From assembly GCA_963666055.2 (NCBI GenBank), contig CAXWPH010000003.1, positions 96,001 through 160,000 on the forward strand: a DNA stretch of 64,000 bases. Direction: 5' to 3'. Made by a program: the position numbers and the translations under genes. Under the pieces are notes generated by a model. That model was given only the letters and a program-made list of their open reading frames with translations, made no database searches and was not told where the DNA came from. This document shows positions 1 to 64,000 of the stretch, piece by piece. Within the stretch, counting starts at the first letter, position 1, and each line of letters opens with the position of its first letter. The DNA is from Acidobacteriota bacterium (GTDB lineage Bacteria; Acidobacteriota; UBA890; WLXD01).

Positions 1-1280
1 TAGACGCTTCCGGTGAGGTTGCCCTCGAGGCGCTCGGCGATCTGTACCATCTGCGCAGCGTCGGTCGCCACGACGATGAGGTTGGAGTTGCCGAATGCCT
101 CGGTTTGCAGGCCTTCTGGATTGGCTAGGAACGCCGCGCCGCTAGTACGTAGCAAGGTGTTCTGGAAGCGACAGCCTTGCCCCTCAATAGGCTCGCCGCC
201 GGTGAGTAGCTCGGCGCCGGCCGTTTGAAGGGTGTCGACCGCAGCCACCAGCCCTTGCACCCCTCCGGCACCCAGGAGCGCCCCCACGTCCGAGCCTGCG
301 AAGCGTGCGCGAAGGTCGTCGACAAAGGCCTCGGCGTCGTCGCCGGCCTGCACGACAACCACACCCGGGTTGGTGCAAAACTGGCCCGTACCCAGCAGCG
401 CCGAGCCGACGAACTCCTCGGCAAGGGCCTCGCGGCGCTCGCCTAGCGCGCCCGGCAGCACGAACACCGGGTTGATGCTGGAGAGCTCGAGATAGATCGG
501 CTTGCCGGCGCGGTCGGCGGCTTCCTTCAATACCAGCCCGGCGGCGCGCGAGCCCGTGTAGCCGGTGGCGGCCACCAAAGGATGCGCCACGAGATAGGCG
601 CCGTCATCGTGCGATGTGCGGTAGATCATCTGAACCGTCGCCGCTGGTAGGCCGGTCTCCTGAAGAGCTGGAACCACGGCCTCGGCGAGCAACTGCGTGG
701 TGCGCGGGTGGCTGGAATGACCCTTGGAGATCACCGGGTTGCCGGCAGCGATGGCAGCGGCGAAGTCGCCGCCGCAGGATCCGTTGAAGGCGAGTGGGAA
801 GTTGTTCGGTCCGAACACCGCCACGGGTCCGCCCAAAGGACCGTACATCGATCGAATGTCGCTGGCGGTATCGATCGTCGGCTGTCGCCAGCTTCCACTG
901 CGAGCAGCGGCGGCCGCCTGTCGCAGCTGATCGGTGGTTCGCGGCAACTCCACGTCCGCCAAGCGCGGGGACAACGGCAGCGCCGTCTCGAGGCTGGCGG
1001 CTGCGGTGATCTCGTCTTTGGCGGCGTCGATACGGTGAGCATAGCCATCCAGGAACGCGGCGATGCGCTCCGGCTCGGCATCGGCCAGGGTGCGGGCGGC
1101 GTCTGCGCCTGCGTGTAGCGCCGCGTCAATGTCGGCCCGACTGCTTACCGGGTAGACGTGAGGCAGCGGCTCGCCGGTATCCGGATTGGCGGCCTGGAAC
1201 GTTCCGGTGGCGTCGGCTGGTCGCCACTCTCCGTCTACGAGTATCTTCTCCACGGGCTGCTCCACTGCGATGAGTTCCAT
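1..1280 (-). CDS. NAD(P)-dependent aldehyde dehydrogenase (2,5-dioxovalerate/KGSA dehydrogenase-like); runs off the left edge
   Basis: Missing from the ORF track because there is no stop in the window. Manual translation from ATG at 1280 gives MELIAVEQPVEKILVDGEW...ELPRTTDQLR...VFGPNNFPLAFNG...KGHSSHP...GYTGS...GKPIYLELSSINPV...LEGNLTGSV. Confidence 0.85.
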   Translation of the reverse strand, partial: MELIAVEQPVEKILVDGEWRPADATGTFQAANPDTGEPLPHVYPVSSRADIDAALHAGADAARTLADAEPERIAAFLDGYAHRIDAAKDEITAAASLETALPLSPRLADVELPRTTDQLRQAAAAARSGSWRQPTIDTASDIRSMYGPLGGPVAVFGPNNFPLAFNGSCGGDFAAAIAAGNPVISKGHSSHPRTTQLLAEAVVPALQETGLPAATVQMIYRTSHDDGAYLVAHPLVAATGYTGSRAAGLVLKEAADRAGKPIYLELSSINPVFVLPGALGERREALAEEFVGSALLGTGQFCTNPGVVVVQAGDDAEAFVDDLRARFAGSDVGALLGAGGVQGLVAAVDTLQTAGAELLTGGEPIEGQGCRFQNTLLRTSGAAFLANPEGLQTEAFGNSNLIVVATDAAQMVQIAERLEGNLTGSV

Positions 1281-1618
1281 CGGACGGTGCCGGCGTCTGT
1301 GCCGCGAAAGGCGCCGACAGTTTGGAAGGGCGGCGCGCCACAGAATCTACAACTCGTGGCTCGCACGCGTAGCCGGCCAGCGCGCCGCATGTCGGTGACG
1401 GTGCGCGCACGACGAGTTGCGTTCGCCAGCTCCGTTCGCTACGGGACGCCCAGTTTGCTCGATTTGATCCGCGTGTTCACGGATATAATGGCTCGAGTGC
1501 CGACTCTCCAGCGACGCTACCGGGCTTCCATTACCCGCCCTGGTAGGCGTTTGCTACGATTCCGGAACCGTTCGCGCCGCCGCGTCGACCGCCGTCGATC
1601 CCGGCGTTTCTGATCCCT

Positions 1619-1789
1619 ATGCTCGTTTCCAAGGACGCCCAGATTTATGTTGCTGGCCATCGCGGCCTCGTGGGCACGAGCGTTGTGCGGCACCTCCAAG
1701 AGCGGGGCTTCACCAACATATTGACTGCTACCCGCGACGAGCTGGACCTGCGCGACCAGCGGGCGGTAAACGCGTGGTTCGCGGCTCAC
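1619..1789 (+). pseudogene. fcl: N-terminal fragment (~57 aa) of GDP-L-fucose synthase
   Basis: IYVAGHRGLVG...GFTNILTATRDELDLRDQRAVNAWFAAH is the typical Fcl N-terminus. Similarity stops abruptly at ~1789. Confidence 0.8.
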
Positions 1790-3033
1790 GACACCGTGCT
1801 GCGCTACTCGCCCGAGGAAGCCGAGAAGGTCACCGGCATACCTGCGCCAACGACGCCGGCGCGACGCCGATCTACCTGCCGGGCTACCAGCGCGTCGACG
1901 ACCCCGAGGTGCACGCCAAGTACGAGAAGTCGTGGGGCGTGAAGCTGTCGCCTGAGCCCGGAATGAACCTCAACATCATGATGAAACAGGTGGGCAAGCG
2001 TATCAAAGGCATGTTTGTCATGGGCGAGGACATCGTCCTATCGGAGCCCAACGTCAAGCATCTCGAGGAGGGGCTGAACAACATCGAGTTCCTCGTCTAC
2101 CAGGACATCTTTCTCAACGAGACCGCCCGTTTCGCCGACGTGATCCTCCCCGCCGCGGTGTTTGCCGAGAAGGAGGGGACGTTTACAAACTCGGAACGTC
2201 GAGTGCAACTCGTGCGCAAGGCGGTGGAGCCGCCGGGCATGGCGCGACCCGACTGGGAGATCATCAGAAACCTCGCCAATGCCGCCGGAGCTTCGTGGAA
2301 CTACGAGACCGCCGCCGAGGTCTACGACGAGCTCGCCCGCGACACCCACCAGTTCGCCGGCATCAGCCACGCTCGCATTGACGCTGAGGAGCATCGCGGC
2401 AAGACCGGTATCCAGTGGCCCTGCCCGAATCCGCAACACCCGGGAACGGAGTTCTTGCACGAGGGTGGCGCGTTGCGCGGCAAGGCGCTCTTCGTTGCCG
2501 CCGACTACCGCCCGTCGATGGAGGTCGAAGACGAGGACTACGGGCTGCTGCTGTCAACCGGGCGCACTTTGTACCATTACAACTGCGCTACCCAGACGCG
2601 CCGTGAAACCGGCCTGGACATGAAACAGTCGGACCCGTTCGTCGAGATCCATCGCCGCGACGCCCGCAAGCGCGGCATCGAGCACGGCGATCTCGTCGAG
2701 GTTTCGACGCGCCGCGGCGCCGTCCAGTTGCGCGCCATGGTCTCGCGCCAGGTGCGCCCGGGCTGTATCTGGATGCCGCTGCACTTCGCCGAGGCGCGCG
2801 CCAACCTGCTCACCAACGACGCCGGCGATCCGGTCACCCAGACGGCCGAGTACAAGGTCTGCGCCGCCGAGATCACCAAGCTGGCTTCGGCGACTGAGTC
2901 CGAGCGCGCCGAGCTGTTCCCGGGTACCTACTACGGCATTCAGGGCCCCGGATACCATGTCACCGAGTTCAAGGGCGGTGCCGCTGCGGTCGCCGTTCCC
3001 GTGCTGCACAGTCCTGACCGCGGCCAAGGCTGA
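1790..3033 (+). pseudogene. C-terminal part of a molybdopterin formate dehydrogenase alpha subunit (FdhF-like), 5'-truncated and internally deleted
   Basis: YSPEEAEKVTGIPA (frame of ORF 1619), then ANDAGATPIYLPGYQ...QDIFLNETARFADVILPAAVFAEKEGTFTNSERRVQ...TGRTLYHYN...AEYKVCA (frame of ORF 1774). The N-terminal Fe-S and active-site region is absent. Confidence 0.8.
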
Positions 3034-4674
<1,641 letters not shown>

Positions 4675-4701
4675 CGGAGACTCCCGATCTCAGGACTATC
4701 G

Positions 4702-7671
4702 ATGCGTCAGATCTTTCCTGACCACGAGCGGCGGCCCGGCGACGTGCGGGGTAGCTTTCAGGATCTGATGCAGTGGCGCGTCCGCCGCGTGCTGCTGGTT
4801 TCGAGCCTCTACGACTCGTTCATGTTCGCGGAGGATCGGCTCGCCGACGCTTTGGTGCTCGGCGAGTTCCTGGGGGTCGAGCTTTCTACCCTGCCTGAGA
4901 TCCACCGCGTCTCGACCGGATCGGAGGCGCTCGACGAGGTCAAGCGGCGGCCCAGCTACGACCTTGTGATCAGCTCAACGAGGGTGGGCGAGATGCACGC
5001 CCAGGAACTGGCTCGCGGTCTGCGCGAGGCGGGCATCGAGGTGCCGATCATCATGCTCGCCTACCACGAGCGCGAGCTCAAAGACTTCATCCGCGCTCAT
5101 GGCCTCTCCGATATCGATCGTGCCTTTCTGTTCCAGGGTGACATTCAGTTGTTCCTGGCGATCGTGAAGTGGGCCGAGGACCTGATGAACATCCAGCACG
5201 ACGTCGACACGATGGGCGTCCAGGTGATCCTCGTCATCGAGGACAACATTCGCTACTACTCGTACTTCCTGCCGGTGATCTACACAGCCGTGCTCCAGAA
5301 CACCGCCAGCCTGGTGCCGGACGGCATCAACCTGGCTCATAAGCTGCTGCGCGTGAAGGCGCGCCCCAAGATCGTGCTTGCCAGCGACTACGAGCACGCC
5401 TGGGACTATTTCCAGACCTACGAGGCCAACATCCTCGGGGTCATCTCCGACGTCGATTTCCCCAAGGACGGCGAGCTCTGTGCGGACGCCGGTGTGCAGT
5501 TCGCGCGCGAGGTGCTGCAACGCCACAGCGACGTGCCGGTCGTGCTCGACTCCGGACGGCGCGAGAACGCGGCGCTCGCTGAGGCGACCGGAACGTCGTT
5601 CCTTCACAAGTACTCGCCGACGCTTCTGCAGGAGCTGAGTCGGTTCATGGGACGGAACTTCGGGTTCGGACCCTTCGTCTTCCGCATGCCCGACGGCACC
5701 GAGGTCGCCCGCGCCCGCGACCTCCGACAGCTGGAGCGTGCCCTGCACACCGTGCCGGCCGAGAGCATCTGGAATCACGCCGAGCACAACGACTTCTCCA
5801 CCTGGCTCAAGGCACACACCGAGTTCGACATCGCCTACCGGTTCCGGCCGCTGAAGATCTCGCAGTTCGACGGGGCGGAGTCCCTGCGCCGCTTCGTGAT
5901 TGACGCGATCCGCACCCATCGCGAGGAACGCCGTCGAGGTGCGGTGGCCGATTTCGAGGCTGGCCGCTTCAATCCGGAGCGTAGCTTCGCCCGCATTGGT
6001 GGCGGGGCGCTGGGCGGCAAGGCTCGCGGTCTGGCGTTTGCGCGCCGGTTGTTGAAAGACTTCGGTGAGGATCGCTTCGAGAACGTGCGTCTCGCCGTAC
6101 CGCCGAGCGTCATCATCGGGACCGACGTTTTCGACGAGTTCCTCGACGCCAATGACCTGCGCGATTTCGCTCTGCGTGCCGAGGACGATGACGAGATCGA
6201 GGCGCGCTTCGAATCGGCGCCGTTCCCGCTCCGAATCCAGCGCGACCTGCGTTCGTATCTGGAGCTGGTCCACTACCCGTTGGCGATACGCTCGTCGAGC
6301 TTGCTCGAGGACGCCAAGTATCAGCCGTTCGCCGGTGTCTACCAGACCCTCATGATCGCCAACAATCACGCCGACGTCGACGTGCGGCTGCCGCGGCTGA
6401 TCCGGGCGGTAAAGCGCGTGTACGCTTCGACGTTCGCGCAGCGCGCCAAACGCTACGTGAGCGCCACGACATATCGGCTCGAGGGCGAGAAGATGGCCGT
6501 GATCGTACAACGAGTCGTCGGCGCCCTGCATGGGGAACGCTTCTATCCCGAGCTGGCCGGTGTCGCCCTGTCCCAAAACTTCTATCCGGTCCATCCGGTC
6601 AAGGCGGAGGACGGTCTCGCCGCGGTCGCGCTCGGGCTCGGCGAGGAGGTCGCCAGCGGCGGTATCTGTCTACGGTTCTCGCCACGCCACCCAGATCGCC
6701 TCCTGCAGATGTCCTCTGCCGGAGACGCGCTGCGCAACTCACAGCGTGAGTTCTTTGCCCTGTCTGTCGGCAAGACCGGTCGAGCGCGCCAGGGCGAGAT
6801 CGAACGCTACGACCTGAGCGTGGCCGAGGAAGACGGAACCCTCGCCGTCGTGGGGTCGACGTACTCACCGGAAAACGATGTCATCTATGACAGCTTGTCA
6901 CGCCCCGGCACGCGGCTGGTCACCTTCGCCCCGATCCTCAAGCATGGCCTGTTTCCGCTGGCACCGATCCTGAGCGATCTCCTCGAGCTGGGAACCTACG
7001 GAGCCGGGGGCCCAGTGGAGATCGAGTTTGCCGTCAACCTGTCGACACCGCCCGGTACGCCGAAGCAGTTCGGGTTCCTGCAGTTTCGACCGGTTGTGCC
7101 GGCGCTCGATCCCGGCGGTGCGGACATCAACGGCTACGAGTCCGGCCAGCTGGTCTGTCAGAGTGGCAGCGTTCTGGGATCCGGCAGGTTGGACGATATT
7201 CACGATCTCGTCGTCGTTGATTCCGATGCCTTCGAGCGCAGCCAGAGCCGCGTGGTGGCCGCGCAGATCGCTGCTTTCAACGCGCGGCTGTGCGCCGCCG
7301 AAACGAGCTACGTGCTCGTTGGCGTGGGGCGGTGGGGCTCTGCCGACCCGCTTCTCGGAATCCCCGTATCGTGGGACCAGATCTCGGGAGCGCGCGTCAT
7401 CGTCGAGGCCGGGTTCCGCGATATGGCGGTGAGCCCATCGCAGGGAACGCATTTCTTCCAGAACCTGGTGGCCAACGATGTCGGCTACTTCACGGTTAAT
7501 CCGGAGGCCGGCGAGGGCCTCGTGGACTGGGAGTGGCTACGCGGCTGTCCGGCAAAGGACGAGACCCCCTTCGTGCGCCACGTCCGACTCGACATGCCGG
7601 TTACGGTGCTGATGAATGGCACGCGCCATGAAGGCGTGATTCTGAAGCCAGGGGTGGCCCGGTCCACTTGA
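4702..7671 (+). CDS. Receiver-like domains fused to a PEP/pyruvate-binding (PPDK_N-type) domain
   Basis: VILVIEDNIRYYS and GVISDVDFP (receiver-like); IGGGALGGKARGLAF, PLAIRSSSLLED, FAGVY, MAVIVQ, VEIEFA (PPDK_N-like). Confidence 0.8.
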   Translation: MRQIFPDHERRPGDVRGSFQDLMQWRVRRVLLVSSLYDSFMFAEDRLADALVLGEFLGVELSTLPEIHRVSTGSEALDEVKRRPSYDLVISSTRVGEMHAQELARGLREAGIEVPIIMLAYHERELKDFIRAHGLSDIDRAFLFQGDIQLFLAIVKWAEDLMNIQHDVDTMGVQVILVIEDNIRYYSYFLPVIYTAVLQNTASLVPDGINLAHKLLRVKARPKIVLASDYEHAWDYFQTYEANILGVISDVDFPKDGELCADAGVQFAREVLQRHSDVPVVLDSGRRENAALAEATGTSFLHKYSPTLLQELSRFMGRNFGFGPFVFRMPDGTEVARARDLRQLERALHTVPAESIWNHAEHNDFSTWLKAHTEFDIAYRFRPLKISQFDGAESLRRFVIDAIRTHREERRRGAVADFEAGRFNPERSFARIGGGALGGKARGLAFARRLLKDFGEDRFENVRLAVPPSVIIGTDVFDEFLDANDLRDFALRAEDDDEIEARFESAPFPLRIQRDLRSYLELVHYPLAIRSSSLLEDAKYQPFAGVYQTLMIANNHADVDVRLPRLIRAVKRVYASTFAQRAKRYVSATTYRLEGEKMAVIVQRVVGALHGERFYPELAGVALSQNFYPVHPVKAEDGLAAVALGLGEEVASGGICLRFSPRHPDRLLQMSSAGDALRNSQREFFALSVGKTGRARQGEIERYDLSVAEEDGTLAVVGSTYSPENDVIYDSLSRPGTRLVTFAPILKHGLFPLAPILSDLLELGTYGAGGPVEIEFAVNLSTPPGTPKQFGFLQFRPVVPALDPGGADINGYESGQLVCQSGSVLGSGRLDDIHDLVVVDSDAFERSQSRVVAAQIAAFNARLCAAETSYVLVGVGRWGSADPLLGIPVSWDQISGARVIVEAGFRDMAVSPSQGTHFFQNLVANDVGYFTVNPEAGEGLVDWEWLRGCPAKDETPFVRHVRLDMPVTVLMNGTRHEGVILKPGVARST

Positions 7672-7695
7672 CGGGCGTACTGGCGCGACCGATGA

Positions 7696-9597
<1,902 letters not shown>

Positions 9598-9738
9598 AGC
9601 GCGCTCGCCCCAAAACCGGGGAGTTGTAGCGGGTTCTTGCTCCGCGGCTGTGCATCCAACTACCATGCCGGTCTGCTGTTGCACGATGCCTGCACCAGTC
9701 CCTGTCAGGGTTGCCGCAGGGCACCTGCTGGAGTCGCT

Positions 9739-11583
9739 GTGGAGCTTCCCGAAACTATCGGCCGGTTCGAGATCGAACGCATCCTGGGCCGCGGCGCGAT
9801 GGGCGTCGTCTATCTGGCCAAGGATCCGGTCCTGGACCGCGAGGTCGCCGTCAAGGTTATTCAGCTGCACCCGGGCCTCGACGAGAAGGACGTCAGTGAG
9901 CTCAAGAGTCGCTTCGAGGTAGAAGCTCGCGCTGCCGCGAGGATGTCGCACCCCAACCTGGTGACCATCTTCGATGCCGGCCTGCAGGACGAAAGCCTCT
10001 ATCTGGCGATGGAGTACGTTCGCGGCGAAGGGCTCGACTCGATCATCGCATCCGACCGCCTACTCACCTACAAGGAAACCGCAGACATCCTGCTGCAGCT
10101 CGGCGGCGGGCTCGATCATGCCCACGATCACGGCATTGTCCACCGTGACATCAAGCCGGCGAACATTCTCATCAACCGGCGCGGCCAACCCAAGATCACC
10201 GACTTCGGCGTCGCCCGCGAGGCTACTTCGAACCTCACCACCACCGGGACGATCATTGGCACGCCGGCGTACATGTCGCCCGAGCAGATCACCGGGCACA
10301 AGGTTTCCGGTGCTTCCGATCAGTTCTCCTTGGCAGTCATGCTCTACGAGATGTTGACCGGCAGAAAACCGTTCTTCGGCGCGGGTGCTACCACGATCAT
10401 GTACAAGATCGTGCACGAGGACCCCGAGCAATTGAACGCCGTGCGCAAGACGCTCCCCGCGGGGATCAATGGGGTCGTGATGCATGCGCTGGCCAAGGAG
10501 CCCTCGGATCGTTATCCGAGCTGCTACGAGTTCGCCGAGGCGGTGCGTGATGTTCTGGGTGCGGCGCCGGCGGACGAGGCCGTCATGCTCGGTGCGACCG
10601 CCAAGCGCAAGGCGATGGAGGCCGACAAAAAGAAGAGCAAGGCGGAGGCTCCGTCGGCAGAGGCAGCCACCCAGCTTGCTGCTCCGGGCGCTGTGGTCAG
10701 CGAGGTGGTGGATCAGCCGGCGAATGCGGCGTGGCTGGCGAGCGTCACGGATTTCTTACGGACCACTAACGGCAAGATCGCCGCCGGCGGCGGTGCGGCG
10801 GTGCTGCTCGCGGTGCTGGCGATGGCCATGTTTGCCGGCGGCGGCAGCGAGTCGACCCCGGCCGCCGGGGCTCCGCCGCCGGTAGCGGAGCCGATCGTCG
10901 AGGTAGCGGCACCTGGGCCACTGGCGACCAGCGACCCGAGCGCCGTCGATACGGAGGCCGATCCCGAGGCGGACGAAACCGGCGCGGGTGACCCGGCGGA
11001 TGACGCAGTTGTCAATACGCTACCGGACCCCGAAGAACTGACGGCGGACGCTGATGCACCCCTGGAAGCGGCTCCTATCGAGGTGGCGCCGGCACCGGGA
11101 GGGGTGCTTTCCGAGGCAACGCTATTCGCTCTCGCAGAGGAGCAGCAGGCGACCCGTCGCCGCTACTTCCCGATGCGTGCGGTACCGGCGGCCCGCGTCG
11201 ATCCCGAGTCGACGATACCCGCCGAGTCGGAAGCGCAGCTCGCCCCGGTCGTGGCTCTGCCGCCGGTGGATCCGGTCCAGGTGCGAGGCAACATCGAGGC
11301 TCCTGAGCTGTTGGAGAAATCTGAGCTCGAGCTGCCGGACTGGGCCATCGAGCTGGGCCTGCCGCGGTACGTGCTGCTGGAACTGGTGATCGACCGTGAG
11401 GCACGAATTCGCCAGGTCAAGGTGGTTCGAGCCGTGCACCCCGAGCTCGAACGGCTCGCGATCGAGGCCGTGCGGATGTGGCGGTTCCGTCCCGCGGCTC
11501 GCGACGGGGTGCCGATCGACGTCTTCTTCAATGTGGCGGTAGCGTTCGATGAGCCGGGTGGCGGCGGAGCAGGACGCCCCTGA
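9739..11583 (+). CDS. Hanks-type Ser/Thr kinase with TM helix, acidic/Pro-rich linker and C-terminal TonB_C domain
   Basis: LGRGAMG, VAVK, HRDIKPAN, DFG, GTPAYMSPE; a TM segment; LERLAIEAVRMWRFRPA. GTG at 9739 follows GGAG. Confidence 0.85.
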   Translation: MELPETIGRFEIERILGRGAMGVVYLAKDPVLDREVAVKVIQLHPGLDEKDVSELKSRFEVEARAAARMSHPNLVTIFDAGLQDESLYLAMEYVRGEGLDSIIASDRLLTYKETADILLQLGGGLDHAHDHGIVHRDIKPANILINRRGQPKITDFGVAREATSNLTTTGTIIGTPAYMSPEQITGHKVSGASDQFSLAVMLYEMLTGRKPFFGAGATTIMYKIVHEDPEQLNAVRKTLPAGINGVVMHALAKEPSDRYPSCYEFAEAVRDVLGAAPADEAVMLGATAKRKAMEADKKKSKAEAPSAEAATQLAAPGAVVSEVVDQPANAAWLASVTDFLRTTNGKIAAGGGAAVLLAVLAMAMFAGGGSESTPAAGAPPPVAEPIVEVAAPGPLATSDPSAVDTEADPEADETGAGDPADDAVVNTLPDPEELTADADAPLEAAPIEVAPAPGGVLSEATLFALAEEQQATRRRYFPMRAVPAARVDPESTIPAESEAQLAPVVALPPVDPVQVRGNIEAPELLEKSELELPDWAIELGLPRYVLLELVIDREARIRQVKVVRAVHPELERLAIEAVRMWRFRPAARDGVPIDVFFNVAVAFDEPGGGGAGRP

Positions 11584-11586
11584 CGG

Positions 11587-13096
11587 GTGCGCTACGTCAG
11601 CCTCGTCGATCTCGGCTCCAACAGCGCGCGCCTGGTTGTCTTCGAGCTTGATCCCGGCAAGGGGTTTCGCCTGGTTGACGAGATCCGTGAGGTCGTCCAG
11701 CTGGGCGCCGGGATCGCCCAAAACGGTGAGCTGAGCGACGGCGGCATCGCGCGGGCGCTTGCGGCGGTGCGGACTTTTTCCGACTTTGCCAAAGCTGCGG
11801 CGCTCCCGAACCCACGCGTCATGGCAACGTCTGCGGTGCGCAGCGCCGCTAACCGCGAAGCGCTCCTGCATCCGGTTTCGCGAGATCGGTATCGAGATCG
11901 AGGTGCTCAGCGGTGAGGTCGAAGCGGCGCAAGGGGTCTTGGCGGTGGCCAACAGCTTCGCGCTCAGCGACGCGTGGGTGATCGACCTCGGCGGCGGCAG
12001 CATGCAAGTTTCGCAGATGCGCGACCGGTCCTGCGTCTTTGGGAGCGCTTACCCTTTCGGTGCGATCCGAGCCTCGGAGCAGTTTCTGGGCGAATCGGAC
12101 CCGCCACGCCCGCAGGACATTGAGGCGCTCCGGGACGCCGTCGACCGCGATCTCGGCTCGTTGTTGTTGCGGATGCGCGCTGAACCCCTCCCGGTGATCG
12201 TCATGGGCGGCACGGTGCGCAACCTGGCGCGCGCCATTCAGCGCGCCGAGGGTTATCCGTGGCCGCAGATGCACGGCTATTGCCTCGATGGACGAGCCCT
12301 CGAGATGCTGGTCGCGCGGTTGCGGTCACTGTCGGTTGGCGAGCGTGCAGGGGTGGCCGGGATCAACCCGTACCGTGCTGATTCGGTGCTCGCCGGGGCG
12401 CTGGTGCTTCAGCACGTGTTGTCGCAGGCCGGGCTATCGAGCCTTACCGTCTCCGGCTATGGAATGCGCGAAGGGGCCCTGATGCAGGAGTTCCTTCCGG
12501 CCCCGCACCTGATCGAGGACGTGCGCGCCTTTCACGTAAGCAACCTAGCGTGGTGCTACCCACAGCCCGAGGACCACACCCGTCGGGTGATTGACCTGTC
12601 GCGTCAGCTGTTCGACGCTCTCACCCCGCTGCACGGGTATGGTGGTCCGGAAGCGGAGCTGTTGGCGGCCGCGACCGTGTTGCACGATGTCGGCAAGATC
12701 GTTGGCCACCGCGGCCACGCCAAACACGGAGAGTACCTGGTGGCGGGGGCGACCCTAGGGGGCTTTGATCATCGCGAGCAAGCCCTGCTGGCGTTGCTGG
12801 TGCGCTTTCATGATGCCGGGTACCCCAGCGGCTCGTCCTATCGATCGGTCCTGCGCGACGGCGACCATCGTGTGCTGGCGCAGCTAACCGTTTGCCTGCG
12901 ACTGGCGGAGTGCCTCGACCGCTCCCTAACCGGACGCGTCAAAGGGGTGGGCGCCGTGATCGACGACGAAGAAGTGACGCTCCAGCTGCGGGCTGACAGT
13001 GAGCCTTGGGTCGAGCTCTGGGAGACACGTAGGCAGGCGCCCCTGTTTCTTTCAGCGTACGAGCGCCGGTTGGCGCTCGTCGTGGCGCCCGCCTGA
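11587..13096 (+). pseudogene. ppx: Ppx/GppA exopolyphosphatase with a +1 frameshift at ~11870-11876
   Basis: DLGSNS...ATSAVRSA in ORF 11587 continues as FREIGIEIEVLSGE...DLGGGS...LHDVG (HD) in ORF 11759. Confidence 0.85.
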
Positions 13097-13120
13097 AGGC
13101 CGCTACCGACCGAAGCTGTG

Positions 13121-13618
13121 TCATCGTTTGTGGAGAAGACGCGGCGGCAGAAACCACAGAAGTCGACCGCAGGCGGGCTCGACGCACGACCAGCCATCGG
13201 GTGCGAGCTCGATGCAAGCGACCGCGGCGGTGGGGAAAGTCACCGATGCGGCCCCCAGCAGCAACGACAAGGTGGCCGATAGCCCGGGCTCGTGGGCGAC
13301 CAGCATGACCGTTTCCAGGCGGTCATCGATCCCGCCGATCACGTCGAAGATCGCGGATGGAGGCGCTTCGTAGAGTGCCTCCTCGAGGCGCAGGTCGGCG
13401 CTCCAATCACCTGCCTGGTGGGCGATCTCGGCGGTCATGCGCGCCCGCGCCGCCGTCGAGCAAACGACCTGCTCCGGGGGGCGCCCCGTTTCTGTGATCC
13501 AGCGGCCCATCGCCTTCGCGGCTCTTTGCCCCCGAGCGTTGATCGGTCGCTCGTGGTCGGATCCGAAAGCCGCCCCCCAGTCGGATTTCGCATGCCGCAT
13601 CAAGTACACGGTTCTCAA
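13121..13618 (-). CDS. sixA: SixA-like histidine phosphatase
   Basis: YLMRHAKS, STAARARMT, VMLVAHEP. Confidence 0.85.
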   Translation of the reverse strand: MRTVYLMRHAKSDWGAAFGSDHERPINARGQRAAKAMGRWITETGRPPEQVVCSTAARARMTAEIAHQAGDWSADLRLEEALYEAPPSAIFDVIGGIDDRLETVMLVAHEPGLSATLSLLLGAASVTFPTAAVACIELAPDGWSCVEPACGRLLWFLPPRLLHKR

Positions 13619-13789
13619 GTGCCGGTTCCTGCGTGCCGGTGTGATTTCGCTGGCAGCTCCCTATACTAAAGTCTCTTGCGCCGCCGACTTTGCTGCCCTG
13701 CGCGGCGCTCGCTTCCCACATCCGTGATCGCGGCGCCCTATGCAATCAGAACTGCCCGCCGGTGTCGATGCCGACCAGCTCCGGTCTGT

Positions 13790-14550
13790 ACGCCAAGCTG
13801 TGCCTGGTGGTGCGCCGCGAGGAGACCGGCATCGTGCACTACCTGCATACGAGCACCGGCAACTACAACGCCACGACAGCGCGCCTGTACACCGACATCG
13901 GGCTGTTCACCGCCGACCCCAAGATCTGCGCCGAGGCCGCCCGTCTCTTCAACGCTCTCACGGGCTACGCTGGTGGCGTCGAGTATGAGGAGTTGCTGGT
14001 GGCTCCGGGCCGCATGCGCGAGCGCCTGCTGTCCCGCATCGAGCGGGAGATCGAGTGCCACCGTGGCGATGGCGCAGGCTATCTGGCGATGGAGATGAAC
14101 GCGCTGGTCGACGCGGAGTGCATCATGGCGCTGTATCGCGCTTCGCAGGCCGGCGTTCAGATCGATCTGCAAGTGCGCGGCATCTGCTGCCTACGACCCG
14201 GGGTGGAAGGCGTCAGCGAGAACATCCGCGTCAGGTCGATCGTAGGCCGTTTCTGGAGCACGCGCGCGTCTACTATTTCCGCAACGGCGGCGACGAGGAG
14301 CTGCTCATCGGCAGTGCCGACCTCATGCCGCGAAACTTCGATAACCGCGTCGAGGTGCTGCTGCCGGTCCGCGACGCGGAAATGCGCGCCGGAATTCGGC
14401 GACGGATCATGGCAACTCACATGGCGGACAACGTCAACGCACGGCATCTTGCTGCGGATGGCGAGTATGTTCCCTCGGACCCGGCGGGCGCCCGACAAGC
14501 TTGATTCGCACCGGTGGATGATCGAACACCGGGGCACCTGGATGAGCTAG
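13790..14550 (+). pseudogene. ppk1: C-terminal remnant of polyphosphate kinase 1 with two frameshifts (~14252 and ~14485)
   Basis: AKLCLVVRRE...TGNYN...LYTDIGL...VRGICCLRPG...SIVGRF, then (other frame) LEHARVYYF...GSADLMPRN...RVE. The N-terminal half, including the phospho-His before AKL, is absent. Confidence 0.85.
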
Positions 14551-14873
14551 TAGGCGGTGGTGGACGTGTGGCGGGCCCCGCCGGGGCGTCGCCTGGCGTC
14601 AGGCCACCTCGCATCTGCGCTAACTCGCCGTAACCCGGCCCGTTACATTTCCACCACACCGGCCTACTCTGACCCCGTGTCCCGCGGCGGGCAGCGGCTT
14701 GAAGCGCGTCCGGCGCTCAGCGATAATCGCCCGGCGGCGAGGCTTCGCATTCGGCCTACCGTCGCCAGTTAGCCCCGCAGCGACGGCATGAGCGAGGGGC
14801 CTGTTTCTCGGGCTCAGACAGTGAAGCCTTCACGGACTTCTGAGTCGAGCCTCGGTCGGGGTGACCGGAAGAC

Positions 14874-15407
14874 ATGCTTGCCGCACAGGCAATTTTCTAC
14901 TACATGGCCGCAGCCAGCGTGGCGAGCGCGCTTCTGGCGGTGACCCGAAAGAACCCGATTCACAGCATGCTGTGGGTGCTGGCGCTTTTCCTGCACGTGG
15001 CGGGCATCTTTCTGCTGCTCGATGCTGAATTCCTGGCGGCAGTACAGGTCATCGTGTACGCCGGCGCCATACTCATCTTCTACCTATTCGTCCTGATGCT
15101 GCTCGACCTGCCGGGTGAAGAGGCGCGCCCGCGGTTCGGAAGGCACTGGCCGTTTGCCGCCGCTGTCGGGATCTCCTTTGCAGCCCTGGCCTGGCTCGCC
15201 CGGGTCGAGACCTTCGACCGCGATGCGGCTGGGGCGGCAACCGTAACGCGCGTTGCCGCGGACGCACCGGTGGAGGGTGGCCTCGAGGACATCGGGATGG
15301 CGTTGTTCGGCCCGTTTGCGCTGCCCTTCGAGATAGCGGGCCTGGTGCTTCTGGCTGCCATCGTGGGGGCGGTCGTCCTCGCCCGGAAGAGGGACACACC
15401 GTCTTGA
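14874..15407 (+). CDS. nuoJ: NADH-quinone oxidoreductase subunit J
   Basis: KNPIHS, AEFLAAVQVIVYAGAI, PFEIAGLVLLAAIVGAVVL. Confidence 0.93.
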   Translation: MLAAQAIFYYMAAASVASALLAVTRKNPIHSMLWVLALFLHVAGIFLLLDAEFLAAVQVIVYAGAILIFYLFVLMLLDLPGEEARPRFGRHWPFAAAVGISFAALAWLARVETFDRDAAGAATVTRVAADAPVEGGLEDIGMALFGPFALPFEIAGLVLLAAIVGAVVLARKRDTPS

Positions 15408-15709
15408 TTCCAGCTACCGGTGCGATTCTGGGGTTGAGCGCGGTTCTTTTCGGAATCGGCGCATTCGGCTTTCTTGCCCGCCGCAATATCATTCTCATGT
15501 TCGTCTCGGTCGAGGTCATGCTCAATGCCGTGAACCTCAGCCTGATCGGCTTTAGCCGCCACCTCGATGATCCGCGTGGCCAGGTGCTAGCCCTGTTCGT
15601 AATCGCGGTGGCGGCGGCGGAGGCGGGGGTTGGCCTGGGGCTGGTGATCGCGCTCAATCGGAACAAGCCCGGGGCAGGCGTAGCGGATCTAACCGAACTC
15701 AAGTGGTGA
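15404..15709 (+). CDS. nuoK: NADH-quinone oxidoreductase subunit K
   Basis: RRNIILMFVSVEVMLNAVN, VAAAEAGVGL. Confidence 0.93.
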   Translation: MIPATGAILGLSAVLFGIGAFGFLARRNIILMFVSVEVMLNAVNLSLIGFSRHLDDPRGQVLALFVIAVAAAEAGVGLGLVIALNRNKPGAGVADLTELKW

Positions 15710-15710
15710 C

Positions 15711-17168
15711 ATGCGGTTGCTCCCACTGATTGTCGTTCTTGTGCCAGCCGTCGGCGCACTCCTGATCGCGTGCACCGGCGAGCGTCGCGCCAACCTGCGA
15801 GAGTTCTGGTCGGTTGCGGCCGGCGTCGTCATGTTCACCCTGACAGCGCTGATGATTCCCGAGGTCCTGGCCGGCAGCTCGCCGGGAAGCGTGCTGTTCC
15901 ATGTTCTCCCGGGCGTCGATTTGGCTTTTCGGGTCGACGCCTTCGGCCTGCTCTTCGCTCTGGGCGCGTCGTTGCTCTGGACCCTCACGTCGTTTTACTC
16001 GATCGGCTACATGCGCACGCTCGAGGAACATGCCCAGACTCGCTACTTCTCCTGCTTCGCGCTGGCGCTGTCGACCACTGTTGCGGTGGCGTTTTCGGCC
16101 AACCTGTTTACGTTGTTCGTGTTCTACGAAGGATTGACCTTCGTTACCTACCCGCTGGTTGCGCACAAGGAGACCGACGAGGCGAGGGCCGGGGCGCGCA
16201 AGTACCTGATCTACCTTCTCGGCGCCGCGAAGCTTTGCCTGCTACCCGCCATCATCTTGATCTACAACGTTGCCGGCACCTTGGAGTTCCGCAGCGGTGG
16301 CATCGTGGGGGCGGCGCAGGCAGCGCAACAGCCCACCTTGCTGCTGGTGATCTTCGCGCTCTTCTTGTTCGGCTTCGCCAAGAACGCGCTCATGCCGCTG
16401 CATAGCTGGCTACCGGCCGCGATGGTGGCGCCGACCCCGGTGAGCGCGCTGCTGCACGCTGTGGCGGTGGTCAAGACAGGTGTCTTCTCCACACTCAGGG
16501 TCTTTCTCTTTGTCTTCGGGGCCGACGCCATGCGCGAGATCGGCGCCGATCAATTGGCCTTGGCGGTTGCCTCCGTGACCATCTTGATGGCGTCGCTGTT
16601 GGCGCTCGGTCAGGACAACCTCAAGGCCCGGCTGGCCTTCTCCACCGTCAGTCAGCTCTCCTACATCATTCTGGGCGCGGCGCTGTTGAACGCCAGCGGC
16701 GTGATGGGCGGGGTCGCCCACATCACCAACCACGCTGTTTCGAAGATCACGCTTTTCATGTGCGCCGGGTCGATCTACGTATCCACCCACAAGACCGAGA
16801 TCAGTCAGCTTTCGGGCATCGCCCGCCGCATGCCGTGGACCATGGCGGCTTTCGCTCTTGCCTCGCTGAGCATCGTGGGGATTCCGCTCACCAGCGGCTT
16901 CGTTTCCAAGTGGAACATTGCCCTCGGCACCGTCGACGGCCACAGCATCGTGCTGTTGGGGGTGCTTCTGCTGAGCTCGCTCCTGAGCGCTGCGTACCTT
17001 GGCCCGGTGGTCTACAAGGCGTACTTTGAACCGGAGGCGCCCGACGCTGAGGAGATCCGCGAGGTGCCGTGGATGGTGGCCCCCCTGGTGGTCAGCGCCG
17101 CCGCAAGCCTGCTCCTGGGTATCTTCCCCGGGTTCGTATTGGACTTGGCCGGAAGGGTTATGCCATGA
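15711..17168 (+). CDS. MrpD-type cation/H+ antiporter-like subunit (extra complex I membrane subunit)
   Basis: LFVFYE, PLHSWLPAAMVAPTPVSALLHAVAVVK, LKARLAFSTVSQL, GFVSKW; no NuoL C-terminal tail. Confidence 0.85.
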   Translation: MRLLPLIVVLVPAVGALLIACTGERRANLREFWSVAAGVVMFTLTALMIPEVLAGSSPGSVLFHVLPGVDLAFRVDAFGLLFALGASLLWTLTSFYSIGYMRTLEEHAQTRYFSCFALALSTTVAVAFSANLFTLFVFYEGLTFVTYPLVAHKETDEARAGARKYLIYLLGAAKLCLLPAIILIYNVAGTLEFRSGGIVGAAQAAQQPTLLLVIFALFLFGFAKNALMPLHSWLPAAMVAPTPVSALLHAVAVVKTGVFSTLRVFLFVFGADAMREIGADQLALAVASVTILMASLLALGQDNLKARLAFSTVSQLSYIILGAALLNASGVMGGVAHITNHAVSKITLFMCAGSIYVSTHKTEISQLSGIARRMPWTMAAFALASLSIVGIPLTSGFVSKWNIALGTVDGHSIVLLGVLLLSSLLSAAYLGPVVYKAYFEPEAPDAEEIREVPWMVAPLVVSAAASLLLGIFPGFVLDLAGRVMP

Positions 17169-17428
17169 GCTTCTTGGAGAGGCACCTGGAGGATCCCGTA
17201 CGCTTGGCGCGCGTCAGACGGTTCTTCTACGCCGTGCTGGCGGTGATCGCGCTGGCCGAGATCGGGTTGCCGTTGGTGTACGGCTACGGCCACCCGCACT
17301 TTTCTTTCGAGCGCTTTCCGGCATGGGGCTCGATCTACGGGTTGGTCTCGTGCGTGGCCATCATCGTCGTCTCCAAGCTCATAGGAAAAGCCTGGCTGAT
17401 GCGCCCCGAGGGCCACTATGAAGACTGA
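17165..17428 (+). CDS. Small 2-TM membrane protein between the antiporter-like genes
   Basis: ATGA overlap with the upstream stop. MSFLERHLED...HFSFERFPAWGSIYGLVSC...LMRPEGHYED. Confidence 0.75.
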   Translation: MSFLERHLEDPVRLARVRRFFYAVLAVIALAEIGLPLVYGYGHPHFSFERFPAWGSIYGLVSCVAIIVVSKLIGKAWLMRPEGHYED

Positions 17429-17434
17429 GTGCCG

Positions 17435-19198
17435 ATGAGTCTCGAGTGGGTACACCCCGGCCTTATCCTCATCCTAGGTGCGTGGGTGTTGCCTGTCCTC
17501 AAGGGCCGGATGAAGCGCGTCGCGATGCTGGCGCTGCCGGCGGCGGCGGTCATCGCCTGCTGGACTACGACACCAGGGATGTACGGCGTGGTGCGATTCC
17601 TGGGGCAGGAGCTCGTGTTCGGTCGCGCCGACAGCCTGAGCCTGGTGTTCTCCTACGTGTTCTCGATCATGGCCTTCGTGGGCATGGTGTACGCGCTTCA
17701 CGTCGACGACGACTCCCAACACGTCAGCGCCCTGACGTACGCTGGCGGCGCGCTCGGTGTGACCTTCGCCGGAGACTTCCTGTCGCTCTATATTTTCTGG
17801 GAGCTGATGGCAGTTTCCTCAGTGTTTCTGGTGTGGCTGCGTCGCGAGGAATCTGCGGTGGCGGCGGGGTTCCGCTACCTGCTGGTGCACGTGGTCGGAG
17901 GCCTGGTCCTGTTGGCGGGGATCGTGCTCCACTGGTCTGCTGTCGGGTCGCTCGCGTTCGGCGACCTGGGCGCCTTCTCGGGCGGCGCCGGCTGGACCCT
18001 GATCCTCATCGCTTTCCTGATCAACGCGGCGGTTCCGCCCTTCGGGGCATGGCTTCCCGATGCGTATCCCGAAGCCACGGTCACCGGTGGTGTCTTCATG
18101 ACCGCGTTCACCACCAAGTCCGCGGTGTATGCGCTGATTCGCGGCTTCGCCGGCACAGAGTTCCTGGTGTGGCTAGGAGCGGCGATGGCGGTTTATGGCG
18201 TGGTCTACGCGGTGCTGGAAAACGATGCGCGCCGGTTGCTCGCGTACCACATCATCAGTCAGGTGGGCTACATGGTGTGCGGCGTGGGTATCGGAACCGC
18301 GCTGGCCATCAACGGCGCTACCGCGCACGCGTTTGCGCACATTCTCTACAAGGCGCTGCTGTTCATGGGCGCAGGCGCCGTGCTACAGGTGACCGGCCGA
18401 CGCAAGCTCAGCGAGATGGGTGGGCTCTACAAGACCATGCCGATTACTCTCGGGCTGTACATGATCGGCGCGTTCGCGATCTCCGCGGTGCCCTTGTTCA
18501 GCGGTTTCGTGAGCAAGTCGATGGTGGTCTCGGCCGCCGGCGAGTCTCACATGGCGGCGATTTTCCTGATTCTGACTTTGGCTTCGGCCGGCACCTTCCT
18601 GCATACCGGCCTGAAGCTCCCCTACTACATGTTCTTCGCCAAGGACTCAGGCCTGCGCGCCCACGAGCCGCCCAGGAACATGCTCGTGGCGATGGGCCTG
18701 GCGGCGGTTGCGTGCGCCGTGATCGGGGTGTTTCCGCGGCTCCTGTATCAGTTCCTGCCCAATCCTGTGGAGTACCACGCATACACGTTGGCGCACGTCA
18801 CCAACACTCTCGGCATGCTCGGCTTCACCGCGCTGGGTTTCTTCCTGCTGCTCAAGCAACTCGACCCGGAGCGCAAGATCAGCCTCGACACCGACTGGTT
18901 CTACCGCCGTGGCTCTGCTGGGTTCCTGTCCCTGGTGAACAAGCCGTTGGCTCGCCTCGAGTACGGCTTCGTAGGCGAGATCTATGAGTTCGTGATCCAG
19001 CGGCCGGTGCTGAGCGTGGCCCGGGTGGTGCGTAGCTTCGACGGCATCGTCGTCGATTCCGGGATCGTCGGCGTGGGACGCTTCACGCAGTTGCTGAGCC
19101 GGATCGCTCAGTTTGGGGCGAGTGGACACGCCCAGCAATATGGGTTGCTCATGGCGGCCGGAATCCTGGCCGTGCTCGCCTGGATGCTCGTTCGATGA
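17435..19198 (+). CDS. Na+/H+ antiporter subunit D-like protein with a NuoL-type C-terminal lateral helix (occupies the NuoL role)
   Basis: YIFWELMA, AWLPDAYPEAT, FTTKSAVY, RRLLAYHIISQVG; tail IYEFVIQRPV...FDGIVVDSGIVGVG...SGHAQQY. Confidence 0.8.
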   Translation: MSLEWVHPGLILILGAWVLPVLKGRMKRVAMLALPAAAVIACWTTTPGMYGVVRFLGQELVFGRADSLSLVFSYVFSIMAFVGMVYALHVDDDSQHVSALTYAGGALGVTFAGDFLSLYIFWELMAVSSVFLVWLRREESAVAAGFRYLLVHVVGGLVLLAGIVLHWSAVGSLAFGDLGAFSGGAGWTLILIAFLINAAVPPFGAWLPDAYPEATVTGGVFMTAFTTKSAVYALIRGFAGTEFLVWLGAAMAVYGVVYAVLENDARRLLAYHIISQVGYMVCGVGIGTALAINGATAHAFAHILYKALLFMGAGAVLQVTGRRKLSEMGGLYKTMPITLGLYMIGAFAISAVPLFSGFVSKSMVVSAAGESHMAAIFLILTLASAGTFLHTGLKLPYYMFFAKDSGLRAHEPPRNMLVAMGLAAVACAVIGVFPRLLYQFLPNPVEYHAYTLAHVTNTLGMLGFTALGFFLLLKQLDPERKISLDTDWFYRRGSAGFLSLVNKPLARLEYGFVGEIYEFVIQRPVLSVARVVRSFDGIVVDSGIVGVGRFTQLLSRIAQFGASGHAQQYGLLMAAGILAVLAWMLVR

Positions 19199-20664
19199 TG
19201 GGCTATCCTGTCTTATCGGTCACCACGTTCCTGCCCCTACTGGGCGCGGCGGTGATCTTGCTGATCGGCGGCGCGCGGCGGGCGCGCTGGATCGCACTGG
19301 CTACGACCTTGGCGACGCTGGCCGTTTCGTTGCCGCTATTTACCGGCTTCGAGAAGGGCTCGGGTGCTCTGCAGTTCGTCGAATCCGCCGATTGGATCCC
19401 GGCCTGGAACATCCAGTACAGCATGGGCGTAGACGGAATCAGCCTTCCGTTCATATTCCTCGCGGCGCTGTTGAGCGTGCTCTGCGTCGGCGTCTCGTGG
19501 ACGGCCGTGCAGACGAAGCCGCGCGAGTTCTACGCCGCGCTGCTGGTGGCCGAGACGGCGATGATCGGGCTGTTCGCCGCGTCGAACCTGTTTCTCTTCT
19601 TTGTTTTCTGGGAGCTCATCGTCATTCCCATCTTCCTGCTGGTCGGTGTTTGGGGCGGGCCAGGGCGCGTTTTCGCCGCCGTCAAGTTCCTCATCTTCAC
19701 CTTGGCCGGAAGCGTGTTGATGCTTGTGGGGATGATCGCCTTGCACCAGGCTTATGGCACCCTCGACTTCAGGGCGCTTGCTGTTGCCCGGCAGCAACTT
19801 GACCCGGCCACGCAGGGTTGGCTGTTCGCCGCGTTCCTCGCCGCGTTTGCCGTCAAGGTGCCGATGTTCCCAGTGCACACCTGGCTACCGAACGCCCACA
19901 CCGAGGCGCCCACGGCGGGGAGTGTGATTCTGGCTGGAATTCTCCTCAAGATGGGCGCCTACGGGTTCCTGCGGGTCTCGCTCCCCATTCTGCCCGAGGG
20001 CGTGCAGCTGTTCCTCACGCCCATGTTGGTGGTCTCTGCGCTGGCGATCGTCTACGGCGCCTACGTGACCTTGGTGCAGACCGACGTCAAACGGCTTATT
20101 GCCTACTCCAGCGTGAGCCACATGGGCTTCGTGACGCTGGGCATCTTCACGCTCGAGCAGAGCGGAGTCGAGGGTGCGATTCTCCAGATGATCAACCACG
20201 GGATCGTCTCGGCGGCGCTGTTCCTGTGCGTCGGGATGATCTACGAGCGTACCCATACGCGCGAGATCAGCGACTATGGCGGGCTCGCCAAGGTGGCACC
20301 TGTGTACAGCACGATGCTGGCGTTTTTCTGCCTGGCCGCCACCGGACTTCCGGGATTGAATTCCTTCGTCGGCGAGTTCCTGATCATCAGCGGTGCGTTC
20401 AAGACGCAGGTATGGCTTGGTGTTGCTGCCGTCTGGGGGGTCGCCCTGGGGACGGCCTACATGGTCTGGCTGTACTACCGGATGGTGATGGGGCAGACCA
20501 ACCCCGGGCTCGAGGGGCTCAAGCTCGAGCTCAATTCGCGTGAGCTCGTGACCCTGGCGCCGCTGGTCTTGCTCGCCTTGTGCCTAGGTCTCTATCCGGA
20601 GCTCGTCCTGTCCTATCTTCGTGTGCCTGTGGCGGAGCTGTTGGCCATCGGAGGGCTGCAATGA
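19195..20664 (+). CDS. nuoM: NADH-quinone oxidoreductase subunit M
   Basis: GVDGIS, FFVFWE, VKVPMFPVHTWLPNAHTEAPT, LKMGAYG, KRLIAYSSVSHMG, FVGEF. Confidence 0.93.
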   Translation: MMGYPVLSVTTFLPLLGAAVILLIGGARRARWIALATTLATLAVSLPLFTGFEKGSGALQFVESADWIPAWNIQYSMGVDGISLPFIFLAALLSVLCVGVSWTAVQTKPREFYAALLVAETAMIGLFAASNLFLFFVFWELIVIPIFLLVGVWGGPGRVFAAVKFLIFTLAGSVLMLVGMIALHQAYGTLDFRALAVARQQLDPATQGWLFAAFLAAFAVKVPMFPVHTWLPNAHTEAPTAGSVILAGILLKMGAYGFLRVSLPILPEGVQLFLTPMLVVSALAIVYGAYVTLVQTDVKRLIAYSSVSHMGFVTLGIFTLEQSGVEGAILQMINHGIVSAALFLCVGMIYERTHTREISDYGGLAKVAPVYSTMLAFFCLAATGLPGLNSFVGEFLIISGAFKTQVWLGVAAVWGVALGTAYMVWLYYRMVMGQTNPGLEGLKLELNSRELVTLAPLVLLALCLGLYPELVLSYLRVPVAELLAIGGLQ

Positions 20665-22082
20665 AGGGTCCGAGCGCCGCCGATCTGGCCCTGCTGATTC
20701 CTGAGCTGATCTTCGTCGTCGCTGCGCTGGTGCTCATGCTCGCCGCGCGCCGGATCCGCAGGGGCCAGGTGGCCTCGGTCGGTACTGTGGTCGCTGCACT
20801 GGTTGCGCTCGTTGCGGCGAGTCAAACGCTGTCCTGGGGGCCGATCAACGGATTCTCGGGCATGCTTGTGCTCGACGGCTACTCGCAGTTCTTCAAGATT
20901 CTGATCGTCGCGACGCTCGTGTTGACCACCCTCCTCTCGGTGGGTCGCCGTGCTGGCGACGGCGTCCCGCGCGGCGACTATCACGTGCTGTTGTTGCTCG
21001 CCGCCACGGGAATGATGATCTCGGTTTCAGCCGCAGATCTCATACCGCTCTACCTGAGCTTGGAGCTCATGACGATTTGCTCGTACATCCTCGTCGGCAT
21101 CCGGGTAGAGAGGCCGACGTCGAACGAGGCGGCGATCAAGTACTTCCTCCTCAGCTCCTTCTCTTCCGCGTTTTTCCTTTTTGGTATCAGCCTGATTTAT
21201 GGGCTCACCGGTACGACAGCCTATGACGGCATCGCCTCGGCGTTGCACTCGCGAGGCCTGGTTAGCCAACCGTTTCTGCTGATCGCCATCGGGCTGATTG
21301 TGGCCGGGCTTGCCTTCAAGATCGCGGCCGTACCTTTTCACGCCTGGGCTCCAGATGCCTACCAGGGGGCGAGTGCGCCGGTCGCGGCGTTCTTGGCGGC
21401 CGGCTCCAAAGCGGCCGGGCTGGCGGCGCTGGGACGCCTCTTCCTGATCGCGTTCGGTACCGAGGTGGGCGTGCTCTCGACGATCGCGGTGGGACTGGCC
21501 GGCCTGTCCTTGCTCGTGGGCAGCATCTTGGCGCTGTCCCAGACCAACATGAAACGGCTGCTGGCCTATTCGTCCATTGCCCACGCCGGGTATGCCCTCC
21601 TCGGTCTGATCGCCGGGACCCCCGCGGGCCTCTCCGCCACCATGACCTATGTGTTCTTCTATGTGTTCATGACGCTAGGGGCCTTCAGCGTAGTCATCGC
21701 ACTGGGCGAGCGCGGCGAGAGGCTGGATGGTTTTGCTGGCCTGGCGACGCAGCGACCGGGCACGGCGGCGCTCATGCTCTTGTTCATGCTGTCGCTGACC
21801 GGGTTCCCGCCGACGGCCGGATTCGTGGCCAAGTTCGGTGTCATCACCAGTGCAGTGCAGGCGGGCCAGATCGCGCTGGCGGTTCTTGCGGTGGCCTGCA
21901 GTGTGATCACAGCGTTCGTATACATGCGCGTAGCCGTTCTGATGTACATGAACAACACCATCGCACCGGCCCCGGCGCGTTTCCCGCTGGCGGTGACGGC
22001 GGCGCTCGCCGTGGCGGCTCTGGTCACCCTGGTGGGTGGGATCTTCCCGGCCAGCGTGATGTCGTGGACAGTAACGCCATGA
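20661..22082 (+). CDS. nuoN: NADH-quinone oxidoreductase subunit N
   Basis: EAAIKYF, FKIAAVPFHAWAPDAYQG, KRLLAYSSIAHAGY, GFVAKF. ATG at 20661 overlaps the nuoM stop. Confidence 0.93.
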   Translation: MKGPSAADLALLIPELIFVVAALVLMLAARRIRRGQVASVGTVVAALVALVAASQTLSWGPINGFSGMLVLDGYSQFFKILIVATLVLTTLLSVGRRAGDGVPRGDYHVLLLLAATGMMISVSAADLIPLYLSLELMTICSYILVGIRVERPTSNEAAIKYFLLSSFSSAFFLFGISLIYGLTGTTAYDGIASALHSRGLVSQPFLLIAIGLIVAGLAFKIAAVPFHAWAPDAYQGASAPVAAFLAAGSKAAGLAALGRLFLIAFGTEVGVLSTIAVGLAGLSLLVGSILALSQTNMKRLLAYSSIAHAGYALLGLIAGTPAGLSATMTYVFFYVFMTLGAFSVVIALGERGERLDGFAGLATQRPGTAALMLLFMLSLTGFPPTAGFVAKFGVITSAVQAGQIALAVLAVACSVITAFVYMRVAVLMYMNNTIAPAPARFPLAVTAALAVAALVTLVGGIFPASVMSWTVTP

Positions 22083-22215
22083 ATCCTGCAGCGCTGCGAG
22101 ATACCGCGTTTCCGCCCGCGCCAGTTGCAAGGCCACGAGTGCTAAGTTACTTGCCGCGCGGGACACTAGTTTCTGAGGTCAGCCTCCAACCGCTCGCTAT
22201 CGAGGTCGTCGTCTG

Positions 22216-22569
22216 GTGAACGAGTACATCGGGATAGCCGTCATATTCGTGCTCGCCGGTGGCCTCGCGGCCACCATGGTCGCGTTGGGCTCGGTGCTGG
22301 GAAAGAAGAATCCCACCGCCGTAAAGCTAGCGCCGTTCGAGTGTGGCCAGGAGCCGTTCTCCCTGCCTACGGGGAAGCTGGCGGTGAAGTTCTACCTCAC
22401 CGCGATCCTGTTCATCCTGTTCGATGTCGAGCTCGTGTTCCTCTACCCGTGGGCGGTGCTCTACCGACGGCTCGGGCTCCTCGGTCTGGTGGAGATGGGG
22501 GTGTTCCTAGCCATCTTGATGGTCGGCTACGTCTACGCCCGGGACAACGGCGCCCTGGATTGGAAGTGA
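22216..22569 (+). CDS. nuoA: NADH-quinone oxidoreductase subunit A
   Basis: PFECG, FILFDVELVFLYPWA, GALDW. Confidence 0.95.
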   Translation: MNEYIGIAVIFVLAGGLAATMVALGSVLGKKNPTAVKLAPFECGQEPFSLPTGKLAVKFYLTAILFILFDVELVFLYPWAVLYRRLGLLGLVEMGVFLAILMVGYVYARDNGALDWK

Positions 22570-22571
22570 CA

Positions 22572-23150
22572 ATGGAGAACGCTTTACTCGAATCGGTCGC
22601 CAACCGATTCCCGGACGCCGGCCTCGCCTCATACACGTACCGGGGCGACGCCACGGTCGTCTTGCGCCGCGAGAGCCTGCTCGAGGTGGCCCGTTTCCTC
22701 AAGGAGGACTCGGCGCTACAGATGAACTTCCTGGTGGACGTGACCGCGGTGGACTATTCCGCTTTCGGGAAGGGGCCGGCGCCAGCCTTTTTTGCATCCT
22801 CAGGCGTGTCGGTGAGGCCGTCCCCGCAGATTCCAGAATCAGAATCGTGGCCGGGCCCCCCGGACGACGCGCGTTTTGCGGTCGTATACCACTTCTACTC
22901 CATGACCCATAAGCATCGGCTGCGGCTGGTGGTGCCGACGCCGGAGAGCACGCCGGAGGTAGATTCGCTGACCTCGCTGTGGCCGGGAGCCAATTGGCTC
23001 GAGCGCGAGGTATGGGACATGTTCGGGATTCGTTTCGCCGGGCATCCGGATCTGCGGCGGATCCTCATGTACGAGGAGTTCGAAGGTCACGCGTTGCGCA
23101 AGGACTATCCCGTTAACAAGCGCCAGCCTCTGATCGGGCCGCACAACTAG
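22572..23150 (+). CDS. nuoC: NADH-quinone oxidoreductase subunit C (with ~30-aa insert)
   Basis: DVTAVDY, RFAVVYHFYS, ANWLEREVWDMFGI, GHALRKDYP. Confidence 0.92.
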   Translation: MENALLESVANRFPDAGLASYTYRGDATVVLRRESLLEVARFLKEDSALQMNFLVDVTAVDYSAFGKGPAPAFFASSGVSVRPSPQIPESESWPGPPDDARFAVVYHFYSMTHKHRLRLVVPTPESTPEVDSLTSLWPGANWLEREVWDMFGIRFAGHPDLRRILMYEEFEGHALRKDYPVNKRQPLIGPHN

Positions 23151-23172
23151 TGTCGCGCACGGAAAACTAGCC

Positions 23173-24554
23173 ATGGCTATGCAAAAGAGCCCGATGGTCG
23201 AGACCAGCTCGATCTCTGAGCCTGACGCCGCCGGACTCGAGACGCGGGACATGATGCTCAACATCGGCCCCGCCCACCCCGCCATGCACGGCATCATCCG
23301 CATCATCGCCAAGCTCGAGGGCGAGCAGATCGAGGCTGCCGACGTCGAAATCGGCTACCTGCACCGCGCTTTCGAGAAGATGTCGGAGACGGTCGACTAT
23401 AACGGCGTCGTTCCGTATACCGACCGGCTCAACTATGTCTCGCCGCTGATCAACAACATGGGCTATTGCATGGCGGTGGAAAAACTGCTCGGGATCTCGG
23501 TGCCGGAGCGCTGCCACTACGTGCGCGTCATCATGTCCGAGATCTCGAGGGTGTCGGACCACCTCACGTGTGTGGGTGCGACCGCCATGGAGTTGGGCGC
23601 GTTCACCGTCTTTCTTTACATGATCAAGGCGCGTGAGTATCTGTGGGAGCTCGTGGAGAAGGTCACCGGAGCGCGGCTGACCGTTACCTACTGTCGCGTC
23701 GGGGGAGTGAAGGCGGACCTGCCGGAAGGTTTCGCGGAAGCCTGCAGCGAGGCGTTCAAGGAGACCCGCAAGGTCCTGGAGGAGTCGAGCGCGCTCCTTA
23801 CCCGCAATCGGATCTTCGCGGACCGCATGAATGATACGGGCGCGATTTCGGCGGAAGACGCCATCTCTTTCGGGATCACCGGCCCGTTCCTGCGCGCTAC
23901 CGGCGCTACGTACGATGTCCGCAAGGACTGCCCGTACGCCGTCTACGACCAGATTCCCTTCGAAGTGCCGGTCGGGACTCGCGGCGACAACATGGATCGC
24001 TATCTGGTGCGCATGGAGGAGATGGAACAGTCCATGCGTATCGTGGAGACGGCACTAGAGCAGATACCGGGCGGTCCAGTGCTGGTCAATCCCGAGACCG
24101 GGCGCCCGATTCCGGCCGCGGAGATGGTGGACCTCGCCAAGGTGGGCAACATCGACGCGATCTCGGGCGGATGTGCCGTGGTCGGCCCAACCCTCGAGGG
24201 ATCGGGTCGTCTGTACCACCCCTCGATCGCCACGGACGAGAAGCGCGCGGTCTTTCCTGCCAAGGAAGACACCTACGGCAACATCGAAGGGCTGATGCGG
24301 CAGTTCAAGCTGGTCATGCATGGCCATGGGGTGCGCCCCCCCAACGGAGAGGCGTACTTTCCGGTGGAGGGCGCCAACGGAGAGCTGGGGTTTTACGTGG
24401 TGAGCGACGGCGCCGGTAATGCCTACCGGGTTCGGGTGCGGCCGCCTTGCTTTGCCATCATGTCGGCGCTCTCGATGCTGCTAGAGGGCGAGATGATCGC
24501 CGACATGGTTCCCACATTCGGCTCGGTCAACATGATCGGCGGGGAGCTCGATCG

Positions 24555-24558
<4 letters not shown>
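23173..24558 (+). CDS. nuoD: NADH-quinone oxidoreductase subunit D (with ~45-aa insert)
   Basis: GPAHPAMHG, GYLHRAFEK, DRLNY, EGANGELG, GELDR. Confidence 0.95.
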
Positions 24559-26349
<1,791 letters not shown>

Positions 26350-26357
<8 letters not shown>

Positions 26358-27954
26358 GCTCACCATCGACGACCGTGAGATCGAGGTCGCCGAGGGAACC
26401 ATGGTCATCCAGGCCGCGGAGCAGCTCGGGGTCTTGGTGCCGCGCTACTGCTACCACCCGGGCCTCTCGATCGCGGGCAACTGCCGTATCTGTCTGGTGG
26501 ATGTCGAAAACAACCCCAAGCTACAGATCGCATGCAACTTGCCCGCCACCGAGGGGATGGTCGTGCATACCAAGAACGACCGAGCAGAAGAGGGGCGACG
26601 CTCGGTTCTGGAGTTTCTGTTGGCCAACCATCCGCTCGATTGCCCAGTCTGCGATCAATCGGGCGAGTGCGACCTGCAGAACTTCTACATGGACTTCGGG
26701 CTCTACAGCCCGCGGTTCCATGAGCAGAAGGTCAAGAAGCAGAAGGCAGTGCAGCTCGGTCAGCATGTCATGCTCGACCAAGAGCGCTGCATCCTGTGCT
26801 CCCGATGCGTGCGTTTCACCGACGAGATCACCGAGACCGGAGAGTTTGGCATCTTCAACCGCGGCGACAGCTCGGAGCTGGGTATCTATCCCGGCTCCAC
26901 GCTCGACAACGCGTACTCGGCAAACGTCGTCGACATCTGCCCCGTGGGCGCTCTCACCGAGGCTGATTTTCGTTTCAAGGCCCGTGTCTGGTATCTCTCG
27001 AGCGCTCCCACTGTCTGCAACGGCTGCAGCCGCGGCTGCAACATCGACATGCATTTCGTCCTCGACCGGCCGCATTTGAACGACGGGGCCCGCATGGCAC
27101 GCGTCAAGCCGCGCTACAACGCCGGTGTCAACGAGTGGTGGCTGTGCGATGAAGGACGGTACGGCCTCGGCTGGCTGGATCATGAGCGTGCCGACGTGGT
27201 GCGCGGGCCAGCCGGTGACGCGACTTGGGAGGAGGCGCTGACAGCGATCTCGTTGCAGGTTGGCGAAGGAGCCCGCGTCGGTGTGATCGCCTCCACGCAG
27301 CTCACCAACGAGGAGCTCTTCCTGATCCGGGAGGTTTTCCAGGGGGCGCGAATTAGCGCCAACGTGCCCGAGCAGCCCGGTTCTTCGGACGACTTTCTCA
27401 TCATGGCCGACAAGAGCCCCAACATGCGTGGGGCGACCTTGCTCGGGCTCGCCGGCCCAGAGGCGTATGACGCCGGCCAGATTTTGGACGAGGCGCTGGC
27501 CGGGGATCTCGACGCGCTGTGGGTCTTCGGGCATGACCTGGTGGATCTGTTCGGTGAGGAGAAGGTTCGTGAGCTACCGCAGCGGGTGGGGTTGTTGGTG
27601 TTCTCCGGGACGAACGAGAACTCCACCGCGTCGCTGGCGCATTGGGCCCTGCCGACTGCCGGCTACGTGGAAAAGGATGGGACCTTCGTTAACTGCGATG
27701 GTCGCGTGCAGCGCGTCGGTCGGGTGATGCCACCCTACGGTCGGTCGCAGGAAGATTGGCGCATGCTCTTGAAGCTGGCCGAGATGCTTGGCCGACCGCT
27801 CGATTGGGCGAAGCCGGAGGAGATCTTCGAGGCGCTGGCAGCAGCGGAGGCACCCTTTGCAGCGTTGAGCTACGAGGCAATCGGAAAAGACGGAGCCGCC
27901 ATCACGCCGGCCACGCCCACGCCGGGGGCACCAGCAGAGGCAGTCGCACCGTGA
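26350..27954 (+). CDS. nuoG: NADH-quinone oxidoreductase subunit G (short form)
   Basis: CYHPGLSIAGNCRICLV, HPLDCPVCDQSGEC, CILCSRCVRF, CPVGAL, CNGCSRGC. Confidence 0.92.
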
Positions 27955-29045
27955 TCGAAGCACTCCTCATCAAGCTCGCGCTGGCCGGGCTCGTGCTCTT
28001 TGCGGTGGTCAACTTCGCGGGGTTGCACACCTGGGTGGAGCGGAAACAGTCGGCCCTGATCCAGGACCGGATTGGAGCTAACCGCGCCCCCATCTTCGGC
28101 TTTCGCGCGCTGGGCCTATTTCACGGCATCGCCGATGCAATCAAAATGTTCACCAAGGAGGACATTGTTCCAGCGGGCGCCAACAAGACGCTTCATGCGC
28201 TAGCGCCGTTTTTCTCGGTGTTCTTCGCGCTGGTGGCGTTCGCGGCGATCCCCTTCGGTGACCGGCTTGTATGGGGCGATCGGGTCATCGAGCTCCAGGT
28301 AGCCAATATCGACGCGGCGCTGCTCTACGTGTTCGCGATGCTGTCGATGGGGGTCTACGGGGTGATCCTTGCCGGCTTCGCCTCCCGCAACAACTATGCC
28401 ATCATGGGTGCATTGCGCGCCACCGCACAGTTGATCTCCTACGAGATCGCTCTGGGAGTGGCCATTCTTGGCGTGATCATGGTCTACGGAACCATGAATC
28501 TGTCTGAGCTGGTCCGCGCGCAGGGGCATATGATTGGTGGTTGGATTCCGCTCTGGGGCATCGTCGTCCAGCCGGTCGCCTTCTTCATCTTCGTGACCGC
28601 GGCGCTGGCGGAGACCAAGCGGCTGCCCTTTGACCTACCGGAAGGGGAGTCGGAGATCATCGGCTACTTCGTCGAGTACAGCGGCATGAAGTTCGGGATG
28701 TTCTTTCTCACGGATTTTCTCGAAACCATCATGGTGTCCTGCCTGGCTACGACGCTCTTCTTCGGTGGGTGGCAGGTGCCCTTCCTCACCCCCGAAGGAT
28801 TCCTGCTGCCGTGGGGCGCGGAGATTCCCGTATCGAACCTGGTCTATGTCCTGCTCGGCGTGGCGAGCTTCACGGTCAAGGTCATCGGCTTTTCCTGGCT
28901 GTTCATGCAAATACGCTGGACCTTGCCGCGCTTCCGATACGATCAGCTCATGTCGCTGGGCTGGAAGGGGCTATTCCCGGTGGCGGTGGTCAACGTCGTG
29001 GTGACGGCCCTGGTGCTGATGTTCTTCACCGAGGGGGGGCCGTGA
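27951..29045 (+). CDS. nuoH: NADH-quinone oxidoreductase subunit H
   Basis: ERKQSALIQDRIG, ADAIKMFTKE, RATAQLISYE, PFDLPEGESE, PRFRYDQLM. Confidence 0.95.
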   Translation: MIEALLIKLALAGLVLFAVVNFAGLHTWVERKQSALIQDRIGANRAPIFGFRALGLFHGIADAIKMFTKEDIVPAGANKTLHALAPFFSVFFALVAFAAIPFGDRLVWGDRVIELQVANIDAALLYVFAMLSMGVYGVILAGFASRNNYAIMGALRATAQLISYEIALGVAILGVIMVYGTMNLSELVRAQGHMIGGWIPLWGIVVQPVAFFIFVTAALAETKRLPFDLPEGESEIIGYFVEYSGMKFGMFFLTDFLETIMVSCLATTLFFGGWQVPFLTPEGFLLPWGAEIPVSNLVYVLLGVASFTVKVIGFSWLFMQIRWTLPRFRYDQLMSLGWKGLFPVAVVNVVVTALVLMFFTEGGP

Positions 29046-29653
29046 CCGTAAGAGTCGTCCGAAGGAGCGAGCTGACGTTCTGGGAGAATCTCTACATTCC
29101 ACAGATCATCTCCGGCCTGAGGATCACCTCGAGGCACTTCTTCCGGAATCTCTTTCTGCACGCTGCGCACATGGTCGGTCGTCTGACGCACATTCGCGCC
29201 GCCGTCACGTATCAGTATCCCGAGGAGCTGCGGCCCCTCATGTCGAGGTTTCGCAGCCGCCACCGGCTCACCCTGCGCGACGACGGCTCCCCGCGGTGCG
29301 TGGGATGCATGCTGTGCGAGACTGTTTGCCCGGCCAAGTGCATCACCATCGTGCCCGGCGAGCATCCCGATCCGCATGTCGAGAAATACCCGGTGCAGTT
29401 CGATATCGATCTGGGCGTTTGCGTCTATTGCGGCTATTGTGTCGAGGTTTGCCCGGAAGACGCGATTCGGATGGATACCGGGATCCTGGATCTCGCGGCG
29501 TACTCACGGGAGGCGATGCGGCTCGACATCCACGAGCTGATGGACCCCAAGCTGCGCAAGCCGATCGGCGACTGCAGCCTGGAGTTCCCCCATAAGTGCG
29601 AGCTCACCGGCGGCGAGATGAAGGGCAGCTGGGAACCCGCCGACGCATCATAA
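29042..29653 (+). CDS. nuoI: NADH-quinone oxidoreductase subunit I
   Basis: TYQYPEE, CVGCMLCETVCP, CVYCGYCVEVCP. Confidence 0.95.
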   Translation: MTVRVVRRSELTFWENLYIPQIISGLRITSRHFFRNLFLHAAHMVGRLTHIRAAVTYQYPEELRPLMSRFRSRHRLTLRDDGSPRCVGCMLCETVCPAKCITIVPGEHPDPHVEKYPVQFDIDLGVCVYCGYCVEVCPEDAIRMDTGILDLAAYSREAMRLDIHELMDPKLRKPIGDCSLEFPHKCELTGGEMKGSWEPADAS

Positions 29654-29696
29654 ACGACCGATTGAGCACCTTCCGCCGCGGTCGACCAGTGGAGCG

Positions 29697-30767
29697 TTGC
29701 AGCGCGGAGGACCCGTGTTGCAGTTAGGTCGCTGCGTCATCGGCGTCGCCGCGTTGATCGCAGTCGTGCCGCTCCTTGGGGCCGGCTGCGCGGTCGCCCC
29801 GTCGCGGCGAGTCGGCGTGCTGCTTACGGGGCCCACGATGGGTACCCGCTACAACGTTCGTGTAGACGACGCGCACGCGCCCGCCGCAGAGGCGACTATC
29901 GCCGCTCTCATCACGGCGACGCTGGATCGGATCGATCGCAAGATGTCGACGTTTCGGTCGGACTCCGAGATCTCCGAGCTCAACCAGGCGCCGGCAAACC
30001 AACCAGTGCGGCTCTCGATGGAAACCGTTGGCGTGCTTTCGGCTGCCATCGATCTGGCGGCTGACACCGGCGGCGCGTTCGATGTCACCGCTGGACCATT
30101 GGTCAACGCCTGGGGGTTCGGGCCGTCGGGTGACGCCAACGGGCCGCCGTCGGAGCGTGAGCTTGCCGACGCCCTGCGTCACGTGGGGTCGGACAAGATC
30201 ACATTGGACACCGTAGCCGGTACGGCGACCAAGCTCGACGCCGACGTATACATCGACCTTTCGGGAATCGCCAAGGGCTACGCAGTCGACGCGGTCGACG
30301 CGGCGCTGGCGGCGGCAGGCTGGGAGCGCACCATGGTCGACGTCGGCGGCGAAGTGCGGACGCGCGGGCTCACCGCCTTCGGTCGCCGTTGGCGCGTCGC
30401 GATCGAGCAGCCCGACGGCGGTGTCCCAGCGTCTCCGCTGCTCGTGTCGCTCGTTGACGGCGCGCTGGCGACATCGGGCAACTACCGCAACGCTTACTTT
30501 CGCGGCGACACCTTGGTAGGCCATACGATCGATCCGCGAACCGGTCGCCCCATCGAGCACAACGGAGTCTCGGTTTCGGTCATGGCGGCCGATTGCATGA
30601 CAGCGGACGCTCTGGCAACCGCGCTGATGGTGATGGGCCCCGAAGAGGGGCTTGCCTGGGCGACTGATCGCGACGTCGCTGCCGTGTTCATGGCGCGCGA
30701 TAACGACACCCTCGTGCGGCGTGCGACCCCGGCGTACGAGCGCCAGGTAGGAGCGCGGTTACAATGA
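29697..30767 (+). CDS. apbE: FAD:protein FMN transferase lipoprotein
   Basis: Lipobox GAGC, TMGT, DLSGIAKGY, VGGE, ATSGNY, ADALATA. Exact start uncertain. Confidence 0.9.
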   Translation: MQRGGPVLQLGRCVIGVAALIAVVPLLGAGCAVAPSRRVGVLLTGPTMGTRYNVRVDDAHAPAAEATIAALITATLDRIDRKMSTFRSDSEISELNQAPANQPVRLSMETVGVLSAAIDLAADTGGAFDVTAGPLVNAWGFGPSGDANGPPSERELADALRHVGSDKITLDTVAGTATKLDADVYIDLSGIAKGYAVDAVDAALAAAGWERTMVDVGGEVRTRGLTAFGRRWRVAIEQPDGGVPASPLLVSLVDGALATSGNYRNAYFRGDTLVGHTIDPRTGRPIEHNGVSVSVMAADCMTADALATALMVMGPEEGLAWATDRDVAAVFMARDNDTLVRRATPAYERQVGARLQ

Positions 30768-31129
30768 AGAAACCGGCTCGCCGGAGCGGCGGTCTGGTGT
30801 ACTCGACGGCTCACGGACAGATGTGTCCGCGCTGCGGTCAGCCGACGATTCGGTGTGCGTGCCGCAGATCCGCAGCGACCCCGGAGGGGGACGGCGTGGT
30901 CCGCGTGATTCGGCAGACCAAGGGGCGTCGCGGCAAGGCCGCTACGCTGGTTACCGGTGTGCCGCTAGCCGGGCCGGAGCTGGCCAATCTCGGCAAGGAG
31001 CTGAAGCGTAAGTGTGGATCCGGCGGTACCGTGAAAGGCGGGACGATCGAGATTCAGGGGGACCATCGAGACTCGTTGGTTGCGGAGCTCGAGCGGCGTG
31101 GTTGGATGGTCAAGCGGGCCGGGGGATAG
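30764..31129 (+). CDS. yciH: SUI1/YciH translation initiation factor family
   Basis: GLVYST, CxxC, KGRRGK, LKRKCGSGG, IEIQGDH. Confidence 0.9.
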   Translation: MKKPARRSGGLVYSTAHGQMCPRCGQPTIRCACRRSAATPEGDGVVRVIRQTKGRRGKAATLVTGVPLAGPELANLGKELKRKCGSGGTVKGGTIEIQGDHRDSLVAELERRGWMVKRAGG

Positions 31130-31133
31130 CCCA

Positions 31134-32987
31134 GTGACCGAAGCTACGGGCCGCCGCCAGGGGCACGACGCCATCGCGGTGGTCGACTTCGGCGGCCAGT
31201 ACGCTCACCTGATTGCCACCAAGGTGCGCCGTCAGGGGGTGCTGGCAGAGATTCGCCAACCCGACGATCCGGTCGAGATGTTCGCACCCTACCGCGGCGT
31301 CATCATCTCCGGCAGCCCTAGTCTGGCCTCGCGCGGCGAGGACTCCGTCTATACGAAGTCGATCTACGATCTCGACGTGCCTATTCTGGGGCTGTGCTTC
31401 GGACACCAGGAGATCGCCCAGCACTACGGCGGCAACGTTGTTCACGGCGGGCGCCAGTGGGGCCGGGCCGAGCTTCATTTGACCGGCGAGCATCCGATCT
31501 TTGCCGGGCTCGATGCGGTCGAGTCGGTGTGGATGAGTCACTACGACTCGGTGACCTCACTCGGGCCTGAGTTCACCGAGCTGGCGTATAGCAAGACGCT
31601 CGACTTAGCTCCCGACCACCGTTTTGCGGCGATCGGCTCCGACGCGCTGCGGCGGTACGGATTCCAGTTTCACCCCGAAGTTGACGACACCGTCCACGGT
31701 GATCGCATGCTGTCGAACTTCGTGGTCAATATCTGCGGCTGCGCGGCATCGTGGACGATGGACGGCTACCTCGACGAGCAGCTTGGTCGTATTCGCGCCC
31801 AGGTGGGTGAGCGGTCGGTGTTTCTGCTCGCCTCCGGTGGCGTCGATTCCACCGTTGCCGCGGTGCTGTTGGGCCGCGCGCTGGGTGCGGAGCGCCTGCA
31901 CCTGCTACACATCGACAACGGGCTCATGCGGCTCGACGAGAGCCGTGAAGTCCGGCAGCTCTTCGGCGAGCTGGGAATCGACGGCAACCTCAACTTCGTC
32001 GATGCGAGCGACGTCTTCCTGAACGCGCTCGCCGGCATTGTCGAGCCCGAACACAAGCGGCGCGTCATTGGCGACACCTTCATCCAGGTCTTCAACGCCG
32101 AGGCGGAGCGCCTTGCCGTCGGCGAGCTGATGCTGGGCCAGGGAACGATCTACCCGGACACGATCGAGACCGGTGGCAGCAAGCGCGCCGATACGATCAA
32201 GACGCACCACAACCGCGTACCGATCATCGAGCAGATGATCGCCGAGGGTCGGGTAATCGAGCCACTCGTGGAGTTGTACAAAGCCGAGGTGCGCGAGCTC
32301 GGTGAGCGTCTAGGAGTGCCGCACCATCTGCTCTGGCGCCACCCGTTCCCGGGACCGGGGCTCGGCGTTCGACTGCTCTGCAGCGATGGCCTCGGCGACG
32401 GTTCGGGGCTGGCGACGCAAGCGGGTCCGCTGCGCGAGATCGGCGATCGCTTCGGCCTCCACACCCTGGCATTGCCGATACGTTCGGTCGGCGTAAAGGC
32501 GGATCTGCGTGCCTACGAGCAGCCCGTGATGTTGAGCGGCGCCGCGTCGTGGGAGGACTTGGTTGCAGCGACATCGGCGATCTCTGCTGAAGTCAAGGGC
32601 GTCAATCGTTGCGTCTGGAATCTCGGACCGGCCGCTCCGCTGGGGGCGCGATTGCTAGCCGCCACCGTGACGCGTGAGCGGCTCGAAACGCTACGCCGAG
32701 CCGACCATCTGGTGATGGAGGCCTTGCGGCGCCACCACCTGTACGACAGCGTATGGCAATGTCCGACAGTGCTCGTTCCGCTTCAGCTGGACTATGGAGA
32801 CGAGCGCACAGGCGAGCTTGTCGTCGTGCGGCCGGTGCACTCGCAGCGCGCCATGACGGCGCGGCCCGTGGAGCTCGGCGCCGCCGTCCTCGATGATCTC
32901 CGCCGTGACGTGTTGGCCATTCCCGGTGTATCCGGCCTGGCGCTCGACACGACGTCGAAGCCGCCTGGCACGATCGAGTGGGAGTAA
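31134..32987 (+). CDS. guaA: Glutamine-hydrolysing GMP synthase, long C-terminal form
   Basis: DFGGQY, GLCFGHQ, QFHPEV, SGGVDS, IKTHHN, HPFPGPGLG, SKPPGTIEWE. Confidence 0.93.
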   Translation: MTEATGRRQGHDAIAVVDFGGQYAHLIATKVRRQGVLAEIRQPDDPVEMFAPYRGVIISGSPSLASRGEDSVYTKSIYDLDVPILGLCFGHQEIAQHYGGNVVHGGRQWGRAELHLTGEHPIFAGLDAVESVWMSHYDSVTSLGPEFTELAYSKTLDLAPDHRFAAIGSDALRRYGFQFHPEVDDTVHGDRMLSNFVVNICGCAASWTMDGYLDEQLGRIRAQVGERSVFLLASGGVDSTVAAVLLGRALGAERLHLLHIDNGLMRLDESREVRQLFGELGIDGNLNFVDASDVFLNALAGIVEPEHKRRVIGDTFIQVFNAEAERLAVGELMLGQGTIYPDTIETGGSKRADTIKTHHNRVPIIEQMIAEGRVIEPLVELYKAEVRELGERLGVPHHLLWRHPFPGPGLGVRLLCSDGLGDGSGLATQAGPLREIGDRFGLHTLALPIRSVGVKADLRAYEQPVMLSGAASWEDLVAATSAISAEVKGVNRCVWNLGPAAPLGARLLAATVTRERLETLRRADHLVMEALRRHHLYDSVWQCPTVLVPLQLDYGDERTGELVVVRPVHSQRAMTARPVELGAAVLDDLRRDVLAIPGVSGLALDTTSKPPGTIEWE

Positions 32988-33010
32988 AGCCTGTGCCGAG
33001 CAGGTCGGCG

Positions 33011-33178
33011 CTAGTCGCGCTCTTTCAGTAGACCCTTGTAGACGAGCGCCGCAAGCACGCCGCCAACCGGCGGGGCCACCATATACAGCCACAGATCCGC
33101 CGTCTGGCCGCTGAGGATCGCAGGGCCGAGGGAGCGTGCCGGGTTCAGCGACGCGCCGGTCAGTGGGCCGCCCATCAT
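33011..33178 (-). pseudogene. C-terminal fragment of an aquaporin/MIP channel
   Basis: [20 protein letters not shown]...[18 protein letters not shown] gives the second NPA plus the last helix. Upstream sequence is unrelated. Confidence 0.8.
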
Positions 33179-33250
33179 CCGGGAGGGCTGCCATTCTGTA
33201 TGCTGGATCCCACGACCGATCGAATCGACTGGAATCATGGGAGCACCTCG

Positions 33251-35476
33251 ATGCGCCGAATTCTGTCCCGTACTTGTCTTGTCAGCCTCGTAGTGATCGC
33301 CTCGGGCAGCGTGGCAACCTCGCAGCTGCGTGCCGCTCCGGCACAGAGCGGCCGGATCACGCTCGAGTCGCTGTATAGCCCCGACTCGAGCGAGCGGGTG
33401 AGCTACTCGGGCTCGCTGCCTGCGCTCACCTGGGTCGACGACACGAGCTATGTCGAGCGCGGCGAAAGCGGTGAATGGAGGAAGGTCGCCGCCGCTACCG
33501 GGGCGGCCACCGCGGCTGTGGACATGGATGCCATGCGCGCCTCTCTCGCCGACCTGGCGGGGCTGACCGACGAGGACGTGGCCACGCTGACCGAGCGTGC
33601 TGCCCCCGACATCGCACGTGGACGAGACGCCGTCTTGCTGAACCACGCCAACGATCTGTTCGTGGTGTTTGCCAGCGGCGCTGCCAAGAGGTTGACGTTC
33701 AACGCCGAGCCGGAAGTGGGCGAGGAGCTCTCGCCCGACGGTCGGTTCGTGTCGTTCGTCCGCGACTACAACCTTCACCTTATCGAGGTGGGCTCCGGCC
33801 GCGAGCGGGCGCTGACTACCGACGGGTCCGATGAGCTGTTTTACGGGCGTCTCGATTGGGTCTATCAGGAGGAAATCTACGGTCGTGGGAACTTCAAGGG
33901 GTACTGGTGGAGCCCCGACTCGAGCGCCCTCGCTTTCCTCAAGCTCGATGAGTCGCCGGTAAGCGAGTTCACCGTCGTCGACCATATTCCCTCGACGCTC
34001 AATACCGAGATCACCAACTATCCGAAGGCCGGAGATCCGAACCCTAAAGTGTGGCTCGGCGTAGTCAAGGCGGTTGGTGGCGAGGCCACGTGGATCGATA
34101 CCAAGAAGTACGAGCCCATCGAGCACCTGATTGTCGGCGTTGGCTGGCATCCGAGTGGCGACCGTGTCGTGTATCAGGTCCAGGATCGTGAGCAGACCTG
34201 GCTCGATCTCAATACCGCCGATCCGGCTACCGGCGCCAGTACGACGCTGATCCGCGAGACCACCGAGGCGTTCGTTCAGGAGATGGGCGGACCGAGTTGG
34301 CTCCCGGACGGCAGCTTCCTTTGGTTCTCCGAGCGCACCGGCTTCAAGCACCTATATCACTATGCGTTTGACGGCTTCGACATCCCGGTCCTCAGACACC
34401 AGGTGACCGAGGGCGAGTGGGAGGCGCGGACGCTCCACGGGGTCGATGCTCAGGGCTGGGTGTACTTTTCGGGTACCCGGTACAGCCCCATTGCCAACCA
34501 CGTGTATCGGGTCCGTGTCGACGGCTCAGAGCTCGAGCGCCTGTCGTCTGTCGAGGGCGACCACGCGGCGCGCTTCAACCCCGGGCTCACCCACTATCTG
34601 GACACCTGGAGCGACGCCACCACGCCACCGCAGATTCGGCTCCACACCGACACGGGCTCCGAGGTGCGGGTCATCGCCGAGAATCGAGTGGCGGTGCTGG
34701 AAGATATCGATCTCGGTACCGTGGAGTTCCTCCAGGTGCCAACGCGCGACGGCTTCCTGATGGAGGCGATGGTCATCAAGCCGCCCGATTTCGATCCCGG
34801 CAAGCGCTACCCAGTGCTGCAATATAACTACGGGGGGCCCCATTCCCCCGTGGTTCGCAACCGCTGGGGTGGAACGCGCTACATGTGGCACCAGATGCTT
34901 GCGCAGCGCGGCTACATTATCTGGATGTGCGACAACCGCTCGGCCTCCGGCAAGGGCATCAAGCCCACCTGGTATGCCTACCAACAGTTGGGTGTGGTGG
35001 AGCTGCGCGATATCGAGGATGGCCTCGACTGGCTCAAACAGCAGTCGTGGGTCGACGGCGACCGTCTCGGAATCTGGGGTTGGAGCTACGGGGGCTTCAT
35101 GGCTTCTTTTGCGCTTACCCACTCGAAGTCGTTCAAGGCAGCGATCGCCGGAGCGCCAGTGACCGACTGGCGCCTGTACGACACCATCTACACCGAGCGC
35201 TACATGCGCATGCCGCAGAATAATCCCGAGGGTTATGATTCCACCTCGGTGGTGAAGGCGGCGGGCAACCTGCATGGCAAGCTGCTCATCCTGCATGGGA
35301 CCATGGACGACAACGTGCACTTCCAGAACTCTGTGCAGCTGGTCTACGAGCTACAGAAGGCGGGTAAGGACTTCGAGTTCATGATGTACCCGCGCTCGCG
35401 CCATGGCGTGCGGCAACGCGAGCTCGTCTGGCACCTGCAGCGGACGATGACCGACTTCGTGCTGGAGAACCTCTAG
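33251..35476 (+). CDS. S9B dipeptidyl-peptidase IV-like serine peptidase, exported
   Basis: Signal peptide, DWVYQEE, GWSYGG, DDNVH, C-terminal catalytic His (SRHG). Confidence 0.92.
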
Positions 35477-35538
35477 CGAGCCCACCGGAGTCCAATACGG
35501 TTGTCCGACCACCCCCTTGTAGACGACGCGGACGGAAC

Positions 35539-36224
35539 ATGGCACGAACCTATTTCAGCTCTAGTACCTTCAAGTTTCTGCGTGACCTGAACCGCAACAA
35601 CGACCGAGATTGGTTCAAGGCCCGCCAGGATCGTTACGAGCGCACTGTGCGTGAGCCAGCGCTCGATTTCATCGCCGACTTCGAAGCGCCGCTTCACAAG
35701 ATCAGCCCCCACTTCGTCGCCCTCGCGAAGAAGTCGGGTGGCTCGCTGTTTCGTATTCACCGCGATGTCCGGTTCTCGAGAGACAAGAGCCCCTACAAGC
35801 CCTACACCGGGGTGCAGTTCCGTCACGAACAGGGTAAGGATGCTCACTGCCCGGGGTACTACCTTCACCTCCAGCCCAAGAGCGTGTTCGTCGCAGCCGG
35901 GATCTGGCGGCCCGATGGGCCGACGCTTCAGAAGATCCGCGAGCTCATCGCTGCCGATCCCGCCGGCTGGAAGAAGGCGGTCGGGGGCAAGCCCTTCAAA
36001 GATGCTTCGTGCTGGAGGGCGACTCCTTGAAGCGGCCGCCGAGGGGCTTTGACGCCGACCACCCTTCGATTGCGGATCTGAAGCGCAAGGACTTCTTTGC
36101 CGTGGCGCGGGTCAGCGAGCAGTACGTAACCGGCGACAGCCTCATGAAGGACATCAGTGCCTTATGGCGGAAGGCGACGCCGCTGATGCGGTTTCTCTGC
36201 GACGCGATCGACGTACCGTTCTAG
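35539..36224 (+). pseudogene. DUF2461/TIGR02453 family protein with a -1 frameshift at ~36006
   Basis: NNDRDWF...FRIHRDVRFSRDKSPYK...GYYLHL continues as VLEGDSLKRPPRGFDADHP...DLKRKDF in ORF 36009. Confidence 0.8.
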
Positions 36225-36544
36225 TACGGGAGGCGGCCGCGGCGGCGACCATCGTAGTTACCTGCAGACGTGTCCGCCTCCCGAACTATGGCAGGGGCGC
36301 ACAGAGAGTCACGCTCGTATCCTCGAGCAGCCTTGGCTGCGGATCCACGGCCGATCAGGCACCCGCGTTAGCCGCGAGTCCCAGCGGCTATTCCTCTCGG
36401 ACGCGCAACCCGTTCCGCGGCGCCGGGCCGCGCCAAGTGCAATCTGGTCCCATTGCGTTGGCTGCATGCGTCGGCAAGTATGAATGCCCGACAACGCAAT
36501 CGAATACAAGTTATGCGGCAGCGATCGATCCTTGGAGCCGAGCA

Positions 36545-36904
36545 TTGGTTACCTGCTACGTCCGATACGTTCTAAAGCTCGATGAAATCGGAGCATTCAA
36601 AGAGTACGCGCAACTCTGGATTCGCCTCATCAACCGGCTAGGAGGAACGCATCACGGCTACTTTCTTCCCGCCGACGATGAGAAGGCGAAGAACCACGGT
36701 AGATTCAGCTTTCCCGGACTGGGATCTGAAGGGCCGCCTGATGTGGCGGTAGCCGTGTTCAGTTTTCCCGATTGGGAGACCTACGAGTTTTATCGGCGAG
36801 AAGCCGAGAAGCATCATGAGTGCAAAGCAGCAACAAAGATTGTAGAAGACACGAAGTGCTTCATCAGTTATGAGCGTAGTTTCATGATGCCGGTGTTCGA
36901 GTAG
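36545..36904 (+). CDS. NIPSNAP family protein
   Basis: TTG start after GGAG. VTCYVRY...FKEYAQLW...GGTHHGYFLP...AVFSFPDWETYEFYR...YERSFM. Confidence 0.8.
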   Translation: MVTCYVRYVLKLDEIGAFKEYAQLWIRLINRLGGTHHGYFLPADDEKAKNHGRFSFPGLGSEGPPDVAVAVFSFPDWETYEFYRREAEKHHECKAATKIVEDTKCFISYERSFMMPVFE

Positions 36905-36941
36905 CCCAATCGCCCCAGCCGGAACTCAATACGTAGCAGCC

Positions 36942-37079
36942 GCATAACAAGCCGTTGCAGCGGACCATCAACAGCTCGGCCCAATTTTAACCTTGGTTGC
37001 CGTCTGGCGGCATACTGTGTCGGCTGGGTCGGGTCCGGTCAGCGCCTGTTGCTGGCCGCTGAACGCCGATCCGTTAGCC
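36942..37079 (+). other. attC recombination site (138 bp)
   Basis: R'' GCATAAC ... R' GTTAGCC. The arms gtt(g)cagcgg(a)ccatcaacag and ctgttgctggccgctgaac pair with two extrahelical bases. Confidence 0.8.
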
Positions 37080-37083
37080 AGAC

Positions 37084-37314
37084 ATGAGCGAGATGAAGGA
37101 GTTGCTCAGAACCGCTACGCGTTCGGTTCGCAGCGTGAGCGGGCCGTCGGCGGCTGCGAATGCCAGAGTCCTGAAAGCGCGAGGGGAAACCGTAGCGGTC
37201 CTACAGATCCGTGACGCGACCGAGGCAGACATACGCGCGCTTGCGGCGCTTCACGTGACGACCCGGAATGACATGCACGGACGCCGGCGGAACGCGTCGA
37301 CCCGGCCCCGTTAG
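37084..37314 (+). pseudogene. Truncated ORF after the attC ending in a GNAT-like N-terminal motif
   Basis: ATG lies 4 nt after R'. LQIRDATEADIRALAALHV resembles a GNAT N-terminus, then the ORF stops. Confidence 0.4.
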
Positions 37315-37345
37315 CGGCGTGGGGACAATCGGGCGTGGCTCATGG

Positions 37346-37732
37346 TCAAAGCACCGCGTGGACTAGGATCATGATCGCCACCATGGCGGCGACGAAGCCA
37401 GTCTCCGTGGCGATGGCGTAACGGCTCTTTCGTGAGAACAGACCGCCGGCCCCCATGAGCGCCATGATCGTGAGCGCGACGAGGATGATCGTAAGCAGCG
37501 CGTCTGCCGCCGCAGTTACGCCGACGATCCACGCCAGCAAGAACGTGGCGAGGAATTGAGCAAGGAGCGCTGGCACCGGTTGGCCGCTGCCTGCTTCCTC
37601 CGATATCCCGACGCCTTTCATCCACTTCGCGCCGAACAGCTTGGGGGAGTACCAAAGTCCGCCCAGCATGAATGCGAGGACCGTTCCTACCCCGACCGCC
37701 AGCCAGTTGACGTTCGCTGTGATCTCCGCCAT
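37346..37732 (-). CDS. DUF1761-like membrane protein
   Basis: VNWLAV...GGLWYSPKLFGAKWM; four hydrophobic helices. Confidence 0.75.
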   Translation of the reverse strand: MAEITANVNWLAVGVGTVLAFMLGGLWYSPKLFGAKWMKGVGISEEAGSGQPVPALLAQFLATFLLAWIVGVTAAADALLTIILVALTIMALMGAGGLFSRKSRYAIATETGFVAAMVAIMILVHAVL

Positions 37733-37894
37733 TGAGCGTCGACTCCTTCCCAGTCTGGGGACATCGGTTGGAAGCGTGCAGCTTCTCACGGCGAGGCGCC
37801 CAAGGTCGTGGGGCTGGCTCGAAGGGGTGCGTGTGCCCCTCCGCTCTCTCCGTGTCGTCGGCTGCCGCCAAGCCTCAATCTGCGCCGTGCTCTC

Positions 37895-38482
37895 CTACGG
37901 ATAGAGCATCCCACTCCGCCAGCCGCCGTCGTCGGTGCGCTCGAACACCGTGCGGTCGTGCAATCGTCCCAGCCGCGATTCCCAGAATTCGATTCGCGAA
38001 GGATTCAGCAGATACCCTCCCCAGAATGCCGGGCGGGGGATCCTCTGTCCGAGCCGTCGCGCCTTTTCGGTGACGTAGGCGATGATCAGCTCTCGACGGC
38101 CCTGTAACGGTTCGCTTTGCCGCGACGCCCAGGCGCCGAGCTGGCTCTGGCGCGCCCGAGTGGCGAAGTAGGCGTCGGCTTCCGCCTCCGAGACCCGCGT
38201 AACGGTGCCCTCGACGCGGATCTGCTTGGCGAGGGTGGGCCAGTAGAAAACCAGCGCGGCGCGGGGGTTGGCGTCGAGCTCGCTGGCTTTGCGGCTGCCG
38301 TAGTTCGTGTAGAAGACAAAGCCGTGCTCGTCGGCGCACTTCAGCAGCACCATCCGCGCCGACGGCTGTCCTTCTGCCGTGGTGGTCGCCAGGGTCATGG
38401 CCGTGGCGCGCTGCGGCTCGCCGTTGCGTTCGGCCTGCCGCTGCAACTGCAGGAAGCGAGCGATGGGATCGTGGACGTGCAT
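37895..38482 (-). CDS. pdxH: Pyridoxamine 5'-phosphate oxidase
   Basis: PSARMVLLK, FYTNYGSRK, QIRVEG, SQLGAWAS, IEFW...RLHDR. Confidence 0.95.
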   Translation of the reverse strand: MHVHDPIARFLQLQRQAERNGEPQRATAMTLATTTAEGQPSARMVLLKCADEHGFVFYTNYGSRKASELDANPRAALVFYWPTLAKQIRVEGTVTRVSEAEADAYFATRARQSQLGAWASRQSEPLQGRRELIIAYVTEKARRLGQRIPRPAFWGGYLLNPSRIEFWESRLGRLHDRTVFERTDDGGWRSGMLYP

Positions 38483-38718
38483 GAGGTGATTATCGCCCGG
38501 ACGGTGGTGCGGTGTGGCGCCGGGCGCCCGGATGAGGGGCCGTCGACCGCAGGCATGCCTGGCGCTCCGAGATTTCGGTGTTCACCAACCGGTAACGTGA
38601 GTCCGGCGAGACTCTCAAGTAATTGAAATAACTGATCTTAGAGATTTTTTCTGCGCCGGCTCAAGAAAAACGCGCGCCGCGCTTGCCGGAATGAAGCGTC
38701 CGTAGTTTGATCACTCGG

Positions 38719-39181
38719 GTCCGGATGATTGCCCCGGCCAAACGGGAGATTCGGAACCTGTTGAGGTCGCGAAACGACCTCGAGTAGAGAACGGCTCGAC
38801 GAGCCTGGAAGCGGACCCGCAAGGGGAAGCGAAAGGGCTCGGGGGATAAACGGGAGCTCGAGAGGGAGCCCGGGACGCCCGGGGAGGCGCTGGAAGCCCG
38901 CAAGGGTGGAAGGCGACTGCCTGAACGAGGTGGACCAGACGTTCGCAAGGACGAGTGGGAAGTTTCGACGGGGCTGGAAGGCGAACCCGCGAGGGGGAGC
39001 CGGAGAGCAACGGAGCCAACGGCACGTTCGTCAGAGTGATGCCGATGGCAGGGTCGACGGAAAGGCTCGCAAGAGTCGGGAAGTCGAGCCATAGAGGCGA
39101 AGGAAGCTCGAGGAAACGATCGCGATGGAGGGTTTCGGACCCCACGGGAGGCCGTCGCGGTAATCATCCGGGCATTTTTTT
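38719..39181 (+). ncRNA. Candidate large structured ncRNA (~455 nt) of unrecognised class
   Basis: 15-bp terminal helix (38719-38733 with 39159-39173) followed by T7; at least 8 internal hairpins; six GNRA tetraloops; no credible ORF. Confidence 0.7.
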
Positions 39182-39318
39182 GGTACCCGGAATGGCCCGA
39201 GGGGATGCGGGGCGAACCTAGCGGAACAGCTGGTGTTCGCCTCGCTGGGGCGCCGTCAGCTGGGTGCTTTGCGGTGTCGGCTTACTAGCGGGTTGCTTTC
39301 CGTTCGTTCACCCGGGCG

Positions 39319-40122
39319 TCACCCATCGTCGAATGGCAACGGCTTGACGATCAGGTTGCGCCAGATACAGGCGGGAGCGACCGGTATGCGGACCTTCCAC
39401 AGGGCGGTGCCGTCGATCTGGGGAGCCTCTAGCTGCACGTCGTAGAGACCCACTGCCAGGTCGTTGATCTCGAACCAGCCGTCGCTGTCGCTCAGATAAG
39501 TGCGGTTGTCGCCTTCCGCCACCTCCAAGCTGATTCTCACACCGGGGACCGGACCGCCAGGATCGAGGCGGAAGCCGCTAGGCCGCTCCGCGCCGAGAGG
39601 CAGTTGCTGACGCTCCCGGTAGACCATGCCATACAGCGACACGACCTTCTCGGCTGTCTCGAGGCCGCGCAGGTAGGCCAGATCCGTCTCGGCGTCTCTG
39701 GCTAGCCGGGTGCGCGAACAGATTCCGGTCTCATACCGGCCGGTACGAGCCGACTGGTTGGCGTAAACGAGGTAAGTGCGGTTCGTGGCGAACTGGAAGC
39801 CGCAGTCTCCGCCGCCGGCGCCGGTTGCCACGATCACCTCGCGCTTACCCTCGGCGCCACGCCACCGTTCTAGCACACGCAAGGTTGCCAGGATCCTGAT
39901 TTGCACCTCGCCGTCCGTTTCCTCGGTAACCGTGTCCAGGCGGGTCACCCGTCCGACAAAGATCGCGGCAGTCTGCCACCACACCTCGCAGGCGGGGCGC
40001 TTCGGTGACATGCAGGAGCAACAGGCCGTGGCCGCTCCGTCAGTGCCGGGTGTCTCCAGTCCCAGAGTCGCGGGCGCCAGGCCCAGGATGACTGCCGCCA
40101 GCAGCGGCCGCAGGGGTTTCAT
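39319..40122 (-). CDS. Exported hypothetical protein: TIMP/NTR-like CSC...CG domain plus carboxypeptidase-regulatory-like beta-sandwich
   Basis: Signal peptide, ACCSC, AIFVGRV, GGGDCGFQF...YLVYA...CSRT, SDSDGWFEINDLAVGLY. Confidence 0.65.
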   Translation of the reverse strand: MKPLRPLLAAVILGLAPATLGLETPGTDGAATACCSCMSPKRPACEVWWQTAAIFVGRVTRLDTVTEETDGEVQIRILATLRVLERWRGAEGKREVIVATGAGGGDCGFQFATNRTYLVYANQSARTGRYETGICSRTRLARDAETDLAYLRGLETAEKVVSLYGMVYRERQQLPLGAERPSGFRLDPGGPVPGVRISLEVAEGDNRTYLSDSDGWFEINDLAVGLYDVQLEAPQIDGTALWKVRIPVAPACIWRNLIVKPLPFDDG

Positions 40123-40324
40123 TGTGGGATCCTCAAGGCGACGGAGATTGACACTACAAGCATACACAAACCGGGCGAACAGCGGTCCACGTCGGCTCAG
40201 TGTCAGGCGCGGCCGCTGTCGATCAGCTAACCTTCTCTAACGACGGGTTCGAGTTTCGAGGGGCGACGAATCGGGGTGTTCCCGCGTCCTGCGTTCCGAG
40301 GACACTTCTATTGGGAGAGCTTTC

Positions 40325-40885
40325 ATGAAGATTCGCAATGTCCTGTTACAAACGGTTTCCCTGACGATCGCGGTCATCATCGGCGCGGCGTTGCCGTTGA
40401 ATGCGCAGAACGCCCCGGTCGGACGCGTGGTCGTTGTCGACGGTGAGCGGGTGACCGCCGAAACGCAGGTCGGGCAGGAAGTACGGAGGCAGGTGGAGGC
40501 TGCCGCCACCAACTGGCAGCTACAGTCAGACCAGTTGGAGACCGAGCTGCAGGGCCTGGCGACTAGTCGCCAGCAGCAGACGTTGACGCTCAGCGCTCAG
40601 GCGATGGCCGATCTCAACTCTCAGATCGAAGTGAAGCAGATAGCCATCCAGCGGTTGCAAGACGATGCTCGTCGTCAGCTCGATCGCATCCAGGCTGACG
40701 GTCAGCAGCGCATCAACCAGGTGCTCGTCCCGGTGCTGGAGAGACTCGCAGCGGAGCGGGGCTGGGATTTGGTATTCGATGCACGACTCGTGCAGACGGG
40801 CAGCCTGCTCCACTACGCCACCAATCTCGACGTCACCGACGAGTTCATCGCGGGCGTCAACGCCACCTCGGGGAGCTCTGATTAG
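40325..40885 (+). CDS. OmpH/Skp outer-membrane protein chaperone
   Basis: Signal peptide, VVVVDGERV, Gln-rich coiled coil, GWDLVFD, LDVTDEFI. Confidence 0.8.
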   Translation: MKIRNVLLQTVSLTIAVIIGAALPLNAQNAPVGRVVVVDGERVTAETQVGQEVRRQVEAAATNWQLQSDQLETELQGLATSRQQQTLTLSAQAMADLNSQIEVKQIAIQRLQDDARRQLDRIQADGQQRINQVLVPVLERLAAERGWDLVFDARLVQTGSLLHYATNLDVTDEFIAGVNATSGSSD

Positions 40886-40960
40886 CGGGCCGATCACCTG
40901 ACGCAGATGGCCCCATATCGACCCAGCAATACGCAATGAGTCTCTGATATATACAGGCCA

Positions 40961-41514
40961 CTAGCAGGCCGTGGTGAAAGTGTGATGGGTCTGGCGACAG
41001 GGTCTTGCGAAGTGGAGGCAAGGAGAGAGGAGGAGGCGATGGTTACCCCATCGTTGACGAGGAACGACGCAGGATACGCGCGCCACCCCCTGTCGCCCGA
41101 AGGGTTACGTCGATTTGGGGCCATCTGCGGTGTTGGCCTTCCTCGACGATGGCTAGCAGGCCGTGGTGGAAGTGTGACGGGCCTGGCGACAGGGTCTTGC
41201 GAAGTGGAGGCAAGGAGAGAGGAGGAGGCGATGGTTACCCCATCGTTGATGAGGAACGACGCAGGATACGCGCGCAACCCCCTGTCGCCCGAAGGGTTAC
41301 GGTGATTTGGGGCCATCTGCAGCGTTGGCCTTCCTCGACGATGGCTAGGGCATCGCCAGTGTCAGGCCGCCTTCCATCTGGCCCCAACTCGCCGCAACCA
41401 GGCCCGCCACACTTCCACCACGGCCTGCTAGGGCATCGCCTGTGTCAGGCCGCCTTGCATCTGGCCCCAACTCGCCGTAACCAGACCCACCACACTTTCA
41501 CCACGGCCTGCTAG
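40961..41514. mobile_element. Composite MITE/REPIN-like array: 2 x 192-bp unit A plus 2 x 83-bp unit B, each delimited by CTAG
   Basis: CTAG at 40961, 41153, 41345, 41428 and 41511. Left TIR CTAGCAGGCCGTGGTG(G/A)AAGTG; right TIR CACTT(C/T)CACCACGGCCTGCTAG. Confidence 0.85.
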
Positions 41515-43028
41515 GGCGCAATCAGCTCTCTGAGGCGCTGGATGGGTACGCCCAGGTTGGATCCGCCGAACTCGGGCAACACCGCAGCGTTGAGAGCCAC
41601 CACGGCTCCGTCGAGCGTCAGTACCGGGCCACCGGAGCCTCCGTGTGTTGTCTCGGCGTCGTAGACGATGGCTCCGGCAGTGATTTGGCCAATGCTGCCC
41701 ACCGTGGCGAGCGGGGCCACATAACCACCGCGCGCCAGGTGTCCGGCAAGGTCCCAGAAGTCCACCGGGCCCTGGCCCAGGAGTCCCGAGACGAAGGTGG
41801 GATCAGCTCGGGCCAGAAGCGCCCGGATCCCGGTCGGGTAGCCCAGTACCAAGACCTCGTCGCCGATTTCCGGTACAGCCTCCGAGAGTCGGAGACCGGC
41901 GACGCGTTCGCCCAGGCCGGTGCTTCCTAGTATTGCCACGTCGGCCTGCGTATGGCCGGCCTGCACCGCCAGGTCGAACGGCTCATCGACGCCCGGGAGG
42001 TAGCCGACGAGCCGTTGCATCGTCGGCGTGAAACCCTGCTCGATGAGGCGTTGCGCGGCGGCGTCGAACTCCCAGGGCATCGCGACGTGCCGATTCGTGG
42101 CGACGATATCGAGCTCGGCGAGCACGAACCCCGTGCCTGTGTAGCGGAGCTCCAGCGGTTCGCCCTGGCCATGCACCCCGAATACCGTCGGAGCGTTGCC
42201 GTTGGCCGCTCCTGCGGATCGCAAGACGCGCCCACTGCGCGGCTCCACGAACCCGTAGGATCCCTGTACGAAGACCACGGCGGCCGATGCTGCCGAGATC
42301 ACTCGTCCGCGCGCCGTAGCTCTGTTCTCGAGTGCTTCGATCCGGGCCAGGGTTTCGTTGATGCGAAAATCAAGCTGCGCTCGCACGTCGTTGAAGTCGT
42401 CGATCGTGAACGCGGCGCGCTCGGACGCCGCCAGCAGCTCGGTCAGCCCTTCGACGCGCTCTAGTTGGAGGCTGAGCTCGCGTTCCAGCCGGGCGTTGTG
42501 CGTCCAGAGCATGCCCAGTCCGGCGACGAGAGCAACGGATCCCAGCAAGAACGCCGCTCGAACAACCGGCCGCACCTGGGTGGCGAGCTCGCGGACCGGC
42601 CCCCAGATCAGGATGCCGATGCGGTCGAGCGTCCCGTGGCCACCGAGCTTGGCGCAGCTTTGGCAGTCGTCGAAGGCCTCGCGCACGCTCTTGTATGCGG
42701 CGCCGGCCACGCGTGGGCGGAAGCGCAAAAGCATGCCATGATCACCGATCTCGATGAGGTCGCCGGCGTGCAACGATCGATTTCCGGCGCGCGCACCGTT
42801 CACCCACGCCTCGGTATCACCGTAGACGTCGAGATGCCAACCGTTGGTGTCGGCGACCAACGCGGCGATGGGCGGCTCGCCAACCCGCGGCTGCCCGTAG
42901 ACGAGCTTGAGTCGGCCACCCTCTAGCGGTACGAGATGGGTGGTCCCGAAAACGCGTCGAGTACGGCCGCGCTCGGGTCCTGAGAGATGAACGAGCTGTG
43001 CCGCGGCGGCCGAAACGCTCTGTGTCAT
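41511..43028 (-). CDS. FHA-like domain, TM, coiled coil and trypsin-like serine protease
   Basis: AWVNG...LHAGDLIEIG (FHA-like); GTGF, ATNRHVA, DVAIL, GGSGGP triad. Confidence 0.8.
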   Translation of the reverse strand: MTQSVSAAAAQLVHLSGPERGRTRRVFGTTHLVPLEGGRLKLVYGQPRVGEPPIAALVADTNGWHLDVYGDTEAWVNGARAGNRSLHAGDLIEIGDHGMLLRFRPRVAGAAYKSVREAFDDCQSCAKLGGHGTLDRIGILIWGPVRELATQVRPVVRAAFLLGSVALVAGLGMLWTHNARLERELSLQLERVEGLTELLAASERAAFTIDDFNDVRAQLDFRINETLARIEALENRATARGRVISAASAAVVFVQGSYGFVEPRSGRVLRSAGAANGNAPTVFGVHGQGEPLELRYTGTGFVLAELDIVATNRHVAMPWEFDAAAQRLIEQGFTPTMQRLVGYLPGVDEPFDLAVQAGHTQADVAILGSTGLGERVAGLRLSEAVPEIGDEVLVLGYPTGIRALLARADPTFVSGLLGQGPVDFWDLAGHLARGGYVAPLATVGSIGQITAGAIVYDAETTHGGSGGPVLTLDGAVVALNAAVLPEFGGSNLGVPIQRLRELIAP

Positions 43029-43060
43029 CGTCGCCCGGCCTCCTGATAGCCAGAACCCTG

Positions 43061-43486
43061 CTAGAGCGTCAGATGAGGCTTCAGCGTCAGCCAGTCGTCG
43101 CTCGAATAGATGCTCGGCGCGACCTCGATCAGACGTGGGAGCATCTGGAACACTGAGGTCTGGTTCCATGTGCCGCCAGGGCGTGTCCGGAAGCCGGCCT
43201 CGTTCAGCTCTGCGGCGATCTGACCGAAACCCTTGTCGTCGACGATCATCTTGAGCATGTGGATCATCACCTTGATCTCGTCGACCGCAGGTTCGAGCGT
43301 CATGCAATCGGCCGCCACCCGTAAACCGTACGGCACGGCCTCGGTGGAGCTGTCTTCCTCTTCTCCTTCGACAGTTCGTTCCCACACGACCGCCAGGGCG
43401 CGCCAGCCCTCCTTTGCCTTGGATCGCAGCAGCTCCTCGGTCAGCGGTCCGTCGACGACCTCATGCTTGCGCTCGATCTTTGCCAT
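43061..43486 (-). CDS. Small protein with a stand-alone 'Recombinase' DNA-binding domain
   Basis: PYGL...E...QIAAELNEAGFRTRPGGTWNQTSV; GGAGGA RBS; no resolvase catalytic domain. Confidence 0.7.
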   Translation of the reverse strand: MAKIERKHEVVDGPLTEELLRSKAKEGWRALAVVWERTVEGEEEDSSTEAVPYGLRVAADCMTLEPAVDEIKVMIHMLKMIVDDKGFGQIAAELNEAGFRTRPGGTWNQTSVFQMLPRLIEVAPSIYSSDDWLTLKPHLTL

Positions 43487-43629
43487 GGTTTCCTCCGTGG
43501 CTTGTTTGGCGTCTGTTGCCGCCATGGCACAGATCACCCCACGGACGTCGTGGAGGGAAGCTTGGGGAATTATCAAAGCAGCGACGGTGAAATGGAAGGT
43601 GCCGTCCCGGAAGCGAACAACGGTGACGG

Positions 43630-45204
43630 CTAGGCGCCGTCGCTCTCCAACGGCCGGTGCTGCTGCCACCAGTCGCGCGCATGTGCCGGTAGCCAGCGAG
43701 CACCGACGCTGCACTTGGCCAGCTCGTCGGCGAGCTGCTCGGCGCTCTGGGGCCTGGTGGCTGGGTCCTTCTGAAGGCATTGCATGATCAACGCCTCGAG
43801 GTCGGCTGGCACGGCGATCTCGGTGCGGCGCGACAATGGCATCGGCGCGGCCTTGACGTGCGCGACCGCCATCGCCAGCGGGCGGTCGATGTCGAATACG
43901 GTGTGGCCGCTGAGCAGCCAGTAACCGACGCAGCCGAGCGCGTAGATGTCGGCACGCTCGTCGATCGAGGTGTCGGCAAGCACCTGCTCGGGCGCCATAT
44001 ACGCCGGCGTGCCGGCGAGGCCTTCCGTGCCCTCGAGACGCAGGTCGCGTGTCTTCTCGCTGCCGGCTCGCGTCACCAATCCAAAGTCGAGCACCTTCAG
44101 CACGTCGTAAGTGCGTCCGACCTTGCAGATGAACAGGTTCGACGGCTTCACGTCACGGTGCACCTGACCGAGCGCGTGCGCCTCGGCAAGCGAGTCGCAC
44201 GCCTGGGTCATGAAGTGGATCGCACGCTCCGGCGATACGGGCCCGTAGCGTTCGACCAGAAGCTCGACATCGAGCCCCTTCAGTAGCTCCATGGCGTAGT
44301 AGAATTCGCCGCCTTCCGTGCGGCCGAAGTCGTAGACGCGAACCGTGTGCAACGACTCCAGGCGAGCCGTGGTCTGAGCCTCCTTCTCGAAGCGTTCCAA
44401 TACCTTCGTGGCTGCGTCGCTGCCGAGAGGGCTGATCTTGTCAGGATGGATCACCTTGATCGCCGCGGGACGGGCCAGGAACCGGTGGCTGGCGCGCCAG
44501 ATCTCCCCCATGCCGCCGGTCGCGATCCGCTCTTGCAGCTGATACTGACCCAGATCGCGCGCCGCCAGCGCGGCGCGGCGTAGCGAGTAGATGACCTGTG
44601 TGCCCGTCGCTCCCCCCAGGACCGACGCGACCAGCGCCAGGCCGAGATCGGTAATCGTCTCGAGGCTCAGAACCGACTGGATCGTGGCTACCGTGCCGGG
44701 CTCACGGCTCAACATTACCGCCAGCATTGCCAAGGGGATCGAGGCCATGGGGATGGTCAAGGCGAGCGTCGATCTCCAGGTCTTGGGCAGCAGCATGCCG
44801 TGCACCACGATCAAGGCGCTTGTAGCGATAACCAGGTTGTAGAGCTGCGCCTGTACGAGCAGCTCGTTGCCGACGAGGGCGCGGTCACGTATCAGCAGGT
44901 AGGTGTGGGTGGCGATTCCGCCCATGGTGAGAAGAAAGACCGAGCCCTCGGCGACCAGAAGCCACCGCGGCCTGACTGAAGCCCGCGACCACAGCAGCGC
45001 GGTGACGGTGGCGAGAGCGCCAATAGTCGCCAGTTGCACGCCCACGTAAGCGTGCCCGGCGATCAACAGTCCCCGTGCTAGCCACAGTGCCAGTGCCGCG
45101 AGGATCAGCAGGGCGACAGTTCGCAGCCGCGTGCGCAGGAGGCTGGGAGCACGCGCAGACGCCGTTCCGGTGCCGGCCTGGACGAGGGTTACGCGCGTTT
45201 TCAT
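43630..45204 (-). CDS. Membrane-anchored (multi-TM N-terminus) Hanks-type Ser/Thr kinase
   Basis: GGMGEIW, AAIK, HRDVKPSN, DFG, GTPAYMAPE, DIYALG. Confidence 0.9.
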   Translation of the reverse strand: MKTRVTLVQAGTGTASARAPSLLRTRLRTVALLILAALALWLARGLLIAGHAYVGVQLATIGALATVTALLWSRASVRPRWLLVAEGSVFLLTMGGIATHTYLLIRDRALVGNELLVQAQLYNLVIATSALIVVHGMLLPKTWRSTLALTIPMASIPLAMLAVMLSREPGTVATIQSVLSLETITDLGLALVASVLGGATGTQVIYSLRRAALAARDLGQYQLQERIATGGMGEIWRASHRFLARPAAIKVIHPDKISPLGSDAATKVLERFEKEAQTTARLESLHTVRVYDFGRTEGGEFYYAMELLKGLDVELLVERYGPVSPERAIHFMTQACDSLAEAHALGQVHRDVKPSNLFICKVGRTYDVLKVLDFGLVTRAGSEKTRDLRLEGTEGLAGTPAYMAPEQVLADTSIDERADIYALGCVGYWLLSGHTVFDIDRPLAMAVAHVKAAPMPLSRRTEIAVPADLEALIMQCLQKDPATRPQSAEQLADELAKCSVGARWLPAHARDWWQQHRPLESDGA

Positions 45205-45410
45205 CTTCCGTTCATCCAGTCGCGCCGGACGTTCCGTCCCATGCCCGCAAGAGTATCTGCGAGTCGCCGACGCGCATAGGGTCGGGCAGGTTGCTGGCGG
45301 CCTGCAGGCGGGCACATGGGTGTCATCCCGTTTTCCCGACACGCTGCTGCCACCTCGGCTACCCTACGTGCTCTCGACGGTCAGACGCAGCGAGGGGGGT
45401 GGCGATCGTA

Positions 45411-46778
45411 GTGAGCAAGCCCGATCCAGCCAGCCAAGGGCTGGTGCGCAATCTCGGTGTGGTGGCGGCCGGTGCCTTTGTGGTGACCAACATGGTGGGC
45501 ACCGGGATCTTTACGTTGCCGGCGATCGTTCGAGTCGCGGCAGGGAGTGCGTCGGCGGCGTTGGCTGTGTGGGCCGCAGCGGGGCTGCTGGGCCTCTGTG
45601 GCGCGCTGTGCTACGCGGAGCTGGCAACCCGCATGCCGGGCGCCGGCGGAGAGTATCGCTACCTGACGCGAGTCTTCGGTCCGCTGTGGGGCTTCCTCAG
45701 CGGATGGACCTCCTTCATCGTCGGGTTCTCGGCCGCTGTGGCCGCGTCGGCGCTCGGAATGACTGCCTATATGGCCGCGTTGATTCCGGGTTGGGAGACT
45801 GACGCTCCCTTGATCGCCGGCCTGGCCGTGACCCAGGGCGCTGCGGCTGCTGCGATCATCGTGCTCGTGTTGACGCTCGTGCACAGTGTGGGCGTACGTT
45901 CGAGTGGTCGGTTCCAGGCAATCCTGGCGTCGATGGTGGTCGCTGCTATTGTGCTCTTCGTGCTGGTGGGCTCCGCTAGTGGTCGGGGGGACTGGGGCGG
46001 CCTGCGTGCCGCTGGAGTTGCTCAGGGTAGTTGGTGGGCAGCGCTATTGCCGGTCAGCTACGCCTACGCGGGATGGAACGCTGCCGCATACATGGCCGGC
46101 GAAGTGCGGCGGCCGGGGCGAAACCTGCCCCGGGCGATCATCGGTGGAGCGCTTGCCGTAACGGCCCTGTACCTGGCGGTCAACGCGCTCTTCTTCTACG
46201 CCATTCCCGAGGCCGACTGGGAACCGGTGATCGCCGTTGGTCAGCTGGCCGCATCGCGCCTGCTGGGTGATACCGGAGCGCTCATGGTCAGCGCCATCAT
46301 CGCCGTGGCGATGTTCGGCTCGGTCAGCGCCATGACCGCGGTCGGACCACGCATTTACTTCGCGATGGCGCGCGATGGCCTGGCCCCGCAACCCCTGGGT
46401 CGATTGTCGACCTCGGGACGGGTCCCGGTAGTGGCCATTGTGGCGCAAGGTGTGCTGGCGGCGTTGCTGGCGCTGACCGGAGCGTTCGAGGCCCTCTTGA
46501 TCTATATCGGGTCGTCGTTGCTGCTGTTCAATGCCTTGACCATCTCGACGTTGTTCGTGATTCGCCATCGGGGCGAAGTGGCCCCACCGGGAGCTTTCGT
46601 TACTCCAGGGCACCCGGTTCCGGGGCTCATCTTTATTGCGATGACTATTGCCGCATGGGGACAGGGTCTGATCTCGACGCCCATTCCCACGACTGCCGCC
46701 CTGGCCACGCTCTTTGCCGGCGGCCTCGTGTACGCGCTTGCCCGCCGCAAGGGGTGGCTTGCGGACGCGACCACCTGA
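45411..46778 (+). CDS. APC-family amino acid permease
   Basis: NMVGTGIF, ELATRMPGAGGEY, YAYAGWN, PRIYFAMARDG. Confidence 0.9.
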   Translation: MSKPDPASQGLVRNLGVVAAGAFVVTNMVGTGIFTLPAIVRVAAGSASAALAVWAAAGLLGLCGALCYAELATRMPGAGGEYRYLTRVFGPLWGFLSGWTSFIVGFSAAVAASALGMTAYMAALIPGWETDAPLIAGLAVTQGAAAAAIIVLVLTLVHSVGVRSSGRFQAILASMVVAAIVLFVLVGSASGRGDWGGLRAAGVAQGSWWAALLPVSYAYAGWNAAAYMAGEVRRPGRNLPRAIIGGALAVTALYLAVNALFFYAIPEADWEPVIAVGQLAASRLLGDTGALMVSAIIAVAMFGSVSAMTAVGPRIYFAMARDGLAPQPLGRLSTSGRVPVVAIVAQGVLAALLALTGAFEALLIYIGSSLLLFNALTISTLFVIRHRGEVAPPGAFVTPGHPVPGLIFIAMTIAAWGQGLISTPIPTTAALATLFAGGLVYALARRKGWLADATT

Positions 46779-46782
46779 TTCG

Positions 46783-47754
46783 CTATTCGAGCAGCTTGGT
46801 CTCAGGGTTGCTCAGGCTCCACGTATACCAGAACGTATCGAAACCGCCGAGTCGCGTGATCTCGCCGTCGAACTCCATGCGCTGCGGATCGAAGCTCTCG
46901 CCGGTCACGTGGCGCCAAACACCATCGTCGTTGACGAAACCGTCGCCGGAAAAAGCTGCAGTGGAGGCGAACAGTGCCGCGTCGGGCTGCCGAAACAGGA
47001 AGAGTGCCCGCCCGCTCGACAGCGCGAACGCCGCGCCTCCTTTGATGCGATCGTGGGTAACGGCGTAGCGTCCCCCATCGGCTTCGAACGCGTAAATCGG
47101 CGTCTTGGTGTCGAGGCGTGGGTCGTCGGCGAGTTGGCCCCCGAATCCGTCCTCACGCGCCCAGTAGTCGGTGTATACGTCGCGTGTGTACTGCTGTCCT
47201 TGAATCGACAGGACGAGCGTGTCGGGGTGCTGTTGCCTCCAGTCCTGCCAACTGACCTTGGAGCCGGTGGGCAACTCTACGAGCTTGGTGCCGAGGTAGG
47301 CGCCGCCTACGGACTCACCGCGCATGATTGCCCAGTACGAGTCGGTTTGCTTGTCCTGCATGACCAGCGAGCTGTTCATGAGACCACCAGACGCTTCGAA
47401 CTGCAGCTCCTCGCCACCGTACTCTCGGCTGTACACGACAGCCGTATTCGCCAGCGGTCACCAGACCGCCGCATAGGCGGTATCGCCGATCTTGTCGTTG
47501 ACGATCTCGTAGGCGTTGAGCAAGTTGATACTGAACGCGCGCGCCTGCCCTTCGATGACGATCCCCAGCATCCAGGCTTCGTCCGGGACATCCGCAGCGC
47601 CGGCTTCGACCCATTCCGGCTGATCGATCGACGGGATCTGGCCACGTGGCAAAACCTGCTTGAACCCGGGTGGTTGCTGCGTTGCGCATGCGGCCAGCGT
47701 CATCACCGGGGCCACCAAGATCCGTGCGAGCTTTCGGGAGGAATCGGTTTCCAT
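46783..47754 (-). CDS. DUF3179 lipoprotein, probable selenoprotein (in-frame TGA at codon 99, 47458-47460)
   Basis: The two track ORFs are in the same frame and separated only by TGA: ...EIVND...AYAAVW-*-PLANTAVVYSR...ASGGLMNSSLVMQDKQTDSYW. Lipobox LAAC. Confidence 0.8.
47414..47457 (-). promoter_or_regulatory. Putative bacterial SECIS element
   Basis: After the UGA: a 7-bp stem CGGCUGU/ACAGCCG with loop CGUGU starting at +21, and a lower stem CCGCUG/CGGUGG. Confidence 0.7.
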
Positions 47755-47762
47755 GTGCACCC

Positions 47763-47935
47763 CTAGCAGGCTGTTGTGGAAGGGTTTCGTAACCCTTCGG
47801 GCGACAGGGGGTGGCACGCGTATGCTGCGTCGTTCGTCGTCAACGATGGGGCGGCCATCGCTCCTCCCTTCTTCTTGCTTTGGCCTCGCAAGACCCTGTG
47901 GCCAGGCCCGCCACACTTCCACCACCGTCTGCCAG
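47763..47935 (-). mobile_element. Diverged MITE copy, internally inverted relative to unit A
   Basis: CTAGCAGGCTGTTGTGGAAG ... CTTCCACCACCGTCTGCCAG. The interior matches the reverse complement of unit A (e.g. gtaacccttcgggcgacagggggtggc). Confidence 0.8.
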
Positions 47936-48053
47936 TGTCGTGACTCAAGACACTAGATTCTCCTACCCACGGTACGGCGGGCCAAGGATCGACGCGGGTG
48001 CAGAAGCAGGGCAGTGTGGCGTGCCTTACAAAGGCTTGCCCGACAAGGTGTCT

Positions 48054-50231
48054 TCAGGCGGCGGCGCTGTCGCGCGCCGTGACGATGCTCAGCGCGTCGT
48101 TCAAGGTGGCGAGGCCAGCGGTGCGATCGACGCACGAGACGCCAAAGCTCTGCTGTAGCTCGATCATGCCGGGGGTCATGCCACCATTGGTGTAGAGCAA
48201 GACTCGCCCGGCCATGTCGGCATCCTTGTCTCGTATGGCGGTGAGGAATTCGGGTAGGTCGCCGGCGCCGACCGCCGCGTCGATCACCAGCCCACGATAA
48301 GCGCGCTGGGTTCCGAGCATGACCTCGGCTTCATCGAGACTGGCCACGACATCGACGTGCAGGCCGGCTCCCTGCAAGGCGCGTAGCATCACGTCGCGAA
48401 CCAGGTCGTTGGCCTCGACCAACAAGACGCGCTGGCCGCCCGCCGCGGCCGTTGCTTCATCAGCGGCGGCCAGCTCTGTTTGCATTCGCGGGGTTATCGA
48501 CGAAGCCGGGAGGATCAGGCAGAAACGACTGCCCAAGCCCTCTTGGCTCTCGGCAGTGAGCATACCGCCGTGACGCTGTGCGACCGATCGAGCGGTCGAT
48601 AGTCCGAGTCCTGTTCCGCCTCTCCCCTTGGTGGTGAACAGCGGGTCGAAGATGCGCTCCAGGGTCTCCTCGGACATTCCGGTGCCGGTGTCCTCGACGC
48701 TGAAGACCACCTTGTCGGCGACTTCCTTGAGACCCAGCGTCATGGTGCCACCCTTCGGCATGGCGTCGACGGCATTGATGATCAGGTTCAGCAGTGTCTC
48801 ACGCAGCTCGGGCGGGTTCCCCTCGACGGCGCGAGTCTGCTCCATGTTGAGCTGTAGCTTGAGCCCACGTGTGGCCTCATGCCGTGCCCAGAGTGGGCGA
48901 GCATACTTCCAAGCCTCTTCGAGCACGCCGCGGGCGTCGACCGCCACGGTGCCGGTTTCTCGTACGTTCTCACCGTCTAGATGGGTCCACGCCGCGAGGC
49001 GCTCGACGATCGTCAGACCCTCCTTGACACACACCTCGATAGTATCAAACCGCGCCATGGAATCGTCATCGAAGGGACCATCGGCACCGCCGCTGGACTC
49101 GGCATGGCGAGTGGCTTGCTTGCGTATCGATTCGGCGGCGAGCAGCACCTTCGACAGGATGTCGTTGAAGCTGTGAGACACACTGATGGCAATCTGCGAC
49201 ACCATCTCCATCTTCTCGGAGCGCTCCATCGCCTCGCGCAGCTTCGCCTGCCGGAAAATGGCGCCAATTGCCTCGGCTACGTGTTGCGTCGTTTTGACGA
49301 GGCTGGGGCTGAAGGTGCCCGCGCGCGCCACCCGCAGCACCACGTGGCCGATCGTCGGATCCTCCAGGTTGACCGGACACAGAAGCAAAGCGTTGAACGG
49401 CAGATCGGCAACCAATTCACGTACAGATTCGGTCAGCGGATCGGTGCGAATATCGTCGATGACGATCGTCTCATGGGCCTCCACCGCCTTCTTTAGCTCG
49501 GGATAGCGCCCGGTCGACAGCTGCAGCTCCAGTACCTTCTCGTCGTCGCTCGAGGAGATCACCTGCATGCTGTTGTCGCCTAGCTGCACCAGCGATGCGC
49601 GGACGTTTCCGGGATAAAGATTCTGAATGTCGACGAGGACGTGGCGGATCACATCGGTTGCTTTGAAGTCGTCCGAGAACGCGGCGCGGATCTTGCCCAC
49701 CCAGCGGAGCAGCTGGCTCTGCAGGAACGTCTCACGCATTCCTGCGCGGCTCGCCTCGATCAGTCCGCCGTAGCCGACGCCAATGCTGAACAGGAAACCG
49801 AGCCGTCCGATGACGGCCGGCGTTTGTAGCAGCACCATGCCGTGCTCGAGGCCCAGGATCGTGCCGTACCCGGCTACGGCAAGGGTCGTGCCAGCCAGCG
49901 CCCACCGTAGGCTGCCCGCCATTCCGACGATCGCCAGGATGACGAAATATGCGAAGAAGAAGTCGCGCGCGAACCCCGGCCCCGAGACTATCGCTCCCAG
50001 CAGAACGCTTATGTCCACCGCTGCGACGACCGGCAGCAGCGCCGGTTGTTCCCAGGTAGCCAGGCGCAGCCGCGATAGCGCGACATTCGACAGAGCCACT
50101 ACGCCCAGAAGCCCCGCCCGAAGGGCGACGGTGCCTCCTCCGCTCGCCCACACGAGGTACGCGAGGGCGATGAACATCACCCAACGCAACAGCATGACGA
50201 TACGGCGACGGTCCTGGAGAGTGGAATCCAT
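48054..50231 (-). CDS. Membrane sensor hybrid histidine kinase (TM-GAF-HisKA-HATPase-degenerate receiver)
   Basis: SHSFNDIL, NLIINAVDAM, DTGTGM, FDPLFTTK, GTGLGL; C-terminal VLLVEAND. Confidence 0.88.
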   Translation of the reverse strand: MDSTLQDRRRIVMLLRWVMFIALAYLVWASGGGTVALRAGLLGVVALSNVALSRLRLATWEQPALLPVVAAVDISVLLGAIVSGPGFARDFFFAYFVILAIVGMAGSLRWALAGTTLAVAGYGTILGLEHGMVLLQTPAVIGRLGFLFSIGVGYGGLIEASRAGMRETFLQSQLLRWVGKIRAAFSDDFKATDVIRHVLVDIQNLYPGNVRASLVQLGDNSMQVISSSDDEKVLELQLSTGRYPELKKAVEAHETIVIDDIRTDPLTESVRELVADLPFNALLLCPVNLEDPTIGHVVLRVARAGTFSPSLVKTTQHVAEAIGAIFRQAKLREAMERSEKMEMVSQIAISVSHSFNDILSKVLLAAESIRKQATRHAESSGGADGPFDDDSMARFDTIEVCVKEGLTIVERLAAWTHLDGENVRETGTVAVDARGVLEEAWKYARPLWARHEATRGLKLQLNMEQTRAVEGNPPELRETLLNLIINAVDAMPKGGTMTLGLKEVADKVVFSVEDTGTGMSEETLERIFDPLFTTKGRGGTGLGLSTARSVAQRHGGMLTAESQEGLGSRFCLILPASSITPRMQTELAAADEATAAAGGQRVLLVEANDLVRDVMLRALQGAGLHVDVVASLDEAEVMLGTQRAYRGLVIDAAVGAGDLPEFLTAIRDKDADMAGRVLLYTNGGMTPGMIELQQSFGVSCVDRTAGLATLNDALSIVTARDSAAA

Positions 50232-50374
50232 TGTGGCGTGTTCCTCAATAGCCAAGGATAGAAAAAGTATATAAACGGCTATTTACAGACCGAAGAACAA
50301 AAAAACACACCCTCGAAGTAACCAAAGGACATGATTGACTGGTTTTGGCCAGTTCCAATCGGAGCGAGAACGCT

Positions 50375-51466
50375 CTACAACTGAACCCCGAGCCCGGGCC
50401 CCAGCCCCGGGGTAATCATGCCTTCGCGCACGTTGACCGCTGACGCAGTGGGATCGTCAAGCAGGTCGAGGTGGCCATCAAGATCGATCCAGCGGATGGT
50501 CTTGGCGGCGAGCGCGAAGTGCAGAGCGGCCGCGATACCGAGCGCGGCTTCGTCCATACAGCTCAACATGCAGGGGAGTCCAGCGGTCGCCGCTACCTGA
50601 TCGATCGCCCGCGCCGCGCTGATACCGCCGGCCTTCATGAGCTTCACCGTGAAGCCGTCAACCACGCCGCCGGCGACCAACTCGAGAGCGTCGGCAACAC
50701 TAAGCAGGCTTTCGTCGGCCAGCACGGGAGGGATGCCTGGCTGCTCCCTTCGCAGGATGCCCAAGCTGGCGGTGAGCTCGGCTAGGCCCTGGCTGTCGTT
50801 TGCCGGCGTAGGCTGCTCGAAGGCAACCACGCTGGCGTCGGCCACTCCGCGGGCAAAACGTATCGCCTCGTCGACGTCGTAGCCTTGGTTGGCGTCGAAA
50901 CGCAGGTCGACGCCCGGTCCCAGCTCCTGGCGGAGTCCGCAGACCCGCGCGATGTCGGCGTCCACATCCGTGCCGCCCTTGACCTTCAGTGCTCGGAACC
51001 CCTGCGCAATCTGATCACGCCCACGCTTCAGCGTCGCCTCGAGCGATTCGATGCCGAGCGTTACGGACGTGATCAGGCTGCCAGGGGCTCCTCCGAGCAT
51101 GACGCAGAGAGGCACGTTGGAGGCGCGAGCTCGGAGGTCCAGGAGGGCCATGTCCACAGCCGCTGCCGCTGCCGGTGCACCGGTCGCCGCGGGCCCGAGG
51201 TCAGGCCCGCGCCCCAACCTCGGGTGGACACCGATCGCCTCGGCCGACAGCGTCTCCAGGGCTTCTTGGCAATCCGTGATCGATTCGCCGGTTACTTCCG
51301 GCGCCGGTGCGGCGCAGCCGTAGCCGCGTAGCCCGGTGTCGGTCTCCAGTCGAACGAAGAGGTTGGTGGCGCTGTCATACGTCTCGTAGGCGATCGTGTA
51401 GGGCTCGCGCAGCTTGAAATCGATTCGCCAGGTCTCCGAGTTGATGATGCGCATGGGGCAGATCAT
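50375..51466 (-). CDS. Enolase-superfamily dipeptide epimerase (L-Ala-D/L-Glu epimerase-like)
   Basis: LKVKGG, FDANQGY, FEQP, LADES, VKLMKAGG, DLDG. Confidence 0.85.
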   Translation of the reverse strand: MICPMRIINSETWRIDFKLREPYTIAYETYDSATNLFVRLETDTGLRGYGCAAPAPEVTGESITDCQEALETLSAEAIGVHPRLGRGPDLGPAATGAPAAAAAVDMALLDLRARASNVPLCVMLGGAPGSLITSVTLGIESLEATLKRGRDQIAQGFRALKVKGGTDVDADIARVCGLRQELGPGVDLRFDANQGYDVDEAIRFARGVADASVVAFEQPTPANDSQGLAELTASLGILRREQPGIPPVLADESLLSVADALELVAGGVVDGFTVKLMKAGGISAARAIDQVAATAGLPCMLSCMDEAALGIAAALHFALAAKTIRWIDLDGHLDLLDDPTASAVNVREGMITPGLGPGLGVQL

Positions 51467-51492
51467 AGTCCGAGGCGAGTAGTCTTGGTTCC

Positions 51493-51918
51493 ATGCTGAA
51501 GATCAACGAACAACTGACCATTCCGGCGGATGAGATGCAATTCGTCGCGTCGCGGGCCGGAGGCCCCGGCGGTCAGCATGTCAACAAGGTGTCGTCTCGA
51601 GTCACCTTGCGCTTCGACGTGGCTGGTTCGCGCCGCCTCGAAGAGCGAGATCGAGATCGCCTGTTGTCGGTGCTGGCGACGCGCATCTCCAACGACGGTC
51701 TGCTGCAAGTCTCAGCGCATGCTTCACGCTCGCAGGCAGCCAACAAGGCCGAAGTGATCGAGCGCTTTCGCCAGCTTGTGGCCGACGCATTGCGGCCTCC
51801 AAAAGAACGCAAGGCGACGCGGCCGAGCCGTGGCGAACGGCGCCGTCGGCTTGAAGGCAAGCGTCACCGAGCCAAGGTGAAGCGCACCCGGGGCAAGGTT
51901 CGCAACCTCGACGAATAA
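51493..51918 (+). CDS. arfB: Alternative ribosome rescue peptidyl-tRNA hydrolase
   Basis: RAGGPGGQHVNK, RSQAAN, and a basic C-terminal tail. Confidence 0.92.
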   Translation: MLKINEQLTIPADEMQFVASRAGGPGGQHVNKVSSRVTLRFDVAGSRRLEERDRDRLLSVLATRISNDGLLQVSAHASRSQAANKAEVIERFRQLVADALRPPKERKATRPSRGERRRRLEGKRHRAKVKRTRGKVRNLDE

Positions 51919-51980
51919 CGTGCGACACTCGCCCCCGGCCCCGCTCATGTGGCCATTGCCCCCGTCTCCAGGAGAGCGAC

Positions 51981-52250
51981 ATGCGTCGTAGTCCCAGGTT
52001 TTTCTCGCGTCGTCTGACCGCCCGCGAGCGGCTCGTCTACGGAGCTGCGACCTTCTGGTTCCTGACCGTGTCGGCGGCCCTGGTGTGGCCGCTGTATACA
52101 CCTTTTGCTCGTGTGCGGCCGTTTGTCCTCGGCGTGCCGTTTGCGTTGGCCTTCCTTGCCGGAGTGCTCATCGCCTCATTCGCTGCCGGCGTGGCGTTGT
52201 ACCGATGGGAGTCGCGCCGGGGATTTCTCGACCGGGACGTCTCCGACTGA
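51981..52250 (+). CDS. Small 2-TM SSS-transporter accessory protein (DUF3311-like)
   Basis: VWPLY...PFVLGVPF; overlaps the start of the SSS gene. Confidence 0.7.
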   Translation: MRRSPRFFSRRLTARERLVYGAATFWFLTVSAALVWPLYTPFARVRPFVLGVPFALAFLAGVLIASFAAGVALYRWESRRGFLDRDVSD

Positions 52251-53716
52251 TGCCCGCCTGGGTGGTGGCGTTCGGGGTGACCCTCGGTTACCTGCTGGTG
52301 TCGCTGGTCGTGGGCCTACTTTCCGGGCGACGGGCGAGCTCCGGACCCGAGGGTTATATCGCCGGCGATCGCTCGCTCGGCTTCGTGCTGATGTACTTCA
52401 TCATGGGCGCGTCGATCTTCTCGGCGTTCTCCTTTCTTGGCGGGCCGGGCTGGGCCTACTCGCGCGGCGCTGCGGCCTTCTACATCCTGTCCTACGCTAC
52501 CGTCGGACTGATTCCCTGGTACGCGTACGGACCGCGTGTCGCCAGGCTCGGACGGCGGTTCGGCTACGTCACCCAGGCCGAGCTCTTCGCGCACCGATTC
52601 GACAGCCGATGGTTGTCGGCAGCGCTGGCGATCATCAGCCTGGTGGCCTTCGTTCCGTACTTGGTGCTGCAGATGCAGGGGGCCGGCTACGTCTTCAACG
52701 TCGTCACCGAGGGACGGGTGCCGCACTGGCTGGGTGCGGCGATTGCCTACGGTGTGGTGTTGACTTACGTGCTCGCCAGCGGCGTGATGGGTGTCGGGTG
52801 GACCAACACGTTCCAGGGCGTATTCATGATGGTGCTCGCCTGGGGTCTTGGGCTCTATCTGCCTTATCGGCTGTACGGCGGCGTTGGGCCGATGTTCCAG
52901 GAGCTCGCCGCAGCTGTGCCGGAGATGCTCGCGCCGCCTGGTCTGGATGGTGCCGGCGACCGCTGGAGTTGGGGCGGATACTCGAGCGCCATAGCGGTGT
53001 CGGCGATTGGCTTCAGCCTGTGGCCGCATTACTTCATGAAGATCTACACGGCGAGCAGCGAGCGCGTACTCAAGAAGACGATCATCTTCTACCCGACCTT
53101 CCAGGTGTTCTTGATTCCGATTATCTTCATTGGCTTCTCGGGGATTCTCCGCTACCGTGATGTGGTTCCGGCCGACGCCATTCTGCCGACGATCCTGATG
53201 TCGATGCAGCTGCCGCCGTTCGTCGTGGGGCTGTTCTGCGCCGGTGCCCTGGCGGCCTCCATGTCGACGGGCGACGCCCTGTTGCACGCCGCGGGATCGA
53301 TCATGGTGCGCGATTTCGTCTGCGTGCTCTCACCTCGGGCGCTCAGCGACGGCGAGCAGACACGGTTGATCCGTGTGCTTGTGCTGGTGATCTCGGCCTT
53401 CGCCTACTACTTCGCGGTTGTTTCCGAGCTCTCTCTGGTTGCTCTGTTGCTGCTTGCGTACGGCTTTCTAGTGCAGATCGCGCCAGTCCTCGTGGCAACG
53501 TTCTACTGGCCGCGCGCCACACCGCAGGGCGTGCTTTCGGGGCTCGCAGTTGGCTGCAGTGTGGTCATCCTCTTCTACTACGTGCCCGTCCTCCAGTGGC
53601 AGCAGGTCCAGCCTGGGATCTTCGGCCTGGTGGCCAACCTCATCACCCTGGTGGCAGTGTCACTGCTGACCGAACCGATGGACGAAGCACACGTCGAGCA
53701 GTTCGTCGTGAGCTAG
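52250..53716 (+). CDS. Sodium:solute symporter
   Basis: FSAFSFLGGPG, GYVTQAELF, YLVLQM, LAASMST. Confidence 0.9.
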   Translation: MPAWVVAFGVTLGYLLVSLVVGLLSGRRASSGPEGYIAGDRSLGFVLMYFIMGASIFSAFSFLGGPGWAYSRGAAAFYILSYATVGLIPWYAYGPRVARLGRRFGYVTQAELFAHRFDSRWLSAALAIISLVAFVPYLVLQMQGAGYVFNVVTEGRVPHWLGAAIAYGVVLTYVLASGVMGVGWTNTFQGVFMMVLAWGLGLYLPYRLYGGVGPMFQELAAAVPEMLAPPGLDGAGDRWSWGGYSSAIAVSAIGFSLWPHYFMKIYTASSERVLKKTIIFYPTFQVFLIPIIFIGFSGILRYRDVVPADAILPTILMSMQLPPFVVGLFCAGALAASMSTGDALLHAAGSIMVRDFVCVLSPRALSDGEQTRLIRVLVLVISAFAYYFAVVSELSLVALLLLAYGFLVQIAPVLVATFYWPRATPQGVLSGLAVGCSVVILFYYVPVLQWQQVQPGIFGLVANLITLVAVSLLTEPMDEAHVEQFVVS

Positions 53717-53777
53717 TGGCCGGTAACAGACTCGGTGGCGCGCGCCACAATATGCAACGAACCTCTGTTACAGGACA

Positions 53778-54008
53778 CTAGCCCCCAAGCGCCGCGGGTG
53801 GGCCGTTCCCGGATGGTGGGTCCGCGCGGCGTTCCTTACTGCGCGTTGCCAGCACCATCGTCGTCAGCCCCAGCAGAAGCTCATCGGCGAACGGCAGCAT
53901 GTCGGGCACCAGCAGGTCGAGCACGAACAGCCCCGCGGTGAGCGCAAACAGCCACGGGTAGCGCAGTTGCGAGAAATAACGCAACAGGATGGTCGGCAGC
54001 GCATTCAT
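53778..54008 (-). CDS. Small membrane protein (DUF6116-like)
   Basis: LRYPWLF...LFVLDLLVPDMLPFADELLLGL; ATGA overlap with the upstream gene. Confidence 0.65.
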   Translation of the reverse strand: MNALPTILLRYFSQLRYPWLFALTAGLFVLDLLVPDMLPFADELLLGLTTMVLATRSKERRADPPSGNGPPAALGG

Positions 54009-55225
54009 GACGACGATGCGGCGGGCGTATTCGCGGCAGCTGCTTTCGTCAGCTCCGCCGCTTTCGGCGCCCATCCGAGCGCTAGCGCCTCGTTGGCGTC
54101 CAGGGCGAGGCGCAAGGCATCGATCTCGATGTGCTCGTTCACCGTGTGCGCCAGTAGCTCGTCGCCGGGTCCGAAGCCGATGCACGCCACGCCGGCTTGC
54201 GAGAAATGGCCGCCGTCGGTGGCGAAGCGCCACGTTCCGACCGAGTCGACGGGACCCAGCACTCCCTCGAGTGTCTGGCGGGCGGCGCGTACGACAGGAT
54301 GATCCTCCCCGAGGATATATGCCGGGTGCTCACCCCCCAGAACCATCTCGACGCCCGTGTGTGCCACCTGGGTGTGTTGCGGGATCGTGACGTCGGCTGT
54401 AGTGCCCTCGATCAAGCAGTTGGCGACCAGCTGTTCGAGCTTGGTGCGCGCCGAGTCGGCGGTTTCACCGGGTATCAGCCGCCAGTCGCAGGTGAGCCAG
54501 ATCTCGGCGGGGATCACGTTACTGCTGATCTGATCTGTACGGATCAACGTTGGCGCCACCGTGCTGCGGCCGAGATCTGGCTGCACGGCCATGTCCAGTG
54601 ATCCAAGCCCGGCGATGAAAGGCGCCAGCACCTCTAGGGGGTTGGCGCCCTCATGCGGCACGCTGGCGTGCGCCGAGTGTCCGGTGATGTGGACGATGAG
54701 CTCGCAGCGGCCGCGATGGCCTCGCCGTAGCGTATTGCCGCTCGGCTCGCCGATCACTGCCAGCGGTGGCGTCAAGTAAGTGTTCAGATGGCGTGCGCCG
54801 AGGCCTCCGACCTCCTCCTGCACGACCGCGGTCACCCAGATGTGGCCGGCCGGTGTCGTCCCCGACTCGAGCAGCCGCCCGACACCGTATACCTGTGCTG
54901 CCAGGGGACCCTTGATGTCGACAGCGCCGCGCCCCCAGATCCTGTCATCGTGGATCTCGGCGCCGAACGGAGAATGCGGCCAGCGTTCTGCCTCTCCGAC
55001 ATCGACGTGATCCAGGTGCGTATTGAACATGACGGTCGGATCGGCGCTCGATCCGGGCACCCGCCCTACGACGTTGCCAACCTCGTCCAGCTCGACGTCA
55101 GCGTAGCCCAGGGCTCGCATTTCGGTTGCGACCAGCTCGGCGATAGCGCTCTCCTCGCCAGGCAGGCTCGGAGTACGAATCAATCGCTGGGTGAAGTCGA
55201 CACAGCGCTGCAGGTCCGAGCTCAT
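54005..55225 (-). CDS. M20 family metallopeptidase/deacylase
   Basis: HLDHV, GRGAVDIKG, QEE, GEP, FATDG, AHTVNE. Confidence 0.9.
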   Translation of the reverse strand: MSSDLQRCVDFTQRLIRTPSLPGEESAIAELVATEMRALGYADVELDEVGNVVGRVPGSSADPTVMFNTHLDHVDVGEAERWPHSPFGAEIHDDRIWGRGAVDIKGPLAAQVYGVGRLLESGTTPAGHIWVTAVVQEEVGGLGARHLNTYLTPPLAVIGEPSGNTLRRGHRGRCELIVHITGHSAHASVPHEGANPLEVLAPFIAGLGSLDMAVQPDLGRSTVAPTLIRTDQISSNVIPAEIWLTCDWRLIPGETADSARTKLEQLVANCLIEGTTADVTIPQHTQVAHTGVEMVLGGEHPAYILGEDHPVVRAARQTLEGVLGPVDSVGTWRFATDGGHFSQAGVACIGFGPGDELLAHTVNEHIEIDALRLALDANEALALGWAPKAAELTKAAAANTPAASSS

Positions 55226-55259
55226 GGCGATTTCCCGGCGCCGCGCGCCGCGTCGATGC

Positions 55260-56024
55260 TCACCGGTCGCGGCTCAGCCGCTCGATCGATCGCAGCGTAT
55301 CGGTGCCGACCAGCTCGTCATTGTCGTTTCGATACCAGGAGCGCACTTTCGGAAGACGCATTCCATCGCCCTCGGTGATGCGATCCAGGATGATGTACTC
55401 GCCGTCGTTGGCGGATTCGTCGTGGTAGAAGCGGTAGCCAACGAGCGCGAACGACCAAGGGTCGATGTAGAAGTACCAGGTATCGGTGCCGATCTCGGGG
55501 TCGTAGGTTACCCGCACCTGCCACACGTCTCGTCCCTGGAACTCGATTCGGATGGCCTCCGGATCGACGATCGCCCCGCGGTCGCGGAGTTTCATCGGCA
55601 ACCCGTAGAGGAAGGTGTGGTAGTCGCGTTGTCCGCGCATTTGCTCGCAGCTCAAGCGGTATCGCTCCGCTTGCTCCGGGCTGAATTCCGACGAGCCGTC
55701 GAGCTTGGTCCAGCATTCGTCTCCGCTGACCGCGGTCTCGATGAGCAGGCCGAAGCGGTCGCGTGCCATGGTGAATCGCCCGGCGGCGTTGTCGATGACG
55801 ATCTCGGTCAGGGTCGGCCCGGCGATCGGACGCGTGCCGGCGAGCTGCAGCCGGAAGGCGTTCCAAGACCACAGACCCTGGGGATCGTGATAGTCGATGC
55901 TGTGCTGCAGGATGTCCACCGCTGGCGGCATCTGGGCGTTCGCGGGTCCTGCAAGTCCGGCGACGAGCAGGACAATCGCGGACGATGCGCGGCGGCTCAA
56001 GGTCGGTGTTTGCGGGGTGCTCAT
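55260..56024 (-). CDS. Exported DUF6503-like protein
   Basis: SIDYHDPQGLW, YHTFLYGLPMKL, VTYDPEIGTDTWYFY, GEYI, PKVRSWY. Confidence 0.65.
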   Translation of the reverse strand: MSTPQTPTLSRRASSAIVLLVAGLAGPANAQMPPAVDILQHSIDYHDPQGLWSWNAFRLQLAGTRPIAGPTLTEIVIDNAAGRFTMARDRFGLLIETAVSGDECWTKLDGSSEFSPEQAERYRLSCEQMRGQRDYHTFLYGLPMKLRDRGAIVDPEAIRIEFQGRDVWQVRVTYDPEIGTDTWYFYIDPWSFALVGYRFYHDESANDGEYIILDRITEGDGMRLPKVRSWYRNDNDELVGTDTLRSIERLSRDR

Positions 56025-56034
56025 GATGTTGCCC

Positions 56035-56296
56035 TCGAGCTGTCGGGAGCGACCGTGACGAGTGACGAACTCCCGTCACCCTAAGCTGTTGACGATGCCG
56101 CGGCTCCCCGAAAGTTAACAGAGACCAGTAAATACGGTCTGTTTTCGGGGGTCTATACCCACGAAAAGCGACAGTTCTGGCCACCAACTCAGCCGCAACG
56201 TGCCCACCCGGGAGTAAGCTCCCGCGCATTAAGCTCACTCCGGCCACCCAGATAGCCCACCTCGACGGCATCTGGATCGAGACCTCCTTCAGCCCC
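56035..56296 (-). ncRNA. Possible degenerate tmRNA-like (tRNA-like domain) element
   Basis: 5' GGGGCTGA-N4-GG-N2-TCGA and 3' GAC-GGGAG-TTCG..CTCCC..CAGCTC. No CCA and no tag ORF found. Confidence 0.2.
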
Positions 56297-56450
56297 ATTC
56301 ACGCCCTCGTGCCTTCCTCTGATCGCAACCCACCGTGAAGCAAGGCCTGCTCGGCGCAGGGCGGCCCGCTGCGGCGGCGGTGTGCGTTCTTGTGGCCGGC
56401 GTCAACGCGGACTACCTTGGCAGCATCTGCCAATTATCCGTGAGATGACG

Positions 56451-57131
56451 ATGAGCGAACATGACTTCTTGCGCCGCGCGTTCGAGGAACGCGCCACCGC
56501 GATTCTGCGCACCGATGATCAACAGACGGCTGCCCTTGCCATGGAGGCTGCAGTCCGTGGTGGCTTCCGCATCATCGAATTCACCCTCGGCTGTCCGGGG
56601 GCCTATGAGCTCATCGAGGACTTCGCGCGCCGCGATGACTTGCTCGTCGGTGTGGGCACGGTTCTCGAGCCTGAGCAGGCTCGCCGCGCTGTCGAGGCGG
56701 GCGCCTCGTTCGTGGTGTCGCCGGCAACCGACGAAGCAGTGATCCGCACCGCGCTCGAGCTCGGTGCGGTGGCCATGCCCGGCGCCTATACCGCCACCGA
56801 GATGGTTCTGGCGCAGCGCGCCGGAGCGCAGCTTCAGAAGCTGTTTCCGGCGCCGGTGAACGGTCCGGAATACGCGCGCATGTTGCTCGGTCCGCTGCCC
56901 GGGCTCCGCCTGGTGCCGACGAGCGGCGTAACGCCCGACAATGTAGGGGAGTGGTTCGCTGCCGGGGTCTTCGGGGTCGGGTGGGTCGCTAGCCTGTTCG
57001 ACGCAGAGGACCTGCGAGCCGGGCGCTTCGATCGCATCGAAGAACGCGCCAGGCAATGCCTCGCGGCAACCCGCGCGGCGACGCGGCCGCAACGCGATTG
57101 GGGCCTGGCGACCGCCGCGGCGATGGTCTGA
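56451..57131 (+). CDS. eda: KDPG/KHG aldolase
   Basis: AILR, IIEFTL, VGVGTV, FVVSP, KLFPA, PTSGV. Confidence 0.85.
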   Translation: MSEHDFLRRAFEERATAILRTDDQQTAALAMEAAVRGGFRIIEFTLGCPGAYELIEDFARRDDLLVGVGTVLEPEQARRAVEAGASFVVSPATDEAVIRTALELGAVAMPGAYTATEMVLAQRAGAQLQKLFPAPVNGPEYARMLLGPLPGLRLVPTSGVTPDNVGEWFAAGVFGVGWVASLFDAEDLRAGRFDRIEERARQCLAATRAATRPQRDWGLATAAAMV

Positions 57132-58042
57132 TGACGAGCGCTCGATCTGTCATGCTCGTTGCCAGCCTGGTGCTGGCGGCGTGCGGAACAGGATCGGTCG
57201 AAGATCTGCCGTATGACGCCGACGCGCATCGCGAAGCGGTGGAGTCGTGGCGACAATGGCGCCACGATCAGCTGACGCGACCCGACGGCTGGTTATCGCT
57301 TGTCGGCCTCTACTGGCTGGAGCCCGGCGACAACTGGCTCGGCTCCGCCGACGACAACAGGCTGGTTTACAGCCGCGCCGGCGTTCCGCAACGTCTCGGT
57401 GTGTTCCGCGTCGAGGGCGATTCGGTGATGTTCATCGCCGCTGAGGGTGTCTCACCCACCGTCGACGATGAGCCGGTGGAGTCGGTCCTGGCCCACGACG
57501 GCGGTGAGGGCTCCGGGCCGGTGATCGCCTGGGACACGCTGCGCTGGAACGTGATGGTCCGCCAAGGCCAGTTCGCGGTACGGCTGAAGGACGCAAGCAG
57601 CGTTGTGCTGACCAGCTTCGAGTCGATCGACAACTTCCAGCTTGCTGCCGAGTGGCATCGATCGGGCCGTTACGTGGGCTACGACCCAGCGAAGATCATC
57701 AAGGTTCCGAACGTGCTCGGTACCGTTGCCGACGTCGAGTCGCCGGGTGCGGCCGTCTTTGAAATCGACGGTAAGACGTACCGGCTCGACCTCTGGAAGG
57801 ACTCGGACGACTCGGTGAATTTTTTCACCGCTTTCGGCGACCTGAGCAACAACGATTCGACCTATGGAGCCGGTCGGTTCCTTTGGATCGATGCGCCAGA
57901 CGACCAGGGCCGTGTGGTGGTTGACTTCAACCGCTCCTACAACCCGCCCTGTGCGTTCACCGCCTTCGCCACCTGCCCCTTACCACCGCAGCAGAATCGC
58001 CTGCCACTGCGCATCGAAGCCGGCGAAAAAACCTTCAAGTAG
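57131..58042 (+). CDS. DUF1684 lipoprotein
   Basis: Lipobox LAAC, GWLSLVGLYWL, TYGAGRFL, DFNRSYNPPCAF...CPLPP, IEAGEK. Confidence 0.85.
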   Translation: MTSARSVMLVASLVLAACGTGSVEDLPYDADAHREAVESWRQWRHDQLTRPDGWLSLVGLYWLEPGDNWLGSADDNRLVYSRAGVPQRLGVFRVEGDSVMFIAAEGVSPTVDDEPVESVLAHDGGEGSGPVIAWDTLRWNVMVRQGQFAVRLKDASSVVLTSFESIDNFQLAAEWHRSGRYVGYDPAKIIKVPNVLGTVADVESPGAAVFEIDGKTYRLDLWKDSDDSVNFFTAFGDLSNNDSTYGAGRFLWIDAPDDQGRVVVDFNRSYNPPCAFTAFATCPLPPQQNRLPLRIEAGEKTFK

Positions 58043-59099
58043 CTGGTACGTGGGCCGGTTCGGTGGTGTCTGCGCGTTCGGAATCGAGCGTCTCCGCGAT
58101 TCTGTAGGGCCTCTGGCCGACCGCCTCGTAGTAGGTGCGCATCGCCATCTCTGCCAGCAGGCCGGTACTGATGATCTGGATGCCGATGAGCACCAGCCCG
58201 AAGGCGACGATAAGCAGGGGACGGTTAGCGATGGGTTCGAACACCACGAAGCGCACGTACGCGAGGTAGGTCAGCAGCGCTGTGCCGGCGAGTGTCAGGC
58301 TGCCACCCAAGGCACCGAAGAACAGGAACGGGCGCGTCGCATAGCCGAGCAAGAAACGCACCAGCAGGATGTCGAGCACCACCTTGAACACGCGAAGCAG
58401 CCCATATTTCGTGGTTCCGGCGACGCGCTCCCGGTCGTTGACGGGGATCTCGGTGATGCGCGTTCCTTGCCAGCTGGCGATCGCCGGGATGAAGCGGTGC
58501 AGCTCTCCATAGAGCTTGACGTTGCGCAGGATCTCGCGCCGATAGCCTTTCAGCGAGCAGCCGTAGTCGTGCAACGACACCCCGGTCGTCCGAGAGATGA
58601 TGCGATTGGCGATCATCGAGGGCAGACGTCGGGTCAGGAATGGCTCCTTACGCTTCAGCCGCCAGCCGCTGACGATATCGAAGCCCTCATCGATCTTGGC
58701 CAGCACCATCGGGATGTCGGCCGGGTCGTTCTGTAAATCGCCGTCCATCGTCACCACGACATCACCGCGAGCCGCCTCAAAGCCGGCCGAGAAGCCCGCC
58801 GTCTGGCCGAAGTTCCTCCGTAGCCGGATGATGCGCCAGCGATCATCGCGTCGATGCACGTCGCGTAGCTTCTCGAACGTGCCGTCGCTGCTGCCGTCGT
58901 CGACGATTACTACCTCGTAGGGACGCCCCAGATGCTCCAGTGCGCTGGTAATCTGTTCGTAGAGAGGTTCGACATTGTCTGCCTCGTTGAACATCGGGAC
59001 CACTACCGAGAGGTCAACGGCAGGGCGCGATCCGGGTCGCGTCTCGGTGGCAAGGACTGCGGAGGAGCCGGAGGCGGCCGGTTCAGATACTCCGGTCAC
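58035..59099 (-). CDS. GT2 polyprenyl-phosphate glycosyltransferase (ArnC/GtrB-like)
   Basis: SVVVPMFNE, DDGSSD, RNFGQ, MDGDLQNDP, HRFIP; two C-terminal TM helices. Confidence 0.9.
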   Translation of the reverse strand: MTGVSEPAASGSSAVLATETRPGSRPAVDLSVVVPMFNEADNVEPLYEQITSALEHLGRPYEVVIVDDGSSDGTFEKLRDVHRRDDRWRIIRLRRNFGQTAGFSAGFEAARGDVVVTMDGDLQNDPADIPMVLAKIDEGFDIVSGWRLKRKEPFLTRRLPSMIANRIISRTTGVSLHDYGCSLKGYRREILRNVKLYGELHRFIPAIASWQGTRITEIPVNDRERVAGTTKYGLLRVFKVVLDILLVRFLLGYATRPFLFFGALGGSLTLAGTALLTYLAYVRFVVFEPIANRPLLIVAFGLVLIGIQIISTGLLAEMAMRTYYEAVGQRPYRIAETLDSERADTTEPAHVPAT

Positions 59100-59308
59100 A
59101 GCCGCTCTCCGCGGCGGAGCTTTTCGAGCGCTTTGTCGAGCCGCCGCTGACGCGTATCTTCGCGCTTGGCATCGGCGATCCAGCGGGCGTACTCCAGCAC
59201 CCTTACCTGGCCGCGGGTCCCGTATGTCTCTTGTACCGAGAACGGAATCTCTACGAGGGCGCCGCCGCCGCGGCCCTCTGTGATGACGGCGTCGAACTCG
59301 TGGGTCAC
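59096..59308 (-). pseudogene. DUF1905/YdeI-OmdA family protein with an in-frame internal deletion
   Basis: The N-terminus GGGALVEIPFSVQETYGTRGQVRV joins directly to the C-terminus LEYARWIADAKREDTRQRR; 70 aa in total. Confidence 0.65.
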
Positions 59309-60558
59309 TCGACCTTCCAGATGGCAATGCCGCCGGCCTGTTTGCCGATGTCGATGTTGCCGACGCGCTGCGCCGTGTGCAGATCGTAGGCTTCGACCGA
59401 CCCCGGCTCGCCGCCGATACCCTCGATGGTCACGAACGCGTAACGGCCGTCGGGCGAACAAACAACGCCGTGTGGGAGTGGCCGCAGGGTGTCGATCCTG
59501 GCCACCTCCTCACCGAGCTCGAGATTCCAGATGCCAACCGACTTGCTGCTCTTGTAGGTGACCACGAGCAACTTGCCGTCTGGCGTAACGTCGAGGTTGT
59601 AGGGTCCGGCAGCGGTGCTGAACGTGCGCTCGACCTTCCAGTCCTCGATGTCCACCTCGAGCAGGCGAGCCGACCCGTTGCCGGCGACATATACCTTCCC
59701 CTGAGGGGTGACGGGCGACACCCAGGTGGGCTTGACGAGGGGAGGCTTCATCGCCATGTCCTCGTCGCGGCTCATGTCGCTCATGCTCTCTGCGCCCCCG
59801 GGCTCCTCTGCGAGACCGTTGCCGGTCCGCTGATAACGCTCCCAGGACGGGGCGTTCTCCGACAGCGGAAGGATGCGGCGATTGCGCAGCTGGTAGGCGT
59901 CGATCTCGCGCAGCTCATCGTTCATCATCGAGACGCTGTATTGACGACTGCCGGCCGCGTTCATGCGCGAGCCATGCGGCATGACGCCGGTGGGAATCTG
60001 CGCCACCTCGGTCATCGACTCGGTCTCGACCACCGAGACTGTGCTGGGCACGTGGTCGCCGTGGAGGTTGAAATTCACGGCGAACAACAGTCCGGTGCTC
60101 GGCGAGATCACCGCCGAAGCAGGGAACAGCCCCAGGGTCACGTCGCCGACGTACTCGTCGGTCTCGGTGTCGTACTTGAACAGGATCCCGAACGGGTTGC
60201 CGTGGGCGACGGTGACGTACCAATAGCGGCCGTCGGGCGAGATCGTCATGCCATGTGGGCCTTCGGTCTCCGTAGGCCATATACCCACCGGAATGCTGCG
60301 GATGAGTCGGAAACCCTCCGGGCCGAAGGCGATCTTCTCGACGATGTCGTCAGATTCGGCGGCGACGTATAGGTAGTAGGTGTCTTCGGGTGCGGCGGCG
60401 CCAGGGGCCGGGTTCAGCACCGTGAGCGCCGTCACCAGCAATAGCGTCAGGATCCCGAACCCTGCCACCGGGACTCCTAGCCGAGGCAGGTGCCGCACCG
60501 CTCGCCGTGCTCTCGGCCGGGATCCCGCCTGCTTCATCCTGCGTCGCTCATCTGCCAC
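59305..60558 (-). CDS. YncE/YVTN-type exported beta-propeller
   Basis: Repeats GPHGMTISPDG, MPHGSRM, GPYNLDVTPDG, LPHGVVCSPDG. Confidence 0.8.
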   Translation of the reverse strand: MADERRRMKQAGSRPRARRAVRHLPRLGVPVAGFGILTLLLVTALTVLNPAPGAAAPEDTYYLYVAAESDDIVEKIAFGPEGFRLIRSIPVGIWPTETEGPHGMTISPDGRYWYVTVAHGNPFGILFKYDTETDEYVGDVTLGLFPASAVISPSTGLLFAVNFNLHGDHVPSTVSVVETESMTEVAQIPTGVMPHGSRMNAAGSRQYSVSMMNDELREIDAYQLRNRRILPLSENAPSWERYQRTGNGLAEEPGGAESMSDMSRDEDMAMKPPLVKPTWVSPVTPQGKVYVAGNGSARLLEVDIEDWKVERTFSTAAGPYNLDVTPDGKLLVVTYKSSKSVGIWNLELGEEVARIDTLRPLPHGVVCSPDGRYAFVTIEGIGGEPGSVEAYDLHTAQRVGNIDIGKQAGGIAIWKVE

Positions 60559-62650
60559 CGGTATTCGCTTCCTCGTCGTCGCGTGGCTTCAGTCGCACCG
60601 CCCAAAGACCGGAGTTGTAGTCGGAGAAGAAGATATTGCCCTTGTAGGGTTGCGGCGCCCATGTGAACGGCGCGTTGGGCACATGGCCCTCCGGGTCGAA
60701 CGGCAAGAAGTAGGCGATCTCGCGCCCCTGCCGGTAGAGATCGCCGAGTAGCTCGCCCGATATGTCGACAACGCGGAGCCCGCCCTGATAGTAAGCCACG
60801 TAAAGGATCTCGTTGTCCTCATCCACCCAGAGGTTGTGGGCGCCAGCCTCGGGTACCTCGTAACGGGCAACCTCCTCAGGCTTGTCCCAGTCGTCCCACT
60901 CGAAGATGTGGATCCAACCCTGCATCCGCTGAGGCTCACCTGCATAGCCCGGTGTGCCTCCGCGCAGGCCGGCCTCGTCGCCGCCGATCATGTAGAAGCT
61001 GCCCGTGGACTTGGAGCGGAACGGGAACGCAGCGTGGTTCCAGCCGCTCGGATAGGGCGTGTTGCCAAGAAACACCGGGTTGTTCGGTGAGCCACCCTTG
61101 CCGCCACCGCCTACATCGACCGCTACCACACCGTCGATCCAGTTTGACGAGTAGGCGATGCCGTCGGTCACCCAGACGTCATGGATCGAGTGTCCAGGTG
61201 TGTCCATTTCGAAGGAGCTCACCCGGTGTGGCTTGGTGGGGTCCTCGATGCTGATGATGTCGTAGCGTTGGCCGGCGCTCAGCGCGTACACGTGTTCTTC
61301 GTAGACGAAGACGTTGTGCACGCCCCCGGTCAACTGCTCGTCGTAGCGAGACAGCACCTGCGCGCCCTGATCGTACAGGTCCGATACGTCGAGGATGAGC
61401 AGGCCGTTGCGGCGGTTCGAGGCTCCCTCGCGGCTGATTACCGCGATGCGGCCGTCTTCCGACACCTTGACGTCGTTGACCGTGCGCGCATCGACCTTGA
61501 TGGTGTCGATGAGCTGCATGTTGGCGGGCTCGGTAACGTCCCAAAAGTACGCATGTCCATCGGCGCTATGGGTGCCGGTTACGGCGTAGTCACGCCCGTC
61601 CGGCCCCTCCCAGACCCAGAGGTCGGAGGTGGCCCGGTCGCTGACGCGCCCTTGCCCGAGGACCTCGATCTCGCGCCTGATGTCGCGCGGCCTGATGGCG
61701 ACCGTGACCGAGGCGGTGTGCGTGCCGCTGGCCGCGACGATGGTGTACTCGCCCGGCAGATCAGCCACGAAACGGCCGTCCTGCGTGACCAGGCCGGAGC
61801 CCGGGTCGCCGATGCCGTACTCGACGTTTCGGGACTGGAAAGCGTACTGGACGGGCAACCCGGGGATGTCGTTTCCGGCGCTGTCGCGCGGTAGCGCGGT
61901 GAAGTGAATTACATCGCCAGTACGCGCATCCAGCAGGCTTGCCTGCAGCTGCAACGATGCGGTGTTGTTCTCGTTCACCCGTGCCGCGAGGTCGGCGCTG
62001 ACGTTGTCGGCGGTGACCGTAAAGGTCACGCTGCCCGGTGTCTTGAGCGTGACCGTACCCAGCGCGTTGATCTCGGCGATGCTCGGATCGCTGCTCGTGA
62101 AACGAAGTGCGACGTCGCTACGCTCGGCTCCGGAGGCGTCGGTAAGGCGCGTTTCCAGGCGTAACCGCGTCTCTGCGTAGAAGTTCTCCGGTGGCTCGAC
62201 GAACTCCACCGTCGCAAGCGGTGGATTGGGAATCGTCACCCGAATCGTGGCGCGCACCGTGTCGGAGAGGTTTCGACGGCTGAATGCCACGCCCGGCTTC
62301 GGTACCAGGGCGACGACATCGAAGGTCCCCGGGCGGTAGGCCTCGAGCTCCCCGGTTCCACTCACGCCAAGGTTGCGGCGTGCCCTGGAGAAGTAGATGA
62401 CCGGCGCTTCGATGACGTTTCCAGCCGCGTCTGTCACCGTCGCCGAAAGCTGCAGCTTCTGTCCCACCTCGAGGGTGAGGGACGATGGCTCGACGGCGAT
62501 CTCGGCGGCCTCTGCCGGCTCCTCTGCCGGCTCCTGTGCCGGAAGGTCGGCGGGGAGGACGGCGGTGAGCGCCAGGACCAACAAGCTCATAGGGATCCAT
62601 CGCTGCATTGCTAACCTCGAGTTTGACGCGAACACATCGCGGAACCGCAT
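60548..62650 (-). CDS. Exported protein with Ig-like (Big_2) domains and an LVIVD-repeat beta-propeller
   Basis: Signal peptide; FTSSDPSIAEINALG; repeats GLLILDVSD, GVVAVDV, GLRVVDIS. Start uncertain (62650 or 62608). Confidence 0.75.
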   Translation of the reverse strand: MRFRDVFASNSRLAMQRWIPMSLLVLALTAVLPADLPAQEPAEEPAEAAEIAVEPSSLTLEVGQKLQLSATVTDAAGNVIEAPVIYFSRARRNLGVSGTGELEAYRPGTFDVVALVPKPGVAFSRRNLSDTVRATIRVTIPNPPLATVEFVEPPENFYAETRLRLETRLTDASGAERSDVALRFTSSDPSIAEINALGTVTLKTPGSVTFTVTADNVSADLAARVNENNTASLQLQASLLDARTGDVIHFTALPRDSAGNDIPGLPVQYAFQSRNVEYGIGDPGSGLVTQDGRFVADLPGEYTIVAASGTHTASVTVAIRPRDIRREIEVLGQGRVSDRATSDLWVWEGPDGRDYAVTGTHSADGHAYFWDVTEPANMQLIDTIKVDARTVNDVKVSEDGRIAVISREGASNRRNGLLILDVSDLYDQGAQVLSRYDEQLTGGVHNVFVYEEHVYALSAGQRYDIISIEDPTKPHRVSSFEMDTPGHSIHDVWVTDGIAYSSNWIDGVVAVDVGGGGKGGSPNNPVFLGNTPYPSGWNHAAFPFRSKSTGSFYMIGGDEAGLRGGTPGYAGEPQRMQGWIHIFEWDDWDKPEEVARYEVPEAGAHNLWVDEDNEILYVAYYQGGLRVVDISGELLGDLYRQGREIAYFLPFDPEGHVPNAPFTWAPQPYKGNIFFSDYNSGLWAVRLKPRDDEEANTGGR

Positions 62651-62974
62651 GGGCGCATCGCCCGAAGGCGGCACCGTGAAAGGGCAGTATGGAATCCTAA
62701 GCTTGCCACCGGCGGTGGGCGGGCTCAAATGGCCGGCGGCCCGCTGACAACTTGGGGGGAAACGTATGAACAGGAATACGGCTTGTTCTTCCGAATTTGG
62801 GCGCCTCGAGAGGAGCGTGGATGGCTCCCTGTCGAGGGTCGCTGAGGGAGCCATGAGACATGGTAGCGTGAGACGCGACCGGTTCAGGCTAGGATCGCGC
62901 CTGCGATGCAACGGGCCGTCCTGCCGTTACGATTGCTAGACAAGACCTGTCACAGGCGACTTCACGGAGATCTG

Positions 62975-63340
62975 ATGCCGACGCACATCATGGCGCCCAG
63001 CCGCCCGCCGGCGGCAGGGAACCTTCCGAAGCTAATCGAGGAGTACGTTGGGCGCGTGAACACGGGCTCGGAGCAGGTGAGTCTTGCCCACATGCACAGC
63101 CCTGGCGGCTGGCAGGAGCCGGGTCAGACGCCAGAGTTCGACGAGTACACGCTCGTGCTGGCGGGGACGTTGCACGTCGAGCATGCTGACGGCAGCTTCG
63201 ACGTCGCCGTCGGCCAAGCGGTGCACGCACGGAAGGGAGAATGGGTGCGCTACAGTACGCTCGGCGCTGACGGGGCAGAGTATGTGGCGATATGCACGCC
63301 GGCCTTCTCGCCGCATACCGTGCATCGGGACGATGCCTAG
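62975..63340 (+). CDS. Cupin-domain protein
   Basis: IEEYVGR, GWQEPGQTPEFDEYTLVL, GEWVRYST, PAFSP. Confidence 0.85.
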   Translation: MPTHIMAPSRPPAAGNLPKLIEEYVGRVNTGSEQVSLAHMHSPGGWQEPGQTPEFDEYTLVLAGTLHVEHADGSFDVAVGQAVHARKGEWVRYSTLGADGAEYVAICTPAFSPHTVHRDDA

Positions 63341-63539
63341 CAGGCCGTGGTGGAAGGGTAGCGGGCCTGGCGACAGGGTCTTGGGAGGCGGAGGCATGGA
63401 GAAGGCGATGGTTACCCTATCTTTGACGAGGAACGACACAGCATACGTGCGCCACCCGCTTTTCGCCCGGAGGGCTGCCTTGCACCTGACGCCAACTCGC
63501 TGTAACCAGGCCCACCGCACTTCCACCACGGCTTGCTAG
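63337..63539 (+). mobile_element. Complete ~200-bp MITE with TIRs and CTAG at both ends
   Basis: CTAG-CAGGCCGTGGTGGAAG ... CTTCCACCACGGCTTG-CTAG. The left part matches unit A and the right part matches unit B. Confidence 0.88.
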
Positions 63540-63892
63540 TGACTCCAGCAGCGATCAAGCCAAGTATTTCCCATGCTGACTTCGAGAAGCTGGACGTGCG
63601 CGTCGGAACCATCCTGAAGGTCGAGGAGATTTCGGGGGCCGACAAGCTCATGAAGCTCACCGTTGACCTTGGCGACATGACACGCACCGTGCTGGCCGGG
63701 ATCAAGGGCGAGCGTGATGATCCGCTGCAGATCGAGGGCAAGCAGGCGCTCTTCGTAGTCAACTTGGAGCCGCGGCGCATGATGGGGCAGGTTTCCGAGG
63801 GCATGCTGTTCGACCTCGGCTACGCCGACGGAATCGCCGCGTGTTTGGCAATCCCGGAACATCCGGTTCCGAATGGAACGAGGGCTGGATGA
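63539..63892 (+). CDS. tRNA-binding OB-fold protein (CsaA/Trbp111/MetRS C-terminal-like)
   Basis: DFEKLDVRVG, KLMKLTVDLG, FVVNLEPRRMMG..SEGML. Confidence 0.85.
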   Translation: MTPAAIKPSISHADFEKLDVRVGTILKVEEISGADKLMKLTVDLGDMTRTVLAGIKGERDDPLQIEGKQALFVVNLEPRRMMGQVSEGMLFDLGYADGIAACLAIPEHPVPNGTRAG

Positions 63893-64000
63893 TGCGGCGA
63901 GATAGGTCCTACGGAGCGTTCTGGCGCACTCTGCCGGTGGCGCTGACGGTCTTGGTAGCGGGGTTGGTGGGGTCTGCCTGCATGGAAGACGACATGCTCG
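63889..64000 (+). CDS. Start of a putative lipoprotein, truncated by the window edge
   Basis: ATGA overlap; MMRRDRSYGAFWRTLPVALTVLVAGLVGSAC (lipobox-like); frame open to the end. Confidence 0.5.
   Translation, partial: MMRRDRSYGAFWRTLPVALTVLVAGLVGSACMEDDML

Follow-up and report, generated by a model that had tools for sequence, protein, structure and literature searches.

An apparently undescribed RNA family of uncultured Acidobacteriota with an enlarged, seven-armed form

The RNA gene and its surroundings

The window analysed, a 64,000-nt stretch of a contig from an uncultured lineage of marine and sponge-associated Acidobacteriota, carries an RNA gene on the + strand at positions 38719..39181, with a mature RNA of about 447-463 nt. 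Its fold (z -8.1), covariation among homologues and contigs from RNA libraries all point to an RNA product, and the copy number in its own genome is one. The sequence and coordinates given by an earlier sequence-only reading were correct, as was the purine skew it described: the + strand is 64% purine and holds 27 GGA trinucleotides. A DNA repeat was considered and rejected, as the element is single copy and the window holds no direct repeats.

The two flanking genes lie outside the RNA and are both on the - strand. To the left is the divergent pdxH (37895..38482, Pfam PNPOx_N, 3e-29), and to the right a convergent gene encodes a 282-aa protein (39319..40167) with a weak CarboxypepD_reg match under the Pfam cut-off, an arrangement already recognised from the letters. 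pdxH adjoins the RNA in genera g1, g3, g4 and g5, and the gene for the 282-aa protein does so in g1, g2, g3 and g5, including a short-form locus in genome G005. As both neighbours are on the opposite strand, there is nothing downstream for the element to regulate in cis. It is a stand-alone RNA gene, with its neighbours on the other strand and conserved promoter-like boxes upstream. A search for genes of RNA-binding proteins linked to paralogues A, B or C of the RNA (described below) found none.

Upstream on the + strand, a -35-like box TTGCCG (38683..38688) lies 17 nt before a -10-like box TTTGAT (38706..38711), itself 7 nt upstream of G38719, the predicted first base. TTGnnn occupies the first position in 8/8 aligned f1 homologues, and in f1 the second box is kept as (G)TTTGAT, TTGGAT or TTTATT. 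The f2 homologues carry an A-tract and TTGACA-16/17-TAnnnT in place of these boxes. A simple sigma-70 promoter scan made no call in the window, TTTGAT failing its rule of an A at position 2, and the two boxes probably act as the promoter. At the other end, the run of seven T noted previously is confirmed as a U7 tract (39175..39181, +) directly after the closing stem P1, and all homologues have a run of T behind P1. P1 and the U7 tract would form an intrinsic terminator from the RNA's two ends; a terminator scan of the window for local hairpins returned nothing.

A discrete + strand transcript of ~460 nt had been proposed as something to look for, and RNA libraries do contain the RNA as a discrete molecule, in contigs that span 38728-39174, 38730-39150, 38736-39151 and 38742-39143. 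Contigs within 38728-39174 come from runs X7, X14, X10, X12, X19 and X20, belonging to four studies recorded as RNA, and from X9, which is only guessed to be RNA. Sequencing adapters abut positions 38728, 38730, 39150 and 39174, the last in run X20, while the DNA run X1 passes through the whole stretch. The contigs themselves give neither expression level nor strand; that the RNA in the libraries is the + strand is suggested by the asymmetry of folding, the G-U pairs and the orientation of the adapters, the identities of which we presume. The depth figures, which range from 5 to 4,567, reflect expression poorly, and no ranking is based on them. RNA-library contigs are absent from ~400 nt on either side of the element, which was not counted as evidence because contigs drop sequence of low depth. 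Run X10 shows a back-joint from 39143 to 38742 at a 7-nt repeat, ACGGGAG, as produced by a circle or by template switching.

Predicted fold of the long form

The + strand has a ViennaRNA minimum free energy (MFE) of -224.6 kcal/mol, compared with a mean of -178.9 (sd 5.6) for shuffled sequences (z = -8.11), and 0/100 shuffles folded as well. The - strand gave a z of -2.70, with 1/100 shuffles equally good. When 11 distinct homologues, drawn from two genera, are aligned, pairing is seen in 87.6% of cells, and 35/144 pairs have changed on both sides, where shuffled alignments averaged 21.1, none of 500 reached 35, and slid partners gave 5-12. The fold asymmetry and the covariation back the view, first put forward from the letters, that the + strand encodes a structured RNA, and they supply both the comparison with shuffled controls and the homologue analysis proposed for it.

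The RNA has a long trunk, P1-P4, which is closed by the RNA's own 5' and 3' ends and opens into a junction with seven hairpin arms. The pairing of 38719-38733 with 39159-39173 proposed earlier is confirmed, and the terminal stem runs on to 38739/39150, so that it comprises 21 bp and has two bulges on the 3' side. The 5' arm of P1 (38719..38739, +) pairs with 39150-39173 in 99.1% of cells of the 11 homologues (helix 1), and its sequence is nearly invariant throughout the RNA family. The 3' arm (39150..39173, +), with conserved bulges, lies within the family signature GGGAGGCCGUCGCGG and its region is the most conserved stretch, where BLAST recovers all homologues (query 447-483). Next to P1 is the 5' side of the first internal loop (AAACGGGAGA, 38740..38749, +), where AAAC/GAAC..GAG is conserved in paralogues A and B, and where the ACGGGAG at 38742-38748 recurs at 39144-50. 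The 5' strand of P2 (38750..38759, +) pairs with 39130-39139; columns 39-44 and 431-436 of alignment A2 form 6 pairs (92.4% paired), 2 of them compensatory (helix 3).

Beyond P2, a conserved core loop, GUUGAG (38760..38765, +), faces the GGA at 39127-39129. This 6x3 loop (GYUGARG opposite GGA within CUGGAG) is also found in the short forms A and in B. Its 3' side, AUGGAGGG (39125..39132, +), contains a GGAG that is invariant in the family, and reads CUGGAG in paralogue A and CUGGAGGAG in B. The 5' strands of P3-P4 (38766..38797, +) pair with 39094-39126, and 10/22 of these pairs are compensatory (helices 4-6). An alternative local hairpin at 38761..38783 (+), which was the first hairpin of the sequence-only reading, excludes P3. 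It fits the homologues (9 pairs, 89.9% paired, 2 compensatory), but the MFE favours a competing long-range pairing to 39106-39126, with which the homologues are also compatible.

The seven internal arms listed before are all present in the MFE structure, on the + strand. Arm a (38800..38841) has GGAA/GAAA and GGA/GAA loops and a GCAA cap (helices 7-9), and its GGAAG at 38807-38811 is invariant in the 11 homologues. Arm b (38843..38880) has AG/AG loops and a GAGA cap (helices 10-11). Arm c (38881..38922), which reads GGAA-GCCC-GCAA-GGGU-GGAA (helices 12-15), is the module best conserved across genera; it is present in G008 and several times in G007. Arm d (38926..38967) combines GGA/GAA and GA/AG loops with a GCAA cap, and 6/14 of its pairs are compensatory (helices 16-17), and arm e (38969..39012) combines GGAA/GGAG and GAA/GGA loops with a GCGA cap (helices 18-20). 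Arm f (39015..39049) is the odd one, with 6 compensatory pairs, 73% pairing (helix 21) and a loop region, UUCGUCAGA, that is common to G008 and G007 and absent from genus g3. Arm g (39051..39090) has GGAAA/GGGAA loops and a GCAA cap (helices 22-23). Six of the seven hairpin loops are thus GNRA tetraloops (four GCAA, one GAGA, one GCGA), the seventh being GUCA. Purines make up 107/117 of the arm columns left unpaired, and conservation of these columns is 0.82, compared with 0.79 for paired columns.

Short rods, long forms and their distribution

Rfam 15 gave 0 matches in the 64-kb window at the gathering score. At E<=10, positions 38550-39350 returned nothing on the element, the sole row being mir-2968 (17.5 bits) outside it, and searches at E<=1 of 10 homologous loci and 12 loci of paralogues B and C found nothing relevant. 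This agrees with the suggestion that the RNA family is undescribed, and a limited literature search (Acidobacteria 6S and noncoding RNA; sponge metatranscriptomes) found no earlier description. The element had also been said to be none of RNase P RNA, tmRNA or SRP RNA, and the window's own genome, G000, has its copies of these elsewhere, on C12 (288 bits), C15 (167.7 bits) and C15 (73.3 bits), respectively. A Y RNA was rejected: the Rsr/TROVE domain PF05731 occurs in 0/5 genomes of the order searched and there is no Rfam Y RNA match.

The element is an enlarged member of a family whose core is a rod of ~176 nt, with a terminal stem, purine loops that are conserved, and a single apical module capped by a GNRA loop. 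Three paralogues occur in the sister family: A and B, of ~177 nt, and C, of ~102 nt. The short forms A and B are 176-181 nt long with their ends paired in a closing stem, and the consensus of nine short forms is a rod in which the largest internal loop is 6x3 nt. The structure is supported by 39 distinct sequences of the short forms A and B, in which pairing holds for 91.2% of cells and 29/54 pairs are compensatory; 0/500 shuffles reach 29 and slid controls give 12-20. Fitting alignment A3 to the model favours the model's own structure.

The window's family retains only A, at the syntenic locus, with the apical module multiplied to 4-7 arms (351-510 nt). Long and short forms match at both ends, and the difference in length is confined entirely to the apical part. 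The gene to the right is common to the long forms and to the short-form locus L012 of G005; because of this shared neighbourhood, the long form is regarded as an orthologue of paralogue A, and its trunk is homologous to the ~176-nt A of the sister family. The element, implicitly treated as free-standing by the sequence-only reading, is a lineage-specific expansion within a family of ~176-nt rods.

Long forms are represented by 13 distinct sequences from four genera only. They have four hairpins at 351 nt and seven (eight in one) at 448-510 nt, with 3-6 GNRA caps each (5-6 in 10/13). In a recent duplication, G007 holds a 35-nt module in two copies that are 100% identical and 100 nt apart. The equation of the short-form apex with the repeated module is a visual sequence comparison, made without a statistical test.

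It is very improbable that the element is a DNA repeat, a cis-acting leader or minus-strand coding sequence (ORFs 38661-39167 and 38711-39145) rather than an RNA gene. Most long forms do hold stop-free stretches of 118-157 codons, but the + strand is only 12% T, so stops are removed by composition alone. Furthermore, the open frame switches strand and phase between close relatives, genera differ by indels of 1, 2 and 4 nt, and the whole open region is missing from the short forms.

Among the genomes searched, the family occurs in just one class of uncultured Acidobacteriota, represented by 26 genomes. A covariance search with model R1 matched 7/12 genomes sampled from the order and 0/139 other genomes of the phylum. 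The copy in the window carries the family signature, consisting of 5' GYYCRGGYGA..CCCGGCC, 3' GGGAGGCCG(A)UCGYGG plus a U run, and the core loop GYUGARG/GGA. Since the insertion interrupts the R1 model, only the 3' part of this copy scores, and that weakly (24.6 bits, E 0.008). Public contigs yielded 62 pattern matches, from which L121, L124, L129, L162 and L168 were dropped as likely chance matches (no U run or 5' partner). L114, L126, L150, L155 and L165, in which paralogue B is represented by its 3' half alone, and L156, a long form cut by a contig end, were kept out of the alignments.

Possible functions

We propose that this single-copy, stand-alone gene for a structured RNA of ~460 nt serves as a multivalent platform, a decoy or a scaffold, for a putative partner, and give this reading a probability of about 0.5. 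The unit that has been multiplied would be the short-form apex, a G-C stem of 3-5 bp with a stable tetraloop and flanking symmetric purine loops of the tandem G-A type, and the arms may have arisen through duplication, as the identical 35-nt copies in G007 exemplify. The purine loops and tetraloops, conserved like the stems while the stems covary, are the probable contact surfaces, and extra arms would then give more partners per RNA or more RNA-RNA contacts. The trunk loops GUUGAG/GGA and GGGAGG may carry a function common to all family members. The arms could instead merely build a compact tertiary fold.

A design of repeated modules with 27 GGA in 463 nt recalls the CsrB and RsmX-Y-Z RNAs, which likewise have a variable number of repeated modules, grow by duplication and are rich in GGA, and a CsrA/Rsm-like sponge had been suggested from the letters. 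The chance that the element sequesters CsrA or RsmA in the manner of CsrB or RsmZ is close to nil, as CsrA (PF02599) is found in 0/26 genomes of the order, while the controls were detected as expected in 3/14 known genomes. The GGA motifs also sit in internal loops, the hairpin loops being GCAA, GAGA, GCGA and GUCA, and no CsrB or Rsm model of Rfam matches. A multivalent platform built from repeated modules is still the best reading, but a partner other than CsrA is needed. In helix 8 (domain IV) of SRP RNA, a protein-binding site is formed by a short, GNRA-capped stem of G-C pairs together with a symmetric non-canonical purine loop. The arm module, a GNRA-capped G-C stem with a symmetric purine loop, appears similar, but the SRP RNA of the genome is encoded elsewhere and the SRP model scores nothing on the element.

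The GNRA caps and purine loops might alternatively make tertiary or intermolecular RNA contacts and so build a compact particle or homo-oligomer from RNA only, by analogy with OLE, ROOL and GOLLD. Large ornate bacterial RNAs form homo-oligomers, according to the portion of PMC12286853 used here. An RNA of ~460 nt with six GNRA tetraloops and many tandem purine loops, in which loops are conserved and stems vary, would suit such an assembly. OLE, ROOL, GOLLD and raiA resemble the element in being several hundred nt long, rich in GNRA loops and without a link to a neighbouring gene (PMC12286853 and PMC12968392, each in part), but they come from another phylum, and the ornate form here is traceable to a 176-nt ancestor at the same locus. 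The Rfam 15 models of OLE, ROOL, GOLLD, raiA and HEARO have 0 matches in the 64-kb window at gathering and none on the element at E<=10, and no receptor motif was identified. An arm number that ranges from 0-1 in the short forms to seven within one orthologous family is also hard to square with a fixed architecture. We consider RNA-only assembly unlikely.

A functional replacement of 6S RNA, in which the rod would bind and restrain RNA polymerase in the manner of 6S or Ms1, with the arms as an apical extension that is either tolerated or regulatory, is possible though doubtful. The 6S model RF00013 scores above the cut-off in 62/101 genomes of the phylum and in 0/26 of the order, even at E<=0.1. 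RNase P RNA, SRP RNA and tmRNA are all located elsewhere in the genome, which leaves 6S as the only common housekeeping RNA lacking a match. Acidobacterial 6S loci have zapA just upstream in 10/10 cases and rny downstream in 8/10, and in the window's family zapA next to rny is retained. A 6S RNA hidden in the 198-nt zapA-rny spacer of G000 was rejected, as this stretch matches nothing in Rfam and lacks a fold signal (z -0.05); spacers of 175-265 nt in G005, G006 and G007 show no 6S-type motifs by eye. This empty, unstructured slot permits a 6S- or Ms1-like replacement but does not show one. The core of 176-179 nt, the rod shape, the stand-alone gene, the strong TTGACA promoters and the two similar paralogues of ~177 nt in some genomes fit the usual 6S picture, in a lineage where canonical 6S is undetectable. 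The usual 6S length of ~160-200 nt with paired ends is that of the short forms, while the window copy is 463 nt.

Several observations stand against such a role. RF00013 gives no score on 38550-39350 at E<=10 or on 22 homologous loci at E<=1, its best score in the genome being 12.6 bits at other places. The rod supported by covariation lacks a large central bubble, its biggest internal loop being the 6x3 one; it has up to seven extra arms and sits at a locus other than the zapA-rny slot, and the third paralogue is merely ~102 nt. Moreover, 35/101 genomes of the phylum have neither an RF00013 match nor the RNA family, so 6S loss and the family are not tightly coupled. Actinobacteria are largely without 6S, and their unrelated Ms1, of ~300 nt, binds the polymerase core (PMC9130861 and PMC4191392, as far as the parts used here go). 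Ms1 is a precedent for a longer, non-homologous RNA in a polymerase-binding role; it belongs to another phylum and, by the part of PMC9130861 used, retains a central bubble, while for the family described here polymerase binding is putative. In a more speculative and improbable version, the class would have lost canonical 6S and replaced it with the unrelated rod family, each seven-armed molecule would capture several polymerases or some other global regulator, and part of the RNA may exist as a circle of 402 nt from which the terminal stem has been cut away.

Whichever partner the proposed platform has, the analysis adds a family that is supported by covariation, detected in RNA libraries and absent from Rfam 15. 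Its origin is legible, from a 176-nt rod with one module to forms of 351-510 nt that occupy the same locus and carry between four and seven arms. The graded series of arms, with one duplication that is still 100% identical, offers a natural series for asking what the extra arms do. The RNA occurs where canonical 6S RNA and the conserved 6S slot have decayed, and this co-occurrence makes the non-homologous replacement of a near-universal regulator a testable idea.

Structure and identity of the window RNA

The element at 38719-39181 on the plus strand is very probably a genuine, previously undescribed RNA gene. Its sequence and coordinates were borne out by a sequence check, and folding agrees with the sequence-only reading that the structure belongs to plus-strand RNA: this strand has a minimum free energy (MFE) of -224.6 kcal/mol against a dinucleotide-shuffle mean of -178.9 (sd 5.6; z = -8.11) and none of 100 shuffles folds as well, whereas the reverse complement gives a z of only -2.70. 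In the MFE structure a terminal stem of 21 bp, P1 (38719-38739 with 39150-39173), is followed by a U7 tract (39175-39181), and the trunk helices 38750-38759/39130-39139, 38766-38785/39106-39126 and 38792-38797/39094-39099 open into a junction with seven arms: a (38800-38841), b (38843-38880), c (38881-38922), d (38926-38967), e (38969-39012), f (39015-39049) and g (39051-39090). Of the seven hairpin loops, six have GNRA sequences, which had been noticed beforehand as hairpin caps; purines make up 64% of the strand, which contains 27 GGA motifs. A local hairpin at 38761-38783 and the trunk helix 38766-38785/39106-39126 are mutually exclusive, yet both are retained in homologues, and alignment column 52 covaries with each of its two alternative partners; these pairings may form a conformational switch.

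No Rfam 15 family matches the 64-kb window at gathering score, and at E<=10 the sole row for the element region is mir-2968, which is irrelevant and lies outside the element, in line with the earlier claim of an undescribed ncRNA. The RNA belongs to none of the families tested; RNase P RNA, SRP RNA and tmRNA are each located elsewhere in the same genome. A DNA repeat is rejected, the element being single copy in the genome and free of internal direct repeats of at least 14 nt. Minus-strand ORFs that overlap the element are a by-product of composition (12% T on the plus strand): the longest stop-free frame shifts phase, and even strand, between close relatives, and indels of 1, 2 and 4 nt distinguish genera in the long-form alignment. 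No description of the element was found in the literature searched or in Rfam 15, although supplements of candidate-RNA surveys (e.g. PMC2864571, PMC5737381) could contain an overlapping unnamed motif. The neighbours, pdxH on the left and a 282-aa protein with a weak CarboxypepD_reg match on the right, are both on the minus strand, and cis-regulation was rejected as no same-strand gene lies downstream in the window's family (f1).

Evidence from RNA libraries

Twenty listed sequencing runs contain the stretch or part of it, eight of them recorded as RNA; eight runs were examined, all as assembled contigs rather than reads. One contig of the DNA run X1 crosses the whole 1,301 nt, and the RNA-library contigs are confined to the element. 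At 100% identity they cover 38730-39150 (X7) and 38785-39150 (X14) in study P3, 38742-39143 (X10) and 38769-39144 (X12) in P5, and 38736-39151 in X9 (P4, guessed to be RNA). X19 (P8) covers 38730-39080 with 2 other letters and X20 (P9) 38728-39174 with 6; X20 also holds a 92% relative over 38728-39151. A discrete transcript of ~460 nt had been expected, and these contigs, extending up to 38728-39174 with adapters at the ends, accord with it.

Adapter abuts the contigs at 38728 (X20), 38730 (X19), 39150 (X7, X14) and 39174 (X20), so library inserts end at these positions. At 39151, where the DNA run continues, X9 and the X20 relative break off with no loose end, a weak hint. From general knowledge of library chemistry, we infer that the RNA starts at 38728 or a few bases upstream and finishes at 39174 or just beyond, and that the pile-up at 39150/39151 reflects the inner base pair of the terminal stem, which is very stable. 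In the four informative junctions, the right end carries the adapter that we take to belong to the read-1 side; with these presumed adapter identities, the orientation would mean a plus-strand RNA if the libraries are stranded and of dUTP type. RNA libraries can contain DNA, but inserts that end at fixed points, where the RNA ends are predicted, speak against such contamination here.

The X10 contig is circularly permuted, with 39143 joined to 38742, a back-joint present in one of the seven RNA-library runs examined. The 7-nt direct repeat ACGGGAG (38742-38748 and 39144-39150), whose copies lie opposite one another across the terminal stem's base, fits either side of this joint. The joint would come either from a 402-nt circular species devoid of the terminal stem or from template switching by reverse transcriptase at the repeat. 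All five genomes checked carry RtcB ligase genes.

Short forms, long forms and paralogues

BLAST recovers full-length copies (90-97% identity) in four other genomes of the window's genus and matches to both ends of the element in four further f1 genera; for the sister family f2 it gives matches to the two ends alone. These ends map only ~176 nt apart in f2 and in one f1 genus (genome G005), which makes the window element an enlarged form of a small RNA. In f1, pdxH adjoins the RNA in genera g1, g3, g4 and g5, and the 282-aa protein does so in g1, g2, g3 and g5, including the G005 short-form locus. Since the long forms and this short form have neighbours in common, the two forms share one locus.

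The class is represented in the genome collection by one order with 26 species genomes. Nine short forms (180 alignment columns) fold with RNAalifold into a 54-pair rod with a GNRA tip, in which 18 pairs are compensatory, and were used to build the covariance model R1. When 151 genomes sampled from the phylum were searched with R1, matches were confined to this order, and the 139 genomes from outside it gave none. A wider set of 57 R1 matches from genomes and metagenomes (39 distinct sequences) was aligned by fitting to the model, which favours its structure; in this alignment 91.2% of cells pair and 29 of the 54 pairs show compensatory change, a count reached by 0 of 500 shuffles and compared with 12-20 for slid partners.

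R1 also revealed two further f2 paralogues, B and C, besides the original A. Paralogue B (~177 nt, 51-68 bits) occurs by BLAST in 13 of 15 f2 genomes, ten full-length and three with the 3' half only; this count leaves out G022, whose match falls on its A copy (14 with G022). Paralogue C (~102 nt; L059-L064 and L092-L105, e.g. L061 1501-1602, minus strand) occurs in 14 of 15 f2 genomes and 0 of 11 f1 genomes, and its kinship to the family is less certain because R1 scores it weakly, at 26-31 bits (E 1e-4 to 3e-3). The signature common to A, B and C is 5' GYYCRGGYGA with 3' GGGAGGC(C)G(A)UCGYGG followed by a U run, and each has an A-tract and a TTGACA promoter-like site, called at locus L025 by a promoter scan as TTGACA-16-TAGAGT; A and B additionally share CCCGGCC and the loops UUGARG and CUGGAG. 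In the four f2 loci scanned, paralogue A is found behind citrate synthase three times and ahead of an HtrA-type protease twice; B is divergent from an SNF-family transporter. C has a TTGACA promoter-like site and a U run of its own and is invariably flanked by the genes for a DUF4412 protein and homoserine dehydrogenase on the same strand. In the neighbourhoods scanned, none of A, B and C has a linked gene for an RNA-binding protein. In one f2 genus (G015, G017, G025) and in related marine contigs, B has only its 3' half, CUGGAGGAG ... GGGAGGCCGAUCGUGG ... U run (L114, L126, L150, L155 and L165, each about 540-830 on the matching strand), fused to a different, shorter 5' part, possibly a mini form of ~100 nt.

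Genome and metagenome scans yielded 13 distinct long forms, of 448-463 nt in the window's genus, 468-473 nt in g3, 351 nt in G008 and 510 nt in G007 (both f1 genomes). Their MFE folds contain seven hairpins, except for four in G008 and eight in one g3 sequence, and 10 of the 13 have 5-6 GNRA caps. Eleven of them, from two genera, were aligned over 487 columns, giving 104 RNAalifold pairs, 25 of them compensatory. With the window MFE structure projected onto this alignment, 87.6% of cells are paired and both sides change in 35 of 144 pairs, against a shuffle mean of 21.1 (0 of 500 reach 35) and 5-12 in slid controls; the structure proposed from the sequence is thus matched by covariation among homologues. 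Arm b aside, each arm either shows a compensatory pair in one or more helices or retains 100% pairing, the weakest being f (73% paired). Purines occupy 107 of the 117 unpaired consensus columns of the arms, and unpaired and paired arm columns are equally conserved (mean identity 0.82 vs 0.79): purine loops and tetraloops are conserved while the stems covary. The loop of arm f carries the motif UUCGUCAGA (window 39025-39038; homologues L008 of G008 and L010 of G007), conserved in three genera; g3 has another loop at this position, and the G008 and G007 RNAs carry UCGUCAG once more, in their 3' part.

The long-form trunk keeps the features of the short forms, namely P1 with its bulges, the AAAC.../...GGGAGG loop and the 6x3 loop GUUGAG/GGA, and the two differ at the apex, which has one small unit in short forms and several in long forms. 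The apical unit is GA-GCC-GAAA-GGC-GA in short A and GAA-GGC-UUCG-GCC-GAA in short B, and a long-form example is GGAA-GCCC-GCAA-GGGU-GGAA; read side by side, the short-form unit and the arm units seem to share one design. In G007 a 35-nt module occurs twice, 100% identical and 100 nt apart (L010 1699-1733 and 1799-1833), besides older copies at 74-76% identity. Judged by its sequence, the identical pair arose by recent tandem duplication within the RNA gene, which suggests that the arms originate in this way.

The 6S question and possible function

Of 101 genomes from across the phylum, 62 have a match above cut-off to the 6S RNA model RF00013; in this order there is none, neither in the 8 genomes included in that sample nor in any of the 26 at E<=0.1. 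In the acidobacterial 6S loci fetched, zapA is directly upstream in 10 of 10 and rny downstream in 8 of 10; zapA also stands next to rny in the window's genome and three other f1 genomes. The 198-nt zapA-rny spacer of the window's genome (L178 1804-2001, contig C1) matches no Rfam family and shows no fold signal (z -0.05), and in the three other spacers (175-265 nt) neither common sequence nor 6S-type motifs were apparent by eye. In a search of three f1 and two f2 genomes, the Pfam ZapA model found the gene in all three f1 genomes, as it did in the window's genome, and not in the nearly complete f2 genomes G011 and G012. With no RF00013 match and a spacer lacking Rfam match and fold, the canonical 6S gene appears decayed in this lineage, and the spacer of the window's genome looks like its decayed slot. 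The lineage has instead a ~177-nt rod RNA family with strong promoters, a situation resembling that outlined in PMC9130861 for Actinobacteria, in which 6S is largely missing and another, unrelated RNA, Ms1, binds polymerase. A 6S- or Ms1-like role for the rod family is nevertheless unlikely: the rod has no central bubble, RF00013 gives no score on the element region or homologous loci, the window RNA occupies a locus other than the zapA-rny slot, and 35 of the 101 genomes of the phylum have neither an RF00013 match nor this family.

The CsrA/Rsm-like sponge suggested by the sequence-only reading fails for want of its partner, as a CsrA gene was found in 0 of 26 genomes of the order; Rsr/Ro was likewise rejected as partner, with none in the five genomes searched. 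CsrB-type sponge and scaffold RNAs are the most alike in working, through their repeated modules, but here there is no CsrA. OLE, ROOL, GOLLD and raiA, as portrayed in PMC12286853 and PMC12968392, have a similar look as large ornate RNAs, but the window RNA matches none of their models.

The window RNA is a stand-alone structured RNA, present as a discrete molecule in RNA libraries, in which the trunk is conserved and the arms, all of one design, vary in number. Our reading, held at about even odds (probability near 0.5), is that it is a multivalent decoy or scaffold built from repeated binding modules. Each arm would be one such module, and multiplication of the arms would make the RNA multivalent, able to act as a decoy or scaffold for a candidate partner, perhaps a protein, perhaps further copies of the RNA itself, while the conserved trunk loops would carry the function common to A, B and C.
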